A stretch of DNA of 64,000 nucleotides, from positions 449,452 through 513,451 of the forward strand of contig NZ_OZ242338.1 in NCBI RefSeq assembly GCF_965208475.1, in the 5' to 3' direction. The notes below the pieces were generated by a model that saw only the letters and a program-made list of their open reading frames with translations, was not told the origin of the DNA and made no database searches. Below are positions 1 through 64,000 of the stretch, one piece after another. Source of the stretch: Candidatus Poriferisocius sp. GTDB taxonomy: Bacteria; Actinomycetota; Acidimicrobiia; Acidimicrobiales; Bin134. Position 1 is the stretch's first letter. Each line of letters starts with the position of its first letter. Both the position numbers and the translations under genes were made by a program.

Positions 1-228
1 GACCGGTATGCCGGCATCGGCCAGTTGGTTCATGTCCCGATGGAAAGCCCGCTTGGCCGCCGGGCCGTTCGCCGGATACCCGGCCGAGTCCTCCCCCCGT
101 GCAATTCCCACCCGGGTGTGCAGTTCCTCGATGGACAAAAAGCGCGGCGTTTCTATCAACGCGGCGATGAGGCGGAGCAAGCGCTCCAGCCTGACCTGCT
201 CGGGCTTTCGGCGACGCCCCTCGACCAT
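1..228 (-). CDS. pafB: PafB/PafC-like HTH transcriptional regulator, N-terminal part only (runs off the window)
   Basis: Not in the ORF track because it is open at the window edge. ATG at 228 is preceded by AAGGAGG. Translation MVEGRRRKPEQVRLERLLRLIAALIETPRFLSIEELH...FHRDMNQLADAGIPV resembles the PafB/PafC N-terminal HTH. It lies directly downstream of pafA, as in mycobacterial pafABC. Confidence 0.55.
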   Translation of the reverse strand, partial: MVEGRRRKPEQVRLERLLRLIAALIETPRFLSIEELHTRVGIARGEDSAGYPANGPAAKRAFHRDMNQLADAGIPV

Positions 229-283
229 CAGCGCGATGCCTCCTTGGGGCGGTCGGCCTGCTGCTCCGGCTTGGGCCTGGCCA

Positions 284-1642
284 TCACAGGGATTCGATCA
301 GCTTCTCGACCCGCTCGTCATGGGCCCGGAACGGGTCCTTGCACAGAACGGTCCGCTGGGCCTGGTCGTTCAGCTTCAAGTGAACCCAGTCCACGGTGTA
401 GTCCCGCTTGCGCTCTTTGGCCCGCCGGATGAACTCGCCGCGGAGTCGGGCCCGGGTGGTGGCCGGCGGGTTCTCTACGGCATGGTTTATCTCGGCGTCC
501 CCGCACATCCGCTCGGTCATGCCCCGGTTCTGCATTCGGTAGAAGAGGCTGCGCGACCGATTCACATCGTGGTACTGGAGGTCTAGCAGGGCCACTCGGG
601 AATCGCTTAAGGCCAGGTCGTGGCGTTGCCGATAGGCCTCGATGAGGTGGTACTTCATCACCCAGTCGCATTCCCGGGCCAAGTTGAGGGGATCGTTGGC
701 TATCTGGGTCAGACAGTGCTCCCACATTTGCAGGGACTGCTTCTCTTGGGGGTCCAGGTCGCGGCTCTCGGCATATTTGAGGGCCCGGTCGAGGTATTCG
801 GACTGGATGTCCAGGGCGCTTACCTCGCGGCCGCTGGCCAAGCGGATGCGGCGGGTGCAGGTCTGGTCATGGCTTATCTCCCGAATGGCCCGAATGGGGT
901 TGTCCAGCGTCATGTCCCGCAGCACCACCGAGGGATCTTCCAGCATTCGCAGCAGAATGCTGGTGGCCCCCGCCTTCAGGAACGTGGCGTACTCGCTCAT
1001 GTTGGAGTCGCCCACGATGACGTGCAGCCGCCGATAGCGCTCGGCATCGGCGTGGGGCTCGTCACGGGTGTTGATAATCGGGCGGGAACGGGTGGTCGCG
1101 CTCGACACCCCCTCCCATATGTGCTCGGCCCGCTGGCTTATGCAGTAGGCAGCCCCCCGGGCGGTCTGGAGCACTTTGCCGGCCCCGGCGTAGATCTGGC
1201 GGCTCACCAAGAAGGGGATCAACACCTCGGCGTACTCGCTGAAATCGTCGCGCCGGCTCGTCAGGTAGTTCTCGTGGCAGCCGTAGCTATTGCCGGCTGA
1301 ATCGGTGTTGTTCTTGAACAGGTAGATGTCGCCCTGGATGCCCTCCTCCCGAAGCCGCAGTTCCGCGCTGTCGATGAGCGTTTCCAGAATGCGCTCGCCA
1401 GCCTTGTCGTGGGCCACCAAGTCGTAGACGGAATCGCACTCCGGCGTGGCGTACTCGGGGTGGGAGCCCACGTCGAGGTACAGCCGGGCGCCGTTGACCA
1501 AGAACACGTTGCTGCTGCGACCCCAGGAAACCACCCGGCGGAACAAGTAGCGGGCCACCTCATCGGGGCTGAGCCGTCGATGGCCCCGAAGCGCGCAGGT
1601 CACGCCGTATTCATTCTCTATCCCGAAGATGCGACGGTCCAT
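284..1642 (-). CDS. pafA: Pup-protein ligase PafA
   Basis: [16 protein letters not shown]..., [36 protein letters not shown] and [28 protein letters not shown] are near-identical to the mycobacterial PafA signature. Located in the pup-proteasome operon. Confidence 0.95.
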
Positions 1643-1680
1643 GACTACTGGTTCTCTATCCCGAAGATGCGACGGTCCAT
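1614..1680. repeat. Perfect 29-bp direct repeat (1614-1642 and 1652-1680) duplicating the pafA 5' end
   Basis: TTCTCTATCCCGAAGATGCGACGGTCCAT occurs twice, period 38. Confidence 0.95.
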
Positions 1681-2357
1681 CAGCTCAGCAGCCCGGCCAA
1701 CTCGTCGCCCTCGATCCTCTGGAACGCCCGCCGACCGGTTTCGCGCACCAGGATGGCCACCTCCAGGTCATCGGCCGCAAACGTCCGCTCCTGTCCCGCC
1801 AGCGCGGCCGCCGCGGCCCTGATCGCCTCACCCCTGTCCCATTCCCCGTTGTAGCCCTGGCCCAGCCGCTCGGCGATGGAGTCAGCCTCGCCTCCCAGCA
1901 CGGTGTAGCCGGACTCGTCGTTCACCGTGCCGTCGTAGAGGACGTGGAACATCTGGTCGCCGCGGGGCTCCGGCGCCACCTCGGCCACCAGGATCTCCAC
2001 CTCCATGGGCTTCATCTCATGGGTGAAGGTCTGGCCCAGCACTTGGGCGTACTGGTTGGCCAGGCTCCGGGCGTCCACGTCCTCGCGGCTATAGGTGTAA
2101 CCCTTGAGGTCGGCATGGCGAACCCCGGCGATGCGAAGCTGGTCGAACTCGTTGTAGCGGCCCACACCGGCGAACGCGATGCGGTCGTAGATCTCGCTCA
2201 CCTTGCGCAGCGTGTTGGACTGGTTCTCGGCGCAGATCACGATTCCGTCCTGCACGCTGAGCGCGGTCAGGGCCCGGCCTCGGGCTATGCCCTTGCGGGC
2301 GAAGTCGGCCCGATCCTTCATCAGCTGCTCGGGGGCGACGTAGAAGGGCATGGTCAC
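1680..2357 (-). CDS. prcA: 20S proteasome alpha subunit
   Basis: [27 protein letters not shown]...[19 protein letters not shown] matches actinobacterial PrcA. Follows prcB. Confidence 0.95.
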
Positions 2358-2397
2358 TGTGAATCACCTCTGCAATTCCCGAGACCGGCCAAAACGG

Positions 2398-3195
2398 TCA
2401 TGAAGCACCCCCACTGGTCTCCAAGCTGGCCAACAGGTCGCGAAAGCGCGCTTCTACGTCGGCATCGGCCACTCGGTCGAATCCGTCGGCGCCGATGACC
2501 GCCACCACCGGGTAGATGCCCCGCACCAGATCAGGGCCGCCGGTGGCGGAGTCCTCCTCAGCGGTGCGGAACAGGGCCGACACCGCCAGGTCGATCATCT
2601 CATCGGCATCGGCATCGGGCCGGTATCCCAGCTTGATGACCGTTCCCGCGTGAAGGCTCCCCGAACCTCCCACCGCATACTCCCGCTCCTCGTAGCGGCC
2701 CCCGGTCAAGTCGTACTGGAACAGGCGACCGATTTCGCGGGGCCTGTCATAGCCGGCGAACAGCGGGACCACGGCAAATCCCTGCATGGCTGCCGGCAGG
2801 TTGTTCCGAACCATCATGCCCAGCTGATTGGCTTTGCCGTCCAGGCTGAGAGCCTTGCCCTCCACTTTCTCGTAGTGCTCTAGTTGCAGTTGGAACAGCC
2901 GGACCATCTCCATGGCCGGCCCGGCGGCCCCGGCGATGGCCACCCCGGAATAGCGGTCGGCGGGGAACACTTTCTCGATGGTCCGATGGCTGATGAGGTG
3001 CCCAGCGGTGGCCCGGCGGTCTCCTGCCATAACCACTCCCTGTCGGCAGCGGATGGCCACCACCGTGGTGGCGTGGGCTGTGGCCCTGTCGGGCGCCGGG
3101 GCATCGGGCACCGGCGGGGCAAGTCCGGCGGAGCGCAGCAACGCCGCGAAGTTGGGGCCAGGGTCGCCCCCGGCTTCGAAGAGGGGCAGCGTCAC
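2398..3195 (-). CDS. prcB: 20S proteasome beta subunit (with propeptide)
   Basis: N-terminal propeptide followed by the HA/TTVVAIRC active-site Thr context. Ntn-hydrolase beta-subunit pattern. Sits between pup and prcA. Confidence 0.95.
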   Translation of the reverse strand: MTLPLFEAGGDPGPNFAALLRSAGLAPPVPDAPAPDRATAHATTVVAIRCRQGVVMAGDRRATAGHLISHRTIEKVFPADRYSGVAIAGAAGPAMEMVRLFQLQLEHYEKVEGKALSLDGKANQLGMMVRNNLPAAMQGFAVVPLFAGYDRPREIGRLFQYDLTGGRYEEREYAVGGSGSLHAGTVIKLGYRPDADADEMIDLAVSALFRTAEEDSATGGPDLVRGIYPVVAVIGADGFDRVADADVEARFRDLLASLETSGGAS

Positions 3196-3211
3196 AGTGG
3201 GCAGACTACCG

Positions 3212-3406
3212 CTACTGGCCGCCCTTTTGGATATAGGACTTCACAAAGTCCTCGGCGTTGGACTCCAGCACCTCGTCGATCTCGTCCAACAGCTCGTCGA
3301 GCTCGGCCTTCAACTCCTCGCCCTGCCCCGAGACCGCCTGAGCGTCTTCGACATCAGACTGCTCTCGTTGAGGTGCGGGTCTTCTGATTTGCTCTCTCTC
3401 CGCCAT
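3212..3406 (-). CDS. pup: Prokaryotic ubiquitin-like protein Pup
   Basis: 64 aa, acidic and disordered, with the C-terminal ...YIQKGGQ (GGQ end implies Dop deamidation before ligation). Canonical position upstream of prcB. Confidence 0.92.
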   Translation of the reverse strand: MAEREQIRRPAPQREQSDVEDAQAVSGQGEELKAELDELLDEIDEVLESNAEDFVKSYIQKGGQ

Positions 3407-3496
3407 CTCTTCCCCTCAAGGGTGGGTGCGTGCCGATCACGATATCGCACTCTCCCCGATGCGGCTACAACCCGACGGGAAGACAGATTGCCGGGA

Positions 3497-3590
3497 TGCC
3501 CTAGCGCGAGCTCGGCTCCCCCAAGCGGTTCAGCTTCGGGTTCGGTTGCAAGTTGCCCTAGCGCGAGCTCGGCTCCCCCAAGCGGTTCAG
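3497..3590. repeat. Perfect 37-bp direct repeat (3497-3533 and 3554-3590) duplicating the dop 3' end including the stop
   Basis: TGCCCTAGCGCGAGCTCGGCTCCCCCAAGCGGTTCAG occurs twice, period 57. Confidence 0.95.
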
Positions 3591-5102
3591 GAGATCGGCG
3601 GCGGTGTCGGCTCGGGCCAGAAGGTCGTGGACATGGTCGGCCGTGCCCTTGGTGGGCTCCATCATGGGCACCCGGCGGAGCGGCTCGTCGCCCACGTCGA
3701 ACACCATCGAATCCCAGTTGGCGGCAACGATGCTGGGCGCCCACCGCTTGAGGCACTGGCCTCGGAAGTAGGCTCGGGTGTCTGTCGGCGGATCGGAGAT
3801 AGCCGCTCGGGCCTCTCGGGCCGGCACCAGGGTCTCCAGCCCCACTCGGGCAGCCACCGAGCGCTCTGGCCGCAAGTCGTGGTATTGGAGGTCGAGCGCG
3901 GCCAGTCGGGCGTCATCGGGCCGCAGGCCATGGCGCTGGGCCAAGCCCCGCACCAGCTGGTACTTGGCCACCCAGTCGAGTTGGCGGGCCAGGCTCATGG
4001 GGTCGGCCTCCAAACCGGTCAAGACCTGCTCCCATCGGTCGATCACCATGTCGCCCACCGGGCCGCCCACCGCGTCCAGCCCGTGGCTGTCGGCGTACTT
4101 GCGGGCCTGGTCCAGCAGATCCCACTGGACATCCAGCGCGGTGACGGTAGTTCCGTCGAGAAGCTCCAGCGCCTTGGTCAGGCTCAGGTCGTAGGACACC
4201 TGTCGCATGGCCGGCACCGGTGTCCGGAAGCGGAACTCCCGGGGCAATACGTTGTCCTCCACCATGGCCAAGACGATGGCGGTGGTCCCCACCTTGAGGA
4301 AGGTGGCCACCTCCGACATGTTCGCGTCTCCGGCGATGACGTGCAGGCGGCGGTAGAGCCGGGCATCGGCATGGGGCTCGTCCCGGGTGTTGATGATCGG
4401 CCGCTTCAGCGTGGTCTCCAAGCCCACCTCCTCCTCGAAGAAGTCCGCCCGCTGGGTGATCTGAAACGGAATCTCCGCAGTGGTGAGGCCGGGTGCCTCA
4501 GAGCCCACCTTGCCCGAGCCGGTGAAGATCTGGCGGGTCACCAGGTGAGCAGTGGCGTGGACCACGATATGGGAGAAGGGGGTGGCGCGGGCCATGAGGT
4601 AGTTCTCGTGGCAGCCGTAGCTGTTGCCCTTGCCGTCGGAGTTGTTCTTGTACACCACCAGCTCCTGGCCTGGGGGCAGGACCCGGGCGGCCGACTCCAT
4701 TGAGCGCATCAGAATCAACTCGGCCGCCTTGTCGTAGCGGGTCACATCCAGGGCGTTGCTGCACTCGGGGGTGGACAGCTCGGGATGGGCGTGGTCTACG
4801 TAATAGCGGGCCCCGTTGGTGAGCACGGCGTTCACCAGGTGGGTCTCGATCTCGGGGGCCAGCGATCCCAGGGGGGCGATGCCCCGGATGTCGTTGCCGG
4901 GCATCTCGTCTTCGAAATCCCAGGACACCCCGGATGCAGGCCCTCCCTCGCCGGTGCGCTCCACTTCCGACAGGTAGGAGTTGATGAGCAGAGAAGAAGC
5001 GGTGATCGGGTTGGAGTCCTCGGTGCCGGTGTGCGCGATCCCGAACTCGGTCTCAATGCCGCAGATCTTGGGAACGGACATGGCTGGCACGCTACCCGAC
5101 AT
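3558..5102 (-). CDS. dop: Pup deamidase/depupylase Dop
   Basis: [76 protein letters not shown] and PPTDTRAYFRGQCL resemble Dop rather than PafA. Confidence 0.93.
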   Translation of the reverse strand: MSGSVPAMSVPKICGIETEFGIAHTGTEDSNPITASSLLINSYLSEVERTGEGGPASGVSWDFEDEMPGNDIRGIAPLGSLAPEIETHLVNAVLTNGARYYVDHAHPELSTPECSNALDVTRYDKAAELILMRSMESAARVLPPGQELVVYKNNSDGKGNSYGCHENYLMARATPFSHIVVHATAHLVTRQIFTGSGKVGSEAPGLTTAEIPFQITQRADFFEEEVGLETTLKRPIINTRDEPHADARLYRRLHVIAGDANMSEVATFLKVGTTAIVLAMVEDNVLPREFRFRTPVPAMRQVSYDLSLTKALELLDGTTVTALDVQWDLLDQARKYADSHGLDAVGGPVGDMVIDRWEQVLTGLEADPMSLARQLDWVAKYQLVRGLAQRHGLRPDDARLAALDLQYHDLRPERSVAARVGLETLVPAREARAAISDPPTDTRAYFRGQCLKRWAPSIVAANWDSMVFDVGDEPLRRVPMMEPTKGTADHVHDLLARADTAADLLNRLGEPSSR

Positions 5103-5129
5103 GAGTGGGAATGCCGGCGGTTATCGGAT

Positions 5130-6890
5130 TCAGAGGTATTGGCCGGGGCCGACCCCCTCGATGGAGCGCCCGCCCTGGTTTGTCTCCTCGCTGGACAAAA
5201 GCGTGCGGACAAAAACGATCCGCTCCCCCTTCTTGCCCGAAATCTTGGCCCAGTCGTCGGGGTTCGTGGTGTTGGGCAGGTCCTCATGCTCGCGGTATTC
5301 CTGGTACACCGACTCCAACAGGTCGTTGATGCGGATGCCCGGCGCCCCTCCGGCAATGGAGCGCTTGATGGCCAGCTTCTTGGCCCGCCGCACCACGTTC
5401 TCGATCATGGCGCCGGAGGCGAAGTCCTTGAAGTACATGATCTCCTTGTCGCCGTTCTGGTAGGTCACCTCCAAGAACTGGTTGCGCTCCTCCTCCGAGA
5501 ACATCTCGACCACGGTCTGCTCGACCATGGCCTGGATCGCCTTGTCCGGGTCACCTCCGCCCAGTCCTTCCACCATCTCGGCGGCGATGGGCACCTCGGT
5601 GGTGAGATAACGGGCGAAGATGGCGCCGGCGGCGTCGGCGTCGGGACGCTGGATCTTGATCTTCACGTCCAGGCGCCCTGGTCTCAGGATGGCGGGATCG
5701 ATGAGGTCTTCCCGGTTGGAGGCCCCGATCACGATCACGTTGCGCAGCGCCTCCACCCCGTCGATCTCGGCTAGGAGCTGGGGGACCACGGTGGACTCCA
5801 TGTCGGAGCTGATGCCGGTGCCCCGAGTGCGGAACAAAGACTCCATCTCGTCGAAGAACACGATGACAGGCCAACCCTCGGCCGACTTCTCCCGGGCCCG
5901 CTGGAACACCAACCGGATCTGGCGCTCGGTCTCGCCGACGTACTTGTTCAAGAGCTCAGGGCCTTTGATGTTGAAGAAGTAGGAGCGGGCCTCCCGATCT
6001 GAGTTGATCTCGGAGACCTTGCCGGCCAAGGAGTTGGCCACCGCCTTGGCGATCAGGGTCTTGCCGCAGCCGGGAGGGCCGTAGAGGAGAATGCCCTTCG
6101 GGGCGGGAAGCTGGTATTCGGCGAACAATTCCTGGTGCATGAAGGGCAGTTCCACCGCGTCGGTGATCTGCTCGATCTGCTCGTCAAGTCCTCCGACCTG
6201 CTCGTAGGTGACGTCGGGCACTTCTTCCAGCACCAGATCTTCCACTTCGGGTCGGGGCAGCCGCTCGACGAGCAGCCCTGAACGGGAGTCCATCAGCGCG
6301 GTGTCGCCGCTGTTCAACGGCTGATCGGCCAGCTCCGCGGCCAACTCCACCACCCGCTCCTCGTCGGCCCGACCGACGATGATCGCCCGTCGGCCGCAGC
6401 TCAGCACCTCTTTGACGGTCACCACCTCGCCGGTGCCATCGCCCACCCGGGACAGCACCACGTTCAGCGATTCGTTCAGAACCACCTCTTGGCCTCGACG
6501 CAGTTCATCGGCCGCAATCTCCGGGTGCAGCGCGACCCGCATCTTGCGCCCCCCGGAGAACACGTCGACCGTGTTGTCGTCGTTGTGGCCCAAGAACGCT
6601 CCGTACGCCGATGGCGGTTGGGTGAGCTTGTCCACCTCGTCGCGCAGAGCGGAGATGTGCTCGCGGGCCTCGCGCAGGGTGTAGGTGAGTTTCTCGTTCT
6701 GGGAGACGGCCTTGGCCAGCTGTCCTTTGGTTTCCAGCAGCCGCTCCTCCAAGGTGCGAACCCGCTTGGGAGCATCTTGAAGCCGTTGGCGGAGGGCAGC
6801 CACCTCATTCTCCAGCGCCGCCACCTGCTCAGCCCAAGGAATCTCCTCGGCTGGCCTCTCCTCGTCCGCTGTGGCGTTGCCCTGTGCCAT
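5130..6890 (-). CDS. arc: Proteasome-associated AAA ATPase (ARC/Mpa)
   Basis: N-terminal coiled coil, Walker A GPPGCGKT, Walker [11 protein letters not shown], and a C-terminal GPGQYL proteasome-docking tail. Confidence 0.95.
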
Positions 6891-7072
6891 ATCCCCCGAC
6901 TCTATACGCCCCCAGCAAAATAGCCGTTGCGCAAATGCGAGCTGACTTCAGGCCCTCCGAGAGGAATTTCCGCCGCACAGCAGAGATCGCCCTCAGGTCG
7001 GTTACACTCTAGGCACCCCCAGCGTCTACCATTCCCGGCGTCCGCCATTCGTCACGAAAGGGCTCTGCACCG

Positions 7073-7312
7073 ATGCAAATGAAGGTCTGGATCGATCAGG
7101 ATCTCTGCACTGGTGACGGTCTCTGCGAGGAGATCGCCCCCGATGTATTCACGTTGCTCGACGACGGTCTGGCCTACGTGAAAGAGGGCGACACGGTATT
7201 CAGCGAGCCGGGCGGGGTCGAGGGGCTGGCCATCGTGCCCGAGGGCCAGGAAGAGGCCACCATCGAATCGGCCGAGGAATGCCCTGGGGAGTGCATCTTC
7301 ATCGAGGTCTGA
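7073..7312 (+). CDS. Small ferredoxin (single Fe-S cluster type)
   Basis: 79 aa with CTGDGLC...CP(GEC) cysteine spacing typical of actinobacterial 3Fe-4S/4Fe-4S ferredoxins. Confidence 0.85.
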   Translation: MQMKVWIDQDLCTGDGLCEEIAPDVFTLLDDGLAYVKEGDTVFSEPGGVEGLAIVPEGQEEATIESAEECPGECIFIEV

Positions 7313-7331
7313 GCTCCATCCACTGAGCTCC

Positions 7332-7394
7332 GCCGCTAGCCGGCGAGCCTGCGGGGTGGCCGAGTCCTCTGCCGCTAGCCGGCGAGCCTGCGGG
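7332..7394. repeat. Perfect 24-bp direct repeat (7332-7355 and 7371-7394) duplicating the trmI 3' end including the stop
   Basis: GCCGCTAGCCGGCGAGCCTGCGGG occurs twice, period 39. Confidence 0.95.
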
Positions 7395-8148
7395 CGGTGG
7401 TAACGAACCCGGTGTGTCCTACCATTCGGTGCTCGGGTCTGACCGCGTCTTCTTTGATGTGCCAGCCACGGTGCAGTATCTCCACTGTGGACGCCGCCGC
7501 CCAGGGCCCGGCCTCGCAGGCCTCCCTTAGCTGCACGGCCTGCACAATGCTCGGGGTATAGGCGGCCAGGATGCCGCCGGGATGCAGCGAGGCGGCCGCG
7601 TGGGGCACAACCTTCCAGGGCTCGGGCAAGTCCAGCACCACCCGGTCCAGTTCATTGGCGTCGATCCCCAGGGAGCAATCCCGGATCTCCAATTGGTAGC
7701 GCTCGGAGACATCTGATCCCAGAAAGGCCTTCACATTCTCCTCTGCTCGCTGGGCAAAGTCCTCCCTGATCTCATAGCCCAGCACCATCGCCCCGGCCCT
7801 TAGCAGGCTCATCGACAGAGCCCCCGATCCCACGCCCGACTCCAGCACCCGAGCACCGGGGAACACATCGGCCAGCATCATGATGGCCGCGCTGTCCTTG
7901 GGGTACACCACCTGCGCCCCCCGGGGCATCTTCAGCACATAGTCGCGGAGGGTGGGGCGCCAAACGGTCAGTTCGGCATTTCGGGTCGTGCGCACCTGAA
8001 TGCCCTCGGTGCTGCCGATCAGCGCATCGTGGGCCACCGAACCCGCGTGAGTGTGGAATTCACGGCCCTCGGCCAGCGTCACCAGATAGCGGCGGCCCTT
8101 CCGGTCGGTGAGCAGCACCAATTCGCCGGCTTGGAGCGTCCGGCTCAT
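7375..8148 (-). CDS. trmI: tRNA (adenine58-N1)-methyltransferase
   Basis: GCD14/TrmI pattern: small N-terminal beta domain, then the SAM motif VLESGVGSGALS. Same position next to arc as in mycobacteria. Confidence 0.88.
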   Translation of the reverse strand: MSRTLQAGELVLLTDRKGRRYLVTLAEGREFHTHAGSVAHDALIGSTEGIQVRTTRNAELTVWRPTLRDYVLKMPRGAQVVYPKDSAAIMMLADVFPGARVLESGVGSGALSMSLLRAGAMVLGYEIREDFAQRAEENVKAFLGSDVSERYQLEIRDCSLGIDANELDRVVLDLPEPWKVVPHAAASLHPGGILAAYTPSIVQAVQLREACEAGPWAAASTVEILHRGWHIKEDAVRPEHRMVGHTGFVTTARRLAG

Positions 8149-8408
8149 CCGGTCGATCGGGATGGGGCGTTTCGGGTCGCCGAATCAGGAGGCGCCTTCC
8201 TGGGTTGGTCGGGCAGATGGGAGATGAGCAGGCTTTCGCCGGGGCGCAGCTCATCGGTCAGCACAGCTCGCAGGCGGCGGGTGCCGGCCATTCGGGTCAA
8301 CAGGCGCAACCCCCAGGCCACACCGCCCACCACGAGCCATGCCCGGCTTCCGCCCGCCACGCCGCGCCGGATGGCTTGTCGGCGCAAATATCCCAGCGGG
8401 TCCGGCAT
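8145..8408 (-). CDS. Hypothetical small protein
   Basis: Internal ATG (8408) of track ORF 8145..8585. Its stop overlaps the trmI ATG in ATGA (8145-8148), suggesting translational coupling. No recognisable family. Confidence 0.4.
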   Translation of the reverse strand: MPDPLGYLRRQAIRRGVAGGSRAWLVVGGVAWGLRLLTRMAGTRRLRAVLTDELRPGESLLISHLPDQPRKAPPDSATRNAPSRSTG

Positions 8409-8421
8409 CTTCCCCGCCCGA

Positions 8422-8649
8422 TCAGACCCGGCGAACTTCGACCACGGTCCGGCCGGCCCGACCGCGCCGCCGACCCAGCAGGAAAGCCAAAACCACCAGA
8501 ACCGCCACGGTGCCAATGCCCACGGCCAGCATCGGAGCGCGTGCCGCGTCGGCGGTGTGGTCCAGGCTGGTCTTGAGGTCTTCAAACTTTGCCCGGATAT
8601 CGTCTCTGTCGATCGGCTCGGGTTCCATGTCCATGTCCATGTCGCTCAT
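8422..8649 (-). CDS. Hypothetical membrane-anchored small protein
   Basis: 75 aa with an acidic N-terminus (MSDMDMDMEPEP), one TM helix (MLAVGIGTVAVLVVLAFLL) and a basic tail. Its start overlaps the upstream stop by 4 nt. Confidence 0.5.
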   Translation of the reverse strand: MSDMDMDMEPEPIDRDDIRAKFEDLKTSLDHTADAARAPMLAVGIGTVAVLVVLAFLLGRRRGRAGRTVVEVRRV

Positions 8650-9002
8650 GAGCGGCCTCCTCTAGATGTGCGGGTCTTGGCGGCCACCAGCACTGCCAGC
8701 ACCACGAGCAGTCCGACGAGCACCACCAGATAGGGCAGGGGGCTCATGTTTCCGTCGAACACCCCGGAAGCCTCGGCCTGGAGCAGGCGCAATCCGGCTA
8801 TGGCCAAGAAAACCAGCCCCACGCCTATGCTCAGCGCGCCCAGAAGGCCGAGCTTCAGCGTTCTTCCGAGCTGAGACAGCGGCGACACGATCTCCTGGCG
8901 GGCGTAGTCGATGAGCAGTGTCTTCAATTCGGCGGCCACTTTGGCCGGCGGGTTGTCCTCTTGGGCGTTGTTCGAGCGGTTGGGCACGGCTTCCTCCTGC
9001 AA
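8646..9002 (-). CDS. Two-TM membrane protein, Holin-X/DUF1469-like (tentative)
   Basis: 118 aa with an amphipathic N-terminal region, then two hydrophobic helices (LLGALSIGVGLVFLAIAGL; LPYLVVLVGLLVVLAVLVAA). Architecture resembles the actinobacterial Holin-X family; not verified. Confidence 0.45.
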   Translation of the reverse strand: MQEEAVPNRSNNAQEDNPPAKVAAELKTLLIDYARQEIVSPLSQLGRTLKLGLLGALSIGVGLVFLAIAGLRLLQAEASGVFDGNMSPLPYLVVLVGLLVVLAVLVAAKTRTSRGGRS

Positions 9003-9029
9003 TCGATCAGCCTATCCCGGCGGCTTCCA

Positions 9030-9674
9030 CTACCCCATCTCGATTCGGGCTCGGATGACCTTCTCGGCGTCGTCGAGGAGATCGGCCAGCAGGCTCAAAC
9101 GGCGGGCCGCGCCGTCGGCGGTCAACAGCCTCTGCCGGTCCAGCGGTCCGCTGGGAGACAGGGCAGCTAGCTGCCATATGGCGGTCGCGGGGTCTTCGGA
9201 CACCTCGAAGGTGGCCGGTGGACCTGTCGCTCCCAATTCCGACTGCAAGGCCAGCACTCGGCGCGACATAGCGGTTACCGGAGGCAGGTTGGCGGCAATC
9301 TCCGCCCCGTCGCCGCCTTCTTCGGCGGCATCGGGCCAGTCTTGGACCTCGGCCCGGGGGTAGGGATCGTCTTCCAGCCAACGGGAAACCCGAATTCGGC
9401 GCGCCCCGGCGGCAACCAGACCCCACCGCCCGTCGGGAAACTCCCGGGCGTCGATGATCTTGGCTGCGGTTCCCGCGTCGGTGCGGACGTCGCCACCGCC
9501 CACCTCGCTGCCCCGCGCGATGAGCACTACGCCGAACTCACTGCCCCTTTCCATGCAATCCCTGGTCATCAGTCGGTAGCGGGGTTCGAACACATGGATC
9601 GGCACGACCATCGTGGGCATCAGCACCATTCCCAGAGGAAACATGGCCATGGCGGCCGTCTCGGTCGCAGTCAT
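9030..9674 (-). CDS. LON N-terminal (substrate-binding) domain protein
   Basis: FPLGMVLMPTMVVPIHVFEPRYRLM is the LON_substr_bdg signature. There is no AAA or protease domain. Confidence 0.8.
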   Translation of the reverse strand: MTATETAAMAMFPLGMVLMPTMVVPIHVFEPRYRLMTRDCMERGSEFGVVLIARGSEVGGGDVRTDAGTAAKIIDAREFPDGRWGLVAAGARRIRVSRWLEDDPYPRAEVQDWPDAAEEGGDGAEIAANLPPVTAMSRRVLALQSELGATGPPATFEVSEDPATAIWQLAALSPSGPLDRQRLLTADGAARRLSLLADLLDDAEKVIRARIEMG

Positions 9675-9700
9675 TCAAACGGGGTCTTTTTCGGTTCCGG

Positions 9701-11188
9701 TCAGCCGCTTCGGATCGGTTGGAGACCGATGTCGTCGAGGCTGGGTTTGGCGGCCAGCGTGGCCAGATGGCGCACGATCTGCTCTTCCAGGCCACCGATG
9801 GCCCGGTTGTCGTCTGCGCCGGGCTGGTTGGCAATGAAGGCAAACGTCATTTCTTGGCCCCTGCCGATGTCGATGTAGCCCATCATCGCCGTGACGTTCG
9901 ACGCTCCGCCCGAGAAGGCAGTGATCCGTCCTGGATCGGTGACTCCGCCAAACCGATCCCGAAGCGGGCCGGCTTCAGCCGCGGTGGGGAGGAGTTCGTG
10001 GAACAGCGGGCTGAACTCCGCGCTGTCCAACAGCGAGGTGAACACCGGGCAGGTCGCCACGTTGGCCGGATCGATTCCCGAGCCGTCGAACTGGAGAAGC
10101 TGGAGCTGGTCGACTTCGATCCCCGCATCGTTGAGCGTGTTCTCTACCGCTTGGAATCCGGCGATGGTGCTGCCGGTTCCCGACGCAGCCAGACCGATCT
10201 CCTTGAGCAGAAGCTCGGTGGTCTCGATGTCTCGGTTGGCGAGGATCTGGCGGTAGTGGTCTGAGAGCGGCGCCGACTCGATCGACGCCAACAGGTAGGC
10301 CTCCTCGTCTTCGGGCACCGCTTCGGAGCGGGGGCTTCGGCGGATGACCACGTCGCGGGCTTCGAGCATGTCGTCGAACAGCGCGGCCGCGTAGAACGGC
10401 GGATCCTCTGCCGACAGATAGGCGTTAGCCCCGTCTTGCTCCCCGGTCCCGTCAGCCTCATCGGCTGCCGGCTGCGGTTCCGAGACCGGGAACTGCACCC
10501 AGCCGTCGTCGAATTGCAGTGCTAGCTGAGTGCCGATCTTCTCGGAGTCGATGATGTTCTCCGGCCAGGACGGGACATAGCGGAGGTCGTCATAGCGGGT
10601 GGCGTCTCCGACCACCGCACCGGTGACCAGGCTCAAACCGTCATCCACCAGCACCTGGGCCAGGTCTTCGACCGGAGTATGAAGCCGGTCTTGGCCTTGC
10701 GCCGGCGTTGCCAGGAATTCCTCGGTGAACAGCAGCGGATCGCCCCCGCCCACCAAGTAGATGTCTCCGTTCACCACCCCCCCGTCCATCGGAACGGTGG
10801 ATTGGACCGAAGTGGTGAACCTGTGATCAGGGCCGAGCACCTCATTCGCTGTGGCCAAGGTGAGCAAGACCAGGCCTTCAGAGGGCATTACCTGGGTGTT
10901 GGCGCCGCTCTCGTAAAACGGGGGGACGCGGTCGTCCAAGTTGACGGAGAGACAGGCAGCCGCAGGGGCGGTGGCCATCAGGTTGTCCAGAGTGGTGAAG
11001 AAGTCAGGCTCGGTCAGCGACGGGGTCAGCAGCTCCCGCAACCGGAGGGTGGAGATGAGGGGTGTGCCCACTCCGGGAGGGGCCGTGTCGTCGGCCACCA
11101 CTTCGCCGAGGTTCTCGTGCAGCCGGTCGCTCAGATAGTTGGAGCCGACAAGTGACCCGAGGGCGACCGCCAACAGCAAAAGAGGCAT
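9701..11188 (-). CDS. D-Ala-D-Ala carboxypeptidase/endopeptidase (PBP4, peptidase S13)-like secreted protein, possibly non-catalytic
   Basis: Start moved to ATG 11188 (MPLLLLAVALGSLVG signal/TM), because the track ORF N-terminus is a Pro-rich alternate-frame extension. GDIYLVGGGDPLL and FDGSGIDPANV resemble PBP4. The SxxK, SxN and KTG positions look substituted. Confidence 0.7.
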   Translation of the reverse strand: MPLLLLAVALGSLVGSNYLSDRLHENLGEVVADDTAPPGVGTPLISTLRLRELLTPSLTEPDFFTTLDNLMATAPAAACLSVNLDDRVPPFYESGANTQVMPSEGLVLLTLATANEVLGPDHRFTTSVQSTVPMDGGVVNGDIYLVGGGDPLLFTEEFLATPAQGQDRLHTPVEDLAQVLVDDGLSLVTGAVVGDATRYDDLRYVPSWPENIIDSEKIGTQLALQFDDGWVQFPVSEPQPAADEADGTGEQDGANAYLSAEDPPFYAAALFDDMLEARDVVIRRSPRSEAVPEDEEAYLLASIESAPLSDHYRQILANRDIETTELLLKEIGLAASGTGSTIAGFQAVENTLNDAGIEVDQLQLLQFDGSGIDPANVATCPVFTSLLDSAEFSPLFHELLPTAAEAGPLRDRFGGVTDPGRITAFSGGASNVTAMMGYIDIGRGQEMTFAFIANQPGADDNRAIGGLEEQIVRHLATLAAKPSLDDIGLQPIRSG

Positions 11189-11258
11189 CACGATTCGGCG
11201 CACCGCGGTAATCCTAGTGGTCCGTCTGGGAATTGGCGGGTGCGGATTGCGCCCCGGC

Positions 11259-12719
11259 TCATAGGTGGCGCTTGCGCCATCGGGCGTACCACCACAGGTG
11301 GTGCAGGGCCCGCACTGCTCGGTCGGCGGAGGGGAAGCAGTAGCGGTGTCCGCCGGCCAGTGCAGCCGGTCCGGAGTTGCCCGGCTGGGTGGCGGCCAGC
11401 TCGGTGGCGGCCAGGATGGGCTTGCCGGTTTGCGCCGAAGCCTCGATGGCGGCCTCGGCAAAGCGGCTGTCCTGGCGCTCGTGGTACTCGCAGATGCGGG
11501 CCAGCTCGGCTGAGCGGAAGTACGGGCCTGACCGCAGATGGGAGGCGGTGTTGGCCTGTATGCCCATTCCCAGATAGACCACCGCGTCGACTTCAGGATG
11601 CTCGGCCGCCAGGTGGATCACCTCGCAGATGGTGTCGCGGCTCTCTCCCCCGGCCAGGTCAATGGGGTTGTGGCGGCTCCAGCGGGGCGGCACCAACCGG
11701 TCGATGGCCGTTTCCAGATCGGCGGGAAGGGGGATCAGCTCCAGGCCGGACTTCGACACCGCGTCGGCGGCGATGACGCCCCACCCCCCGGCGCTGGACA
11801 GCACAAGCGTGCGGGGACCGGCGGGCAGGGGCTGGGTGGCGAAGGCGGCGACGGCGTCGAACGCCTCTTCGACGGTGGCGGCCCGCACGGCGCCGCTCTG
11901 GCGCACCATGCCCTCGAATATCCGGTCGTCAGTGGCCAGAGCGCCGGTGTGGCTGGCCGCGGCCTGCATACCCCGAGGCGTGGTCCCTCCCTTGACCAGC
12001 ACCACCGGCTTCGCCTCAGACGCCTCCCGGATGGCCGTGGCGAATTGCCGGCCGTCGCCCACCCCCTCGACATAGGCAGCCATGGCCCGAGTATGGGGAT
12101 CGCCGGCGAACCAGCCCAGATAGTCGACCACTCCCACCATGGCCGCGTTGCCCGCGCTCACCGCCCGGCTGATGCCCACTCCGCAGTGGGCGGCGTAGTT
12201 CATGAACGCTGACACCAGGTTGCCCGACTGGCTGGCCACCGCGATGGGACCAGGGGGTGGAACCGGCGCCACGATCTGAGCGGCCAGCTTGGCCGGGGTG
12301 GAGATCAGCCCCTGCCCGTTGGGCCCGGCCACTGTCATGCCCAGCGAGCCGGCTAGACCGATCAGATCCTTCTCGGCCCGGGCGCCTTCGGAACCGGCCT
12401 CCCGGAAACCGCCTGAGGTGACAAAGGCCGCGCCGATGCCCCGGCTGGCCGCCGACCGCAAGATGTCGGCGCAGCTCTGAGGGGGCGTGCAGATCAGAAC
12501 CAGGTCGGCTGCCCCTGCGGGCACCTGTTCGACCGATGCCAGCGTGTCGAGCCCCAGGATGGTCGGCTGCTCGGGATTGGTGGCGAACACTGGCCCGTCG
12601 AATCCTCCCGCCAACACGTTGTGGAGGGCAACGAAGCCGAACTTCCCCGGATGGGTGGAGGCGCCGGCCACCACAATGCCCCGGGGATTGAACAGGAGAT
12701 CGAGCGGGGCCGGGCTCAT
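11259..12719 (-). CDS. ADP-forming acyl/acetyl-CoA synthetase, CoA-binding (alpha-like) subunit
   Basis: GIVVAGASTHPGKFGF CoA-binding Rossmann fold plus a succinyl-CoA-ligase-like flavodoxin domain. Overlaps the upstream ATP-grasp gene by ATGA. Confidence 0.85.
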   Translation of the reverse strand: MSPAPLDLLFNPRGIVVAGASTHPGKFGFVALHNVLAGGFDGPVFATNPEQPTILGLDTLASVEQVPAGAADLVLICTPPQSCADILRSAASRGIGAAFVTSGGFREAGSEGARAEKDLIGLAGSLGMTVAGPNGQGLISTPAKLAAQIVAPVPPPGPIAVASQSGNLVSAFMNYAAHCGVGISRAVSAGNAAMVGVVDYLGWFAGDPHTRAMAAYVEGVGDGRQFATAIREASEAKPVVLVKGGTTPRGMQAAASHTGALATDDRIFEGMVRQSGAVRAATVEEAFDAVAAFATQPLPAGPRTLVLSSAGGWGVIAADAVSKSGLELIPLPADLETAIDRLVPPRWSRHNPIDLAGGESRDTICEVIHLAAEHPEVDAVVYLGMGIQANTASHLRSGPYFRSAELARICEYHERQDSRFAEAAIEASAQTGKPILAATELAATQPGNSGPAALAGGHRYCFPSADRAVRALHHLWWYARWRKRHL

Positions 12720-13360
12720 GAGCCGCCCACCACAACCAGGGCGTCCACTGCCACCGGCCGGCCGTCGCGAATGACCAGGGGGTTGACATCGATGGCTTTG
12801 ATGCCGTCTCCGCCTCCCGCGACGGCCAGTCCCGATAAGGCGGCGGTCAGCGCGTCCCGATCCACCGCCGGCTCGCCCCGCAGCGGCCCCAGCAAAGCGG
12901 GGATCGCCAAGTCGTCGATCATGTCCTCACAGTCGGCCTCACTGGCGGGAAGCAGTCGGAACACCGCTTGGCCGATTGCCTCGGCCAGAACTCCGCCCAA
13001 GCCGAGCATGAGCGCGGGGCCGAACTGCTCGGTGACCACGATGCCGGCGATGAGCTCCCGATGCCCGGCCACCATCTCCGACACCAGCAAGGCCACCTCG
13101 CCGTCGTCTTCGGTGGACGCGGCCAAAAGGTCGTGGGCGGCGAGCCGCACCGCATCGGGCCCGTCCAGCCCAAGCCGCACCAGCCCCCGCTCGCTCTTGT
13201 GGGCCAGCGACGGGCCGCACAGCTTCAGGGCCACTGGGCCGCCGATGTCCGACGCCGCGGCCACCGCTTCGTCCGCCGATCCAGCCAGCCTGTCCCGGCT
13301 CACCACAACGCCGTGGTCAGCCAGGAGCCGCTTCGACTCGAACTCCGACAACGCCCCCAT
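12716..13360 (-). CDS. ADP-forming acyl-CoA synthetase, ATP-grasp (beta-like) subunit
   Basis: Start set at ATG 13360 (MGALSEFESKRLLADHGVVV..., ATP-grasp_5 pattern). The upstream part of track ORF 12716..13756 is not homologous to anything I recognise. Confidence 0.8.
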   Translation of the reverse strand: MGALSEFESKRLLADHGVVVSRDRLAGSADEAVAAASDIGGPVALKLCGPSLAHKSERGLVRLGLDGPDAVRLAAHDLLAASTEDDGEVALLVSEMVAGHRELIAGIVVTEQFGPALMLGLGGVLAEAIGQAVFRLLPASEADCEDMIDDLAIPALLGPLRGEPAVDRDALTAALSGLAVAGGGDGIKAIDVNPLVIRDGRPVAVDALVVVGGS

Positions 13361-13525
13361 CTCCGAACAAGCTACCCGCCCACCCTGCCCCCACTCACCC
13401 TGACGGCTGTTGGGAGGAATGAACCGCTGGGGTGATAGAACGTTATGTAACCCCTGTCCGTCCTCTATGGTCACACCCGTGGCTGCGCCAGTCAGCAGCC
13501 GCCTTCGACTTTTGGAGTTCAAGCT

Positions 13526-14278
13526 GTGCAGATAGTGATCGCGGTCGTCGTGGGACTCGCCCTCACCCAACTGGCCAATCTGGCCACCACTGTGTATCTG
13601 CACCGCGACTTGGCCCACAAGGCAGTGCAACTGCATCCCGCGCTCCGCAGCTTCTTCAAGGTGTTCTTGTGGGCGGCGACCGGTATCTCCGCCCGCCAGT
13701 GGGCCGCGGTCCACCGCAAGCACCATGCGTTCACCGATACCCCCGAAGATCCGCACTCCCCAGCCCGGCTGGGCTGGCTGCGAGTGCAGCTCACCAACGC
13801 CGCCCTATACCGGCGCTCGGCCCGCGATCCCCACACCACCGAGCGCTACGCCAAGGACATACCGGTCACAGTGCCCGACCGGTTGCTGCTCGGCCGTGGG
13901 ATCATCGGATTGGTCTTGGGGGTGGCCATTTTGATGTGGCTGTTGGGCTGGGTTCCCGGCGCGGTGGCCGCAGCAGTCCACACCGTGGGGTACATCGGCT
14001 TGGGAGGCTCGGTGAACGGGGTGGCCCACACTTTCGGGCGCCGCCCGTTCGACAACAGCGCCACCAACGTCACCTGGCTGGCCTGGCTGACCTGCGGCGA
14101 GGGCTATCACAACAACCACCACGCCGCCCCGACGTCAGCCCGCTTCGCCCGCCGCTGGCACCATTTCGACTTGGGATGGTGGTTCATCAGCGTGGCCAGC
14201 CGCCTGGGTTTGGCCCGGATTCGCCACGCCGATGTGGATGCTCTGGCCGCTCGCACAACGACTTCAGCTCAGGTTTGA
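13526..14278 (+). CDS. Membrane fatty-acid (acyl-CoA/lipid) desaturase
   Basis: Three His boxes (HRDLAH, HRKHH, HNNHH) with intervening TM segments. Confidence 0.88.
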   Translation: MQIVIAVVVGLALTQLANLATTVYLHRDLAHKAVQLHPALRSFFKVFLWAATGISARQWAAVHRKHHAFTDTPEDPHSPARLGWLRVQLTNAALYRRSARDPHTTERYAKDIPVTVPDRLLLGRGIIGLVLGVAILMWLLGWVPGAVAAAVHTVGYIGLGGSVNGVAHTFGRRPFDNSATNVTWLAWLTCGEGYHNNHHAAPTSARFARRWHHFDLGWWFISVASRLGLARIRHADVDALAARTTTSAQV

Positions 14279-14348
14279 GCCACCAGTCCCCTCCAGTTCT
14301 TCGTAGCAGAATGTTTTTTCCGCTGGCTGGGCGCTCCGCCGGGGTAGC

Positions 14349-15473
14349 GTGCGGAGAGTGAGCAGGTATGGGGCCGCTTTGTCCGAGCATCCCGACTCGG
14401 CCAGCGCCGTCGGCGAGGTGATCGGCGAGATTCTTGAGGCGGTGGGCCCCGCGCCGGACTTGGCCGTGCTGTTCGCCTCGGCGGCCCACCGCGACTCCAT
14501 CGGGGAGATGGCCGGTGCCATTCACCGAGTCCTGGCCCCGTCGGCCCTCGTCGGCGCCACCGCGGTGTCGGTGATCGGCGGCCCCTTGGAAGTGGAGGAG
14601 CGCCCGGCGGTCTCGCTTTGGGCCGCGGCCCGCTGTCCAGCCCGAGCGGTGCGGCTCGAAGCGGTCCGAAACCATGAGGGATGGGTCGTGGGCGGGATGC
14701 CGGACGACGCCCGAGGCACCCTGTTGGCCGTTCCCGACCCGTTCACCTTCCCCAACGAGGCCCTGTTGACGGCGGGGTCCGGGGTGACACTGGTGGGCGG
14801 GCTGGCCTCGGCCGCCAGTCGGCCGGGGGGCAACCGGCTGGTCCTCGATCGTGAGGTTTACGACGACGGTGCGGTGGGCGTGCTCCTAGACCCCGGCGTC
14901 GAGGTTCGCTCCGTGGTCTCCCAGGGATGCCGTCCCATCGGCCAGCCGTTCACGGTGACCAGATCCGAGGGCAATATCGTGGCCGAGATGGGCGGGCGCA
15001 CCGCGGTCGACCGGCTGCGGGAGACCTTGTTGGGACTGGAAGAAGGCGACCGGTCGCTGGTGGCCAACGGCCTGCATGTGGGCGTGGTGATCGATGAGCA
15101 CAAATCAGTGTTCGACCGGGGCGACTTTCTCATACGCGGGCTTATCGGCGCCGATGAGCAGACCGGCGCGCTGGCGGTGGGCGATGCGGTCGAGGTGGGC
15201 ACCACGGTTCAGTTCCAAGTGCGAGACGCCGCTACCGCCGACGAAGACCTGCGAGAGTTGATGGCCGATGCCTCGGCCGGTTCGGCCTTGGTGTTCACCT
15301 GCAACGGCCGGGGCACCCATTTGTTCGACGGCCCCGACCACGACGCTGCCGTGGTCCACGAGGCCCTAGAAAGGGTGCCGGTGGCCGGAATGTTCTGCGC
15401 CGGCGAGTTCGGGCCAATCGGCGGGCAAAATTTTCTCCACGGGTTCACCGCTTCAGTGGTGCTGTTCCCATGA
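14349..15473 (+). CDS. FIST-domain sensory protein
   Basis: FIST_N/FIST_C-like layout, ending ...GMFCAGEFGPIGGQNFLHGFTASVVLFP, which is typical of the FIST C domain. Confidence 0.78.
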   Translation: MRRVSRYGAALSEHPDSASAVGEVIGEILEAVGPAPDLAVLFASAAHRDSIGEMAGAIHRVLAPSALVGATAVSVIGGPLEVEERPAVSLWAAARCPARAVRLEAVRNHEGWVVGGMPDDARGTLLAVPDPFTFPNEALLTAGSGVTLVGGLASAASRPGGNRLVLDREVYDDGAVGVLLDPGVEVRSVVSQGCRPIGQPFTVTRSEGNIVAEMGGRTAVDRLRETLLGLEEGDRSLVANGLHVGVVIDEHKSVFDRGDFLIRGLIGADEQTGALAVGDAVEVGTTVQFQVRDAATADEDLRELMADASAGSALVFTCNGRGTHLFDGPDHDAAVVHEALERVPVAGMFCAGEFGPIGGQNFLHGFTASVVLFP

Positions 15474-15554
15474 TGGCGCGGCTGCAACTTCCTCCCCGGG
15501 CTCACCGCTTCGGTGGTGCTGGGCCCTTGGCCATCTGAAAGGATCAGAGCTTCT

Positions 15555-17537
15555 ATGGCCGCGTATCCCGCCGCTCTCGAAGCCCAGGGCATCAGCGTGA
15601 TCCGCGGCCTCGCTATGGATGCCCCTCACCAAGCCCGCTCTGGGCACCAGGGAACGGCCATGGCCATGGCCCCGCTGGCCCATGTGCTGTGGACCCGCGT
15701 CATGCGCTACGACGCCGACGACCCGGCATGGCCCGACCGCGACCGGTTCGTCCTCAGCTCCGGCCATGCCTCCATCCTGCTCTACTCGATGCTCCATTTG
15801 ACCGGTCAGGGACTCACCCTCGACGACCTGCGGGACTTCCGGCAGTGGGGAAGCCGCACCCCAGGACATCCCGAAGTCGGCCACACCCCGGGTGTAGAGG
15901 TCACGACCGGGCCTCTGGGCCAAGGGGTCGCCAACGCGGTGGGGATGGCGATGGCCGAGCGCTGGGTGCGCCACCGATTCGGCGCCGATGTCTGCGACCA
16001 CCGGATATTCGCCCTGTGCAGCGACGGCGACCTCTCCGAGGGAATCAGCCACGAGGCCGCATCGCTGGCCGGCCATCAGCGCCTCGATCGGCTGGTCTGC
16101 CTCTACGACGACAACCGGATCACCATCGATGGGGCCACTGATCTGGCCCTGTCCGACGACGCCGCCCAGCGATTTGCCGCCTATGGCTGGCACGTATCGG
16201 ACTTGGGCGAGGCGGCCGACGACCTCGACGCCCTGGAAGCGGGCATCCGGGAGGCCATGGCGGTGGACGACGCCCCGTCGATGATCATCGTGCGCAGCCA
16301 CGTCGCCTTTCCCTCCCCCGGCCAGACCGACAACCACGAGGCTCACGGCTACTCGCTGTTCGACGACGAGATTGCCGCTACCAAGGCGGTGATGGGGCTG
16401 CCGGCCGACGAGTCGTTCCATGTGCCCGCCGATGTGGTCGAGGCCTACCGGGCCGCCGGCCGCCGGGGTGCCGACGAGCGGGCTGCCTGGCAGCGGAGAG
16501 TGGAATCCCTCGGCGCCCAGCGCTCGGAGTATGAGGCCTGTCTGGGGGGCCGGGGCTTGGCCGGCTGGGAGCAGAAGCTGCCGTCGTGGTCGGCGGGTGA
16601 GTCGGTGGCCACCCGCAAAGCCAGCTCCGCCTGCCTCAACGCCATGGCCGACGTGGTCCCGGGCCTGGTTGCGGGCGGGGCCGACCTCACCGGCAATACC
16701 GGCACCAACCTGGCCGGCGCCGATCCGCTCAGCCCAATCCATCCTTCCGGTCGCCAGATCTACTTCGGCATCCGGGAGCACGCCATGGGCGCGGTGCTGA
16801 ACGGCGCCGCCTTGCACGGAGGGCTGGTGCCGGTGGGCGGAACCTTCCTGGTGTTCAGCGACTACATGCGGCCCGCGGTCCGCTTGGCCGCGCTGTCGGA
16901 CGCCCACAGCATCTTCGTTTGGAGCCACGACTCGGTGGGTGTCGGCGAGGACGGCCCCACTCACCAGCCGATCGAGCACGTTATGTCGCTGCGGGCTATT
17001 CCCGGTCTGCGGGTGTTCCGACCGGCCGACGGCAACGAGGTGGCCCAGGCATGGCGCCTGGCCGTGGACATGGACGGCCCCAGCGCCATGATCCTCACCC
17101 GCCAGAACGTGCCCACCCTGGAGGGCACCGCTGCCGCCGACGGGGTGGCCCGAGGCGCCTACACGTTGGTGGGAAGCCCCGATCCCGGCCTGATTCTGGT
17201 GGGCACCGGGAGCGAGGTGTCGGTGTGCGTGGCCGCCGCCGCGGCCTTGGAGGCCCAAGGCGTGGCCGCCCGAGTGGTCTCCATGCCCTGCTGGGAGCTG
17301 TTCGCGGCCCAGGATCCCGACTACCGAGCCGAGGTGCTCCTGCCCGGCGTGCCCAAGCTCTCGGTGGAGGCGGGGGTGACCCTGGGCTGGGAGCGGTGGG
17401 TGGACCTCCCGGTGGGCATCGACCGGTTCGGGGCCTCGGCGCCGGGCTCGGTGGTGCTGGACAAGCTGGGAATCAATGCCGCAAATGTCGCCGCCCAAGC
17501 CGCGGCGCTGATCGGAAGTTGGGAGCAACGGCGATGA
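15555..17537 (+). CDS. tkt: Transketolase
   Basis: SGHQGTAMAMAPL, GHPE..TPGVEVTTGPLGQG, TPP-binding and pyrimidine-binding domains. Start placed at ATG 15555 (AAAGGA about 12 nt upstream). The track start 15513 (GTG) lies inside a duplicated copy of the FIST 3' end. Confidence 0.93.
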   Translation: MAAYPAALEAQGISVIRGLAMDAPHQARSGHQGTAMAMAPLAHVLWTRVMRYDADDPAWPDRDRFVLSSGHASILLYSMLHLTGQGLTLDDLRDFRQWGSRTPGHPEVGHTPGVEVTTGPLGQGVANAVGMAMAERWVRHRFGADVCDHRIFALCSDGDLSEGISHEAASLAGHQRLDRLVCLYDDNRITIDGATDLALSDDAAQRFAAYGWHVSDLGEAADDLDALEAGIREAMAVDDAPSMIIVRSHVAFPSPGQTDNHEAHGYSLFDDEIAATKAVMGLPADESFHVPADVVEAYRAAGRRGADERAAWQRRVESLGAQRSEYEACLGGRGLAGWEQKLPSWSAGESVATRKASSACLNAMADVVPGLVAGGADLTGNTGTNLAGADPLSPIHPSGRQIYFGIREHAMGAVLNGAALHGGLVPVGGTFLVFSDYMRPAVRLAALSDAHSIFVWSHDSVGVGEDGPTHQPIEHVMSLRAIPGLRVFRPADGNEVAQAWRLAVDMDGPSAMILTRQNVPTLEGTAAADGVARGAYTLVGSPDPGLILVGTGSEVSVCVAAAAALEAQGVAARVVSMPCWELFAAQDPDYRAEVLLPGVPKLSVEAGVTLGWERWVDLPVGIDRFGASAPGSVVLDKLGINAANVAAQAAALIGSWEQRR

Positions 17538-18676
17538 GCATTCTCCACAACCTGTATAGCGACCACGGGCAGAGTCCGTGGCTGGACAACCTGCGCCGGG
17601 AGTGGATCCGAAACGGGGAGCTGGCCCGCTGGGTTGAGCGCGGGGTGAGGGGGCTCACCTCCAATCCCAGCATCTTCCAAAAGGCCATGACCGCAGGCCA
17701 CGACTACGACGAGCAGTTCGCCGGGCTGCTGTCCGACGGGCTGAGCGTGGTCGATGCCTACTGGGAGCTCGTGCTCACCGACATAGGCGGCGCCCTCGAC
17801 GCCCTCACCCCGGTTCATGAGGCCAGCGACGGCGTCGACGGCTTCGTCTCGGTGGAGGTAGATCCAAAGCTGGCCCACAACACCGATGGCACCCTGGCCG
17901 CCGCCCGGGCGCTCAGCCAGCGCATCGATCGCCCCAACCTGTACGTGAAGATTCCCGGCACTGCTGAGGGTCTGGCCGCCATTGAAGCCATGACTGCCGA
18001 GGGCCGGAGCGTAAATGTGACCCTTCTGTTCTCCCTGACCCGCTACGCCGATGTCGTCGAGGCCTACCTCTGTGGTCTGGAGGCTTGCGAGGGCGATCTG
18101 TCGTCGGTGTCTGGGGTGGCCTCGTTCTTCATCAGCCGCACCGACACCGAGGTGGATCGCCGGCTCGAGGCCATTGGCACCCCCGAAGCCCTGGCATTGC
18201 GGGGCCAGGCCGCAGTGGCCCAAGGACAAGTGGCCTACCAGATCTTCAAACGGAAGTTCTCCGGACCCCGCTGGGAGGCCCTGGCCGTCCGGGGGGCGCG
18301 GGTGCAAAGGCCGCTGTGGGCTTCCACCTCCACCAAGAACCCGGCTTATCCTGACACCCTCTATGTCGACCAGCTCATCGGACCGGACACCGTGAACACG
18401 CTGCCCGACGCAACTCTGGAGGCGTTCACCGACCACGGCACGCTGGCCCGCACCATAGACGCCCACCCCGACGCCGCCCGGGCCGTTCTGGATGGAGTCA
18501 CCGACGCCGGCGTGGATCTGGAAGCGGTGGCCGACCGGCTGGAAGACGAGGGGGTGTCGGCCTTCGTGAAATCATTCGACGATCTCTTGGAGAGCCTGAC
18601 CACCACCGCCGACCGATTGACGCAAGGCGCCGGCGCTGAACCCGGTGGTTCGGATCAAATGCAAGGCGCTCGGTGA
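17534..18676 (+). CDS. tal: Transaldolase (long actinobacterial type)
   Basis: MSILHNLYSDHGQSPWLDNLRR..., TSNPSIF, and the VKIP active-site Lys context. ATG overlaps the tkt stop (ATGA at 17534-17537). The track ORF 16919.. is an upstream alternate-frame extension. Confidence 0.92.
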   Translation: MSILHNLYSDHGQSPWLDNLRREWIRNGELARWVERGVRGLTSNPSIFQKAMTAGHDYDEQFAGLLSDGLSVVDAYWELVLTDIGGALDALTPVHEASDGVDGFVSVEVDPKLAHNTDGTLAAARALSQRIDRPNLYVKIPGTAEGLAAIEAMTAEGRSVNVTLLFSLTRYADVVEAYLCGLEACEGDLSSVSGVASFFISRTDTEVDRRLEAIGTPEALALRGQAAVAQGQVAYQIFKRKFSGPRWEALAVRGARVQRPLWASTSTKNPAYPDTLYVDQLIGPDTVNTLPDATLEAFTDHGTLARTIDAHPDAARAVLDGVTDAGVDLEAVADRLEDEGVSAFVKSFDDLLESLTTTADRLTQGAGAEPGGSDQMQGAR

Positions 18677-20976
18677 CCGTTGCCGCCACCAGAGCCGGCC
18701 GAGACCTGCTGGAGCTGGATCTGGCCGATCTGATGGCCCAGGCCCGGGCGGTGCGGAATCGGGTACACGGCACTCGGATCACCTACTCCCCCAAGGTGTT
18801 CATCCCCCTCACCATGCTGTGCCGGGACAAGTGCGGCTACTGCACCTTCGCCCGCCCGCCCGCCCGCCTGGAGTCGCCGTACCTCGGCGAGCACGAGGTG
18901 CTGGCCATCGCCGAATCGGGAGCGGCTGCGGGCTGCCATGAGGCCCTCTTCACCCTGGGCGAGCGGCCCGAGCTGCGCTATCCCGACGCCGCGCAGTGGC
19001 TGGAGGCCCACGGCTTCGCCTCCACGGTGGACTATCTGGCCCATGCCGCCCGCCTTGTGACGGAACAGACCGGGTTGCTGCCCCACGCCAATGCCGGCGC
19101 GCTCTATCCCGAGGAGTTGGCCCTGCTCCGCAAGGCCGCGCCGTCGCAAGGGATGATGCTGGAGACCCTGGCCGAGCTGGACTGCCACCGGGGATCGCCC
19201 GACAAGACCCCCGAGCGGCGGTTGGCCACCTTGGATTCCGCCGGCCGGCTGTCCATCCCGTTCACCACCGGGATCTTGGTGGGCATCGGCGAGGCTCGGG
19301 CCGACCGGGTTGACGCCCTGGAGGCCATCGCCGAATCCCATCGTCGCTGGGGCCATGTCCAGGAGGTCATCGTCCAGAACTTCCTGCCCAAGCCGGGCAC
19401 CGCCATGCACACCGCCCTGCCCTGCGACGGTGACGAGTACCTCGAGGCCATTGCCCTGGCCCGCCTCATCCTGCCCGAGGAGATCCACCTTCAGGCCCCG
19501 CCCAATCTGTCCGACGACTTCGGCCATCTGCTCGACGCCGGCATCGACGACTGGGGCGGGGTCTCCCCTATAACCGCCGACCATGTGAATCCCGAGCGGC
19601 CCTGGCCCGCTCTCGACCGCTTGCGGTCAGTCACCGAGGCCAGGGGATTCGCCCTGGCCCCCAGGCTCACGGTGTATCCCGAGTACGCCCTCGACCCCGA
19701 CCGCTGGCTCGACGAGGACACGCGGTTCCCGGTGCTCGACCGCAGCGACGCCGAGGGACTGGGACGCGCCGACGACGGCGGCTGGTACTCCGGCGCCGAC
19801 GAACCGCCGCCGGTGCTGCTGTCCCCTGAGTCTGCCAACGGGGCTTCTTCCCGCCGCCCTGCCCCCAGTGGGGCTGTGGGCGAGGTGCTGGCCGGAGTGC
19901 GAGCCGGTCAGGAGGCCGGGGTCGACGAGATCGTCACCCTGTTCGGCGCCCGGGGCCCCGAGGTGCAAGCGGTGGCTGCGCTGGCCGACGAGTTGCGCCA
20001 GGCGGCGGTGGGCGACGTGGTCACCTGGGTGTCCAACCGCAACATCAACTACACCAACGTCTGCACCTTCAAGTGCCGGTTCTGCGGCTTCTCCAAGGGG
20101 CCGCTATCGCTCAACTTGCGGGGCGACCCCTACCTGTTGACGTTGGACGACATCGCCGAGCGCACCGTGGAAGCGGCCCAGGCCGGGGCCACCGAGGTTT
20201 GCCTCCAGGGCGGCATCCACCCCAGCTTCGACGGCGACTACTACATCGACGTGACTCGGGCGGTGAAGGACGCCGTGCCCGACATCCACGTCCACGGATT
20301 CACCGCCCTAGAGGTTACCGAGGGTGCTCGGAGGCTGGAGGAGCCGCTGGACGACTATCTGCGCCGACTGATGGACGCCGGGCTGCGCTCGCTGCCGGGC
20401 ACCGCGGCCGAGATACTCGACGACGAGATCAGGGCGGTTATCTGCCCCGACAAGATCGACACCGACGAGTGGCTGGAGGCTCATCGCACCGCCCACGGCC
20501 TCGGGTTGGCGTCCAACGTGACCATCATGTTCGGCACGGTCGAGCAGCCGGTCCACTGGGCCCGCCATCTGATCCGCACCCGCGAGCTCCAGAAGGCGAC
20601 CGGCGGGTTCACCGAGTTCGTGCCCCTGCCGTTTGTACACATGGCCGCTCCCATCTATTTGCAGCGGCGTTCCCGGCGGGGTCCCACCTTCCGGGAGGCG
20701 CTGCTGATGCACGCCGTGGGCCGTATCGCCTACCACGGCTGGATCCACAACATCCAGGCATCGTGGGTGAAGCTGGGCATGGCCGGCGCGGCCCAGATGC
20801 TCCAAGCCGGCGTCAACGACCTAGGCGGCACCCTCATCAACGAGAACATCTCGAGGGCCGCGGGCGCCTCCCACGGCCAAGAGGCCACCGAGGACGACCT
20901 CCAAGCCCTGTGCGCCCCCTTAGGCCGCCCCCTCCGCCAGCGCACCACGCTGTACGACGCGGTCGCGACCGCCTAA
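18673..20976 (+). CDS. fbiC: FO synthase (fused CofG/CofH), F420 biosynthesis
   Basis: Two radical-SAM CxxxCxxC motifs (CRDKCGYCTF; CTFKCRFCGF) in a 767-aa fusion typical of actinobacterial FbiC. GTG overlaps the tal stop (GTGA). Confidence 0.93.
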   Translation: MTVAATRAGRDLLELDLADLMAQARAVRNRVHGTRITYSPKVFIPLTMLCRDKCGYCTFARPPARLESPYLGEHEVLAIAESGAAAGCHEALFTLGERPELRYPDAAQWLEAHGFASTVDYLAHAARLVTEQTGLLPHANAGALYPEELALLRKAAPSQGMMLETLAELDCHRGSPDKTPERRLATLDSAGRLSIPFTTGILVGIGEARADRVDALEAIAESHRRWGHVQEVIVQNFLPKPGTAMHTALPCDGDEYLEAIALARLILPEEIHLQAPPNLSDDFGHLLDAGIDDWGGVSPITADHVNPERPWPALDRLRSVTEARGFALAPRLTVYPEYALDPDRWLDEDTRFPVLDRSDAEGLGRADDGGWYSGADEPPPVLLSPESANGASSRRPAPSGAVGEVLAGVRAGQEAGVDEIVTLFGARGPEVQAVAALADELRQAAVGDVVTWVSNRNINYTNVCTFKCRFCGFSKGPLSLNLRGDPYLLTLDDIAERTVEAAQAGATEVCLQGGIHPSFDGDYYIDVTRAVKDAVPDIHVHGFTALEVTEGARRLEEPLDDYLRRLMDAGLRSLPGTAAEILDDEIRAVICPDKIDTDEWLEAHRTAHGLGLASNVTIMFGTVEQPVHWARHLIRTRELQKATGGFTEFVPLPFVHMAAPIYLQRRSRRGPTFREALLMHAVGRIAYHGWIHNIQASWVKLGMAGAAQMLQAGVNDLGGTLINENISRAAGASHGQEATEDDLQALCAPLGRPLRQRTTLYDAVATA

Positions 20977-21048
20977 GGACTTGCCCTCTAGGGGCCCACC
21001 CATCTGCCTTCGATCCACTCCGGGCATTTGCAGCACCCCAGCGCTGTG

Positions 21049-22380
21049 TCAGCTCAATAGCAGTTGTTTGGAGCCTTCGGGCTGCCAGGTGGTGATTCCC
21101 TTTTCGGGGAAGGCGTCGGGAAAAGCTTTGGGGTTGGATTGAGATCGGGCGAGGGATGGCCCTGAGCGTGCCTGCCCAGAGGGGAATTCGGCGTAGGGCT
21201 TAGGTGGTGGTCGTAGTTCGTAGGCACCGTTCCGGTCTCTGCTCACGACCCAGCCGTCGTCGTGGATGTTGTGGTGGCAGCTCTTGCAGACCAGCACTAG
21301 GTTGTCGATGTCGGAGCGCCCGCCTTTGAGCCATTCTTGGATGTGGTGGGCCTCGCACCAAACGGCTGATCGTCCGCATCCGATGCAGTGTTTGTCGCGG
21401 ATGATGAGGGCGGCTCTTTGGGCTTCGGTGGCTAAGCGGTGTTTGCGCCCCACCCACAGTTCCTGTCCTTGGGTGTTGAACACGGTGGGCACGATGTCGG
21501 CGTTGCACGCCAGCCTCAGGACCTCGTCAACCGGCAGGGGCGTGCCGTCAAGCAGGCGGGCATCAGCAAGCTTGTGGTTCAGCGCGTCCCACTCGGCCGT
21601 CAATATCAGCGTGGTGCCGTGGGGTTTGCGGTCTTTGGTGTCGGCGCAAACCAAGTGTTCGAGCGCGTCGGCCATCTGTTGGTCGAACGCGGTCTGGTCG
21701 CCGGCCTTGCTGTCGTTTCGCTGGCGGCGCACCTCGTCGGCCAGCGCGGCCTCGATCCGGTTCCCCGCTACGGGGTCGAACCGGCCGTTCAAGATGAACA
21801 TGCCGTCGTCGGGCGACTTGAAGAAACTCAAGGAGCGGCGTTCCCGCTGCTTGGCCATCAACGACTTGCCGTCGTCGCCCGACCGCTCATGCTGGTGATC
21901 GCGCAGCGTCTTTGAGAACGTTCCGAAGTCCTCGCGCCGGGCCGCCTCCACCAGCACGGTTTCGTCGACCGGCCCCTGGGAGGCGGCCTTGGCGATCTGT
22001 TTGGCGTGGGCCTCGGGAATCTCGCCGGCGCCCAGAGCGTCGAGAGTCTCGGGAACCTGCGAGAGCTGGGAGGCGGTCTCCACCTCTCGGCGGGCCTGCT
22101 GCTTGGAGGCCTGTAGCTCTTCGAGGGCCACCCGGCGGGCCAATCCCTCGCCTCCCCGGCTGGCATAGGCGGCCAGCGTCTCCGTTTTCATCGCGGCCAG
22201 CCGGGCCTCGGCCTTTTTGATCAGCCCCAGCCGCGTCCGCAGCTCGCACAGCGACAGCCCGGTCACATCAACCGCCTCCGGCCAAACCGGCCCGGAAGGC
22301 TCTCGACCAGTCTGTTTCCCTTGTTCCAGGGGCCTAAACTCCATACATGCAAGTATACTGACCCCCGTGACAACAACCAT
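21049..22380 (-). CDS. DUF222/HNH endonuclease family protein (13E12-like)
   Basis: C-terminal HCIGCGRSAVWCEAHHIQEW...NLVLVCKSCHHNIHDDGW HNH motif after a long helical DUF222-like region. The family is commonly repeated or mobile in actinobacteria. Confidence 0.85.
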   Translation of the reverse strand: MVVVTGVSILACMEFRPLEQGKQTGREPSGPVWPEAVDVTGLSLCELRTRLGLIKKAEARLAAMKTETLAAYASRGGEGLARRVALEELQASKQQARREVETASQLSQVPETLDALGAGEIPEAHAKQIAKAASQGPVDETVLVEAARREDFGTFSKTLRDHQHERSGDDGKSLMAKQRERRSLSFFKSPDDGMFILNGRFDPVAGNRIEAALADEVRRQRNDSKAGDQTAFDQQMADALEHLVCADTKDRKPHGTTLILTAEWDALNHKLADARLLDGTPLPVDEVLRLACNADIVPTVFNTQGQELWVGRKHRLATEAQRAALIIRDKHCIGCGRSAVWCEAHHIQEWLKGGRSDIDNLVLVCKSCHHNIHDDGWVVSRDRNGAYELRPPPKPYAEFPSGQARSGPSLARSQSNPKAFPDAFPEKGITTWQPEGSKQLLLS

Positions 22381-22830
22381 CTGAATAAACGTGCATAAGC
22401 TAATAACTCCTGTTATTCATTGGATTTGACTAGAACATGAGCAACATGGCTCACATTTCTCCCAGAAGCAAAATCGATAGCCAACGAAGCCACCAACGGA
22501 AACTGCAAGCGGAGACCCTCAGCGGCCAATCTGTCGAGGTCTCTTCCCGTCCCGGGATTATGTGCTGACCCAGAACCGACGACGCCCTCATGTGCTCGTA
22601 AATCCACTTTGCTGCGGGCGATGGATGGGGGGATCGACTTTGCCTATGTCAAGTGAGCCAGCAGAGCCGGTTAACCCTCCAAGATCGAGATCGCTTTTTC
22701 GACTGGCCAGCGGACACGACGGTCGTTATAAAGGCACTTTCATCTCCCAGCACTCATTGGCAGTCTTGGGATCGGCAGGTGGCGGAGGCAGCAGCAAGAT
22801 GGGTCGAGGCTCGCACTAGAATCCCCGGCT

Positions 22831-24867
22831 ATGTGGACCCGTGAAACAGCGACGGTGTGTCAAAAGCTGCTAGCTATCGTGGCTGCCGTCGCTGTGGCCT
22901 CGGGGCTCGCTGGCTTTTCGGATCGCCCAGCCGCCGGGGCGCAGTCCGGGATAGTCAGCAACGAGTTGGTATGCGCGGTGCTGTTCGGTTTCGCCGGAGA
23001 GACGGTGCCGGTAGCCAAATCCGCTGACGGCGAGACGGTGCTCGCATCGGTCGAGTGGGGCTACAGCGCTAAACACGACCTGTGTTACCTGGTCCTCGAC
23101 GACACCGCCGTCAGCACGCTTCAAGCCAACCCCCCTACTACAACCTCGCAACTCACCACCGATGCCGACAAGACCGCTGCTGCCCAATGCCACAACGCCT
23201 ACAACCCCAACCGTGGTTTCGCCGCCGAACCCGTCCCCGTGGTCAAGTCCACCGACGGCCAAACCGTCCTCGCATCAGTCAAATGGGGCTACAGCCCCGA
23301 CTACGACCTCTGCTACCTCATCCTCGACGACACCGCCCAACAAACTCTCCTGACCCACCACCCCTGTGTGACCAACCCTGGCTCCCGCGAATGTAGGGGT
23401 GCCCCAACCATAATGGAAGTTAGGCCCAACCTTTTATGGTCACCAGATGGTACTCGAACAGCCTACGTCGAAACTACCTATACAAATTCTACGTCAGTAG
23501 AATCTATATATGTTGCTGACAGGTTAGGGAATAATTCAAAACGGATCGCCACCGGTTTCATTTATCCGAACCTTGTTCAAAAACTGACGTGGTCTCCAGA
23601 TGGTGTACAGTTAGCGTTCAGTCATGTCCATGGTCATGGCTACCGGGGCGGAATCAGAGTAGTCAATGCTGACGGCAGTAGCGATGTTGCTTGGCTGTCT
23701 CCTTGTGGCAATCGGCCGGTCTGGTCTCCAGATGCCACACGAATTGCCTTTATGGTCCGAGCAACCCGAAGCTGTAGTCAGACCCAGGGGACGTATGCTG
23801 TGACTGCGGATGGATCTAAACTTTATAAAATATCAGACTTCTTTACTCTAGGCATAGAGCACCTTAGATGGAATTCTGATGGCAGTGCCCCAGAACCATC
23901 GCCTGACTGGAGTATGCCAGGGATATCACCTAGCGGCGACCTCAGGGTCATCGTACAGCGTGGCTTCAAGGACAATGAGATGTTTGTTAGCGATGGCTCA
24001 TTAACTATATCTATAGGTAAGGGTACTAGCCCACACTGGTCTCCCGATGAAAGACATATTGTTTATTTGGCTGGAGGCAAATATTCCCTAGATGACGGTT
24101 TCCTCCAAGATAATGGCGATACCATTTTTGTTGTAGGTTCTGACGGTTCTGATAGAAGAGAAATCGTTCGTATAGCAGATTTGCCCAAATCTTCTGATCC
24201 CATTTACAACACTTGTTGCACATGGTCTTTTGTTGCAATCGATCCTTTCTCTTCTTTGCCGATGCAGATCATTCCCGGTGAAGATCTTATAGCCGTCAGG
24301 ACTCTTGGAATAGAATCTTGTTCTTCTTCTGAGTATGACTGCATGTCTTATCGGAGTTATCATTATCGAACTTTCTTGGTAGAAATGCCTGTGCAGTCTA
24401 GAACCAAGGCATTCAAACCGAACTCAGCCTTGACACCACTCGAGGCGTTTACTTACCGCGCGGTGTTATCTGCCTTCTACACCGCTACCGGCGGTCGCCA
24501 TTGGTCCAACAATGCCAACTGGAACACCAATAATCCCTTCCACACCTGGCACGGTATCCAGACCGAGGCCAATGGGAGGCTCACCGGCCTCTCCCTCTCC
24601 GGCAACAACCTTACCGGCCCGATCCCCGAACAGCTTGGCAACCTGACCGGCCTCACCACCCTCTATCTCCAGGACAACAGCCTCACCGGCGCTATCCCCG
24701 AGCAACTGGGTAACCTCACCGAACTTGTGTACTTCTACACGTCGGGCAACAACTTATGTCTGCCGCCTAGCCTGAGGACTTGGCACAGCACAATTGAGAA
24801 CAAAGATCCAGTCCCCACATGCGGAACAACTCCAGAAGAGCGCCAAGCTCTCACCACCATCTACTGA
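22831..24867 (+). CDS. Secreted chimeric protein: duplicated N-terminal module + TolB-like beta-propeller + C-terminal leucine-rich repeats
   Basis: Signal-like N-terminus (LLAIVAAVAVASGLAG). Two copies of a roughly 41-aa module. WSPDG-type repeats (LWSPDGTRTAY, TWSPDGVQLAF, VWSPDATRIAF, HWSPDERHIVY). LRR cap plus repeats (WSNNANW...WHGIQTEANGRLTGLSLSGNNLTGPIPEQLGNLTGLTTLYLQDNSLTGAIPEQLGNLT). Confidence 0.8.
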   Translation: MWTRETATVCQKLLAIVAAVAVASGLAGFSDRPAAGAQSGIVSNELVCAVLFGFAGETVPVAKSADGETVLASVEWGYSAKHDLCYLVLDDTAVSTLQANPPTTTSQLTTDADKTAAAQCHNAYNPNRGFAAEPVPVVKSTDGQTVLASVKWGYSPDYDLCYLILDDTAQQTLLTHHPCVTNPGSRECRGAPTIMEVRPNLLWSPDGTRTAYVETTYTNSTSVESIYVADRLGNNSKRIATGFIYPNLVQKLTWSPDGVQLAFSHVHGHGYRGGIRVVNADGSSDVAWLSPCGNRPVWSPDATRIAFMVRATRSCSQTQGTYAVTADGSKLYKISDFFTLGIEHLRWNSDGSAPEPSPDWSMPGISPSGDLRVIVQRGFKDNEMFVSDGSLTISIGKGTSPHWSPDERHIVYLAGGKYSLDDGFLQDNGDTIFVVGSDGSDRREIVRIADLPKSSDPIYNTCCTWSFVAIDPFSSLPMQIIPGEDLIAVRTLGIESCSSSEYDCMSYRSYHYRTFLVEMPVQSRTKAFKPNSALTPLEAFTYRAVLSAFYTATGGRHWSNNANWNTNNPFHTWHGIQTEANGRLTGLSLSGNNLTGPIPEQLGNLTGLTTLYLQDNSLTGAIPEQLGNLTELVYFYTSGNNLCLPPSLRTWHSTIENKDPVPTCGTTPEERQALTTIY

Positions 24868-24907
24868 GCATCCCCCTTTGGCCGGTCACCTCGATTAGGA
24901 GGTAATC

Positions 24908-25465
24908 ATGTCATTGATGGAGAAAGAGAGGCCGCCGGGCAGGGCTAGGTGGCGTTTCAGCAAGGAGTTCAAGGCTGGGGCGGTGGCGTTGGTGTTGGAC
25001 GGGGACCGACCGGTCGCCCATGTGGCCCGTGATCTGGGCATCGGGGCGACGAGTTTGGGGAACTGGGTCCGCCCAGGCCCGCATCGACCGAGGCGACAGG
25101 CTGGGGTCGGCCACGGCTGAGCGCTCAGAGTTGGTTCAGTTGCGCCGGGAGGTGACAAAGCTCCGGATGGAGCGCGAGCTGCCATGCGGGCGACGGCCTT
25201 CTGGGTGAAGGAGTCGGGCCACCGATCCGCTATAGGCAGGTTGCTGCCTGGAGGGCCGAGGGGTTCCCGACCACAGCCGCGTGCCGGGCGGCCAGCCTGA
25301 GCCGCCAGGCGTTCTACGAATGGTGTGACCGCCACAATGCGGGGCCCAGCCCACAAGAGTCAGCCGACGCCGAGCTGGTCTCGGTGATACGCAGAATCCC
25401 CGCGGACTCCGGCGGAGCCTATGGGTCGCCGAGGGTGGCCGCGGAGCTGCGCCGCCAGGGCCAGC
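24908..25465 (+). mobile_element. IS3-family insertion sequence remnant (frameshifted orfA + 5' stub of orfB, no DDE domain)
   Basis: OrfA-like RWRFSKEFKAGAVALVLDGDRPVAHVARDLGIGATSLGNWVR continues in another frame as QARIDRG...AERSELVQLRREVTKLRMERE (extra C in the CCC run at 25072-25074), then shifts frame again (ATAFWVKES). OrfB-like SRQAFYEWCDR...ADAELVSVIRRIPADSGGAYGSPRVAAELRRQG stops matching near 25465. Confidence 0.7.
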
Positions 25466-25539
25466 ACGGCCACCGACCGGCCACCCCGGATCTGGTCCAG
25501 CACCATCTCCCGAAACTCCGACGAATACGCAATCGGCAT
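25466..25539 (-). pseudogene. Second transposase orfA N-terminal fragment (IS3-like), head-to-head with the first remnant
   Basis: The minus-strand ATG at 25539 gives MPIAYSSEFREMVLDQIRGGRSVAVLA, the usual MPxxYSxEFR...G.S start of IS3-type OrfA. Similarity ends where it abuts the truncated orfB. Confidence 0.35.
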
Positions 25540-25777
25540 CCCTGCACCTTCCAGCTAGCAACACCACCACTCTCGCAAGACGAGACCGAAAACAGGTGGA
25601 CACATCAAGCGGGCCAAGAAACGGGGTCCGGTCAGTAGTCCCAGCTGAGGCAGGCGAGGAAGTTTTGGCGGTCGGCTGTTTTGGCGACGTCGACGGGCAT
25701 TCGGCCGAACTTGTGGTGCTCAAAGCACCGCTACGCCGCGCTGGGCCTATTGGTGGGAAATGGATTGGAGCGAGGGG

Positions 25778-25966
25778 CTAGGCCCCCTCGTTCTTCAAGA
25801 TCGAGATTGCTTTTTCTACTGAGCGGCGGGCTCGGGTTAGTTTTTTCTCTTCCTCGGGGCGAGTTGTGGCCCCTTCGTCCACGGCGTCGCGCAGCACTGA
25901 CATGGCCAAGTCGTCGAGTTGCTCGGCGATCTGCTCAAGCTGCTCGCGGATGTGCTCAGCGGTCAC
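25778..25966 (-). CDS. Hypothetical small helical protein
   Basis: 62-aa charged, coiled-coil-like ORF whose start overlaps the glcF 3' end. Coding status is unverified. Confidence 0.4.
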   Translation of the reverse strand: MTAEHIREQLEQIAEQLDDLAMSVLRDAVDEGATTRPEEEKKLTRARRSVEKAISILKNEGA

Positions 25967-27119
25967 TGCCCAGAACCTCGTCCACGATTTCCAGGGGGTG
26001 GCGCACGGCTACGCCGGCGTTGGCCAAGTGGATGGTGCACCCGGGGTTGGCGCTGGCCACGATATCGGCGTTGGAGCGCTCTATGGCCTCCAGCTTGCGC
26101 TCTCGAATAGACGCCGCCAGATCCGGTTGCATGGCCGCATAGGCACCACCGGCCCCGCAGCACAGGCCGTCGTCGTCTAGGGCCACCACATTGGCGTAGC
26201 GGGCCAGTACCTCGGCCACGGGCTCATGCGCCCGCTGCACATGGCGCAGATGGCAGGGGTCGTGAACCGCCACGGTCAGTTCCTCAGCCTGCTCCCCCAC
26301 CAATGGCAGCCGGTCGGCATGGGCCGCCAGCCACTCGTGGACGTCCAGCACCCGCTCGCTGAAGGCGATTGCCTCAGGCGTACCCAGATGCTTGCCGTAC
26401 TCCTTGAGGACGGCCCCGCAGCCCGCCGAGTCCACCAGGATCGGGGCTGAGGCCTCCAGTGCCCTCATAGTTCGCACCGCCAACGAGCGGGCATGGTCCT
26501 CCAGGCCGGCGTGGAGCGAAAGCGCTCCGCAGCACGCGGCACCAGCGCCGGGCAGCGCCACACCGGCCCCGGCTGCTTCCACTACTCGTTTCACCGCAGC
26601 ATGGGTCGACCGCTGCCAGGCGTCCATAACGCAACCGGTGAACAGCCACACGTCGTCGCCTGAAACTTGAAGCCGATCTTGCCGCAGGGGAATCTTGGGC
26701 AACCCCAGCCGCTTGGATGGCACCAGCCGCAGTCGCTGGGCCACGGCCAGCATCCGGGACAGCAAGTTCAGCAGCCTGTTGTGGCCAAGAAGCCGAAACC
26801 CCCACCGACGCCAGTCCACCCGCCGCCGACGGGCCAGCTCAGCCTGAGTGGCTTCCATCATCGAGCCGAATGGCACCCCCGACGGGCAGGCGGGCTCGCA
26901 CCCCCGGCATTGCACACACGTGTCCATCGAAGACAAGAAGGCCTGGTCGATGGCGGCACCGTGGTCTTGCACCTGGCGCATGGCGCTGATTCTGCCTCGG
27001 GGCGAGGTCCACTCTTCGCCGGTTACCCGAAACGTCGGGCAGTGAGGCAAACACAGCCCACACGCCACGCACGAGGCCAGTTCCTCGGGATCGATTCCCA
27101 GCGAGGTCCGATCCGTCAT
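25956..27119 (-). CDS. glcF: Glycolate oxidase iron-sulfur subunit
   Basis: Two ferredoxin-type motifs (CVACGLCLPHCP; CVQCRGCEPACP) plus two CCG domains. ATGA overlap with glcE. Confidence 0.85.
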   Translation of the reverse strand: MTDRTSLGIDPEELASCVACGLCLPHCPTFRVTGEEWTSPRGRISAMRQVQDHGAAIDQAFLSSMDTCVQCRGCEPACPSGVPFGSMMEATQAELARRRRVDWRRWGFRLLGHNRLLNLLSRMLAVAQRLRLVPSKRLGLPKIPLRQDRLQVSGDDVWLFTGCVMDAWQRSTHAAVKRVVEAAGAGVALPGAGAACCGALSLHAGLEDHARSLAVRTMRALEASAPILVDSAGCGAVLKEYGKHLGTPEAIAFSERVLDVHEWLAAHADRLPLVGEQAEELTVAVHDPCHLRHVQRAHEPVAEVLARYANVVALDDDGLCCGAGGAYAAMQPDLAASIRERKLEAIERSNADIVASANPGCTIHLANAGVAVRHPLEIVDEVLGSDR

Positions 27120-28156
27120 GCCGCCGCCAGCGGGTCGCGCCCGGGGTTGAGACGACCTCGGGGGTCGAACTCGGCCTTCAATCGCTGATGCAGCGAAATC
27201 ACCGCGGGGTCGGGCTCGGCAAGCGAAACCGGCTCCGACACGTATGCCGACCCGGTGCCGACCTGCACCACAAAGCTGCCGGGGAATCCCTCGGCCCTCA
27301 GCGCGCCGGTTGGTACCCGATTAGCAGGCAAAGGCGGCGGGCCATCGGTTGGCTCACACCCCAGCGACCGAGCCAGCTCGGCCTCGGCCTCCACGTCCGA
27401 CTCGTGTCCCTCCAGATGGACCCAAACCGTATGGCCGTCCCACAGGATGGACGACGGCGAGAAGAGACAGCGTCGCAACTCCGTCGGATCGCACGGCCCC
27501 GCCAGCCATCGCTGGGTCGCTGGCCGGGGCCAGGTGCGCAGAATCACTTCCCCCAGCAGCCCTAGCGTGCCCAGCGATCCCACCAGCAGGCGGCACAGAT
27601 CGAAGCCCGATACGTTCTTCACCGTCGGGCCGCCCGCAGTGACCAGGCGGCCGTCGTCGGCCACATAGACCGCCTCCAAGAGGGCGTCTCGGAGCCTGCC
27701 CCGGCCCAGGGCATGCACGCCATCGCGCCCCACGGCCAGCACGCCGCCCACCGTGGCACCAGGCGCCATCGGCAGGTTGGCCCGCTGGCCAGCCTCAGCC
27801 AGCGCGGCATCGAGTTCTTCCACCGGGGTCCCAGCCCCCACTCGTATGGTCATGTCCGCAGGGTCAAATACCCGCACTCCGACTGGGGCTCGCACCAGGC
27901 GGGTCTCCTCGGGGCACAGCCCGCAAACCTCCCATTGAGTACGCCCCCCCACCACGGCCACCGGGCCGTCTGCCCCCACCTCGGCGGCGAACGAGTCCAG
28001 CGCCCCTTTGGCCCTTGCGATGGTCACTTCCAAAACTTCCGCGATACCTGCCTGACCCGTCGGGTCCAGCGCGAGACCGCATTCGGGAGCATGGCGCGGA
28101 CATCCTTCGGGATCACCAACCGGCCAAGCAGCCGGAGCAGCCTCGGGGCCACCCAA
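27116..28156 (-). CDS. glcE: Glycolate oxidase FAD-binding subunit
   Basis: FAD_binding_4-like region (VVGGRTQWEV..., TVKNVSGFDL) located between glcD and glcF. The exact start is uncertain. Confidence 0.78.
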   Translation of the reverse strand: MGGPEAAPAAWPVGDPEGCPRHAPECGLALDPTGQAGIAEVLEVTIARAKGALDSFAAEVGADGPVAVVGGRTQWEVCGLCPEETRLVRAPVGVRVFDPADMTIRVGAGTPVEELDAALAEAGQRANLPMAPGATVGGVLAVGRDGVHALGRGRLRDALLEAVYVADDGRLVTAGGPTVKNVSGFDLCRLLVGSLGTLGLLGEVILRTWPRPATQRWLAGPCDPTELRRCLFSPSSILWDGHTVWVHLEGHESDVEAEAELARSLGCEPTDGPPPLPANRVPTGALRAEGFPGSFVVQVGTGSAYVSEPVSLAEPDPAVISLHQRLKAEFDPRGRLNPGRDPLAAA

Positions 28157-28185
28157 AAGATCAATCTCGCCAGTTCAAACTGCAC

Positions 28186-29637
28186 TTATCCCCACACTCC
28201 TTCGGGGACTCTGGCGAGCGCGTTCACGTCGGCGCAGCTCGCTCCGGTGGGAAGCACCTTGCCGGGGTTGGCCATCTCGTCGGGATCGAAGGCCCGCCGC
28301 AACCGGGCCTGGGCGTCCAGATCAGCCTCGCTGAACATGAGCGGCATGTAGTCGCGCTTTTCGATGCCGATGCCGTGCTCGCCCGACAGCACCCCGCCCG
28401 CGGCCAGCGAGGCCTCGATGATGGCCGACCCGGCGGCATGCACCCGCTCCATGATCCCCGGCTCGCGGCGGTCGTACAGCAAGAGCGGGTGGAGATTGCC
28501 GTCGCCGGCGTGGAACACGTTCATCACCTGCAAGTCGTGCTCATCGACGATCTCATACACACGGTTCATCACCTCGGCCAGGCGGGTGCGGGGTACCACC
28601 GTGTCGTGCAGGTAGTAGTTGGGCTTTATCTGGGCGATGGCGCCGAAGGCGCTCTTGCGCCCCTTCCATATCAGGGCCCGCTCCCCGTCGTCGGCCGCCC
28701 GGCGAACCCGGCCGCCCCGTTCGACGGCCAGCTCGGCCACCCGGTCGGCCTCGGCCGCCACCCCGCCAGCCAGGCCGTCCACCTCCACGATCACCACCGC
28801 GGCGGCATCGGTGGGGAACCCGGCCCCCACGAAGTTCTCCACGGCCCAGATGATGTTCTTGTCCATCATCTCTATGGCCGCGGGCACGATGCCGTCGGCG
28901 ATCACCGCGCTCACCGTCTGGGCGGCGGCGTCCACCGTGTCGAAGGCCAGCAGCAAAGTCTGCACCGCCGGGGGGTTGGGGGTGAGCTTCACCGCGATGG
29001 CGGTGGTGATGCCCATCATCCCCTCCGAGCCCACATAAGCCCCCCGCAGGTCCAGGCCAGGGGTCCAGCCGTCGGCGTCGCCCAGCACCACGGCCTCGCC
29101 CGACATGAGAACCACCTCCGCCGCCAGCACATGAGCACTGGTCACCCCGAGGGCCAAGCAGTGGGGCCCCCCGGCGTTGGTGCCCACGTTGCCCCCCAGC
29201 GAGCACACCTGCTGGCTGGAGGGATCAGGGGCGAAGTGGAGGCCGAGCGGCGCAATAGCCCGGCTGAGGTCCAGATTGATCATTCCCGGTTGCACCCAGG
29301 CCACCCGACGGTCGACGTCCACCGAGAGCAGGCGGTTCATCTTGGTGGTGACCACCACCACCGGCTCATCCAAGGGCACCGCTCCACCGGCCAACCCCGT
29401 GCCCGCTCCCCGGGGAACCACCGCCCGGCCGTGACGCCGGGCGGCGTCTACGCAGCCCTGCACCTCCTCGGTGCTGACCGGAAAGCAAAGCGGCCCGGCC
29501 TGTCCCCCCTCGAAGATCGAGGCGTCCCGGCCCATGATTGAGCGCTCAAGGGAGGCGGCCCTAACCCGGTCGGCAGGCATCACCCGCTGAAGATCCTGCA
29601 CTAAAGGGTCTGACCCAGTGGTCCGGCGAAACCTCAT
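28186..29637 (-). CDS. glcD: Glycolate oxidase subunit GlcD (FAD-linked oxidase)
   Basis: PRGAGTGLAGGAVP FAD motif and C-terminal GVLSGEHGIGIEKR. Start set at ATG 29637 (or 29577). The track N-terminus overlaps the divergent ClC gene region. Confidence 0.88.
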   Translation of the reverse strand: MRFRRTTGSDPLVQDLQRVMPADRVRAASLERSIMGRDASIFEGGQAGPLCFPVSTEEVQGCVDAARRHGRAVVPRGAGTGLAGGAVPLDEPVVVVTTKMNRLLSVDVDRRVAWVQPGMINLDLSRAIAPLGLHFAPDPSSQQVCSLGGNVGTNAGGPHCLALGVTSAHVLAAEVVLMSGEAVVLGDADGWTPGLDLRGAYVGSEGMMGITTAIAVKLTPNPPAVQTLLLAFDTVDAAAQTVSAVIADGIVPAAIEMMDKNIIWAVENFVGAGFPTDAAAVVIVEVDGLAGGVAAEADRVAELAVERGGRVRRAADDGERALIWKGRKSAFGAIAQIKPNYYLHDTVVPRTRLAEVMNRVYEIVDEHDLQVMNVFHAGDGNLHPLLLYDRREPGIMERVHAAGSAIIEASLAAGGVLSGEHGIGIEKRDYMPLMFSEADLDAQARLRRAFDPDEMANPGKVLPTGASCADVNALARVPEGVWG

Positions 29638-29671
29638 CGGCCAGTAGGATACCGTCAGTGAGACACCCAGG

Positions 29672-31384
29672 ATGCAGGCGCTCCAAGCTCTCTTAGGCGG
29701 AAGGTTCGCTCGGTCGGGCGTGGAGCTGCTCGCCTCTTTCAGGCCAAGGCGGGCGTTCCCGGCCATGATGGTGCTGTCCATCGTCACCGGTGCCCTGGTG
29801 GGGCTGCTGGTGGCCGGGTTCGAGCAGATCACCGTCGAGGTGCTCCTGGAAAGGCTGCTCGACGGTCCCCTGTGGTGGCAGGCGGCGGCCCCAGCCGTGG
29901 GCCTGATCGCCGCGGTGGCCATCCTGCGCTACCTAGGGCGCGGCGCCACCCCGTCGACTTCCGACGAATATGTGCGGGCGTTCCACGAGCGCCACCCCCG
30001 ACTGCCCCTGTCCCAGCTCCCGGCCAAGCTGCTGGCCGGTGTGGCCACCATCGGCTTGGGGGGGTCGGTGGGCCTGGAGGGCCCCTCGGTGTACGCCGGC
30101 GCCACAGTTGGGCACAGCACCCAGGGATTGTTCGCCCGGTGGCTGCGCCGAGAGGAGACCAAGTTGCTGCTCACCGCGGGGGCGGCCGCCGGCATCGCCG
30201 CGGTGTTCAAGACTCCGGCCACCGGGGTGATCTTCGCACTGGAGGCCCCCTATCGCGACGACGTTGCCCGCCGGGCGCTGCTGCCCGCCCTGTTGGCCTC
30301 GGCATCGGGTTACCTGGTGTACGTGGCCGTGCTGGGCACCGACCCGGTGATCGATCTGGGCGGCCAAGACAGCGATCTCAGCATCATCCACCTGGGCGGG
30401 GGCGCGCTGTTGGGCTTGGTGGCCGGGCTGGGCGGCCGGGGATTCGCCTGGTTGGTGCGACAGGCCAAGGGACTGGAGCAGCGTTTTCCCATCGGTGTCA
30501 GAATCCTGGTCGGCGGGGCGGTGCTGGCCGGTCTGGTGGTGGCCACCGAGGCTGTGTTCGACCAGCCTCTGAGCCTGGGCCCCGGGGTGGAGGCCACCGA
30601 ATGGCTGCGAGACGGCGAGCACACGCTGCTGCTCATCGGCTGCCTGCTGGCCTTCCGGGTGGTTGCCACCCTCACCACCGTGGGCGCCGGGGGCACCGGC
30701 GGTTTGTTCATCCCCCTGGCTGTTCAAGGGGTGATCGTGGGCAGCTTCGTGGGCCAGGCCATGGGGGTGGCCGACATCGGGCTGTACCGCACGCTCGGCC
30801 TGGCCGCCTTTTTGGGCGCCGGGTACCGAGCGCCCATCACCGCGGTGATGTTCGTGGCCGAGAGCACCGGCACGTCGGCATTCGTTGTCCCCGCGCTCAT
30901 TGCCGCGGCGGTTTCGCAGCTTGTGGCCGGATCCAGTTCGGTGGCCTCCTATCAGCTGGACAAGCGGGAAGGGCTGATCGAGCGCCGGCTGGCCCTGCCG
31001 CTCACCTCCGCGCTCACCACCGACACCCTCACCGTGCCCCCCGACGCCACAGTGAGCGAGCTGGTGTACATCCACCTCCTGGGACGGCGCGAGCGAGAGG
31101 TGCCGATGGTGGACGGCGGTACCTACCTCGGGATGTGCGGCTTGGAGCAGATGAGCGACTTGGAGCGCGGCGCGTGGAACGACACGCTGGTCGCCGACAT
31201 CGCCCAACGCGATCTGCCCACGGCCCGACCCTCGTGGACGCTGCGCGACGCGGTGGCCCAAATGGACGGCAACGACACTGATCTACTTCCGGTGACCGAC
31301 GACGACGGCACCTTCATCGGAGTGGTGCGTGCCGACGACATCCTTCGATTGGATGAGATACTAGATGAGACCGAAGGCGTATGA
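29672..31384 (+). CDS. ClC-family voltage-gated chloride channel/antiporter with C-terminal CBS pair
   Basis: Selectivity motifs GGSVGLEGPSV and GGTGGLFIPL, multiple TM helices, and two C-terminal CBS-like modules. Confidence 0.88.
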   Translation: MQALQALLGGRFARSGVELLASFRPRRAFPAMMVLSIVTGALVGLLVAGFEQITVEVLLERLLDGPLWWQAAAPAVGLIAAVAILRYLGRGATPSTSDEYVRAFHERHPRLPLSQLPAKLLAGVATIGLGGSVGLEGPSVYAGATVGHSTQGLFARWLRREETKLLLTAGAAAGIAAVFKTPATGVIFALEAPYRDDVARRALLPALLASASGYLVYVAVLGTDPVIDLGGQDSDLSIIHLGGGALLGLVAGLGGRGFAWLVRQAKGLEQRFPIGVRILVGGAVLAGLVVATEAVFDQPLSLGPGVEATEWLRDGEHTLLLIGCLLAFRVVATLTTVGAGGTGGLFIPLAVQGVIVGSFVGQAMGVADIGLYRTLGLAAFLGAGYRAPITAVMFVAESTGTSAFVVPALIAAAVSQLVAGSSSVASYQLDKREGLIERRLALPLTSALTTDTLTVPPDATVSELVYIHLLGRREREVPMVDGGTYLGMCGLEQMSDLERGAWNDTLVADIAQRDLPTARPSWTLRDAVAQMDGNDTDLLPVTDDDGTFIGVVRADDILRLDEILDETEGV

Positions 31385-31402
31385 CCGGGGCTTCTGGGGC
31401 TG

Positions 31403-31621
31403 TCAGCTAGGAAAAAGCTCGTCGACGCTATCGGCAGAAGGGGAGTCCCGGTACTCGCACCATGGCTTGGCCCCAACCTTCACCAAGCGGCACTCCTCCC
31501 CGGGAATTGCTCCGCACTCCACGCACGGATCTTCGTTCTCCTTGAACATAACGTCGAAGTCGTCGCTTGTGTGCTTCAAGGCGCGAGCTTCTTCGTAACG
31601 ACGGTGGCGTCCCTTTTTCAT
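31403..31621 (-). CDS. Hypothetical small Cys-containing protein
   Basis: 72-aa ORF (CVECG...C...C) with plausible codon usage. No family recognised. Confidence 0.4.
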   Translation of the reverse strand: MKKGRHRRYEEARALKHTSDDFDVMFKENEDPCVECGAIPGEECRLVKVGAKPWCEYRDSPSADSVDELFPS

Positions 31622-31796
31622 GGGCGGCTCCGCAATATCGAGCCGGCGGCAATTTTGGCACCGGCAGTAGAGGGTAATTCGCCCCCCTAAACTTTCATGC
31701 GGGCCAGTCTAACCACTCTGGTCCAAGCCGTTGCACACCGCCAGCAGGAACAGGCGGGCCGTGAGGCCGATGGCCGGAGCAACTATGGCAATCACC

Positions 31797-32309
31797 TCAG
31801 GCGTCGAGCACTCTGTGGCGAGCTTCCTCGGCGCTGACCAGCGGCCGATCGGTGGACCACGGAAAGTTGATCCACTGGTCGGTGCGCTTGCCCACGTAGT
31901 CGCATTTCACCAGGGAATGGGACTTCTCGTACAGCACCGCAGAGCGCACGTCGCCGACGCGCTCCACGCAGAAGTCGTAGACCATCTTGAGGGTGTGACC
32001 GGTGTCGGCCACATCGTCGGCGATGAGGATCTTGGAGTTGCGGTGGTCTACCAGGTCGACGGCGGGCGGGAGCATCACCGGAACGGGAAGCCGCTCGTCC
32101 ACCCCGGTGTAGTACTCGCAGTTCATCACATAGATGTTCTTGACCGACAGGGCGTAGCCCAGCGAACCGGCGCAGAACAGGCCGCCACGGGCAATGGCCA
32201 AGATCATCTCGGGCCGGTAGCCGTCGTCGGCCACCAGCGCGGCCAACTCCCGCACCGCAGTGCCATATGAGGCCCAGTCCAGCCATTCGCGATCTGCCAT
32301 CTTGCTCAT
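31797..32309 (-). CDS. Phosphoribosyltransferase (purine PRTase-like)
   Basis: PRPP-binding loop KILIADDVADTGHT. About 170 aa, type I PRTase size. Confidence 0.85.
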   Translation of the reverse strand: MSKMADREWLDWASYGTAVRELAALVADDGYRPEMILAIARGGLFCAGSLGYALSVKNIYVMNCEYYTGVDERLPVPVMLPPAVDLVDHRNSKILIADDVADTGHTLKMVYDFCVERVGDVRSAVLYEKSHSLVKCDYVGKRTDQWINFPWSTDRPLVSAEEARHRVLDA

Positions 32310-32317
32310 CAGCCTTC

Positions 32318-33490
32318 CTATATCGGGCGCCCGGAGCGCTCTTCCAAGACGAGTTTGCCCAGGCGGTCAAAGGCTACTGCCGCAGTTCCGTCCAAAAGCT
32401 GTTGAACGGGTCCTGCGACGATGTCGGCTCGCCATCCCCTGAGCGCCCGGCAGTCCGGGTCGCCCTCAAGCAGTGCCTCGATGTCGCTGCGAGTGGCCAC
32501 CAATGCGGGGTCGAGCTCGGCCTCCGCGGCGTGCTGGGCTGCCCACGAGGTGATGAGGTTGACCGCGGGCTTGAGGGATTGGTCCAGTTTGGGCGTCTGC
32601 TTGCGGGGCTCTATTTCTAGGTCTTCGCCTCTGATCTGATCTAGGAAATCCAACAGCTCTCTGTCTGCCCCCTTGCGGAGGTTGCGCGGTTCCACGCCGC
32701 GGATGTCCCGCAGTTGGCTGAGGGTTCTCGGGAGGCGCTGGGCAACTGCCGCCACTCCCAAGTCCGACAGTATGTGGCGCACGGGCCGGTTCACGAGGGC
32801 GGCGTATTCCTCCCGCCACTTGGCCACCGCCTTGGCCAGGGCCTGGGGTCGGCCCGTCATGCGGCGGACTTCTTTGACCCGGCGCCACGCATTGCCGGAA
32901 GTCCGGCCGGTGTTGGCCCGCTCCAGCAGGAAAGCGCATTCCTCCTCGGCCCATTCCAGGCGCCCCCGGGCCCGCAGTTCTGAGTGCAAGATTTCGCTGA
33001 TCTCCAACAAGCGCTCCACGTCGGCCGCGGCGTAGGCCAGCATGGGCTCGGGCAGCGGTCTTTGGAACCAGTCGGACATGCGGGCCTCCTTGGGCAGGTC
33101 CACGCCCAGCAGGTGCTCGTGGAGCGCGGCCAGCGATGGTGTGCGGTATCCGATGAATCCTGCCCCGATCTGGGTGTCGAAGATGCGGCGGGGCTGCGTG
33201 CCGCACTCATGTTGGAGCAATTCCAAATCCTGTTCCGCGGCATGGAGCACAGCCAGGCCATCGCCTTCCAGCAAGTCGGCCAGCGGCTCGATGGGCACTT
33301 CCAGCGGGTCGATGATGGCCAGATGATCGTGCCAGGCAATCTGAACCAGCGCCACCATGGGGTAGTAGGTGCGCTCGCGGTGGAACTCGGTGTCGAGGGC
33401 ATAGGCGTCGGCGGCTGCGGCATCGGCCACCACTGCCGCTAGTTCTCGCCGCGAGGTGATCGGCTCAGGGGGGTCGGAACCGCGTCTCAA
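32318..33490 (-). CDS. rnd: Ribonuclease D
   Basis: DEDD exonuclease motif YALDTEFHRER, ...LHAAEQDLELL..., YAAADVERL, and an HRDC-like C-terminal region. Start is tentatively TTG 33490, overlapping the rhodanese TGA (ATTGA). The track ORF start 33625 overlaps the rhodanese gene. Confidence 0.8.
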   Translation of the reverse strand: MRRGSDPPEPITSRRELAAVVADAAAADAYALDTEFHRERTYYPMVALVQIAWHDHLAIIDPLEVPIEPLADLLEGDGLAVLHAAEQDLELLQHECGTQPRRIFDTQIGAGFIGYRTPSLAALHEHLLGVDLPKEARMSDWFQRPLPEPMLAYAAADVERLLEISEILHSELRARGRLEWAEEECAFLLERANTGRTSGNAWRRVKEVRRMTGRPQALAKAVAKWREEYAALVNRPVRHILSDLGVAAVAQRLPRTLSQLRDIRGVEPRNLRKGADRELLDFLDQIRGEDLEIEPRKQTPKLDQSLKPAVNLITSWAAQHAAEAELDPALVATRSDIEALLEGDPDCRALRGWRADIVAGPVQQLLDGTAAVAFDRLGKLVLEERSGRPI

Positions 33491-33807
33491 TCGCTTGTCG
33501 GCCCGGAGTCGAAGGGGTAGCCGGCTTCTACCCACCCGTTGGTACCGCCGGCCACGTTGGTACACGCCCAGCCATGGGCCGCCAGATACTCGGCGGCCTT
33601 CAGGCTTCGCCCACCCATGGCGCAAATCATGTACAGGTGCTGGTCGGGCAGTTCCCGGGTCCGTTCGGGGACGGTGGCCAGGGGTATGAGAACCGCACCG
33701 GGCACCCGGGCTTCGGCGTACTCGTCGGGCTCCCGCACGTCGATGAGCGCGATGTCGTCTGTCAGCAGTGCGGCCAGTTCTGCCACCCCGATCTCAGGGA
33801 TTTCCAC
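33487..33807 (-). CDS. Rhodanese-domain sulfurtransferase
   Basis: 106 aa with LIDVREPDEY and the active-site loop ICAMGGRS. Confidence 0.85.
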   Translation of the reverse strand: MEIPEIGVAELAALLTDDIALIDVREPDEYAEARVPGAVLIPLATVPERTRELPDQHLYMICAMGGRSLKAAEYLAAHGWACTNVAGGTNGWVEAGYPFDSGPTSD

Positions 33808-33817
33808 CTCGCTGAGG

Positions 33818-34375
33818 TTAGTGGCCCAACCAGAGGTCTTCGGGACTGTCGAGGTCTGCCACGGCCGTTGGTGAAGCTGCTACGTCGATAACAGTCACTG
33901 CATCGAGCAGCGAGGCAACGGAGCGCCGGCCGGATTCGAACAGGCCCCTGGCCAGTGAGGCTGCTCCAGAGTCGATGGCCAAGGGCAGATAGTGGCGGCG
34001 GCGCTGGTCGGTGAAAATCGCAGCTGAGGGCCCAGCCCCCGCCGGCCCATGGGGAACAGCCTGCACAAGCGCAGCCACATCCGCGGGGCTGACGGCGGGA
34101 AGGTCGCAGGGCAAGATCACCGTCACCGGATGACGGGCCCGGCCGAGCGCGGTGACCACTGCCCCCAGCGGGCCCTCACCAGGCCAGCGGTCGGCTATGT
34201 GCCAGGCATCGGCGGCGGCGGCGGCCTCTTTCAGCCGGGGATCAGTCCCGCCAACCACAAGTCGCTGGGCGGCTTCAGCCAGTGCGGCCAGAGCTCGGGC
34301 AATCAGCCACTGGCCCCCCACCTCGATGAAGGCCTTGTCGGTGCCCATTCGCCGGCTCTGCCCCCCGGCCAGCAC
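33818..34375 (-). CDS. mobA: Molybdenum cofactor guanylyltransferase (MobA-like NTP transferase)
   Basis: LAGGQSRRMGTDKAF signature. Start is tentatively GTG 34375. The track ORF 33818..34861 extends in an alternate frame over the flavin reductase gene. Confidence 0.72.
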   Translation of the reverse strand: MLAGGQSRRMGTDKAFIEVGGQWLIARALAALAEAAQRLVVGGTDPRLKEAAAAADAWHIADRWPGEGPLGAVVTALGRARHPVTVILPCDLPAVSPADVAALVQAVPHGPAGAGPSAAIFTDQRRRHYLPLAIDSGAASLARGLFESGRRSVASLLDAVTVIDVAASPTAVADLDSPEDLWLGH

Positions 34376-34401
34376 CGCGCCGGTGAATTCCCTGGAGATC
34401 T

Positions 34402-34965
34402 CTATCCCCCGTAGTTCATGCGGGTGTCCTCCATGCGGAGCACGGGGGTGTCCTCGTCGGCCTGGAAGCCGCAATCCACCACCTCGCCGATGAACAGGGT
34501 GTGAGCCCCGGTGACCACCGCGTTGCGCACCTCGCAGTCGAGATAGGCGGGAGCGCAGTCCAAGATGGGTGCGCCGGTAACCCCGTCGTGGAACGCGAAG
34601 CCGTTGAGCGTCATGGCCGCAAGATCCACCTCGACCGGCTTGGTGAACTTTCGCACGATGGCCCGGTCCTCTCGGGCAACGGTACACAGGCTGAACACTC
34701 CGCCCGCAGAGATGAGCTCGTGGGTGTAAGCCGGATGCTCCACCCCGATCCCCACCAGCTTGGGCTCGAAGGCCAGCTGCGCAGCCCAGTTGAGGGTCAT
34801 GCCGTTGCGACGCTCCCCCGCCCGCGACCCCACCACGTACAGGCCGTAGGGCAGGCTCCACAGCACCCTGCGGCGAAGCCGGTCATAGGAGTCCTGGGCC
34901 TCGGGATCGTTCCCCACATGCTCTGGGAATGGACCGACGGGCCCGGTGCCCCCTGGTGCGGCCAT
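34402..34965 (-). CDS. Flavin reductase-like FMN-binding protein
   Basis: LPYGLYVVGSR...GMTLNWAAQLAFEPKLV split-barrel flavin reductase pattern. Confidence 0.85.
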   Translation of the reverse strand: MAAPGGTGPVGPFPEHVGNDPEAQDSYDRLRRRVLWSLPYGLYVVGSRAGERRNGMTLNWAAQLAFEPKLVGIGVEHPAYTHELISAGGVFSLCTVAREDRAIVRKFTKPVEVDLAAMTLNGFAFHDGVTGAPILDCAPAYLDCEVRNAVVTGAHTLFIGEVVDCGFQADEDTPVLRMEDTRMNYGG

Positions 34966-35027
34966 GTCATGGCCTCCGATGCTCTCGGGGGGAAACAGTG
35001 GTCGGTCCGGCTACCGGGTGGTGCAAG

Positions 35028-35474
35028 TCATGTCCTCCAGTCCGTTGGAGGCCATGACGGGTCGAGTTGGTGCAAAAAGAGCAGGCATCGCTCCTCTTCG
35101 TCCCTCTCGCCGATCGCGGCCGCAGTGGCCTGAAGCCCGGCCAGTGCCCGCAAGAAGCCCCGGTTAACCTCATGGGTCCAGCGCACATAGCCCGATCCCC
35201 TCCAGCCGTTCTGGCGCAGCCGGTCCAACCCCCGGTGATAGCCCACTCGGAAAGCGGCATACGCCTCCGCACGGTCGTGGGCCAACAGCCCCAACCGGGC
35301 CCAGCCGTCCAAGAAACGGGGAAACTGGGCCACCACCTCGGCCACCGCATCCCTTCTTCGCTCCTCGGGCTGATTCATCGCCTGGGCCAACGCGGCCACC
35401 GCCTGCGGCGGCTCCGGGTCCAAGATCGTCTCGGGCGGGCCAGACCGGGTGAGATTCACCGGTGCATCGCTCAT
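35028..35474 (-). CDS. DUF3151 family protein
   Basis: AFRVGYHRGLDRLRQNGWRGSGYVRWTHEVNRGFLRAL matches the conserved DUF3151 core as I remember it. Confidence 0.72.
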   Translation of the reverse strand: MSDAPVNLTRSGPPETILDPEPPQAVAALAQAMNQPEERRRDAVAEVVAQFPRFLDGWARLGLLAHDRAEAYAAFRVGYHRGLDRLRQNGWRGSGYVRWTHEVNRGFLRALAGLQATAAAIGERDEEERCLLFLHQLDPSWPPTDWRT

Positions 35475-35493
35475 GCCCGCAATCCTTCTACGG

Positions 35494-36921
35494 TCAGCGG
35501 ATGCGCACCAAGCGCAGCACGTCGGTGGCCTCGGTCATGCCGGCCACCACCGCCACCACATCGCCGGGCAAGATGTGGCCGGTTTCCTTGGCCAGATCAA
35601 GGGCCTCGGCCACCCGAGCTTCGTAGCCCCCTGTCTCGTGGGCCAACATGGGGGTGACCCCCCAGCTCAGCGTCAGTTGCTGGATGGTGCGCGCTGAAGT
35701 GCTGAACCCCAAGATGGCCGCCTGGGGGCGGAACCTTGCCATTGACCGCACGGTGAAACCCGATGCCGAGATGCACACAATGGCGGCCAATTTCAACTCG
35801 TTGGCCGCAGTGGCCGCCGCGCCGGTCATGGCGTCGGTAACCGAGGTGGGCGCGTCGACGTCGGTCATGCGCAGGCGGCGGATGTTCTCCCCCCAGCGCA
35901 CGTAGTCGAACTCCTCGTCGGCCCGCTCGGCGATTCGGGCCATGGTGGCCACCGTGGCCGCGGGGTGGGCGCCGATGGCGGTCTCGGCCGAGAGCATTAC
36001 CGCGCTGGTGCCATCGAACACCGCATTGGCCACATCCGACACCTCGGCTCTGGTCGGCGTCGATGCCTGGACCATGGAGTCCAGCATCTGGGTGGCGGTG
36101 ATCACCGGCAAGCCACCGGCGATGCAGTCCCGGATGATCCGCTTTTGAAGGTGAGGTGTTTCCTCCATGAGGCACTCGGTGCCCAGATCGCCGCGGGCCA
36201 CCATTATGCCCGCCGAGGCTTCGATGATGTCCTCTAGGTTTTGAACGGCCGCTTGGGTCTCGATCTTGGCAATCACCAGCGGGCCTTCGGGATGGGGCGC
36301 CACATTTACCCGCCGGATGTCGTCGCCCGACCGCACGAAGGAGACCGCCACCATGTCCACCGACTCGCCCACGAACGCGTCCAGGTTGCGCAGATCTTCC
36401 GGGGTCGGCGTGGACAAGCTGAGGCGGTCTGAGGGGATGCGGAAACCGGGCCGCCCATGGATCACATCGCCGTGGAGGACCAGGCCGGTGGCCCTGTCGG
36501 CGCCGACATCGACGATCTGCAAGAGCACCTGCCCGTCTCCCAGCGCAACCTGGTCGCCCGCGGCGATGTCGTGGAAGAGGCTGTCGTAGTCCACCTCCAC
36601 CACATCGGCGGTGCTCTTTGCGTCTCCAATCCTGATCTCCACCTCGGTGTCGGCCAGCAGCTCCACCCCTTCAGAGCCGAAGCTGGCCGTGCGCACTTTC
36701 GGGCCGGGCAGGTCTACCAGCACGCCTACCCGCCGTCCGGCCTCTTGAGACACTTGGCGCACCCGGTGCATCCGCCCCAGAGCTTCTTCCAGCGTCCCGT
36801 GGGCCAGTCCGATACGAGCCACGTCCATGCCGGCGTCCACCAAGGCTCGCAGCGCCTCCGGGGATTCCGATGCCGGGCCTATTGTGGCGATGATCTTGGT
36901 ACGGCGGGGCACGAGGTTCAA
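35494..36921 (-). CDS. pyk: Pyruvate kinase
   Basis: RRTKIIATIGPAS, IAKIE, MVARGDLG and TQMLDSM motifs. 475 aa. Confidence 0.95.
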   Translation of the reverse strand: MNLVPRRTKIIATIGPASESPEALRALVDAGMDVARIGLAHGTLEEALGRMHRVRQVSQEAGRRVGVLVDLPGPKVRTASFGSEGVELLADTEVEIRIGDAKSTADVVEVDYDSLFHDIAAGDQVALGDGQVLLQIVDVGADRATGLVLHGDVIHGRPGFRIPSDRLSLSTPTPEDLRNLDAFVGESVDMVAVSFVRSGDDIRRVNVAPHPEGPLVIAKIETQAAVQNLEDIIEASAGIMVARGDLGTECLMEETPHLQKRIIRDCIAGGLPVITATQMLDSMVQASTPTRAEVSDVANAVFDGTSAVMLSAETAIGAHPAATVATMARIAERADEEFDYVRWGENIRRLRMTDVDAPTSVTDAMTGAAATAANELKLAAIVCISASGFTVRSMARFRPQAAILGFSTSARTIQQLTLSWGVTPMLAHETGGYEARVAEALDLAKETGHILPGDVVAVVAGMTEATDVLRLVRIR

Positions 36922-36942
36922 CGCTATCGCCCAGCAGGGCAG

Positions 36943-36981
36943 ATGCCGCGGTCTAATGCCGCGGTCTAATGTTGCGGTCTA
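36943..36981. repeat. 13-nt tandem repeat x3 between pyk start and the upstream gene stop
   Basis: ATGCCGCGGTCTA, ATGCCGCGGTCTA, ATGTTGCGGTCTA at 36943, 36956 and 36969. Confidence 0.9.
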
Positions 36982-37009
36982 TAAGAGGCAGGCGACCCGC
37001 AATAGGCGG

Positions 37010-37795
37010 CTAGTTCATCCGAGCTCTGGCCAGGGTGGCCAACTGCCGAAGTTGCTCCTCATCATCGCTTTCCGCCGCCTGGGCCAGTTCCTCGAACCGG
37101 CGGGCCGCTTTCTCGAACCGCCCCCGCTCCATGTAGATCAGACCGAGCTGCTTGGCCTCGCCGGCTGGCGCCGAGGGGCACATCGACCGCAGCTCCAGCA
37201 CCCACTCCAGATTGGCGTAGTCCCGACGCTGGGCGTAGATGGCCCGAAGATTCCCCAGCATCCGCTCCATTATCGACGCATCGTCCACCGGGGCCAGGAA
37301 TGCGGGGTGGAAGCCCTTCTGCCCTCCGGTGATCTGGTGGTAGAGATCTTCGCAGCCCTGGGCATCGAACAACGCGCCGCCGGCGAACACGTCGATGTAG
37401 GTGTCGGGCTCGTTGCGGTCTCGGATCAAGAAGTGGCCGGGCAGTCCGATGCCCTCGAACTCAAAGCCGAGGCGGGACCCTACTGCGATGGTAAGCACGG
37501 CGAGGCTGATGGGAATCCCAGTGCGCCTGCTCATGACCTCGTTCAGAAACGAGTTGCGGGGGTCGTAGTAGTCGGCGCGGTTGCCGTGGAACCCCAGCTC
37601 GCTGAACAGCGAGTGCAGCACTCGGCTCCGACTGGAGCGGTCGCAGCGGTTGGCGAGGGAGTCCAGTCGGTCGAGCTCAGCGTCTAAGTCCATATCCGGG
37701 CAGCCGTGGGCGGCAATGCACAGGGCCCCCTCATGGAGGGCGAATTCCCCGTGCTCAAGCATCTGCCTGAATCTCTCGGCCGGCGCCCCATCCAC
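37010..37795 (-). CDS. SirB1-like transglutaminase-fold/TPR protein (UPF0162-like)
   Basis: N-terminal region (NSFLNEVMSRRTGIPISLAVL) typical of the SirB1 N-terminal family, followed by a TPR-like C-terminus. Confidence 0.68.
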   Translation of the reverse strand: MDGAPAERFRQMLEHGEFALHEGALCIAAHGCPDMDLDAELDRLDSLANRCDRSSRSRVLHSLFSELGFHGNRADYYDPRNSFLNEVMSRRTGIPISLAVLTIAVGSRLGFEFEGIGLPGHFLIRDRNEPDTYIDVFAGGALFDAQGCEDLYHQITGGQKGFHPAFLAPVDDASIMERMLGNLRAIYAQRRDYANLEWVLELRSMCPSAPAGEAKQLGLIYMERGRFEKAARRFEELAQAAESDDEEQLRQLATLARARMN

Positions 37796-37830
37796 GATCC
37801 AAATCTATCCCGCCAATTAGCATTGCCGCG

Positions 37831-38586
37831 GTGTCTGCCTGGCCGTTCTTAGACCACGAGGGCCCGATACCCATCGCCCACCGGGGAGGGGCCGCAGAGG
37901 GGCCGGAGAACACCATGGCCGCATTCTCAGCCGCCATCGACCTTGGCTATCGCTACCTGGAAACCGATGTACACGCCACCCGCGACGGGGTGCTGGTGGC
38001 ATTCCACGACGAGGGCTTGGCGCGGCTGAGCGGGCGGCCGGAGGCCATCGCCGATTTGGCTTGGCGAGACTTGGCGACGGTTCGGATGGACGGCGGGCAG
38101 GCCATCCCCCGCTTCGACGAGCTGCTGGCGGCCTGGCCCGATGTGAAAATCGCGGTCGACCCCAAGCACGACCAGGCCACTGAGCCCCTGATAAACGCCG
38201 TGCTCCGGGCCGGCGCCATCGACCGGGTCTGCGTCGGGTCATTCTCTGGGCGCCGCCTCGCCACCGCGCGGCGCCTGGGGGGATCCCGGTTGTGTACCGG
38301 CCTCAGCCCCAAAGAAGTCGGCCAGCTCCAGGCCGCGGCGGCTGGCCTGCCCGTGAGCGTCAAAGCCGGGGCGTGCGCCCAAGTGCCTCCCACGGTCAAA
38401 GGCGTGCCACTGGTGTACAAGCGGTTTGTGGATGCCGCCCACGCCCAGGGCTTGGCGGTGCATGTGTGGACCATCGACGACGCCGGCGAGATGCACCGCC
38501 TGCTGGATCTGGGGGTGGACGGCATCATGACCGACCGCCCCACCGTGCTGCGCGATGTGCTCGTGGCGCGCAGCCAGTGGTCTTGA
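37831..38586 (+). CDS. Glycerophosphodiester phosphodiesterase
   Basis: IAHRGGA...ENTMAAF...LETDVHATRDGVLVAFHD GDPD signature. Confidence 0.88.
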   Translation: MSAWPFLDHEGPIPIAHRGGAAEGPENTMAAFSAAIDLGYRYLETDVHATRDGVLVAFHDEGLARLSGRPEAIADLAWRDLATVRMDGGQAIPRFDELLAAWPDVKIAVDPKHDQATEPLINAVLRAGAIDRVCVGSFSGRRLATARRLGGSRLCTGLSPKEVGQLQAAAAGLPVSVKAGACAQVPPTVKGVPLVYKRFVDAAHAQGLAVHVWTIDDAGEMHRLLDLGVDGIMTDRPTVLRDVLVARSQWS

Positions 38587-38612
38587 GGCGTCATTTGAGG
38601 CCCGAAATCGAT

Positions 38613-38690
38613 CCGTTTTCTGTGGTTAATTTTTGGTTTTCTGGGGATTTCTGCTCAAAGCGGTGGAAAACCCTGTGGATTTTGATTTTC
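38613..38690 (+). promoter_or_regulatory. AT-rich phased-motif region upstream of the orphan promoter (UP-element or factor-binding array candidate)
   Basis: Locally AT-rich in a genome of about 70% GC or more. CTG(T/G)GG(A/T)T(T/A)(A/T) occurs at 38620, 38641 and 38673 (spacings 21 and 32 nt) amid T-tracts. Confidence 0.35.
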
Positions 38691-38693
38691 CCC

Positions 38694-38721
38694 TTGACCT
38701 GGGATTTCTCCGCGCTATGGT
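38694..38721 (+). promoter_or_regulatory. Sigma-70-type promoter candidate
   Basis: TTGACC (38694-38699), a 16-nt spacer, then TATGGT (38716-38721). This is an unusually good consensus match for this GC content. Confidence 0.45.
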
Positions 38722-38727
38722 ATGCCC

Positions 38728-39002
38728 ACCTACCAGAGACAAGCGGAGTTAGCTGACTGAGCAGGCGCCTGAAAGGGCGAGGGTTCGACAGAGTTCCGCA
38801 GGGTCGCTGGAACGGGCCGAGGAAGTCGGTGGCACCACCGAAAGCCGAAGCCCGGGAGAGCGGCCAGGTGCCGCGAGGATCTGGGGGCAGGGACCGGGGA
38901 GCCGGGGGGCGCAAGCCAGCCGGAGACCTGGAACCGAACGGGACGGCCCCGAGAAGTCGACCGGTTTAGGCCGGGAGGCTACTCGGGGCCTCCTCCTTTT
39001 CT
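38728..39002 (+). ncRNA. Candidate structured non-coding RNA or long cis-regulatory leader (family not identified)
   Basis: Lies between the promoter candidate and a strong terminator-like hairpin. It is GC-rich with obvious local helices (GUUCC 38793-97/GGAAC 38809-13; GGCACC 38831-36/GGUGCC 38867-72). It has no convincing ORF on this strand. Confidence 0.4.
38945..39002 (+). terminator. Intrinsic terminator-like hairpin
   Basis: GGCCCCGAG (38945-53) pairs with CTCGGGGCC (38982-90) and is followed by TCCTCCTTTTCT. Confidence 0.5.
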
Positions 39003-39059
39003 GCGGCCTCTTCTACAGCCCTTAGCGGTTCTTCCTTTCGGCCTCACTAGGGTGGCGCC

Positions 39060-39743
39060 GTGAGCTCACCTACTGTCGCCCTCTTGCACGGACTGGCCGG
39101 TTCGGCCCGGCGAACTTGGGGGGACAACGCCTGGTTCGACCTTCTGGCCGACGCCGGCCGAGAGGTGGTCGGGGTCGACCTGATGGGCCACGGCGCCGCG
39201 CCCAAGCCCCACCATCCCGAGGGCTACGCCGATTTCGAGCAGCACGTGATCGACCACTTCCCCGAAGAAGCCATAGACGCCATCGGGTTCTCGCTGGGGG
39301 CCTACACCCTGTTGTCCATCGCCTCCAAGATCCCGGAGCGGTTTCACAGGCTGGTGGTGGCCGGGGTGGGCAAGAACCTGTTCGAGCGCGACGAGAACCA
39401 CAGTCGCATGATCCTGGAGGCGGTCACCGGCGAGCCCGACCCCGAGAACCCCGAAGCCCTCCACTTCTCCACCCTGGCCGATGATCCCGAGGCCGACCGG
39501 GAGGCCCTGGCCGCCCTGATGGCCAGCCGCACCGCCTTCGACACCAACTGCCTGGCCGATGTGGCCGTGCCCACCCTGGTGGTGGTGGGCGACAAGGACT
39601 TCGCCCACCCCGCCGACCAACTGGCAGAGGCCCTCCCCGACGCCCGCCTCGTCGTCCTCCGAGGCGTCGACCACTTCGCCACCCCCAAATCATTCGATTT
39701 CATCGACGCCGCCCTCGATTTTCTCGATGCCCAGCCCTTCTAG
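39060..39743 (+). CDS. Alpha/beta hydrolase fold protein
   Basis: HGLAGS..., nucleophile elbow GFSLGA, and C-terminal VDHF. 227 aa. Confidence 0.8.
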   Translation: MSSPTVALLHGLAGSARRTWGDNAWFDLLADAGREVVGVDLMGHGAAPKPHHPEGYADFEQHVIDHFPEEAIDAIGFSLGAYTLLSIASKIPERFHRLVVAGVGKNLFERDENHSRMILEAVTGEPDPENPEALHFSTLADDPEADREALAALMASRTAFDTNCLADVAVPTLVVVGDKDFAHPADQLAEALPDARLVVLRGVDHFATPKSFDFIDAALDFLDAQPF

Positions 39744-39745
39744 GA

Positions 39746-41206
39746 TCAGCGCAACTGTTGGGCGGTGGGCACCAGAGGTGCGGGCAAGAGGGTGTCGCCG
39801 GTCAGGTACTGGTCCACGGCGGCGGCGCAGGCCCGGCCCTCGGCGATGGCCCACACGATGAGGCTCTGGCCCCGGCCCATGTCACCGGCGGCGAAGACGC
39901 CGGGCACGGTGGTCATCCAATTGCCGTCGCGGGCCACGTTGCCCCGGTCGGTGATCTCCACCCCCAGGCCGTCGAGCAAGCCTCCGGTTTCGGGTCCGGT
40001 GAATCCGAGGGCCAAGAGCACCAAGTCGGCTTGAAACTCCCTCTCGGTGCCCTCGATCGGGTTGAAGCTCATGCGGCCGCCCTCGAATGACTGCTGCACG
40101 TCCACGGTGTGCAGCGCCTCCACCTTGCCGCCCGAGCCGGTGAACTTCACGGTGTTGATGGCGAAGATCTGAGTGCCGCCCTCCTCATGGGCCGACGACG
40201 ATCGGTACATGAGCGGCCATGTAGGCCAAGGGGTGGCGCCGGCCCGCTCGTCGGGTGGTCGGGGCATGATCTCGAACTGGTGGATCGACGCTGCTCCGTG
40301 GCGGTGGGCGGTGCCCAGGCAATCGGCGCCGGTGTCTCCCCCGCCGATGATGATCACATGCTTGCCCGCGGCCGAGAACGGGTGCTCTGACAAGTCGCCC
40401 TCCTGCACCCGGTTGGCCGGGGGCAGGTACTCCATGGCCTGGTAGATGCCCTTCAGCTCCCGGCCCGTAATGGGCAAGTCCCGCCACTGGGTGGCCCCGC
40501 CGGCCAGCACCACCGCGTCGTGCTGATCGGTCAGCTCCGCGGCGCCCATGTCGACGCCCACATGTACTCCCGTCTTGAACACCGTGCCCTCGGCCTCCAT
40601 CTGGGCCAGCCTGCGGTCCAGATGGCGCTTTTCCATCTTGAACTCGGGGATGCCGTAGCGCAGCAGCCCCCCGACGCGGTCGGCCCGCTCGAACACCACC
40701 ACGTCGTGGCCCGCCCGGGTGAGCTGCTGGGCGGCGGCCAGCCCGGCCGGCCCCGACCCCACCACCGCCACCGATCGGCCGGTGCGGTCGTCGCACACCA
40801 CCGGGGTGATCCACCCCTCCTCCCAGGCCCGGTCCACGATCTCCACCTCGACCTGCTTGATGGTCACCGGATCCTCGTTTATGCCCAGCACGCAGGCCGC
40901 CTCGCACGGCGCGGGGCACAACCGCCCGGTGAACTCGGGGAAGTTGTTGGTGGCGTGGAGCCGCTCAATGGCCTCCCGCCAATGGTCCCGGTACACCAGG
41001 TCGTTCCAGTCGGGGATCAGGTTCCCCAGCGGGCAGCCGTTGTTGCAGAACGGAATGCCGCAGTCCATACAGCGCGACGCCTGGGTGCGCACCGACTCGG
41101 CGTCGAATTCCTTGTAGACCTCATGCCAGTCCTTGATCCTCACCGGCACGGCGCGCCGCGCCGGAAGCGTCCGACCGTGCTTGATGAACCCCCGGATATC
41201 ACCCAT
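39746..41206 (-). CDS. gltD: Glutamate synthase small (beta) subunit
   Basis: Start at ATG 41206 ([12 protein letters not shown]...). Fe-S motif [12 protein letters not shown] and the dinucleotide motif [14 protein letters not shown]. Confidence 0.92.
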
Positions 41207-41265
41207 GGGCGGCCATCCTTGAGCCTGGATCGGGCACCGGGCCGGCATCGGTCTTCGAATGCTGC

Positions 41266-45885
<4,620 letters not shown>

Positions 45886-45988
45886 CGCGTCCTTTCCAGC
45901 GTGTTTGGGGTGCGCGCTTAGACGACATTGGCCAGCGGCAGGGCCATAATTTTACTGCCGGAGCCTGCCGCCCTACCAAGTCTGTTGC

Positions 45989-47314
45989 GTGCCGCAGGGG
46001 GTAGAGGTGCATGATTGCAGGGTGAATTCGCCTGTTGAAGATGAGGTTGGAGTGGCTGGAGATAGCCAAAATGTCGGCGTAGCCGGGCTCATTTCCTTTA
46101 TCGACGCCTGTCCGACGCCCTTTCATGTGGTGGAGCGGGCTGCCGCCTTGCTGGCGGAGGCCGGATTCACCCCGATGGACGAGGCCGCCGACTGGTCCGA
46201 CGCCTCCGGGTGCCGATACCTGTGCCGGGGCGGCAGTCTGGTGGCATGGCGCCACCGCACTTGCGAGGCGGGCTTCCGCATCATCGGCGCCCACACCGAC
46301 AGCCCCAACCTGCGGGTCACTCCCCGGCCCGACATCGGCACGGCCGGATTCCGCCAACTGGGGGTAGAGGTATACGGCGGTGCGCTTTTGAACAGCTGGC
46401 TCGACCGCGACCTCGGGGTGGCCGGCCGGGTGGCCACCACAGAGGGCACCCGGCTGTTCTGCATCAACCAGCCCGTGCTCCGGGTGCCCCAACTCGCCAT
46501 CCACCTCGACCGGGAGGTGAACCAGAAGGGTCTGCTGCTCAACCCCCAAACCCATTTGGTGCCGCTGTGGGGACTCGGCCCGCGCGCGGTTGGCGAGTTC
46601 GCCGAGGTGGTTGCCCAAGCCGCCGGGCTTGACCCCATGGAGGTTATGGCCTGGGACGCCATGCTCCACGATCTCGCTCCCCCCACAATCGGCGGCATAA
46701 ACGGCGAGTTCCTATTCGCCCCCCGCATCGACAACCAGGCGTCGTGCTGGGCGGGGCTCCAAGCAATGCTGGCCGCCCCGGCCGATGCCGTCCCCAGCGC
46801 GGTGCTGTGCCTGTTCGACCACGAGGAGGTGGGCAGCACCTCGCCCCAGGGGGCTATGTCCACCCTGTTGCCCGGGGTGCTGGAGCGGATAGCCGGCAGC
46901 CGCCAGGCCCTGCACCCCGCTCTGGCCAAATCGCTGTGCGTGTCGGCCAACGGCGCCCACGCCACCCACCCCAACTTTGCCGAGCGCCACGAGCCCGACC
47001 ATCCCGTCACCATCGGCGGCGGCCCGGTGATCAAGCGCAACGCCAACCTGCGCTACGCCACCGATGCGGTGGGCGAGGCCGTGTTCTCCGCCGCCTGCCA
47101 GCAGGCCGAGGTTGCCCAACAGGTGTACATCCATCGCGGCGACATGCCCTGCGGGAGCACCATCGGGCCGTTTGCCGCCGCCACCACCGGGGTCACCACC
47201 ATCGACGCCGGCATCCCCCAGCTCTCCATGCACTCGGCCCGCGAGATGTGCGGCGTTCAAGACCCGGTCGACTTCGCGCTGGCCCTGGGCGCTTTTCTCC
47301 GCAGCGCTTCTTGA
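45989..47314 (+). CDS. M18-family aspartyl aminopeptidase
   Basis: FIDACPTPFHVV, IGAHTDSPNL, DHEEVGS and HSAREMCG motifs. The start is uncertain (GTG 45989 or GTG near 46052). Confidence 0.85.
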   Translation: MPQGVEVHDCRVNSPVEDEVGVAGDSQNVGVAGLISFIDACPTPFHVVERAAALLAEAGFTPMDEAADWSDASGCRYLCRGGSLVAWRHRTCEAGFRIIGAHTDSPNLRVTPRPDIGTAGFRQLGVEVYGGALLNSWLDRDLGVAGRVATTEGTRLFCINQPVLRVPQLAIHLDREVNQKGLLLNPQTHLVPLWGLGPRAVGEFAEVVAQAAGLDPMEVMAWDAMLHDLAPPTIGGINGEFLFAPRIDNQASCWAGLQAMLAAPADAVPSAVLCLFDHEEVGSTSPQGAMSTLLPGVLERIAGSRQALHPALAKSLCVSANGAHATHPNFAERHEPDHPVTIGGGPVIKRNANLRYATDAVGEAVFSAACQQAEVAQQVYIHRGDMPCGSTIGPFAAATTGVTTIDAGIPQLSMHSAREMCGVQDPVDFALALGAFLRSAS

Positions 47315-47408
47315 TCTTCCCCCGACTGGCCCCGGCCAGGCCCTCAGCGCCGCAGCCTCACCCGGGGCAATCGGGCAAGACCACAGTGCTGGAACTGTCG
47401 GCCTCTCC

Positions 47409-48989
47409 TCAGCGTCGTAGCTTCACTCGAGAAACCCGCCGGGCCCGCTCGTAGGCCGACACCACTACTAAGAAGACGGCAAAGAACTCCAGGCGGCCGA
47501 TGAGCATGAGCGCCATCACAACCCCTCGGGCCGGACGGGTGAAGACCAGGAAATTAGACGTCGGCCCGGCTTCGCCCAGAGCCGGTCCCATGTTGCTCAA
47601 CGCGCTGATGGCCGCCGACGAGGAGGTGATCAGGTCATGGCCCAGCGCGGCCAGCACCATGGTGGCCGCCAGCGCGGACAACGCGTAGAGGGCCACCAGA
47701 CCCGCCACCCGCTGAAGCACCGGCTCGGATACTGCCGCTTGACCCAGCTTGACCCTGGCCACTACCTGAGGGTGCTTCACCCGCAACAGCCCCACCCGCA
47801 TGTACTTTGCCATCACCTGGGCTCGCAGCACCTTCAGCCCTCCGGCGGTGCTCCCCGTCATGCCCCCCATCACCATCAACGGCAGCAACAGGGCTTGAGC
47901 ACCCGGCGTCCAAGCCGCGAAATCACCCCCCGGATTGGCGTCGGAGGCGTTGCCGAAACCGCTGCTGGTGCTCAGAGCGACCGCGGAGAAGATCCCGTTG
48001 CGGAAGCTGTTGGACAAATCGGTCAGGTCGTTCACCCAATTGAGCAGTGATGTAGAGACCGTAGCCACCGCGATTACCAAGAGATAGGTGCGGAACTCCG
48101 AAGACCTCCCATAAGCCCGGGGATTGCCCGACACGGCCCGCCAGTGAAGGGTGAAGCTCACCCCGCACACCAGCATTCCGACGATAATCACGGCCTCCAC
48201 CGCCATGCTGTCGAAGTGGCCGACGGAGCTGTCGTATGGCGAGAAGCCCCCGGTGCCGGCGATGGTGAAGGCGTGGGCCACCGCGTCGTACAGGCTGAGT
48301 CTGGCGATCATCAGGGCTGCCGCCACCGCCACGGTGATGCCGCCGTAGAGCGCCCACAGCCGCCGGGCAGTGGAGCTCACGCGGGGCGCCAGTCGGTCCG
48401 AGGTAGGCCCAGGAGCCTCCGCGGTGATAAGGCTCAGCCCGCCGACGCCCAAGAACGGCAGAATGGTCACCGCCAGCACTACCATGCCCATGCCGCCGTA
48501 CCACTGCATGATCTGGCGCCACATGAGCACGCCCCGGCCCGTCCCCTCAATGGGACTCAGTACCGTGGCGCCGGTGGCAGTGATGCCCGACACCGCTTCG
48601 AAAAGGGCGTTGTCGAAGCTGCCCAGCTCCCCGGAGAACCACAGCGGCAAAGCGGCGAAAAACGACGAGCCGATCCACGTCCATGCCACCGCCGCGAACA
48701 CCGAGGCCGGAGGCATGTCCTGGTCGAGACGGGTAAAGGCCACCAACAGCATTCCCGCGGCCAGCGTCACCAGCGCCCCCAAACCCAGGGCCACCTCGTT
48801 GTCCGACGTCGACGACCCCCACTCCACCAGGGTGGAGAAGAGCATCCCCGGCACCAGGAATAACAGGCCTAGCCCCACCACGAACCCCACCCGACTGGTG
48901 ACGGTCCAAGGCCGATCCGCTAGCAGCCGGTGTACAGCCCGCTTGGCGGTCATCCTCGCTCGCCGGGTCCTGGCCAGCGCAGAGGTCAT
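47409..48989 (-). CDS. trkH: TrkH-family K+ uptake membrane subunit (copy 1)
   Basis: Polytopic protein with repeated M1-P-M2 units carrying TGF/GGF-type pore loops (e.g. TSSGFGN, GGFSPYD). Confidence 0.86.
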   Translation of the reverse strand: MTSALARTRRARMTAKRAVHRLLADRPWTVTSRVGFVVGLGLLFLVPGMLFSTLVEWGSSTSDNEVALGLGALVTLAAGMLLVAFTRLDQDMPPASVFAAVAWTWIGSSFFAALPLWFSGELGSFDNALFEAVSGITATGATVLSPIEGTGRGVLMWRQIMQWYGGMGMVVLAVTILPFLGVGGLSLITAEAPGPTSDRLAPRVSSTARRLWALYGGITVAVAAALMIARLSLYDAVAHAFTIAGTGGFSPYDSSVGHFDSMAVEAVIIVGMLVCGVSFTLHWRAVSGNPRAYGRSSEFRTYLLVIAVATVSTSLLNWVNDLTDLSNSFRNGIFSAVALSTSSGFGNASDANPGGDFAAWTPGAQALLLPLMVMGGMTGSTAGGLKVLRAQVMAKYMRVGLLRVKHPQVVARVKLGQAAVSEPVLQRVAGLVALYALSALAATMVLAALGHDLITSSSAAISALSNMGPALGEAGPTSNFLVFTRPARGVVMALMLIGRLEFFAVFLVVVSAYERARRVSRVKLRR

Positions 48990-48999
48990 AGCCGAGCAC

Positions 49000-50304
49000 T
49001 CATTGTCTCAGCCTCATCCGCTGAACCCCGCCCACGCCCCAGCCGACCACCACCACTACCGGGTAGATCGACAGCCGTCCGAGGAACATCAGCGCCATCA
49101 GCACCGCCCGGGCCGGGGCGGCCAGCGCGGTGGCGTCGGCAAACCCCGACAGTTCGCCCAGCCCGGGCCCTGCGGTGGCCAGCGCGGAGATCGAACCCGA
49201 CATCGCGGTGGGCAGATCGCCTCCCAGCGAGGCGATGCCGAAAACCCCCACCGCCGCGGCCAGCACCCACAGAATCTGGAAGTTGTGTACCCGGGTGAGC
49301 GACCCTGCCGACACCACCGCCCCCGACACCTTCACCGGCACCACCGCCCGAGGATGCAGTTGCAACACCAACTCCCGCCGCACGATGCCCAAGATCTGGA
49401 TGACTCGGAGCAGCCGGAAACCGCCCCCGGCCGAGCCGGCCATCGACCCCACCCCGATGAGCAGAAGCAGCAGGGTCTGGGGCGCCGTCACCCAGCCGCC
49501 CCAGTCGGTAACCCGGAAACCGGTGGTGCTCATGGCCGACGTGACGGTGAAGAACGACTGTCGGATGGTGTCGGCGCCCCCGCCGGCGTCTCGCCAGGTC
49601 CAGGCGGCCACAAGCGTTGTCGACACCAGCGTCAATGCGGCATAGACCTTCAACTCCGTCGATCGCCACAGCGCCCTGACCTGTCCCCGCGCCAACCACA
49701 CCAGCGCGGCCACCGACATGCCGGCCAGCCCCATCGCCCAAGCTCCCACCCACTCGACAGCCGCCGAGTCGAAGTGGGCGAACGAGTCCCGGTAGTTGGC
49801 GAACCCGCCGGTAGAGGCGGTGGCCAGCCCGAAGGTTGCGGCATCGAACGGGCCCATGCCGGCTGCGGCGTAGGCCGCGATCACCGCCGCGGTGAACCCC
49901 ACATAGGCCAGCGCCACCCGGCGGGTGGTGTGCGACCATGTGCTCGACAGCACCGCCCGTCTCCCCCGCCCCTCAGCCACCTCGCTCAGCCGCCGCTGGC
50001 CTCCGAATGTGGGCACCACCACCAGCGCGAACGCCAAAGCGCCTGCGCCCCCCAGCCACTGGGTGGTGGCCCGCCACGACAAAAGCCAGGCAGGCAGCGC
50101 CTCGGGGTCTAACACGGTGAGCGATGTGGTGGTGAACCCGGCCACAGACTCGAAGAGGGCATCGTCGGCGCGGCCCACCTCTCCGGAGGCCAGATAGACA
50201 ATGGCTGAGACCACCACCAAGGCGGCCGCAGTGGCCACCACGGTGGTCAGGACCCTGACCGCGGAGCGATGCCAGGGGAAGCGAACCCGCAACGGGTCGC
50301 TCAT
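49000..50304 (-). CDS. trkH: TrkH-family K+ uptake membrane subunit (copy 2)
   Basis: Paralogous polytopic protein (STGGFANY, STTGFRV pore-loop-like motifs) directly upstream of copy 1. Confidence 0.84.
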   Translation of the reverse strand: MSDPLRVRFPWHRSAVRVLTTVVATAAALVVVSAIVYLASGEVGRADDALFESVAGFTTTSLTVLDPEALPAWLLSWRATTQWLGGAGALAFALVVVPTFGGQRRLSEVAEGRGRRAVLSSTWSHTTRRVALAYVGFTAAVIAAYAAAGMGPFDAATFGLATASTGGFANYRDSFAHFDSAAVEWVGAWAMGLAGMSVAALVWLARGQVRALWRSTELKVYAALTLVSTTLVAAWTWRDAGGGADTIRQSFFTVTSAMSTTGFRVTDWGGWVTAPQTLLLLLIGVGSMAGSAGGGFRLLRVIQILGIVRRELVLQLHPRAVVPVKVSGAVVSAGSLTRVHNFQILWVLAAAVGVFGIASLGGDLPTAMSGSISALATAGPGLGELSGFADATALAAPARAVLMALMFLGRLSIYPVVVVVGWGVGGVQRMRLRQ

Positions 50305-50310
50305 GGGGGG

Positions 50311-50417
50311 CTCACCCGAACAGGCGCTTCACTTCGTCCACCGTGTCGGGACGGGCAAGGGTCATGGATCTCACCCGAAGAAGCGCTTCACTTCGTCGAC
50401 GGTGTCCGGGCGGGCGA
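50311..50417. repeat. Imperfect 48-bp direct repeat (50311-50358 and 50370-50417, 41/48) duplicating the trkA 3' end
   Basis: Aligned by eye, period 59. Both copies keep a TGA. Confidence 0.9.
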
Positions 50418-51753
50418 AAACCACTATGTGGTCGCGGCCTCGGAGCTCGCTGCGGCCTCGGCCGATCTGGGCCTTGCCGTCGCGCACGTATGCGCCGATG
50501 AGTACGTCTTTGGGCAAGCCCATTTCCTTGACCTCCGCGCCGTCGGCCGGGGAGCCCTGCTTCACTTCTGCTTCGATGATCTCGAAGTCGCCCGACAGGT
50601 AGGTGGCCACCTGGGCCACCTCGCCCCGCACATAGCGCAGCACGCCGTTGGCGCTGGCCGTGCGGGGCGATAGGGCCACGTCGATCCCCACATCCCGCAA
50701 CAGCGTGCGCAGTGCCAGGTTGTGGAGCACGGCGATGGTTTCGCTGGCCCCCATCGACTTGGCGTACAGGCAGGCCAAGATATTGGCGTCGTCCTTGCCG
50801 GTGAGGGCGATAACCGCGTCGAAGCTGCCGACGCCCTCAGACTCCAGGAGCTCGGCGTCGGTGATGTCGCCGTGGATAACCAGGACGCCGTCCAAGTCTT
50901 CGCTGAGCTCTTGGGCCCGCTCCAGACTGCGCTCGATGAGAACCACCTCGGCGTGGCGCTCCGCCAGGCGACGGCCCACGATCTCCGCCGTCCGACCCCC
51001 GCCCAGAAGCATCACCCGGCGGTGGGTGCCCGGCGCCAGGCCCAGCAGCGGGAGCAGTGTGCGCCGGGCTCGCCGCTTGCAAACCACCCGCAGAAGGTCG
51101 CCGGGCGTCAAGGTGGTGTCGGCCCGGGGTATCTGGGTCTCGCCCTTGCGGGTGAGCACCGCCACCAGGAAATTCCAGTCAGGCTCGTATTCCTCGGCGA
51201 TGTCGGCCAGCCGGCGGTTGGCCCAGGGCGCGTCGGCGGTGAGCTTGGCCCCCACCACCACCACCTCGCCCTCGGCCATCACGGTCACGTCGGTAGCCCC
51301 CGGATACGACAACAGGTCCAAAATCTCGTGGGCAGTCTCCTCGTCGGGGTCGATGATGGTGTCGGCCTGCATTGCCTCCCGCAGCTCCTGGGCATCCTTC
51401 TCCCGCAGGTTGCGGGCCTGGATGCGGGCGATGGTGCGCTCCACCCCGTGCTGCTTGGCCAGCAAGCAGGCCACCAGGTTCACCTCGTCGTGGGCGGTGA
51501 CGGCCACCAGCAGGTCGGCCTTGCGGATGCCCGCCTCGCGGAGAATGTGGGGGTGGGTGCCGCTCCCCTCGACAGCCAACACGTCCAGTTCTTCAGCCAA
51601 GTTGTGCAGTTTCTTGGCGTTTACCTCCACCACCGACACCGTGTTTCCCGCCTCGCTCAGTATCTGAGCGACGTAGGAGCCCACTTCGCCGGCACCCACT
51701 ACCACTATGCGCACTGCTTCATCCTTGCTGAAAATCCGGGTGGGTGCGAGCAA
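50371..51753 (-). CDS. trkA: Trk system K+ uptake protein TrkA (two tandem RCK units)
   Basis: Two Rossmann motifs (VVGAGEVG; LLGGGRTA), each followed by a TrkA_C domain. 460 aa. Confidence 0.92.
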   Translation of the reverse strand: MLAPTRIFSKDEAVRIVVVGAGEVGSYVAQILSEAGNTVSVVEVNAKKLHNLAEELDVLAVEGSGTHPHILREAGIRKADLLVAVTAHDEVNLVACLLAKQHGVERTIARIQARNLREKDAQELREAMQADTIIDPDEETAHEILDLLSYPGATDVTVMAEGEVVVVGAKLTADAPWANRRLADIAEEYEPDWNFLVAVLTRKGETQIPRADTTLTPGDLLRVVCKRRARRTLLPLLGLAPGTHRRVMLLGGGRTAEIVGRRLAERHAEVVLIERSLERAQELSEDLDGVLVIHGDITDAELLESEGVGSFDAVIALTGKDDANILACLYAKSMGASETIAVLHNLALRTLLRDVGIDVALSPRTASANGVLRYVRGEVAQVATYLSGDFEIIEAEVKQGSPADGAEVKEMGLPKDVLIGAYVRDGKAQIGRGRSELRGRDHIVVFARPDTVDEVKRFFG

Positions 51754-51846
51754 TCCCGACGGTCGAGGGCTTCGCCGACCATTAAATCCGGGACTGGCGG
51801 GGCATCAGGAGCAGTGTTGCTGACTCCACTTGTGCTTCGCCGACCA

Positions 51847-52452
51847 TCAAATCCGGGATCGGCGAGACAGAGCAGAGCTGAACACCCTCACCCGTTGCTC
51901 GGTGACCACCGCGTCCATGGTCACGTCGCCGGGATGGGAAGGCACCGCATCCACCATCTGAGACTCGAAGGCCAGCCCCACTACCAGCGGTTTCGCCGGA
52001 CGGGGGCCGTTCAGCAAGAAGGCCAGCGCTCGGTCGTAATACCCCTGGCCCCGGCCGGCCCGGCGGCCGGCGGCGTCGAACACCACAAGCGGGGCCAGCA
52101 CCACATCCAACTCCCGGGCCGAGACCAGCTCATGGGCGCCGAGGGCGGGCTCGGGAATCCCATAGCGATTGTGCACCATGGGGGTGTCGGGGCCCGCGGG
52201 GGCGAACTGCATGGGAGCGGGGTCGCGCAGAACCGGCAAGTACACGTCTATTCCCCGAACGCGGCAGGCGGTTACCAGCGGCGCCGGGTCGAGTTCGCCG
52301 TCGTCGGTCACCGAGGCCGCCACCCGCTGCACACCGTCCAGCCAGCCAAGCGACGTCACCGCGTTGCACACCGCTCGCGCCGCACCCTGGGGATCGGGAA
52401 ACGAGCGCCGGGCCTCCCGGGCTTCAGTCCGCAACCGGCTGAGGCTGACCAC
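51847..52452 (-). CDS. 5-formyltetrahydrofolate cyclo-ligase
   Basis: C-terminal RAGRGQGYYDRAL signature and roughly 200 aa size. Confidence 0.8.
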   Translation of the reverse strand: MVSLSRLRTEAREARRSFPDPQGAARAVCNAVTSLGWLDGVQRVAASVTDDGELDPAPLVTACRVRGIDVYLPVLRDPAPMQFAPAGPDTPMVHNRYGIPEPALGAHELVSARELDVVLAPLVVFDAAGRRAGRGQGYYDRALAFLLNGPRPAKPLVVGLAFESQMVDAVPSHPGDVTMDAVVTEQRVRVFSSALSRRSRI

Positions 52453-52621
52453 CGATCCAGATTACCGCCAGTGCCGCGAAATCTGTCATCCCAAATGGCA
52501 ACCTTGGCAGGGCATATTGCCGATGGCTAACTTCGCCTAGTCAGCTCATACCGGGGCGGCGCCGATCGCGCCGTCTCAACACGGTGAAGGTTCCACCTCA
52601 CCAGACACACAGGGGGTCAAT

Positions 52622-54718
52622 GTGGACGCCGTTCCGTATCTTGCCGGACTGAGCGCGATCTTGGCGCTCGCACTCGCTTATCTCTTCTACAGGCTCGTGA
52701 AGTCCGCCCCGCCGGGCAACGACCGGATGGTCTATCTCATGAATGAGATCCAGGCCGGGGCCCGGGCCTTTCTCAAGCAGGAGTACACCTGGGTGGCCGG
52801 GTTTGTGGTGATAATGGCAATCCTCATTCCCGTGCTCACCGGGGTGGAGCTCACCTTCATCAGCTACATCCTGGGCGCGGTGCTCTCGGCCGGCGCCGGG
52901 TACGTGGGCATGACGGTGGCCACCATGGCCAACGCCCGCACCACCCAAGCCGCTACCGAGGGGCCGGCCAAAGCCCTGCCGCTGGCCTTCCGGGGCGGCG
53001 CGGTCATGGGCTTCTCCGTGGCCGGGCTGAGCCTTCTGGGCCTGGCCTTCACCTACCTGTTGTTTGTGGAGTGGCTCAGCGTGGACGACCCGTTTGAGAT
53101 ATTCACCGCCTTCGGACTGGGGGCCAGTTCCATTGCCCTGTTCTCCCGAGTGGGCGGCGGCATCTACACCAAGGCCGCCGACGTGGGCGCCGACCTGGTG
53201 GGCAAGGTCGAGGCCGGCATCCCCGAGGACGACCCCCGCAACCCGGCGACCATCGCCGACAACGTGGGCGACAACGTGGGCGACGTGGCCGGGATGGGCG
53301 CCGACCTGTTCGAGAGCTACAGCGGCTCGATCATCGCCCCCATCGCCCTTACTGCCTTTTCTTTCGCGGTGGCCGGGGGCGAGGCCACCGGCAGCGATAT
53401 CGGCCTGGCCCAGCTCATGTTCCCGCTGGCGGTGGCGTTTGTGGGGATGCTTGCCGCCATAATCGGCTCCTTCGCGGTGCGGGGCAGCGCCCGCGCCGAC
53501 GTGAAGAGCCTGTCGCGCCAGCTCCACATGGGCACCAACGTGGCCATGGGCCTCACCGTCGTCGGCACCATCTTGATCGGGCTGTGGTTCTTCACCGGAG
53601 ATGATTTCGACGGCTGGTGGGGCCTGCCCATTTCCGTAATCGGGGGACTGGCGGTGGGCTGGGCCATCGGCAAGGTGGCCGAGATCTGGACCAGCGATCA
53701 CTACGCCCCGGTCAAGAAGATCGCCCAGCAATCCGAGACCGGCCCGGCCACCACGGTGCTGTCGGGCATCAGCGCGGGCATGGTGTCGGTGGCCGCTTCG
53801 GTGATCCTCATCGGCGCCGGGGTGCTGGTGGCCTACTGGGGCGGCCAGCAGACGCTGGGCGACACCTCTGCCGCGGGCATCTACGGCATCGCGGTGGCCG
53901 CCATCGGCATGCTGGCCACCACCGGCGTGGTCGTTTCGGTGGACGCTTACGGCCCCATAGCCGACAATGCTGGCGGCATTGCCGAAATGGCCGAGCTCGA
54001 CCCCAAGGTGCGGGAGGTGACCGACGCCCTCGACTCGCTGGGCAACACCACCGCCGCCATCGCCAAGGGATTCGCGGTGGGCTCTGCGGCCCTGACCGCT
54101 CTGGCCCTGTTCAAGACCTTCGAAGTGGCCCTTCGGCTAGAGGATCCCAATTTCGTTCTTTCGCTGGATGTGGGTCAGGTGGACGTATTCATCGGCCTGT
54201 TCCTGGGGGCGATGCTTCCGTTCTTGTTCGCGGCCCTGACCATCGACGCGGTGGGCCGGGCGGCCAACAAGATGATCGAAGAGGTACGCCGCCAGTTCCG
54301 GGAGATTCCCGGCCTGAGAGAGGGCGCTGAAGGGGTCAACCCCGACTCGGCCCGTTGTGTGGCCATCTCCACCCAGGCCTCCCTGAGGGAGATGTTGGTG
54401 CCCGGCGCCTTGGCCGTGGCTGTGCCGCTCGTTATCGGTTTCATCGACGTGGACACGCTGGGCGGCTTTTTGGCCGGTGCTCTGGTGACTGGTTTCGCCC
54501 TGGCCATCTTCATGGCCAACGCCGGCGGCGCGTGGGACAACGCCAAGAAGTACATCGAGGCCGGCGCCCACGGCGGCAAGGGCTCGGAGCCCCACAAAGC
54601 TGCCGTGGTGGGCGACACCGTGGGCGACCCGTTCAAGGACACCTCCGGGCCGTCCATGAACATCCTCATCAAAGTCATGACCATCGTGTCGCTGGTGTTC
54701 GCCTCGGCATTCGTCTAG
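52622..54718 (+). CDS. hppA: Membrane-integral pyrophosphate-energised cation pump
   Basis: GGIYTKAADVGADLVGKVE, DNVGDNVGDVAGMGADLFES, GNTTAAIAKGFA and DTVGDPFKDTSGPS. The GNTTAA (not GNTTKA) form suggests the K+-dependent subtype, from memory of the family. Confidence 0.95.
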   Translation: MDAVPYLAGLSAILALALAYLFYRLVKSAPPGNDRMVYLMNEIQAGARAFLKQEYTWVAGFVVIMAILIPVLTGVELTFISYILGAVLSAGAGYVGMTVATMANARTTQAATEGPAKALPLAFRGGAVMGFSVAGLSLLGLAFTYLLFVEWLSVDDPFEIFTAFGLGASSIALFSRVGGGIYTKAADVGADLVGKVEAGIPEDDPRNPATIADNVGDNVGDVAGMGADLFESYSGSIIAPIALTAFSFAVAGGEATGSDIGLAQLMFPLAVAFVGMLAAIIGSFAVRGSARADVKSLSRQLHMGTNVAMGLTVVGTILIGLWFFTGDDFDGWWGLPISVIGGLAVGWAIGKVAEIWTSDHYAPVKKIAQQSETGPATTVLSGISAGMVSVAASVILIGAGVLVAYWGGQQTLGDTSAAGIYGIAVAAIGMLATTGVVVSVDAYGPIADNAGGIAEMAELDPKVREVTDALDSLGNTTAAIAKGFAVGSAALTALALFKTFEVALRLEDPNFVLSLDVGQVDVFIGLFLGAMLPFLFAALTIDAVGRAANKMIEEVRRQFREIPGLREGAEGVNPDSARCVAISTQASLREMLVPGALAVAVPLVIGFIDVDTLGGFLAGALVTGFALAIFMANAGGAWDNAKKYIEAGAHGGKGSEPHKAAVVGDTVGDPFKDTSGPSMNILIKVMTIVSLVFASAFV

Positions 54719-54784
54719 ACCCCGCGGCGCTTCGCCATTGCCACCACTAGGTCGCAGATGGTGTTTGCCTCGGCTTTCGTCTGA
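54694..54784. repeat. Imperfect 25-bp direct repeat (54694-54718 and 54760-54784) duplicating the hppA 3' end
   Basis: GGTGTTCGCCTCGGCATTCGTCTAG versus GGTGTTTGCCTCGGCTTTCGTCTGA, period 66. Confidence 0.9.
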
Positions 54785-54821
54785 TCCTCCTGCTGGCCGA
54801 GGGCCGTGGCAACATAAGACG

Positions 54822-55610
54822 ATGCCTATAGCCAAAGTCCGCGACCTCGACCTGTACTTCGAACTGCACGGTTCGGGGTCGCCGTTGCTCAACATCAGCG
54901 GCAGCGGGGGCGACCTGCGCATGACCGCCCCCGACCTGAACCCTCTCAATGGGGCCTTCACCGTGGCCCACTACGACCAGCGGGGCCTGGGCCAGACCTC
55001 CACGCCGCCGCTGCCGTGGACCATGGCCGACTACGCCGCCGACGCGGTTGGCTTTATGGACTTTCTGGGCTGGGACTCGGCGCCGGTGGTGGGCACCAGC
55101 TTCGGCGGGATGGTGGGCATGAACATGGCCGTGCTCCATCCGGGCCGTATCAGCAAACTGGTGCTCAACTGCACCTCGCCGGGCGGCCCCGACTACAGCT
55201 CATGGCCGCTGCACACCCTGGCCGATCTCGAACCCGACGAGCGAGCCGAGGTGGCGCTGGAGGTCATGGACACCCGCTATGAGCGGGGCGGACCGCTGCC
55301 CCCCGGCGTGGAGGCGTTCGTGACCACCGCCCGCCCCGACGGCCCCGCCCTGCCGCTCAACACCCCCGGCGCGCTCGGCCAGCTCGAGGCCCGCCGAGGC
55401 CACGACGTGGTCGACCGCCTCGGCGAGATAGACGTGCCCACGCTGGTGTGCGCCGGCATCCACGACGGCATCGCCCCTATGCGCAACAGCGAGCTCCTGC
55501 GCGACCGCATCCCCAACGCCCGCCTCGCCGCTTTCGACGGCGGCCACATCTTCATGGTGCAAGACCCCACCGCCTACCCCGCCATCTTGGATTTCCTCAC
55601 CGAAGACTGA
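54822..55610 (+). CDS. Alpha/beta hydrolase fold protein
   Basis: Start at ATG 54822 (MPIAKVRDLDLYFELHGSG). Nucleophile elbow GTSFGG and C-terminal GGH. Confidence 0.8.
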   Translation: MPIAKVRDLDLYFELHGSGSPLLNISGSGGDLRMTAPDLNPLNGAFTVAHYDQRGLGQTSTPPLPWTMADYAADAVGFMDFLGWDSAPVVGTSFGGMVGMNMAVLHPGRISKLVLNCTSPGGPDYSSWPLHTLADLEPDERAEVALEVMDTRYERGGPLPPGVEAFVTTARPDGPALPLNTPGALGQLEARRGHDVVDRLGEIDVPTLVCAGIHDGIAPMRNSELLRDRIPNARLAAFDGGHIFMVQDPTAYPAILDFLTED

Positions 55611-55638
55611 GAGCTTCGTTTCGCTCTACCGTGGTGGC

Positions 55639-56181
55639 GTGGACCGGGATCGGGCGCTCAAGACGCTGGGGCTGGAAAAGGGCGCTCACCCCGACGACAT
55701 CAACCGGGCCTACCGGGCGCTGATCCGCCAGGCCCACCCCGATGCCGGGGGCAGCACCACGGCGGCCGCCCGCATCACCGAGGCCTACCACTGGCTCCAG
55801 CGGGCTGGCACACCTCCGCCGGGCCCGTCCAAGTCGTCGCCACCCAAGCCGGATACGCCTGCCGAAGCGAATACCGACGATAGCCTGGTTCTTCACTTGC
55901 CAGCCGGAGATGTATTTGCCCGGTTGGTCGAAGCAGGCCACGACTTGGGCGAGGTCAGCTACATCGACCCCGCCGCAGGCATGGTCCAAGTCACGTTCAC
56001 CGCTGACAATGGAGTGGTGTGCCAATTGGCCGCCACCGTGCAGTCGACCTCAGTACCCGGCTCGCGCCAATTCGACACCCAGGTGGAGTTCACCCTCGAC
56101 CCGCTGGCCAGCGGGCAAGCACCCCCCATTGGGCGAGTCGTCGCCAGCTTGGTCCGCCTGGTCCGCGAGACGTCGATCTGA
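55639..56181 (+). CDS. J-domain (DnaJ-like) protein
   Basis: LGLEKGAHPDDINRAYRALIRQAHPDAGG carries the HPD tripeptide. The C-terminal domain is unassigned. Confidence 0.75.
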   Translation: MDRDRALKTLGLEKGAHPDDINRAYRALIRQAHPDAGGSTTAAARITEAYHWLQRAGTPPPGPSKSSPPKPDTPAEANTDDSLVLHLPAGDVFARLVEAGHDLGEVSYIDPAAGMVQVTFTADNGVVCQLAATVQSTSVPGSRQFDTQVEFTLDPLASGQAPPIGRVVASLVRLVRETSI

Positions 56182-56234
56182 GCCCAATCAACTCCAGCCA
56201 AACTGTCACTGACCGTTCATAGGGTAATTGGCCC

Positions 56235-56408
56235 ATGTCGGATGCACTCGTGTCACCCCGGCCCTGCGATGGCATCGCCTTCGTACTCGGCTCCGGCGAC
56301 CTCCAGGTGATGGGTGGCACCTGCCAGCACCGCTTTGAGCACGCCGTCCCCATGCTCTCCCGTCCCACTGCTCCCCGCCTAAGCCTCACCTTCCGCCACG
56401 ACGACTGA
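56235..56408 (+). CDS. Possible 57-aa ORF upstream of the helicase gene
   Basis: ATG..TGA ORF found by hand (below the track cutoff), ending 18 nt before the helicase ATG. It has no recognisable family and could be non-coding leader. Confidence 0.25.
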   Translation: MSDALVSPRPCDGIAFVLGSGDLQVMGGTCQHRFEHAVPMLSRPTAPRLSLTFRHDD

Positions 56409-56426
56409 CAGAGGGAGTCTCCGAAA

Positions 56427-58505
56427 ATGTCCAACCAGCAAGCAGAGAATTTTGCCGCTGAAGCCCAACTTTGCCTGCGAGCGCTGACGGCCAATCAGTC
56501 GTCTGCCTTTCGCCCCGGACAGTTGGAAGCCATTGAACAACTGGTCTTGCGGCGGAAAAGGGTGCTCTTGGTTCAGCGAACTGGTTGGGGAAAGAGCGCG
56601 GTCTATTTCATTGCCACTCGCCTCCTGCGAGACCGCGGCGCTGGCCCCACTCTGTTGGTATCTCCCCTGCTGGCGCTGATGCGGAACCAGATCGAGGCCG
56701 CACGGCGCATGGGAGTGCGGGCGGCAACCATCAATAGTTCAAACCAAGAGGAATGGGATGGGGTCTACGCCAAAATCGCTTCTGACCAGATCGATGTTCT
56801 TTTGATCTCGCCAGAACGGCTGGCCAACCGGGAATTCCGAAGTGCCCACCTACCATCGCTAACCCAGCGTGGCGGCCTGCTGGTGGTCGACGAAGTCCAC
56901 TGCATTTCCGACTGGGGACACGACTTTCGTCCCGACTACCGGCGGATCAAGGGAGTCTTAGACCTGCTCCCCCATGGAATTCCCGTGTTGGGCTGCACCG
57001 CGACGGCCAATAACCGGGTCGTGGACGACGTTGCCGAACAGCTTGGAACCGAATTGGTGCCCATTCGAGGGCCCCTTGGTCGTGATGGGTTGCAACTGCG
57101 TGTCTTTGCACCAGCCCCCCAGCAGAAGCGACTGGCGTGGCTGGCGGAGACGATCCCCAGGCTCCCCGGAACTGGCATCGTCTATTGCCTCACGGTCCGA
57201 GATGCCGAGCGAGTCGCTTCCTGGCTTATCTCCCAGGGGATTAACGCGGTCGCCTACACAGGAGGTTCAGACAATGACCACCGATTGGAAGCCGAACAGC
57301 AGCTCCTGAGCAACCAGAAGAAGGTCGTCGCGGCGACTTCCGCGCTAGGGATGGGATTCGACAAACCCGACCTATCATTCGTCATCCACTATCAGGCACC
57401 GGGCTCCCCCATCGCCTACTACCAGCAGGTAGGGCGGGCCGGGCGGGCGCTAGCCGAGTCGTGGGGCATCCTTCTCCAGGGTTACGAGGATGCTGATATT
57501 CAAAGCTTTTTTGTTAACACGGCGTTCCCTACCGCTGACCAGGCTCACAAGATTGTCGGCCTGCTCGAGCAAACGGCAGTGCCCATGAAGCTCTCTGATA
57601 TCGAGCGGGAGGTGAACATTCGGCGTTCGCGGCTTGAACGGCTCCTGAAGATCCTTGAAGTCGACAGTGCCATTGAGCGTGTCGACTCTGGCTGGCAGCG
57701 GACGCTTCAACCTTGGAGCTACGACAGCGAGCGGGTAGAGGCGGTAACTGCACTGCGGCGGGAAGAACAGGCACAGATGGCGGAATACGCGAGGGCTGAC
57801 CAGTGCCGAATGGAGCTGCTTAGGTCGTATTTGGACGACTCACAGGCTCATCCCTGTGGAATCTGCGACAACTGTCTTGCAGACCACAGAGAGCTCTCGG
57901 TGAGCACCCATGCAGTTCAGGCCGCAGTGGACTTTCTTCGAGGGACAGAACTTACGCTTGAGCCCCGAAAGCAGATCCCTGGCGATGGCAGGATTCCGAA
58001 AGACCACCTCTGCGAACCTGGGCGCGTGCTTGCCCTTTGGGGTGATGGTGGGTGGGGAGAGCTCATTCAAAGCGGCAAAGCCGAAGGACACTTTGACGAA
58101 GAACTGGTCGAGGCTTCAGCAGGCCTGATCAGCGAACGCTGGAGACCTGATCCCGCACCCACCTGGGTGACCTATGTTCCCTCCCTCAGACATCCCGAAC
58201 TTGTCCGAGGTTTCGCCCGACGCATCGCCCAGAAGCTGGCCATTCCGTGCCATGATGCGGTTGTCAAGATCCACGACACTCAGCCGCAGAAGCACATGCA
58301 GAACAGCGCCCAGCAATACGTAAACATCAAAGATGCTTTCAGGGTCGTCCCAGAGACCCCTCTTGGTCCCGTGCTGCTTGTGGACGACATTGTGGATTCC
58401 CGATGGACCTTCACCGTGATCACATCTCTGCTGCGAAGCGCCGGAATCGGACCGGTGTTTCCGTTCGCCATGGCCGATACGTCAGGAAGGTCTGCACGTG
58501 ACTGA
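56427..58505 (+). CDS. RecQ-like (RqlH-type) DNA helicase with tetracysteine Zn module and C-terminal ComF/phosphoribosyltransferase-like domain
   Basis: Motif I QRTGWGKS, motif II VVDEVHCISDWGHDFRPDY, motif VI YYQQVGRAGR. Zn module C..(x16)..CGICDNC. The C-terminal roughly 135 aa (VTYVPS...NIKDAFRV...VLLVDDIVDSRWT) have the ComF/PRTase layout. AGAGGGAG RBS upstream. Confidence 0.85.
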   Translation: MSNQQAENFAAEAQLCLRALTANQSSAFRPGQLEAIEQLVLRRKRVLLVQRTGWGKSAVYFIATRLLRDRGAGPTLLVSPLLALMRNQIEAARRMGVRAATINSSNQEEWDGVYAKIASDQIDVLLISPERLANREFRSAHLPSLTQRGGLLVVDEVHCISDWGHDFRPDYRRIKGVLDLLPHGIPVLGCTATANNRVVDDVAEQLGTELVPIRGPLGRDGLQLRVFAPAPQQKRLAWLAETIPRLPGTGIVYCLTVRDAERVASWLISQGINAVAYTGGSDNDHRLEAEQQLLSNQKKVVAATSALGMGFDKPDLSFVIHYQAPGSPIAYYQQVGRAGRALAESWGILLQGYEDADIQSFFVNTAFPTADQAHKIVGLLEQTAVPMKLSDIEREVNIRRSRLERLLKILEVDSAIERVDSGWQRTLQPWSYDSERVEAVTALRREEQAQMAEYARADQCRMELLRSYLDDSQAHPCGICDNCLADHRELSVSTHAVQAAVDFLRGTELTLEPRKQIPGDGRIPKDHLCEPGRVLALWGDGGWGELIQSGKAEGHFDEELVEASAGLISERWRPDPAPTWVTYVPSLRHPELVRGFARRIAQKLAIPCHDAVVKIHDTQPQKHMQNSAQQYVNIKDAFRVVPETPLGPVLLVDDIVDSRWTFTVITSLLRSAGIGPVFPFAMADTSGRSARD

Positions 58506-59517
58506 GCTTGGACGAATCGAGTGCGGCAGCACAGCAAGCCAGGACTCCCTCGCTGCGCTGCTGCTCTCCAGCAGACTGGCTTCAGAAGGCATCAAGCCGC
58601 TTACCTCCGCCGAGTACTGGCAGCACCCCGTACTGGCCGGCTCACCGAGCGCTCTCCTAGAAGCACCTCCAGAGACACTATGCAAGAAGCACGGAATTGC
58701 CAACGAAATGGCTTGCCGGATCACTGCCCTCTTTGATCGAGCTATCGCGCTGGCCTTTGAGGTCGACCGCTTGAAGCAGTCGGGCATCCAAACCCTCACT
58801 CCATATGATGAGGAGTACCCGTGCCAATTTCGGTACCGGCTAAGAGATAAGGCACCTGTGGTAATGCACGCCGTAGGTCGGCTTGAACTGCTGAACCGCC
58901 CGGGTCTGGGTGTGGTGGGAAGCAGGGATGTCAATGATGAAGGTGCCGAAGTGGCTAAAGGCGCTGCCCAACTGGCCTCCCGGCTGGGATATCCCGTGGT
59001 GTCAGGAGGTGCCCGCGGGGTTGATCGCCTTGCCATGAACGCGGCCCTTGGTGAGACAGGTACAGACGGCACTGTGGTCGGTTTTTTGGCCGATTCGATG
59101 GAACGACAGATCAAGCGCCCAGATACCCGGCGCGCCATACTCGGCGAGCATGTCCTGTTGTGCACCCCCTATGGACCAGATGCCCACTTCACCGCGGGCC
59201 GGGCCATGGGTAGGAACAAACTCATCTACGCCGGATCCCTGGTCACGCTGGTCGTGGCTAGCGACAAGAAGTCAGGCGGCACTTGGGTTGGAGCGGTCGA
59301 AGCGCTCAGGCATGGCTTTGGCCCGGTCGCCGTTTGGAGAGGTCTAGGTGAAGGGCCGGGTAATGCAGGCCTAGAGCAATTGGGGGCGAGGCCCATCGAC
59401 TCGCTAAGCGACCTCGAGACCTTGCTCATTGACGCTCAAAGCGATCCGAGCCTGACTGTGGATCAAGCCTCGATCCCAGAAGAGGCACAGCTCCCATTTC
59501 CCAGGAACTCGGCATAG
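58498..59517 (+). CDS. DprA/Smf-like (SLOG Rossmann) DNA-processing protein paralogue
   Basis: YDEEYPCQF...PVVMHAVG...GVVGSRDVNDEG...VVSGGARGVDRLAMNAAL...MGRNKLIYA...SGGT matches the DprA core motifs (YP..L, VGSR, SG.ARGID, RN..I, SG). GTG start overlaps the helicase 3' end by 8 nt. Confidence 0.8.
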   Translation: MTELGRIECGSTASQDSLAALLLSSRLASEGIKPLTSAEYWQHPVLAGSPSALLEAPPETLCKKHGIANEMACRITALFDRAIALAFEVDRLKQSGIQTLTPYDEEYPCQFRYRLRDKAPVVMHAVGRLELLNRPGLGVVGSRDVNDEGAEVAKGAAQLASRLGYPVVSGGARGVDRLAMNAALGETGTDGTVVGFLADSMERQIKRPDTRRAILGEHVLLCTPYGPDAHFTAGRAMGRNKLIYAGSLVTLVVASDKKSGGTWVGAVEALRHGFGPVAVWRGLGEGPGNAGLEQLGARPIDSLSDLETLLIDAQSDPSLTVDQASIPEEAQLPFPRNSA

Positions 59518-59543
59518 ACGCCTGAGACCGGGGTTTGAGATTG

Positions 59544-60641
59544 TCAGCTCAGATCGAAAACAGTCCTGATGCCGATGCTGGAGCGGAGGTCGTCTAGGCC
59601 GGCGTTTATCTCGTGGATGGGGCGGCGAGCGGTGATCATGGGCTCGAGGTCGAGGCGGCCGTTCTGCCACAGGGACAGCAGGCGGGGAACCTCGCGTTGG
59701 GAGTTGCAGCCGCCGAACATGCAGCCGAGCAGCTTCTTCTCGGTTATCAGATGCACGACTGCCGGGTTGATGGTCACGGAGTGCTCCAGGGCGGGAGCGC
59801 CCACCATCACCGTGGTGCCGCCATTGCGGGTGGCGGCCAGGCCGGCCTCCACCAGTGGGCCGGCCCCGGCGGCGTCGAAGGCGTAGTCCACTCCGATGCC
59901 GTTGGTGGCCTCCTGCACATGGGCCACCACGTCGGTGTCGGCCGGATCAACCAGATCGGTGGCCCCGAACGCCGCTGAGGCATTGCGGCGGTCGGCCACC
60001 GGGTCGGATGCGAAGATGCGGGACGCGCCGGCCAGCCGGGCGCCTTGCACCACCGACATGCCCACACCCCCCAGGCCCATCACCAACACGGTGGCGCCTT
60101 CCTCCACTTTGGCGGTATTGAGCACCGCGCCCACCCCGGTTTGAATTGCGCAGCCGATTACCGCGGCCACCTCCAGGGGCACATCCGGGTCGATCTTCAC
60201 CGCGGCGGAGGCAGCCACCATGGTCAGCTCGCCGAAACCGGCCACCCCCAGCCCTCGGTACACGGGCTGGCCGTCCACCGAGAACGGCACCGAGCCGTCG
60301 GGCATGGTGCCCATGAACATCGTCGCCGCCGACGCGCAGAGGGTTGTCTCACCCCGCACGCACCAGTAGCACACCCCGCACGGGCCGAACGGCGACAGCA
60401 TCACGTGGTCGCCCTCGGCCAGGGTGCCCACGCCTGGGCCCACTGCATCGACGATCCCGGCGGCCTCGTGGCCCAAGATGATCGGGGTGAGGCTCTCGGG
60501 GGCGTCGATCATGGTGAGGTCGGAGTGGCACAGACCGCAGTGGGTGACCCGCACCCGCACCTGCCCCGGTCCGGGATCAACGCATTGGACGTCGGCCATC
60601 ACCAATGGCGAGGCCGGCGATGCCAGCAGTGCTGCTCTCAT
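59544..60641 (-). CDS. Zn-dependent alcohol/formaldehyde-type dehydrogenase (class III-like MDR)
   Basis: GLCHSDL catalytic Zn site, C..C..C structural Zn region, GLGGVG NAD motif. Start at ATG 60641, preceded by AAGGAGAGG. Confidence 0.88.
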   Translation of the reverse strand: MRAALLASPASPLVMADVQCVDPGPGQVRVRVTHCGLCHSDLTMIDAPESLTPIILGHEAAGIVDAVGPGVGTLAEGDHVMLSPFGPCGVCYWCVRGETTLCASAATMFMGTMPDGSVPFSVDGQPVYRGLGVAGFGELTMVAASAAVKIDPDVPLEVAAVIGCAIQTGVGAVLNTAKVEEGATVLVMGLGGVGMSVVQGARLAGASRIFASDPVADRRNASAAFGATDLVDPADTDVVAHVQEATNGIGVDYAFDAAGAGPLVEAGLAATRNGGTTVMVGAPALEHSVTINPAVVHLITEKKLLGCMFGGCNSQREVPRLLSLWQNGRLDLEPMITARRPIHEINAGLDDLRSSIGIRTVFDLS

Positions 60642-60660
60642 GGAAACCTCTCCTTTGGAT

Positions 60661-61419
60661 TTACCTCTTGTCGGCTTTCCAGCCGGTGGTGGCACCCGAC
60701 ACCATCCCGTAGGGGCCAGACGGCCATCGGAAGCAGTCCACCATGAGCTGATCGACCTCAGCCTGGCTGGCCACCCCCTCGGCCACCACCGCGTTGGCCT
60801 CGCGGATCATGGCGCCGTACACCCGGTTGGTGACGTAGCCCCAGCTCATGGCGGAGTCTTTGATGACCACAGGGTTCTTGCCCGCGGCGGCGGCCAGCCG
60901 GCAGATGGTTTCGGTGGTCTCATCAGAGGTCTGCGGGGCCCGCACGATCTCGGCCAGCTTCATCACCGGCGGCGGCGATGCCCAGTGCCAGCCGATCACC
61001 CGGTCGGGCCGGTCGGTGGCCACTGCCAGGGCCTGCACCGGATACCCGCTGGAGTTAGACGCCAATATCGTGTGCTCGGGGCACTGCTGGTCGAGGTCCC
61101 GGAATAGCCGGATCTTGAGATCCAAGCGCTCGGGAACCGCCTCGATGATCACATCGACCGCCGCCGCGGCATCCCGGTCGGCGGTGAAATCGATGCGGGC
61201 CAGCGCGGCCTCGCCTTCGGCTTCGCTCAGTTTGCCCCGGGCCACCGCCCCCCCGATGCCGAACCGGCCCCCGGACACCAACTCGGGTGCCGCCGCCACT
61301 ACCTCGGGGTCGAGGTCGTAGGCCACCACCGGGTGCCCGGCGATGGCCATCACCTGGGCGATGCCCGAGCCCATCACCCCCGAGCCGAAAACCCCGATCT
61401 TCTCTGAACCGCCGGTCAT
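60661..61419 (-). CDS. 3-hydroxyacyl-CoA dehydrogenase family protein
   Basis: IGVFGSGVMGSGIAQV Rossmann start and ASNSS..., PPPVMKLAEIV. ATG 61419 overlaps the upstream stop (ATGA). The 524-aa track ORF is a frame artefact. Confidence 0.85.
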   Translation of the reverse strand: MTGGSEKIGVFGSGVMGSGIAQVMAIAGHPVVAYDLDPEVVAAAPELVSGGRFGIGGAVARGKLSEAEGEAALARIDFTADRDAAAAVDVIIEAVPERLDLKIRLFRDLDQQCPEHTILASNSSGYPVQALAVATDRPDRVIGWHWASPPPVMKLAEIVRAPQTSDETTETICRLAAAAGKNPVVIKDSAMSWGYVTNRVYGAMIREANAVVAEGVASQAEVDQLMVDCFRWPSGPYGMVSGATTGWKADKR

Positions 61420-62132
61420 GTCAGGTGGGTGCTGAACCACGCCGCCATGCGAGACCAGCCGTCGGCCGCGGCCTCGGCGTTGTACGACGGGCGCTCGTCG
61501 CACAAGAACCCGTGATCGGCCTCGCCATAGCGCACAATATCGGTGGGCTGGGCGTTGCCCTCCAGGTCGGCCCGAAGCTGCTCTACCCCCTCGACTGGGA
61601 TCATGCCGTCGAGATCGCCGAACAGGCCCAGCCACGGGCAATGGAGATCCCCGTGGCGGTCGGCCAGCTTGGGCTGGCCGGGGGTGAACCCGTCGGTGAC
61701 GATGGCCCCGCCGTAGTAGGTGACCGCCGCACCCACCGGGCGGCTGATGGCGGTCAGAAAGGTCACCCGGCCACCCATGCAGAAACCGGTGATCCCCACC
61801 TTGCCAGAGGGAATCCCCTGGCCGGCCAGATAGTCGAGGGTGGCGTCGACGTCCATTAGGGAGTGCTGGTCGAGGAGGTTGCCCATCATCTCGAAGATCT
61901 TGTCCATCTCGTCGTAGCCGGCCACGTTGGTCTCGTAGCGGTGATACAGGTCGGGGGCCACCGCCAGATATCCCTCGGCGGCCACCCGCCGGGTTACGTC
62001 TTCGATATGGCCGTTCAGCCCGAAGGCCTCCATGATGACGATCACCGCAGCCTGCGGTTGGCCATCGGGTCGGGCCACGTACAGCCTCATCGGGCCGTCG
62101 CCGGTAGTGAGTTCCACGTTCTCGGTTTGCAT
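61416..62132 (-). CDS. Dienelactone hydrolase family protein
   Basis: AVIVIMEAFGLNGHIEDVTRR..., nucleophile GFCMGG, and C-terminal ADHGF. Confidence 0.85.
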   Translation of the reverse strand: MQTENVELTTGDGPMRLYVARPDGQPQAAVIVIMEAFGLNGHIEDVTRRVAAEGYLAVAPDLYHRYETNVAGYDEMDKIFEMMGNLLDQHSLMDVDATLDYLAGQGIPSGKVGITGFCMGGRVTFLTAISRPVGAAVTYYGGAIVTDGFTPGQPKLADRHGDLHCPWLGLFGDLDGMIPVEGVEQLRADLEGNAQPTDIVRYGEADHGFLCDERPSYNAEAAADGWSRMAAWFSTHLT

Positions 62133-62167
62133 GGCTGCCGATGGTAGTTCTCGGTTCGACTGGTGGC

Positions 62168-62716
62168 CTATTGGCCGGGACGGGGAGCGTACAGCGGATC
62201 AGACCTGTCCCGGCTGCCCCGCAGGAATCGCTCATCGAACGGCCGGAACTGCTCCTCTCGCACCCATTCGGTGGTAGCCACTCGACGCGAGATGAGCCAC
62301 GGACCCCCGTTGCGCCGAGACACGTCGTCGATGAAGCGGAACCCCACTGACATGTTCAACTCCTGCGGCCCTCCCTCGGTCCAATGTCGGGCGATGCCGT
62401 GGGCTTCAGACCGGGCCCATTGCACCGCCTCCCCGCTTGCTTTCACCACCGGCTCCTGATCGATCTCGATTAGGACGTTCAATACCGTGTGGGTCGAGCC
62501 GGTATAGCGGCGCAGCAGTCGCTCGCTCCACACCAGGTATTCCTCCACTGTGCCCTCGAAGGTGCCGTGGGAATCGGTGGCGTCGGGGTGGTAGCAGGAT
62601 CGAACCAGATCCCTGTCGAGGCGGTCCACCCCCCGGCAGTACCGGTAGAGCAACTCGGTGATCTCCTGTTTGGCCAAGAGCTCGGCGATTTGGGCCTGCT
62701 TGTCCACGCCTGCCAT
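62168..62716 (-). CDS. SnoaL-like / NTF2-fold protein
   Basis: Start at ATG 62716. EITELLYRYCRGVDRLDRDLVRSCYHPDA is typical of SnoaL_4-type proteins. Confidence 0.72.
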   Translation of the reverse strand: MAGVDKQAQIAELLAKQEITELLYRYCRGVDRLDRDLVRSCYHPDATDSHGTFEGTVEEYLVWSERLLRRYTGSTHTVLNVLIEIDQEPVVKASGEAVQWARSEAHGIARHWTEGGPQELNMSVGFRFIDDVSRRNGGPWLISRRVATTEWVREEQFRPFDERFLRGSRDRSDPLYAPRPGQ

Positions 62717-62762
62717 TGTGCCCCGCGACCTAGTTCTCCGTCTGATTAGAATCCATGGCGAG

Positions 62763-63071
62763 TTGGCTGCGAACCCGAACCCCGAGCCCGAGGCCTCATG
62801 GCACACCGACCCATTCGGGCGGCATGAGGCCCGTTGGTGGAACGGCACAAAATGGACGGAGAAAGTCCGCGACGGAGATCTGACCGGGATAGACCCGCCG
62901 GGCATCGCGGTGGCCCCTCAGGGGATCCCCCTCAACGAGCCCGCCTCTCCCATCCCCGGTCGGCGGTCGATCCGCCTGTTCGGAAAGCACCTGCCCGGCG
63001 CAATGCTGTTGGCCTCGGTGGCCCTGGCCGCGGTAATCGTGCTGGTGGTCGTCGTGGCTGTGGCGATCTAG
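62763..63071 (+). CDS. DUF2510-domain membrane protein
   Basis: WHTDPFGRHEARWWNGTKWT (DUF2510 motif) plus a C-terminal TM helix. The start is tentative (in-frame TTG 62763). Confidence 0.55.
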   Translation: MAANPNPEPEASWHTDPFGRHEARWWNGTKWTEKVRDGDLTGIDPPGIAVAPQGIPLNEPASPIPGRRSIRLFGKHLPGAMLLASVALAAVIVLVVVVAVAI

Positions 63072-63129
63072 CCGTCTTCATGGCCCTCTGAATATCTCTG
63101 CCGATATCTCTTGCCATAGTGTCCTGCCC

Positions 63130-63873
63130 GTGGCCAAGCGAGAGATCATCCTGCACGAATACGTAGACATCACGGGCCAGGCGGCGTGGCCCTATATGGA
63201 GCACATCAAGATCCAGAACCGGGATGCCCGAGTGGGCTTCGAGTTGCTCGGCACCTGGTACACCATGGGGATCACCGCCCGCTGGCCTCAGGTGGTGAAT
63301 CTGTGGGACTCCGGGGGCTGGGACGGCTGGCTGGAGCGGGTGGACCGCCTCAACCTCAAGCGGAAGTCCAACAACCTGCTCGACGACTGGTGGGAGGAGG
63401 CCTACAAGCTCCGCACCGGCGGCTACGACCGGGTGCTGGGATCGGTGCCCGAGTCGCCCTCGGTGGCATCGGTGTTCGCCGGCGAAGTGCGGGGCACGCT
63501 CTACATTCACGAGTTGACCGAAGTGCGCCCAGGGTCGGCCCGAGACTATCTGGCCGCCATGGCCGCCGATTATCTGCCCGCCGCGGCCGACTACGGCTAC
63601 ACCTGCATGGGCTTGTGGGAAGTGCTGCACCACAACTACGAGGTTTGCACGGTGTGGGCTGCTTCTCCCGAGGCCTACATTCGGCTGAACAAGGCCGCGG
63701 ATGCCGCCAGCGGGTTCGACGAGGGCGCCGAAGGCGACGACCGGTTGGTGGCGTGGCGGGCCACAGCCCAGCAGTACACCACCCGCTTTCGGGAGGAGTT
63801 GATGACCCCGGCCCCCGGCACCCTCACCGGCCCCGCGGCCTACGAAGACGACACCTACATCGACCGGGCCTAG
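63130..63873 (+). CDS. Hypothetical protein (NIPSNAP/dimeric alpha-beta-barrel-like, tentative)
   Basis: 247-aa ORF with good codon usage and a two-part repeat-like layout. The family call is unverified. Confidence 0.55.
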   Translation: MAKREIILHEYVDITGQAAWPYMEHIKIQNRDARVGFELLGTWYTMGITARWPQVVNLWDSGGWDGWLERVDRLNLKRKSNNLLDDWWEEAYKLRTGGYDRVLGSVPESPSVASVFAGEVRGTLYIHELTEVRPGSARDYLAAMAADYLPAAADYGYTCMGLWEVLHHNYEVCTVWAASPEAYIRLNKAADAASGFDEGAEGDDRLVAWRATAQQYTTRFREELMTPAPGTLTGPAAYEDDTYIDRA

Positions 63874-63893
63874 CCGGGATAGGAGCAACAGCC

Positions 63894-64000
63894 ATGCGAG
63901 GCATCCTTTTCGACGGCGAGGCGGCGTTGGTGGCCGAAGGGCTCGGTGTCACCGATCTGGAGCCTGCCCAAGTGCGGGTGCGGATCGGCGCCGCCGGGGT
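63894..64000 (+). CDS. Zn-dependent dehydrogenase (MDR family), N-terminal fragment at window end
   Basis: ATG 63894 follows GGATAGGAG. MRGILFDGEAALVAEGLGVTDLEPAQVRVRIGAAG is a typical MDR N-terminus. Confidence 0.55.
   Translation, partial: MRGILFDGEAALVAEGLGVTDLEPAQVRVRIGAAG

Follow-up and report, generated by a model that had tools for sequence, protein, structure and literature searches.

A probable PsyrTA (RqlHI) module, a toxin-antitoxin and abortive-infection type defence system, in a sponge-symbiont member of the Acidimicrobiia

Results

Two overlapping genes of foreign composition

The stretch of DNA analysed here (64,000 nucleotides from Candidatus Poriferisocius sp., hereafter the window) carries two overlapping genes, psyrT (rqlH) and psyrA (rqlI), preceded by the remnant of a third (Table 1). 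The lengths of the two reading frames, their overlap and the GTG start of the second gene are as given in a preliminary description of this DNA; that description began its interval at position 56235, which lies outside the helicase gene and is the ATG of the AlkB-like remnant. The overlap with its GTG start recurs in three relatives from the same clade (L081, L082 and L084), and suggests translational coupling of psyrT and psyrA. The psyrT start is preceded, at a distance of 9-14 nt, by a Shine-Dalgarno-like AGGGAG, and a GGAAGG site is present 5' of the GTG start of psyrA. A scan of positions 55500-59800 returned no sigma-70-like site and did not locate the promoter, while a terminator scan of the same interval gave one minus-strand terminator-like match, below chance expectation. 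Scans of the whole window for tRNAs and Rfam families gave zero matches; the window has neither a tRNA at which an element could have integrated nor an RNA element.

The composition of psyrT and psyrA is foreign. Their GC3 values are 0.65 and 0.63, as against 0.80-0.88 in five of the six flanking ORFs that were scored; the sixth, an uncurated 3HCDH ORF call, has a GC3 of 0.67. The compositionally foreign islet noted previously is therefore real by GC3, and its limits coincide exactly with these two genes.

Table 1. Features of the psyrTA locus (positions in the window)
Feature	Position	Strand	Description and evidence
AlkB-like 2OG-Fe(II) oxygenase remnant	56235..56408	+	57 aa; PF13532 32 bits, profile positions 147-194/194
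psyrT / rqlH ORF	56427..58505	+	692 aa, ATG start; RecQ-like helicase + PRTase domain (predicted toxin)
SF2 RecQ-type ATPase/helicase core	56427..57464	+	aa 1-346; Pfam DEAD + Helicase_C; PDB RecQ cores E 2e-57
RecQ-type four-cysteine zinc-binding module	57738..57878	+	aa 438-484; PF16124; Cys460, 477, 480, 483
ComF/type-I PRTase-fold C-terminal domain	57909..58502	+	aa 495-692; AF2 + Foldseek
8-nt overlap GTGACTGA	58498..58505	+	psyrT stop / psyrA start
psyrA / rqlI ORF	58498..59517	+	339 aa, GTG start; DprA-like (predicted antitoxin)

Domain architecture of the two proteins

The RecQ core, zinc module, ComF/PRTase-like domain and overlapping DprA/SLOG-like gene reported beforehand are all confirmed by Pfam, by motifs, and by AF2 models searched with Foldseek. 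In PsyrT, whose domain limits we took from Mycobacterium smegmatis RqlH, Pfam recognises DEAD (80 bits), Helicase_C (63 bits) and RecQ_Zn_bind (PF16124, 32 bits). The helicase motifs are intact, with Walker A GWGKS at residues 53-57, DEVH at 155-158 and motif VI QQVGRAGR at 333-340. An RqlH-specific linker of about 90 residues precedes the zinc module, and this layout agrees with that published for RqlH. Of the RecQ models, the RecQ-family subfamily model alone passes, at 245.1 bits against a cut-off of 219.8. A housekeeping RecQ was considered for this gene and rejected, since TIGR01389 requires 640.2 bits and gives 296.5, Pfam shows no HRDC, and the protein has neither HRDC nor RQC domains.

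The C-terminal domain of PsyrT is less easily recognised from sequence. Pfam Pribosyltran reaches only 19 bits on the 692-residue protein, under its cut-off of 26.3, and the PRTase call is backed by structure prediction; because a PDB sequence search with the C-terminal domain alone returned zero matches, a fold search was needed. The AF2 model of residues 495-692 (pLDDT 89.4) has a PRTase fold, which the preliminary description had set beforehand as a test of its reading. The best 50 Foldseek matches of this model in the PDB are all type-I PRTases, and they include APRT, PurF, Helicobacter pylori ComF (7p0h, TMq 0.54) and ShosT (8zvd, TMq 0.53, and 8zvb). The PRPP loop, VDDIVDSRWT, occupies residues 652-661 (positions 58380-58409), and its DIVD motif (residues 654-657) aligns with that of the E. 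coli plasmid homologue. By analogy with E. coli RqlH, this domain is predicted to be the toxic effector domain of PsyrT.

The downstream protein, PsyrA, has an N-terminal helical domain (residues ~12-94) followed by a Rossmann/SLOG domain (residues ~95-315). It scores 106 bits with Pfam DNA_processg_A and carries the DprA motifs VGSR (140), SGGARGVD (169), RNKLIYA (239) and SGGT (259). The AF2 model (pLDDT 86.6) matches DprA (3maj and 3uqz) and ShosA (8zva, TMq 0.63) in Foldseek. Window PsyrA is a short form that has no counterpart to the C-terminal ~90 positions of its PADLOC profile, the HTH region; residues 1-320 of E. coli RqlI, which also omit the HTH, are fully active. A housekeeping DprA was rejected for this gene (TIGR00732 80.6 bits against 191.15; PRK10736 51.5 against 495).

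Assignment to the PsyrTA family

Both proteins match the PADLOC profiles of the PsyrTA system, PsyrT over its full length. PsyrT aligns at residues 11-687 with positions 6-686 of the 689 in PDLC03928 (902.3 bits, E 4.8e-272), and PsyrA at residues 14-309 with positions 4-305 of the 398 in PDLC03927 (257.3 bits, E 6.7e-77). A chance match is excluded by these E-values (rounded, 5e-272 for PsyrT and 7e-77 for PsyrA). The locus also shows further features of the family, namely a toxin-first order on the same strand, the SF2 motifs together with the zinc module, and a PRTase fold with DIVD. ShosTA was considered and rejected, the toxin N-terminus here being a RecQ helicase and the antitoxin scoring 257 bits with the PsyrA model but 78 with that of ShosA. 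For this locus the analysis establishes that the pair belongs to the family, that its catalytic motifs are intact, that each protein has the expected fold, that the genes are laid out as an operon under purifying selection, and that their composition is foreign. We conclude that the two genes very likely make up an intact PsyrTA (RqlHI) module, and with it a defence system of the toxin-antitoxin and abortive-infection type.

The fused helicase-PRTase architecture, which the preliminary description held to be undescribed and without functional description, is already known, its first description dating from 2012. The Pseudomonas syringae PsyrTA was reported as a toxin-antitoxin pair (Sberro 2013). 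RqlH and RqlI of E. coli F11 form a toxin-antitoxin-like pair in which the PRTase domain is genotoxic (Russell & Mulvey 2015; PMC4670107); mutation of the DIVD motif abolishes the toxicity of RqlH, mutations in its Walker A and DEVH motifs are reported to alter it, and RqlI binds and neutralises RqlH (PMC4670107). PsyrTA was phage-defensive in the defence screen of Millman et al. (2022), where the psyrA deletion could not be transformed, and the system is catalogued in PADLOC and DefenseFinder. One native-host study found that an E. coli PsyrTA gave no protection. The same preliminary description had guessed that the locus might be a relative of the DprA-PRTase defence pair (ShosTA) that has gained a helicase, and in this it was correct.

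Distribution of the pair and its residence in the sponge-symbiont clade

The two genes stay together as a conserved unit, are scattered patchily over the phyla and lie elsewhere in defence or mobile contexts, as the proposal of a defence module had envisaged. A DprA-like gene lies directly downstream and on the same strand in 62 of the 74 related loci that have enough downstream sequence. The 12 solo PsyrT genes have no conserved alternative downstream partner, and the ORFs at that place are mostly spurious high-GC ones. Relatives occur in many phyla and also on plasmids, archaeal plasmids among them; the homologous pair of an E. coli plasmid sits within a type I R-M operon, and in other Acidimicrobiia the pair adjoins Type ISP R-M, E2-CBASS, PIN/PhdYeFM, an integrase and transposases. 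A search of 50,697 phage records found no full-length PsyrT, just matches to the RecQ core.

In the clade of the window, a group of sponge-symbiont Acidimicrobiia, the pair keeps one fixed site between housekeeping genes. At least four genomes of this clade have it between a DnaJ-domain gene and an ADH gene, and none of the 80 distant loci shares synteny with these flanks. The neighbours in the window (H+-PPase, hydrolase, DnaJ-domain protein, ADH, 3HCDH) are all metabolic. Pfam recognises no defence or mobile-element domain in the seven ORFs that lie directly beside the pair, and five other window ORFs, none of them within 3 kb of the pair, have no match in PADLOC. Both genes are under purifying selection (dN/dS 0.11-0.22 for psyrT and 0.10-0.20 for psyrA). 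In this lineage the two genes thus form an islet that has long resided among housekeeping genes, with no defence island around it.

This fixed site, the metabolic neighbours and the purifying selection on both genes would also suit a domesticated DNA-repair module, in which RqlH serves as the RecQ-type helicase of the lineage and the DprA-like partner loads RecA or handles ssDNA, with no toxin-antitoxin or defence role. Mycobacteria that have RqlH possess no classical RecQ (Ordonez et al.), partnerless solo RqlH is common in Actinomycetota, and ShosA works via RecA. We nevertheless regard such a role as unlikely. The GC3 of the pair is still foreign in all four genomes (0.63-0.69, against 0.74-0.93 in flanking genes), dS in the cassette is mosaic and well in excess of the flanking values, and family-level relatives lack the pair at the DnaJ-ADH site. 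Its patchiness across phyla and its defence and mobile contexts elsewhere also argue against repair, as do the PRTase domain, which is dispensable for helicase activity and genotoxic in E. coli, and the equivalog models for RecQ and DprA, which stay far under their cut-offs. A close relative with the site unoccupied was looked for and not found; in a family-level relative (L101, ADH 55% identical) a mere 22 bp separate the DnaJ-domain and ADH genes, which does no more than hint at an unoccupied site.

The PRTase domain and PsyrA appear to share a history of divergence that is separate from that of the helicase core, and both are more divergent than the core. This shared history fits the published view that the antitoxin controls the PRTase domain. 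The mosaic pattern may reflect recombination, and from it the specificity would be expected to lie in the PRTase domain.

The AlkB-like remnant and other readings

The gene remnant upstream of psyrT, ending 18 nt 5' of it, belongs to an AlkB-like gene, which is outside the PsyrTA family. The remnant keeps the first 15 and the last 42 codons, and an in-frame deletion has removed the 459 nt, or 153 codons, that encoded the catalytic core; the junction, mapped by blastn and translation, shows at most 1 nt of microhomology relative to L081, too little to be informative. In L081, L082 and L084 this position is taken by full-length AlkB-like genes of 210-218 aa, which in relatives abut or overlap psyrT. 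Conceivably, PsyrTA and the AlkB-like dioxygenase form a three-gene operon in the sponge-symbiont clade, AlkB repairing a base lesion for which the PRTase domain is responsible, and if so this would give a hint at the chemistry of the PsyrT toxin. We consider this very improbable because no AlkB lies beside PsyrT in the 80 other loci, the remnant is host-like in composition (GC3 0.79), and its core has been deleted while PsyrTA is intact.

The alternative offered before, a compact ssDNA-processing module, was weighed here as a competence or ssDNA-uptake module that would do the work of ComFA, ComFC and DprA together. The match of highest TM-score for the C-terminal domain is indeed H. pylori ComF, and the partner has the DprA fold. 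The equivalog models, however, are far under their cut-offs, with TIGR00201 (comF) at 16.5 bits against 233.55, PRK11595 (GntX) at 21 against 304, and TIGR00732 (dprA) as given above for the rejected housekeeping DprA. The helicase is RecQ-type and not ComFA-type, no further competence genes lie nearby, and the literature on the family reports toxicity rather than uptake, so that this alternative is unsupported and scarcely credible. Identity with DpdF, the helicase of the Dpd (7-deazaguanine DNA modification and restriction) system, has practically no likelihood: several PADLOC DpdF models do match, at up to 322 bits, two short ones covering the C-terminal domain, but the PsyrT model at 902 bits outranks every one of them, NCBIfam NF041063 reaches 148.8 bits against a cut-off of 550, zero dpd genes occur among the neighbours, and the partner is PsyrA.

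Discussion

Returning to the identification as PsyrTA, the literature on homologues suggests how the window pair may act, and toxicity, its neutralisation, the trigger and the anti-phage effect are all proposed here by analogy with them. PsyrT would be a 3'-5' RecQ-like DNA helicase of which the C-terminal PRTase domain is the toxic part. We propose that this domain binds PRPP via the DDIVD loop, and that its activity would lead to DNA damage, SOS induction and filamentation, as for E. coli RqlH and ShosT. PsyrA would bind PsyrT and render it harmless. Phage infection, through ssDNA replication intermediates or a lost supply of antitoxin, may then free the PRTase activity, by which the infected cell would be arrested. 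Sensing or tracking of DNA is probably the task of the helicase part, which would also restrain the PRTase domain.

A standard defence-system annotator would name the pair PsyrTA, and as a discovery it therefore carries little weight. Its modest value is as a data point in three respects. It adds a divergent PsyrTA from the actinobacteria, whose antitoxin is short and HTH-less, to a group once thought to have almost solely solo RqlH; a sponge-symbiont clade has kept it stably at a single chromosomal site; and its PRTase domain and antitoxin have diverged together, apart from the helicase core.

Comparison with known systems

The window pair resembles described PsyrTA/RqlHI systems in the order of its parts (RecQ core, linker, four-cysteine zinc module, PRTase), the toxin length of about 690 residues, the DDIVD PRPP loop, the DprA-like gene immediately next to and overlapping the toxin gene, and the matches to both HMMs. 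It differs from them in several ways. Its proteins are just 49% (PsyrT, full length) and 34% (PsyrA) identical to those of the E. coli plasmid, and its PsyrA has 339 residues and no HTH, whereas the enterobacterial proteins have 400-462 residues and a C-terminal HTH. The window copy comes from an actinobacterium, and among actinobacteria the 2015 survey saw almost only solo RqlH; this copy also lies outside any defence island.

To M. smegmatis RqlH (MSMEG_5935) the likeness, judged by published description only, is close: 691 residues against 692, an ATPase at residues 1-346, an RqlH-specific linker, a zinc domain at ~435-499 and a ComF/PRTase-like C-terminal domain. The mycobacterial protein is a DNA-dependent ATPase whose 3'-5' helicase activity resides in residues 1-505 (Ordonez, Unciuleac & Shuman 2012). 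It had been cited in the preliminary description as having a distinct C-terminal domain, but the 2012 biochemistry assigns it the same ComF/PRTase type (PMC3378886). It is reportedly without an RqlI partner, whereas window PsyrT has one.

ShosTA (Rst_DprA-PPRT) likewise combines a PRTase-domain toxin with a DprA-like antitoxin, and its proteins are among the structural matches (ShosA 8zva, ShosT 8zvd/8zvb), at a distant sequence relationship. ShosT has an N-terminal hydrolase/pyrophosphatase domain where PsyrT has the RecQ helicase and zinc module, and ShosA does not directly bind ShosT, whereas RqlI binds RqlH. With canonical RecQ, ComFC and DprA, finally, the pair has in common the folds of its three parts, which here, unlike in those housekeeping proteins, are fused and paired.

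A PsyrTA/RqlHI module in the Candidatus Poriferisocius genome

Two overlapping genes of the window, psyrT and psyrA, form a PsyrTA/RqlHI module, a known toxin-antitoxin system in a new host lineage. Both open reading frames and their 8-nt overlap, GTGACTGA, are as the preliminary description had them, and every motif that it named was found in the two translated proteins. PsyrT (RqlH), a helicase fused to a phosphoribosyltransferase-type (PRTase) domain, carries GWGKS at residue 53, DEVH at 155, QQVGRAGR at 333, four cysteines at 460, 477, 480 and 483, and the PRTase-type loop VDDIVDSRWT at 652; its partner PsyrA (RqlI) carries VGSR (140), SGGARGVD (169), RNKLIYA (239) and SGGT (259). This copy is intact in its helicase motifs (Walker A, DEVH and motif VI), its zinc ligands, its DDIVD loop and its DprA motifs, all of which the mechanism of the characterised homologues requires. 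Since the psyrA start lies within psyrT and is accompanied by a Shine-Dalgarno-like site, the arrangement suggests that translation of the two genes may be coupled. Position 56235, previously given as the left end of the locus, belongs to the remnant of an AlkB-like gene.

Features of the locus and of the remaining window
Feature	Position	Strand	Description
AlkB-like 2OG-Fe(II) oxygenase remnant	56235-56408	+	57 aa, C-terminal end of the profile (Pfam)
psyrT	56427-58505	+	692 aa, ATG start
psyrA	58498-59517	+	339 aa, GTG start
3HCDH ORF	60661-62235	-	longest ORF, 524 aa, uncurated call; 3HCDH domains in the C-terminal half only
DUF222-HNH endonuclease gene	21049-22380	-
LRR/PD40 repeat protein gene	22831-24867	+	678 aa, eukaryote-like

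RefSeq names the products 'RecQ family ATP-dependent DNA helicase' and 'DNA-processing protein DprA'. The PsyrT model of PADLOC-DB gives a full-length match to the larger protein, with residues 11-687 aligned to model positions 6-686 of 689 (902 bits, E 4.8e-272), and the PsyrA model matches the smaller one with 257 bits (E 6.7e-77), ShosA being a distant second at 78 bits. Homologues on an E. coli IncF plasmid are 49% identical to PsyrT over the full length, including the LLVDDIVDS loop, and 34% identical to PsyrA across residues 5-302. PsyrT also passes the NCBIfam model for the RecQ family, TIGR00614 (245 bits, cut-off 220). More specific NCBIfam assignments were rejected: RecQ equivalog (296 bits, cut-off 640), DpdF (149 bits, cut-off 550; its required neighbour genes are absent) and ComF (16.5 bits, cut-off 234) for PsyrT, and DprA equivalog for PsyrA (81 bits, cut-off 191). 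The alternative of a competence-like machinery for ssDNA uptake was dismissed on these failed thresholds and on the absence of the required neighbours.

The domain reading, a RecQ core with a zinc module and a PRTase-like C-domain beside a DprA/SLOG-like partner, is upheld by Pfam and by structure models. In PsyrT, DEAD, Helicase_C and RecQ_Zn_bind all pass the Pfam threshold, and Pribosyltran scores 19 bits, under its cut-off. An AlphaFold2 model of residues 495-692, built with 45 homologues in the input, has a mean pLDDT of 89.4 and adopts a PRTase fold: the 50 top-ranking Foldseek hits in the PDB are without exception type-I phosphoribosyltransferases, the nearest by TM-score being H. pylori ComF (7p0h, TMq 0.54) and the toxin ShosT (8zvd, TMq 0.53). 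PsyrA matches DNA_processg_A (106 bits) and, weakly, SLOG cluster4; its model (pLDDT 86.6) resembles DprA (3maj, 3uqz), the ShosA antitoxin (8zva, TMq 0.63) and, further, MoCo-carrier and LOG proteins of the SLOG superfamily.

The pair is a long-resident foreign insertion

The preliminary description placed the pair on a compositionally foreign islet, which is real and extends over just the two genes: their GC is 0.59 and 0.60 and their GC3 0.65 and 0.63 (psyrT and psyrA), as compared with a GC3 of 0.79-0.88 in five of six flanking ORFs scored, the sixth being the uncurated 3HCDH call (0.67). The window comes from a lineage near Candidatus Poriferisocius (Acidimicrobiales), whose genus name alludes to sponges (Porifera). 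Three related genomes, with PsyrT 87, 80 and 73% identical, are syntenic with the window, in the order H+-PPase, alpha/beta hydrolase, DnaJ-domain protein, AlkB-like oxygenase, PsyrT, PsyrA, convergent ADH, 3HCDH and further genes. At the place of the 524-aa ORF, relatives have two separate gene calls, for DLH (238 aa) and for 3HCDH (252-265 aa); the single ORF of the window may be a fusion or an ORF-calling artefact.

In relatives at the family level (H+-PPase 72-83% identical) the site is without the pair, and one of these has a gap of 22 bp between its DnaJ-domain and ADH genes, possibly an empty site. Across the four genomes the low GC3 of the pair has been kept (0.63-0.69, versus 0.74-0.93 in flanking genes), and dN/dS values of 0.10-0.22 indicate purifying selection on both psyrT and psyrA. 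Because of this absence, the persistent low GC3 and the purifying selection, we conclude that the pair was horizontally acquired, has long been resident in the clade and is maintained there. It is not a universal core locus, and in the window it does not belong to a defence island either: Pfam domains mark its neighbours as metabolic genes, and a PADLOC scan of five other window ORFs, all more than 3 kb away from the pair, found no match. Elsewhere in the window, GC dips to 0.51-0.54 at 22.8-24.9 kb over the LRR/PD40 gene, which adjoins the DUF222-HNH gene.

An AlkB-like remnant and mosaic divergence

In the three same-clade genomes (L081, L082 and L084) a full AlkB-like gene of 210-218 aa stands in place of the remnant and abuts or overlaps psyrT, its end varying from 18 nt before the psyrT start to 8 nt inside psyrT. 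An in-frame deletion has removed 459 nt encoding the catalytic core from the window copy, of which the first 15 and last 42 codons survive with the original start and stop. The GC3 of this gene is host-like, and we could not find AlkB linked to PsyrT in 80 other loci.

Synonymous divergence between the window (56427-59517) and its closest relative L081 (8001-11100) is mosaic. The helicase core has a dS of 0.15, the linker with the zinc module 0.41, the PRTase domain 0.76 and PsyrA 1.15, as compared with 0.36-0.39 for flanking genes. This pattern suggests that PRTase domain and antitoxin have a common history, separate from that of the helicase core, most likely through recombination with a more distant allele in which the two moved together. 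Such joint movement would fit their functional coupling.

Distribution and genomic contexts of PsyrTA

A scan with one genome per species yielded at least 596 loci that encode relatives, and the best 80 of these, which we surveyed, span Acidimicrobiia, other Actinomycetota, Chloroflexota, Cyanobacteria, Proteobacteria, Verrucomicrobiota, Acidobacteriota, Spirochaetes and others. The pair is conserved as a unit: of the 74 loci that extend far enough past PsyrT, 62 have a PsyrA homologue immediately after it on the same strand. The remaining 12 have PsyrT without PsyrA (L009, L010, L011, L014, L023, L028, L030, L048, L056, L067, L075 and L079), many of them in Actinomycetota, in agreement with the 2015 survey (PMC4670107), and no conserved alternative gene was found downstream of these. 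In L028 the PsyrT reading frame runs about 310 codons beyond the homologous region. PsyrA comes in a short form of about 330-345 aa without a C-terminal HTH, as in the window, and a form longer by 100-190 aa, equally frequent (33 each in 66 loci, drawn from L001-L084 and L165). Fourteen of the short forms are labelled Actinomycetota or Acidimicrobiia (clade loci L081-L084 included) and about 9 Chloroflexota, the rest being scattered over other phyla. What the short forms lack is the equivalent of the HTH region, which E. coli RqlI can do without.

The spread is patchy, with mobile and defence contexts. None of the 80 loci has the window's flanking genes, and full-length homologues occur on 12 plasmids, haloarchaeal ones included; we could not find a full-length PsyrT homologue in phage records. 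On the E. coli IncF plasmid (NZ_OX030731.1; locus L165, 2667-12746) the pair is flanked by hsdS and hsdR, genes of a type I restriction-modification operon, and all genes are on the same strand. Another Acidimicrobiia group (63-65% identity) carries the pair at a variable spot. Three of its loci (L167-L169) share a spot upstream of GFA/GMC-oxidoreductase genes, where variable cargo accompanies the pair (Type ISP restriction-modification, E2-CBASS, Peptidase_M78, PIN/PhdYeFM, rve integrase and transposases), a pattern suggestive of a defence hot spot.

The only serious alternative is that the pair has been domesticated for repair. Its stable synteny and lack of defence neighbours speak for such a role; its foreign composition, its elevated and mosaic synonymous divergence, its patchy distribution, its occurrence among defence genes elsewhere and the genotoxicity known for the PRTase domain speak against it.

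Comparison with characterised systems

The preliminary description identified the components and the broad type of system correctly, and cited the M. smegmatis RqlH without linking it to RqlHI/PsyrTA; its claim of an undescribed system does not stand, as PADLOC models match and the architecture is already in the literature (RqlH in 2012, PsyrTA in 2013, RqlHI, and Millman et al.). M. smegmatis RqlH (Ordonez, Unciuleac and Shuman 2012; PMC3378886) is a DNA-dependent ATPase and 3'-5' helicase of 691 aa, with an ATPase domain (1-346), an RqlH-specific linker, a four-cysteine zinc domain (435-499) and a ComF-like C-domain with a PRTase-like module, and has homologues in many phyla, including in non-K-12 E. 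coli. RqlH and RqlI interact and form one operon, in which rqlH precedes rqlI without exception and overlap is frequent (PMC4670107). The PsyrTA toxin-antitoxin system (Sberro et al. 2013) is the same pair. Millman et al. list it as phage-defensive, and psyrA deletion could not be transformed; in one study, E. coli PsyrTA gave no phage protection in its native host or on overexpression.

By homology with these proteins, the effector of the window copy would be the PRTase domain, acting through its PRPP-binding DIVD motif. In E. coli RqlH, both are required for toxicity (PMC4670107), which involves SOS induction, filamentation and viability loss. The helicase part of RqlH is a 3'-5' ssDNA translocase. 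It is needed alongside the PRTase domain for toxicity, and through its ATPase activity it keeps that toxicity in check as well; the same division of labour is predicted for the window copy. In the related ShosTA pair, the toxin ShosT likewise has to bind PRPP in order to be toxic, and it disturbs purine metabolism. The antitoxin ShosA acts via ssDNA and RecA; its proposed fate in infection is titration by phage ssDNA or loss when the host is shut off.
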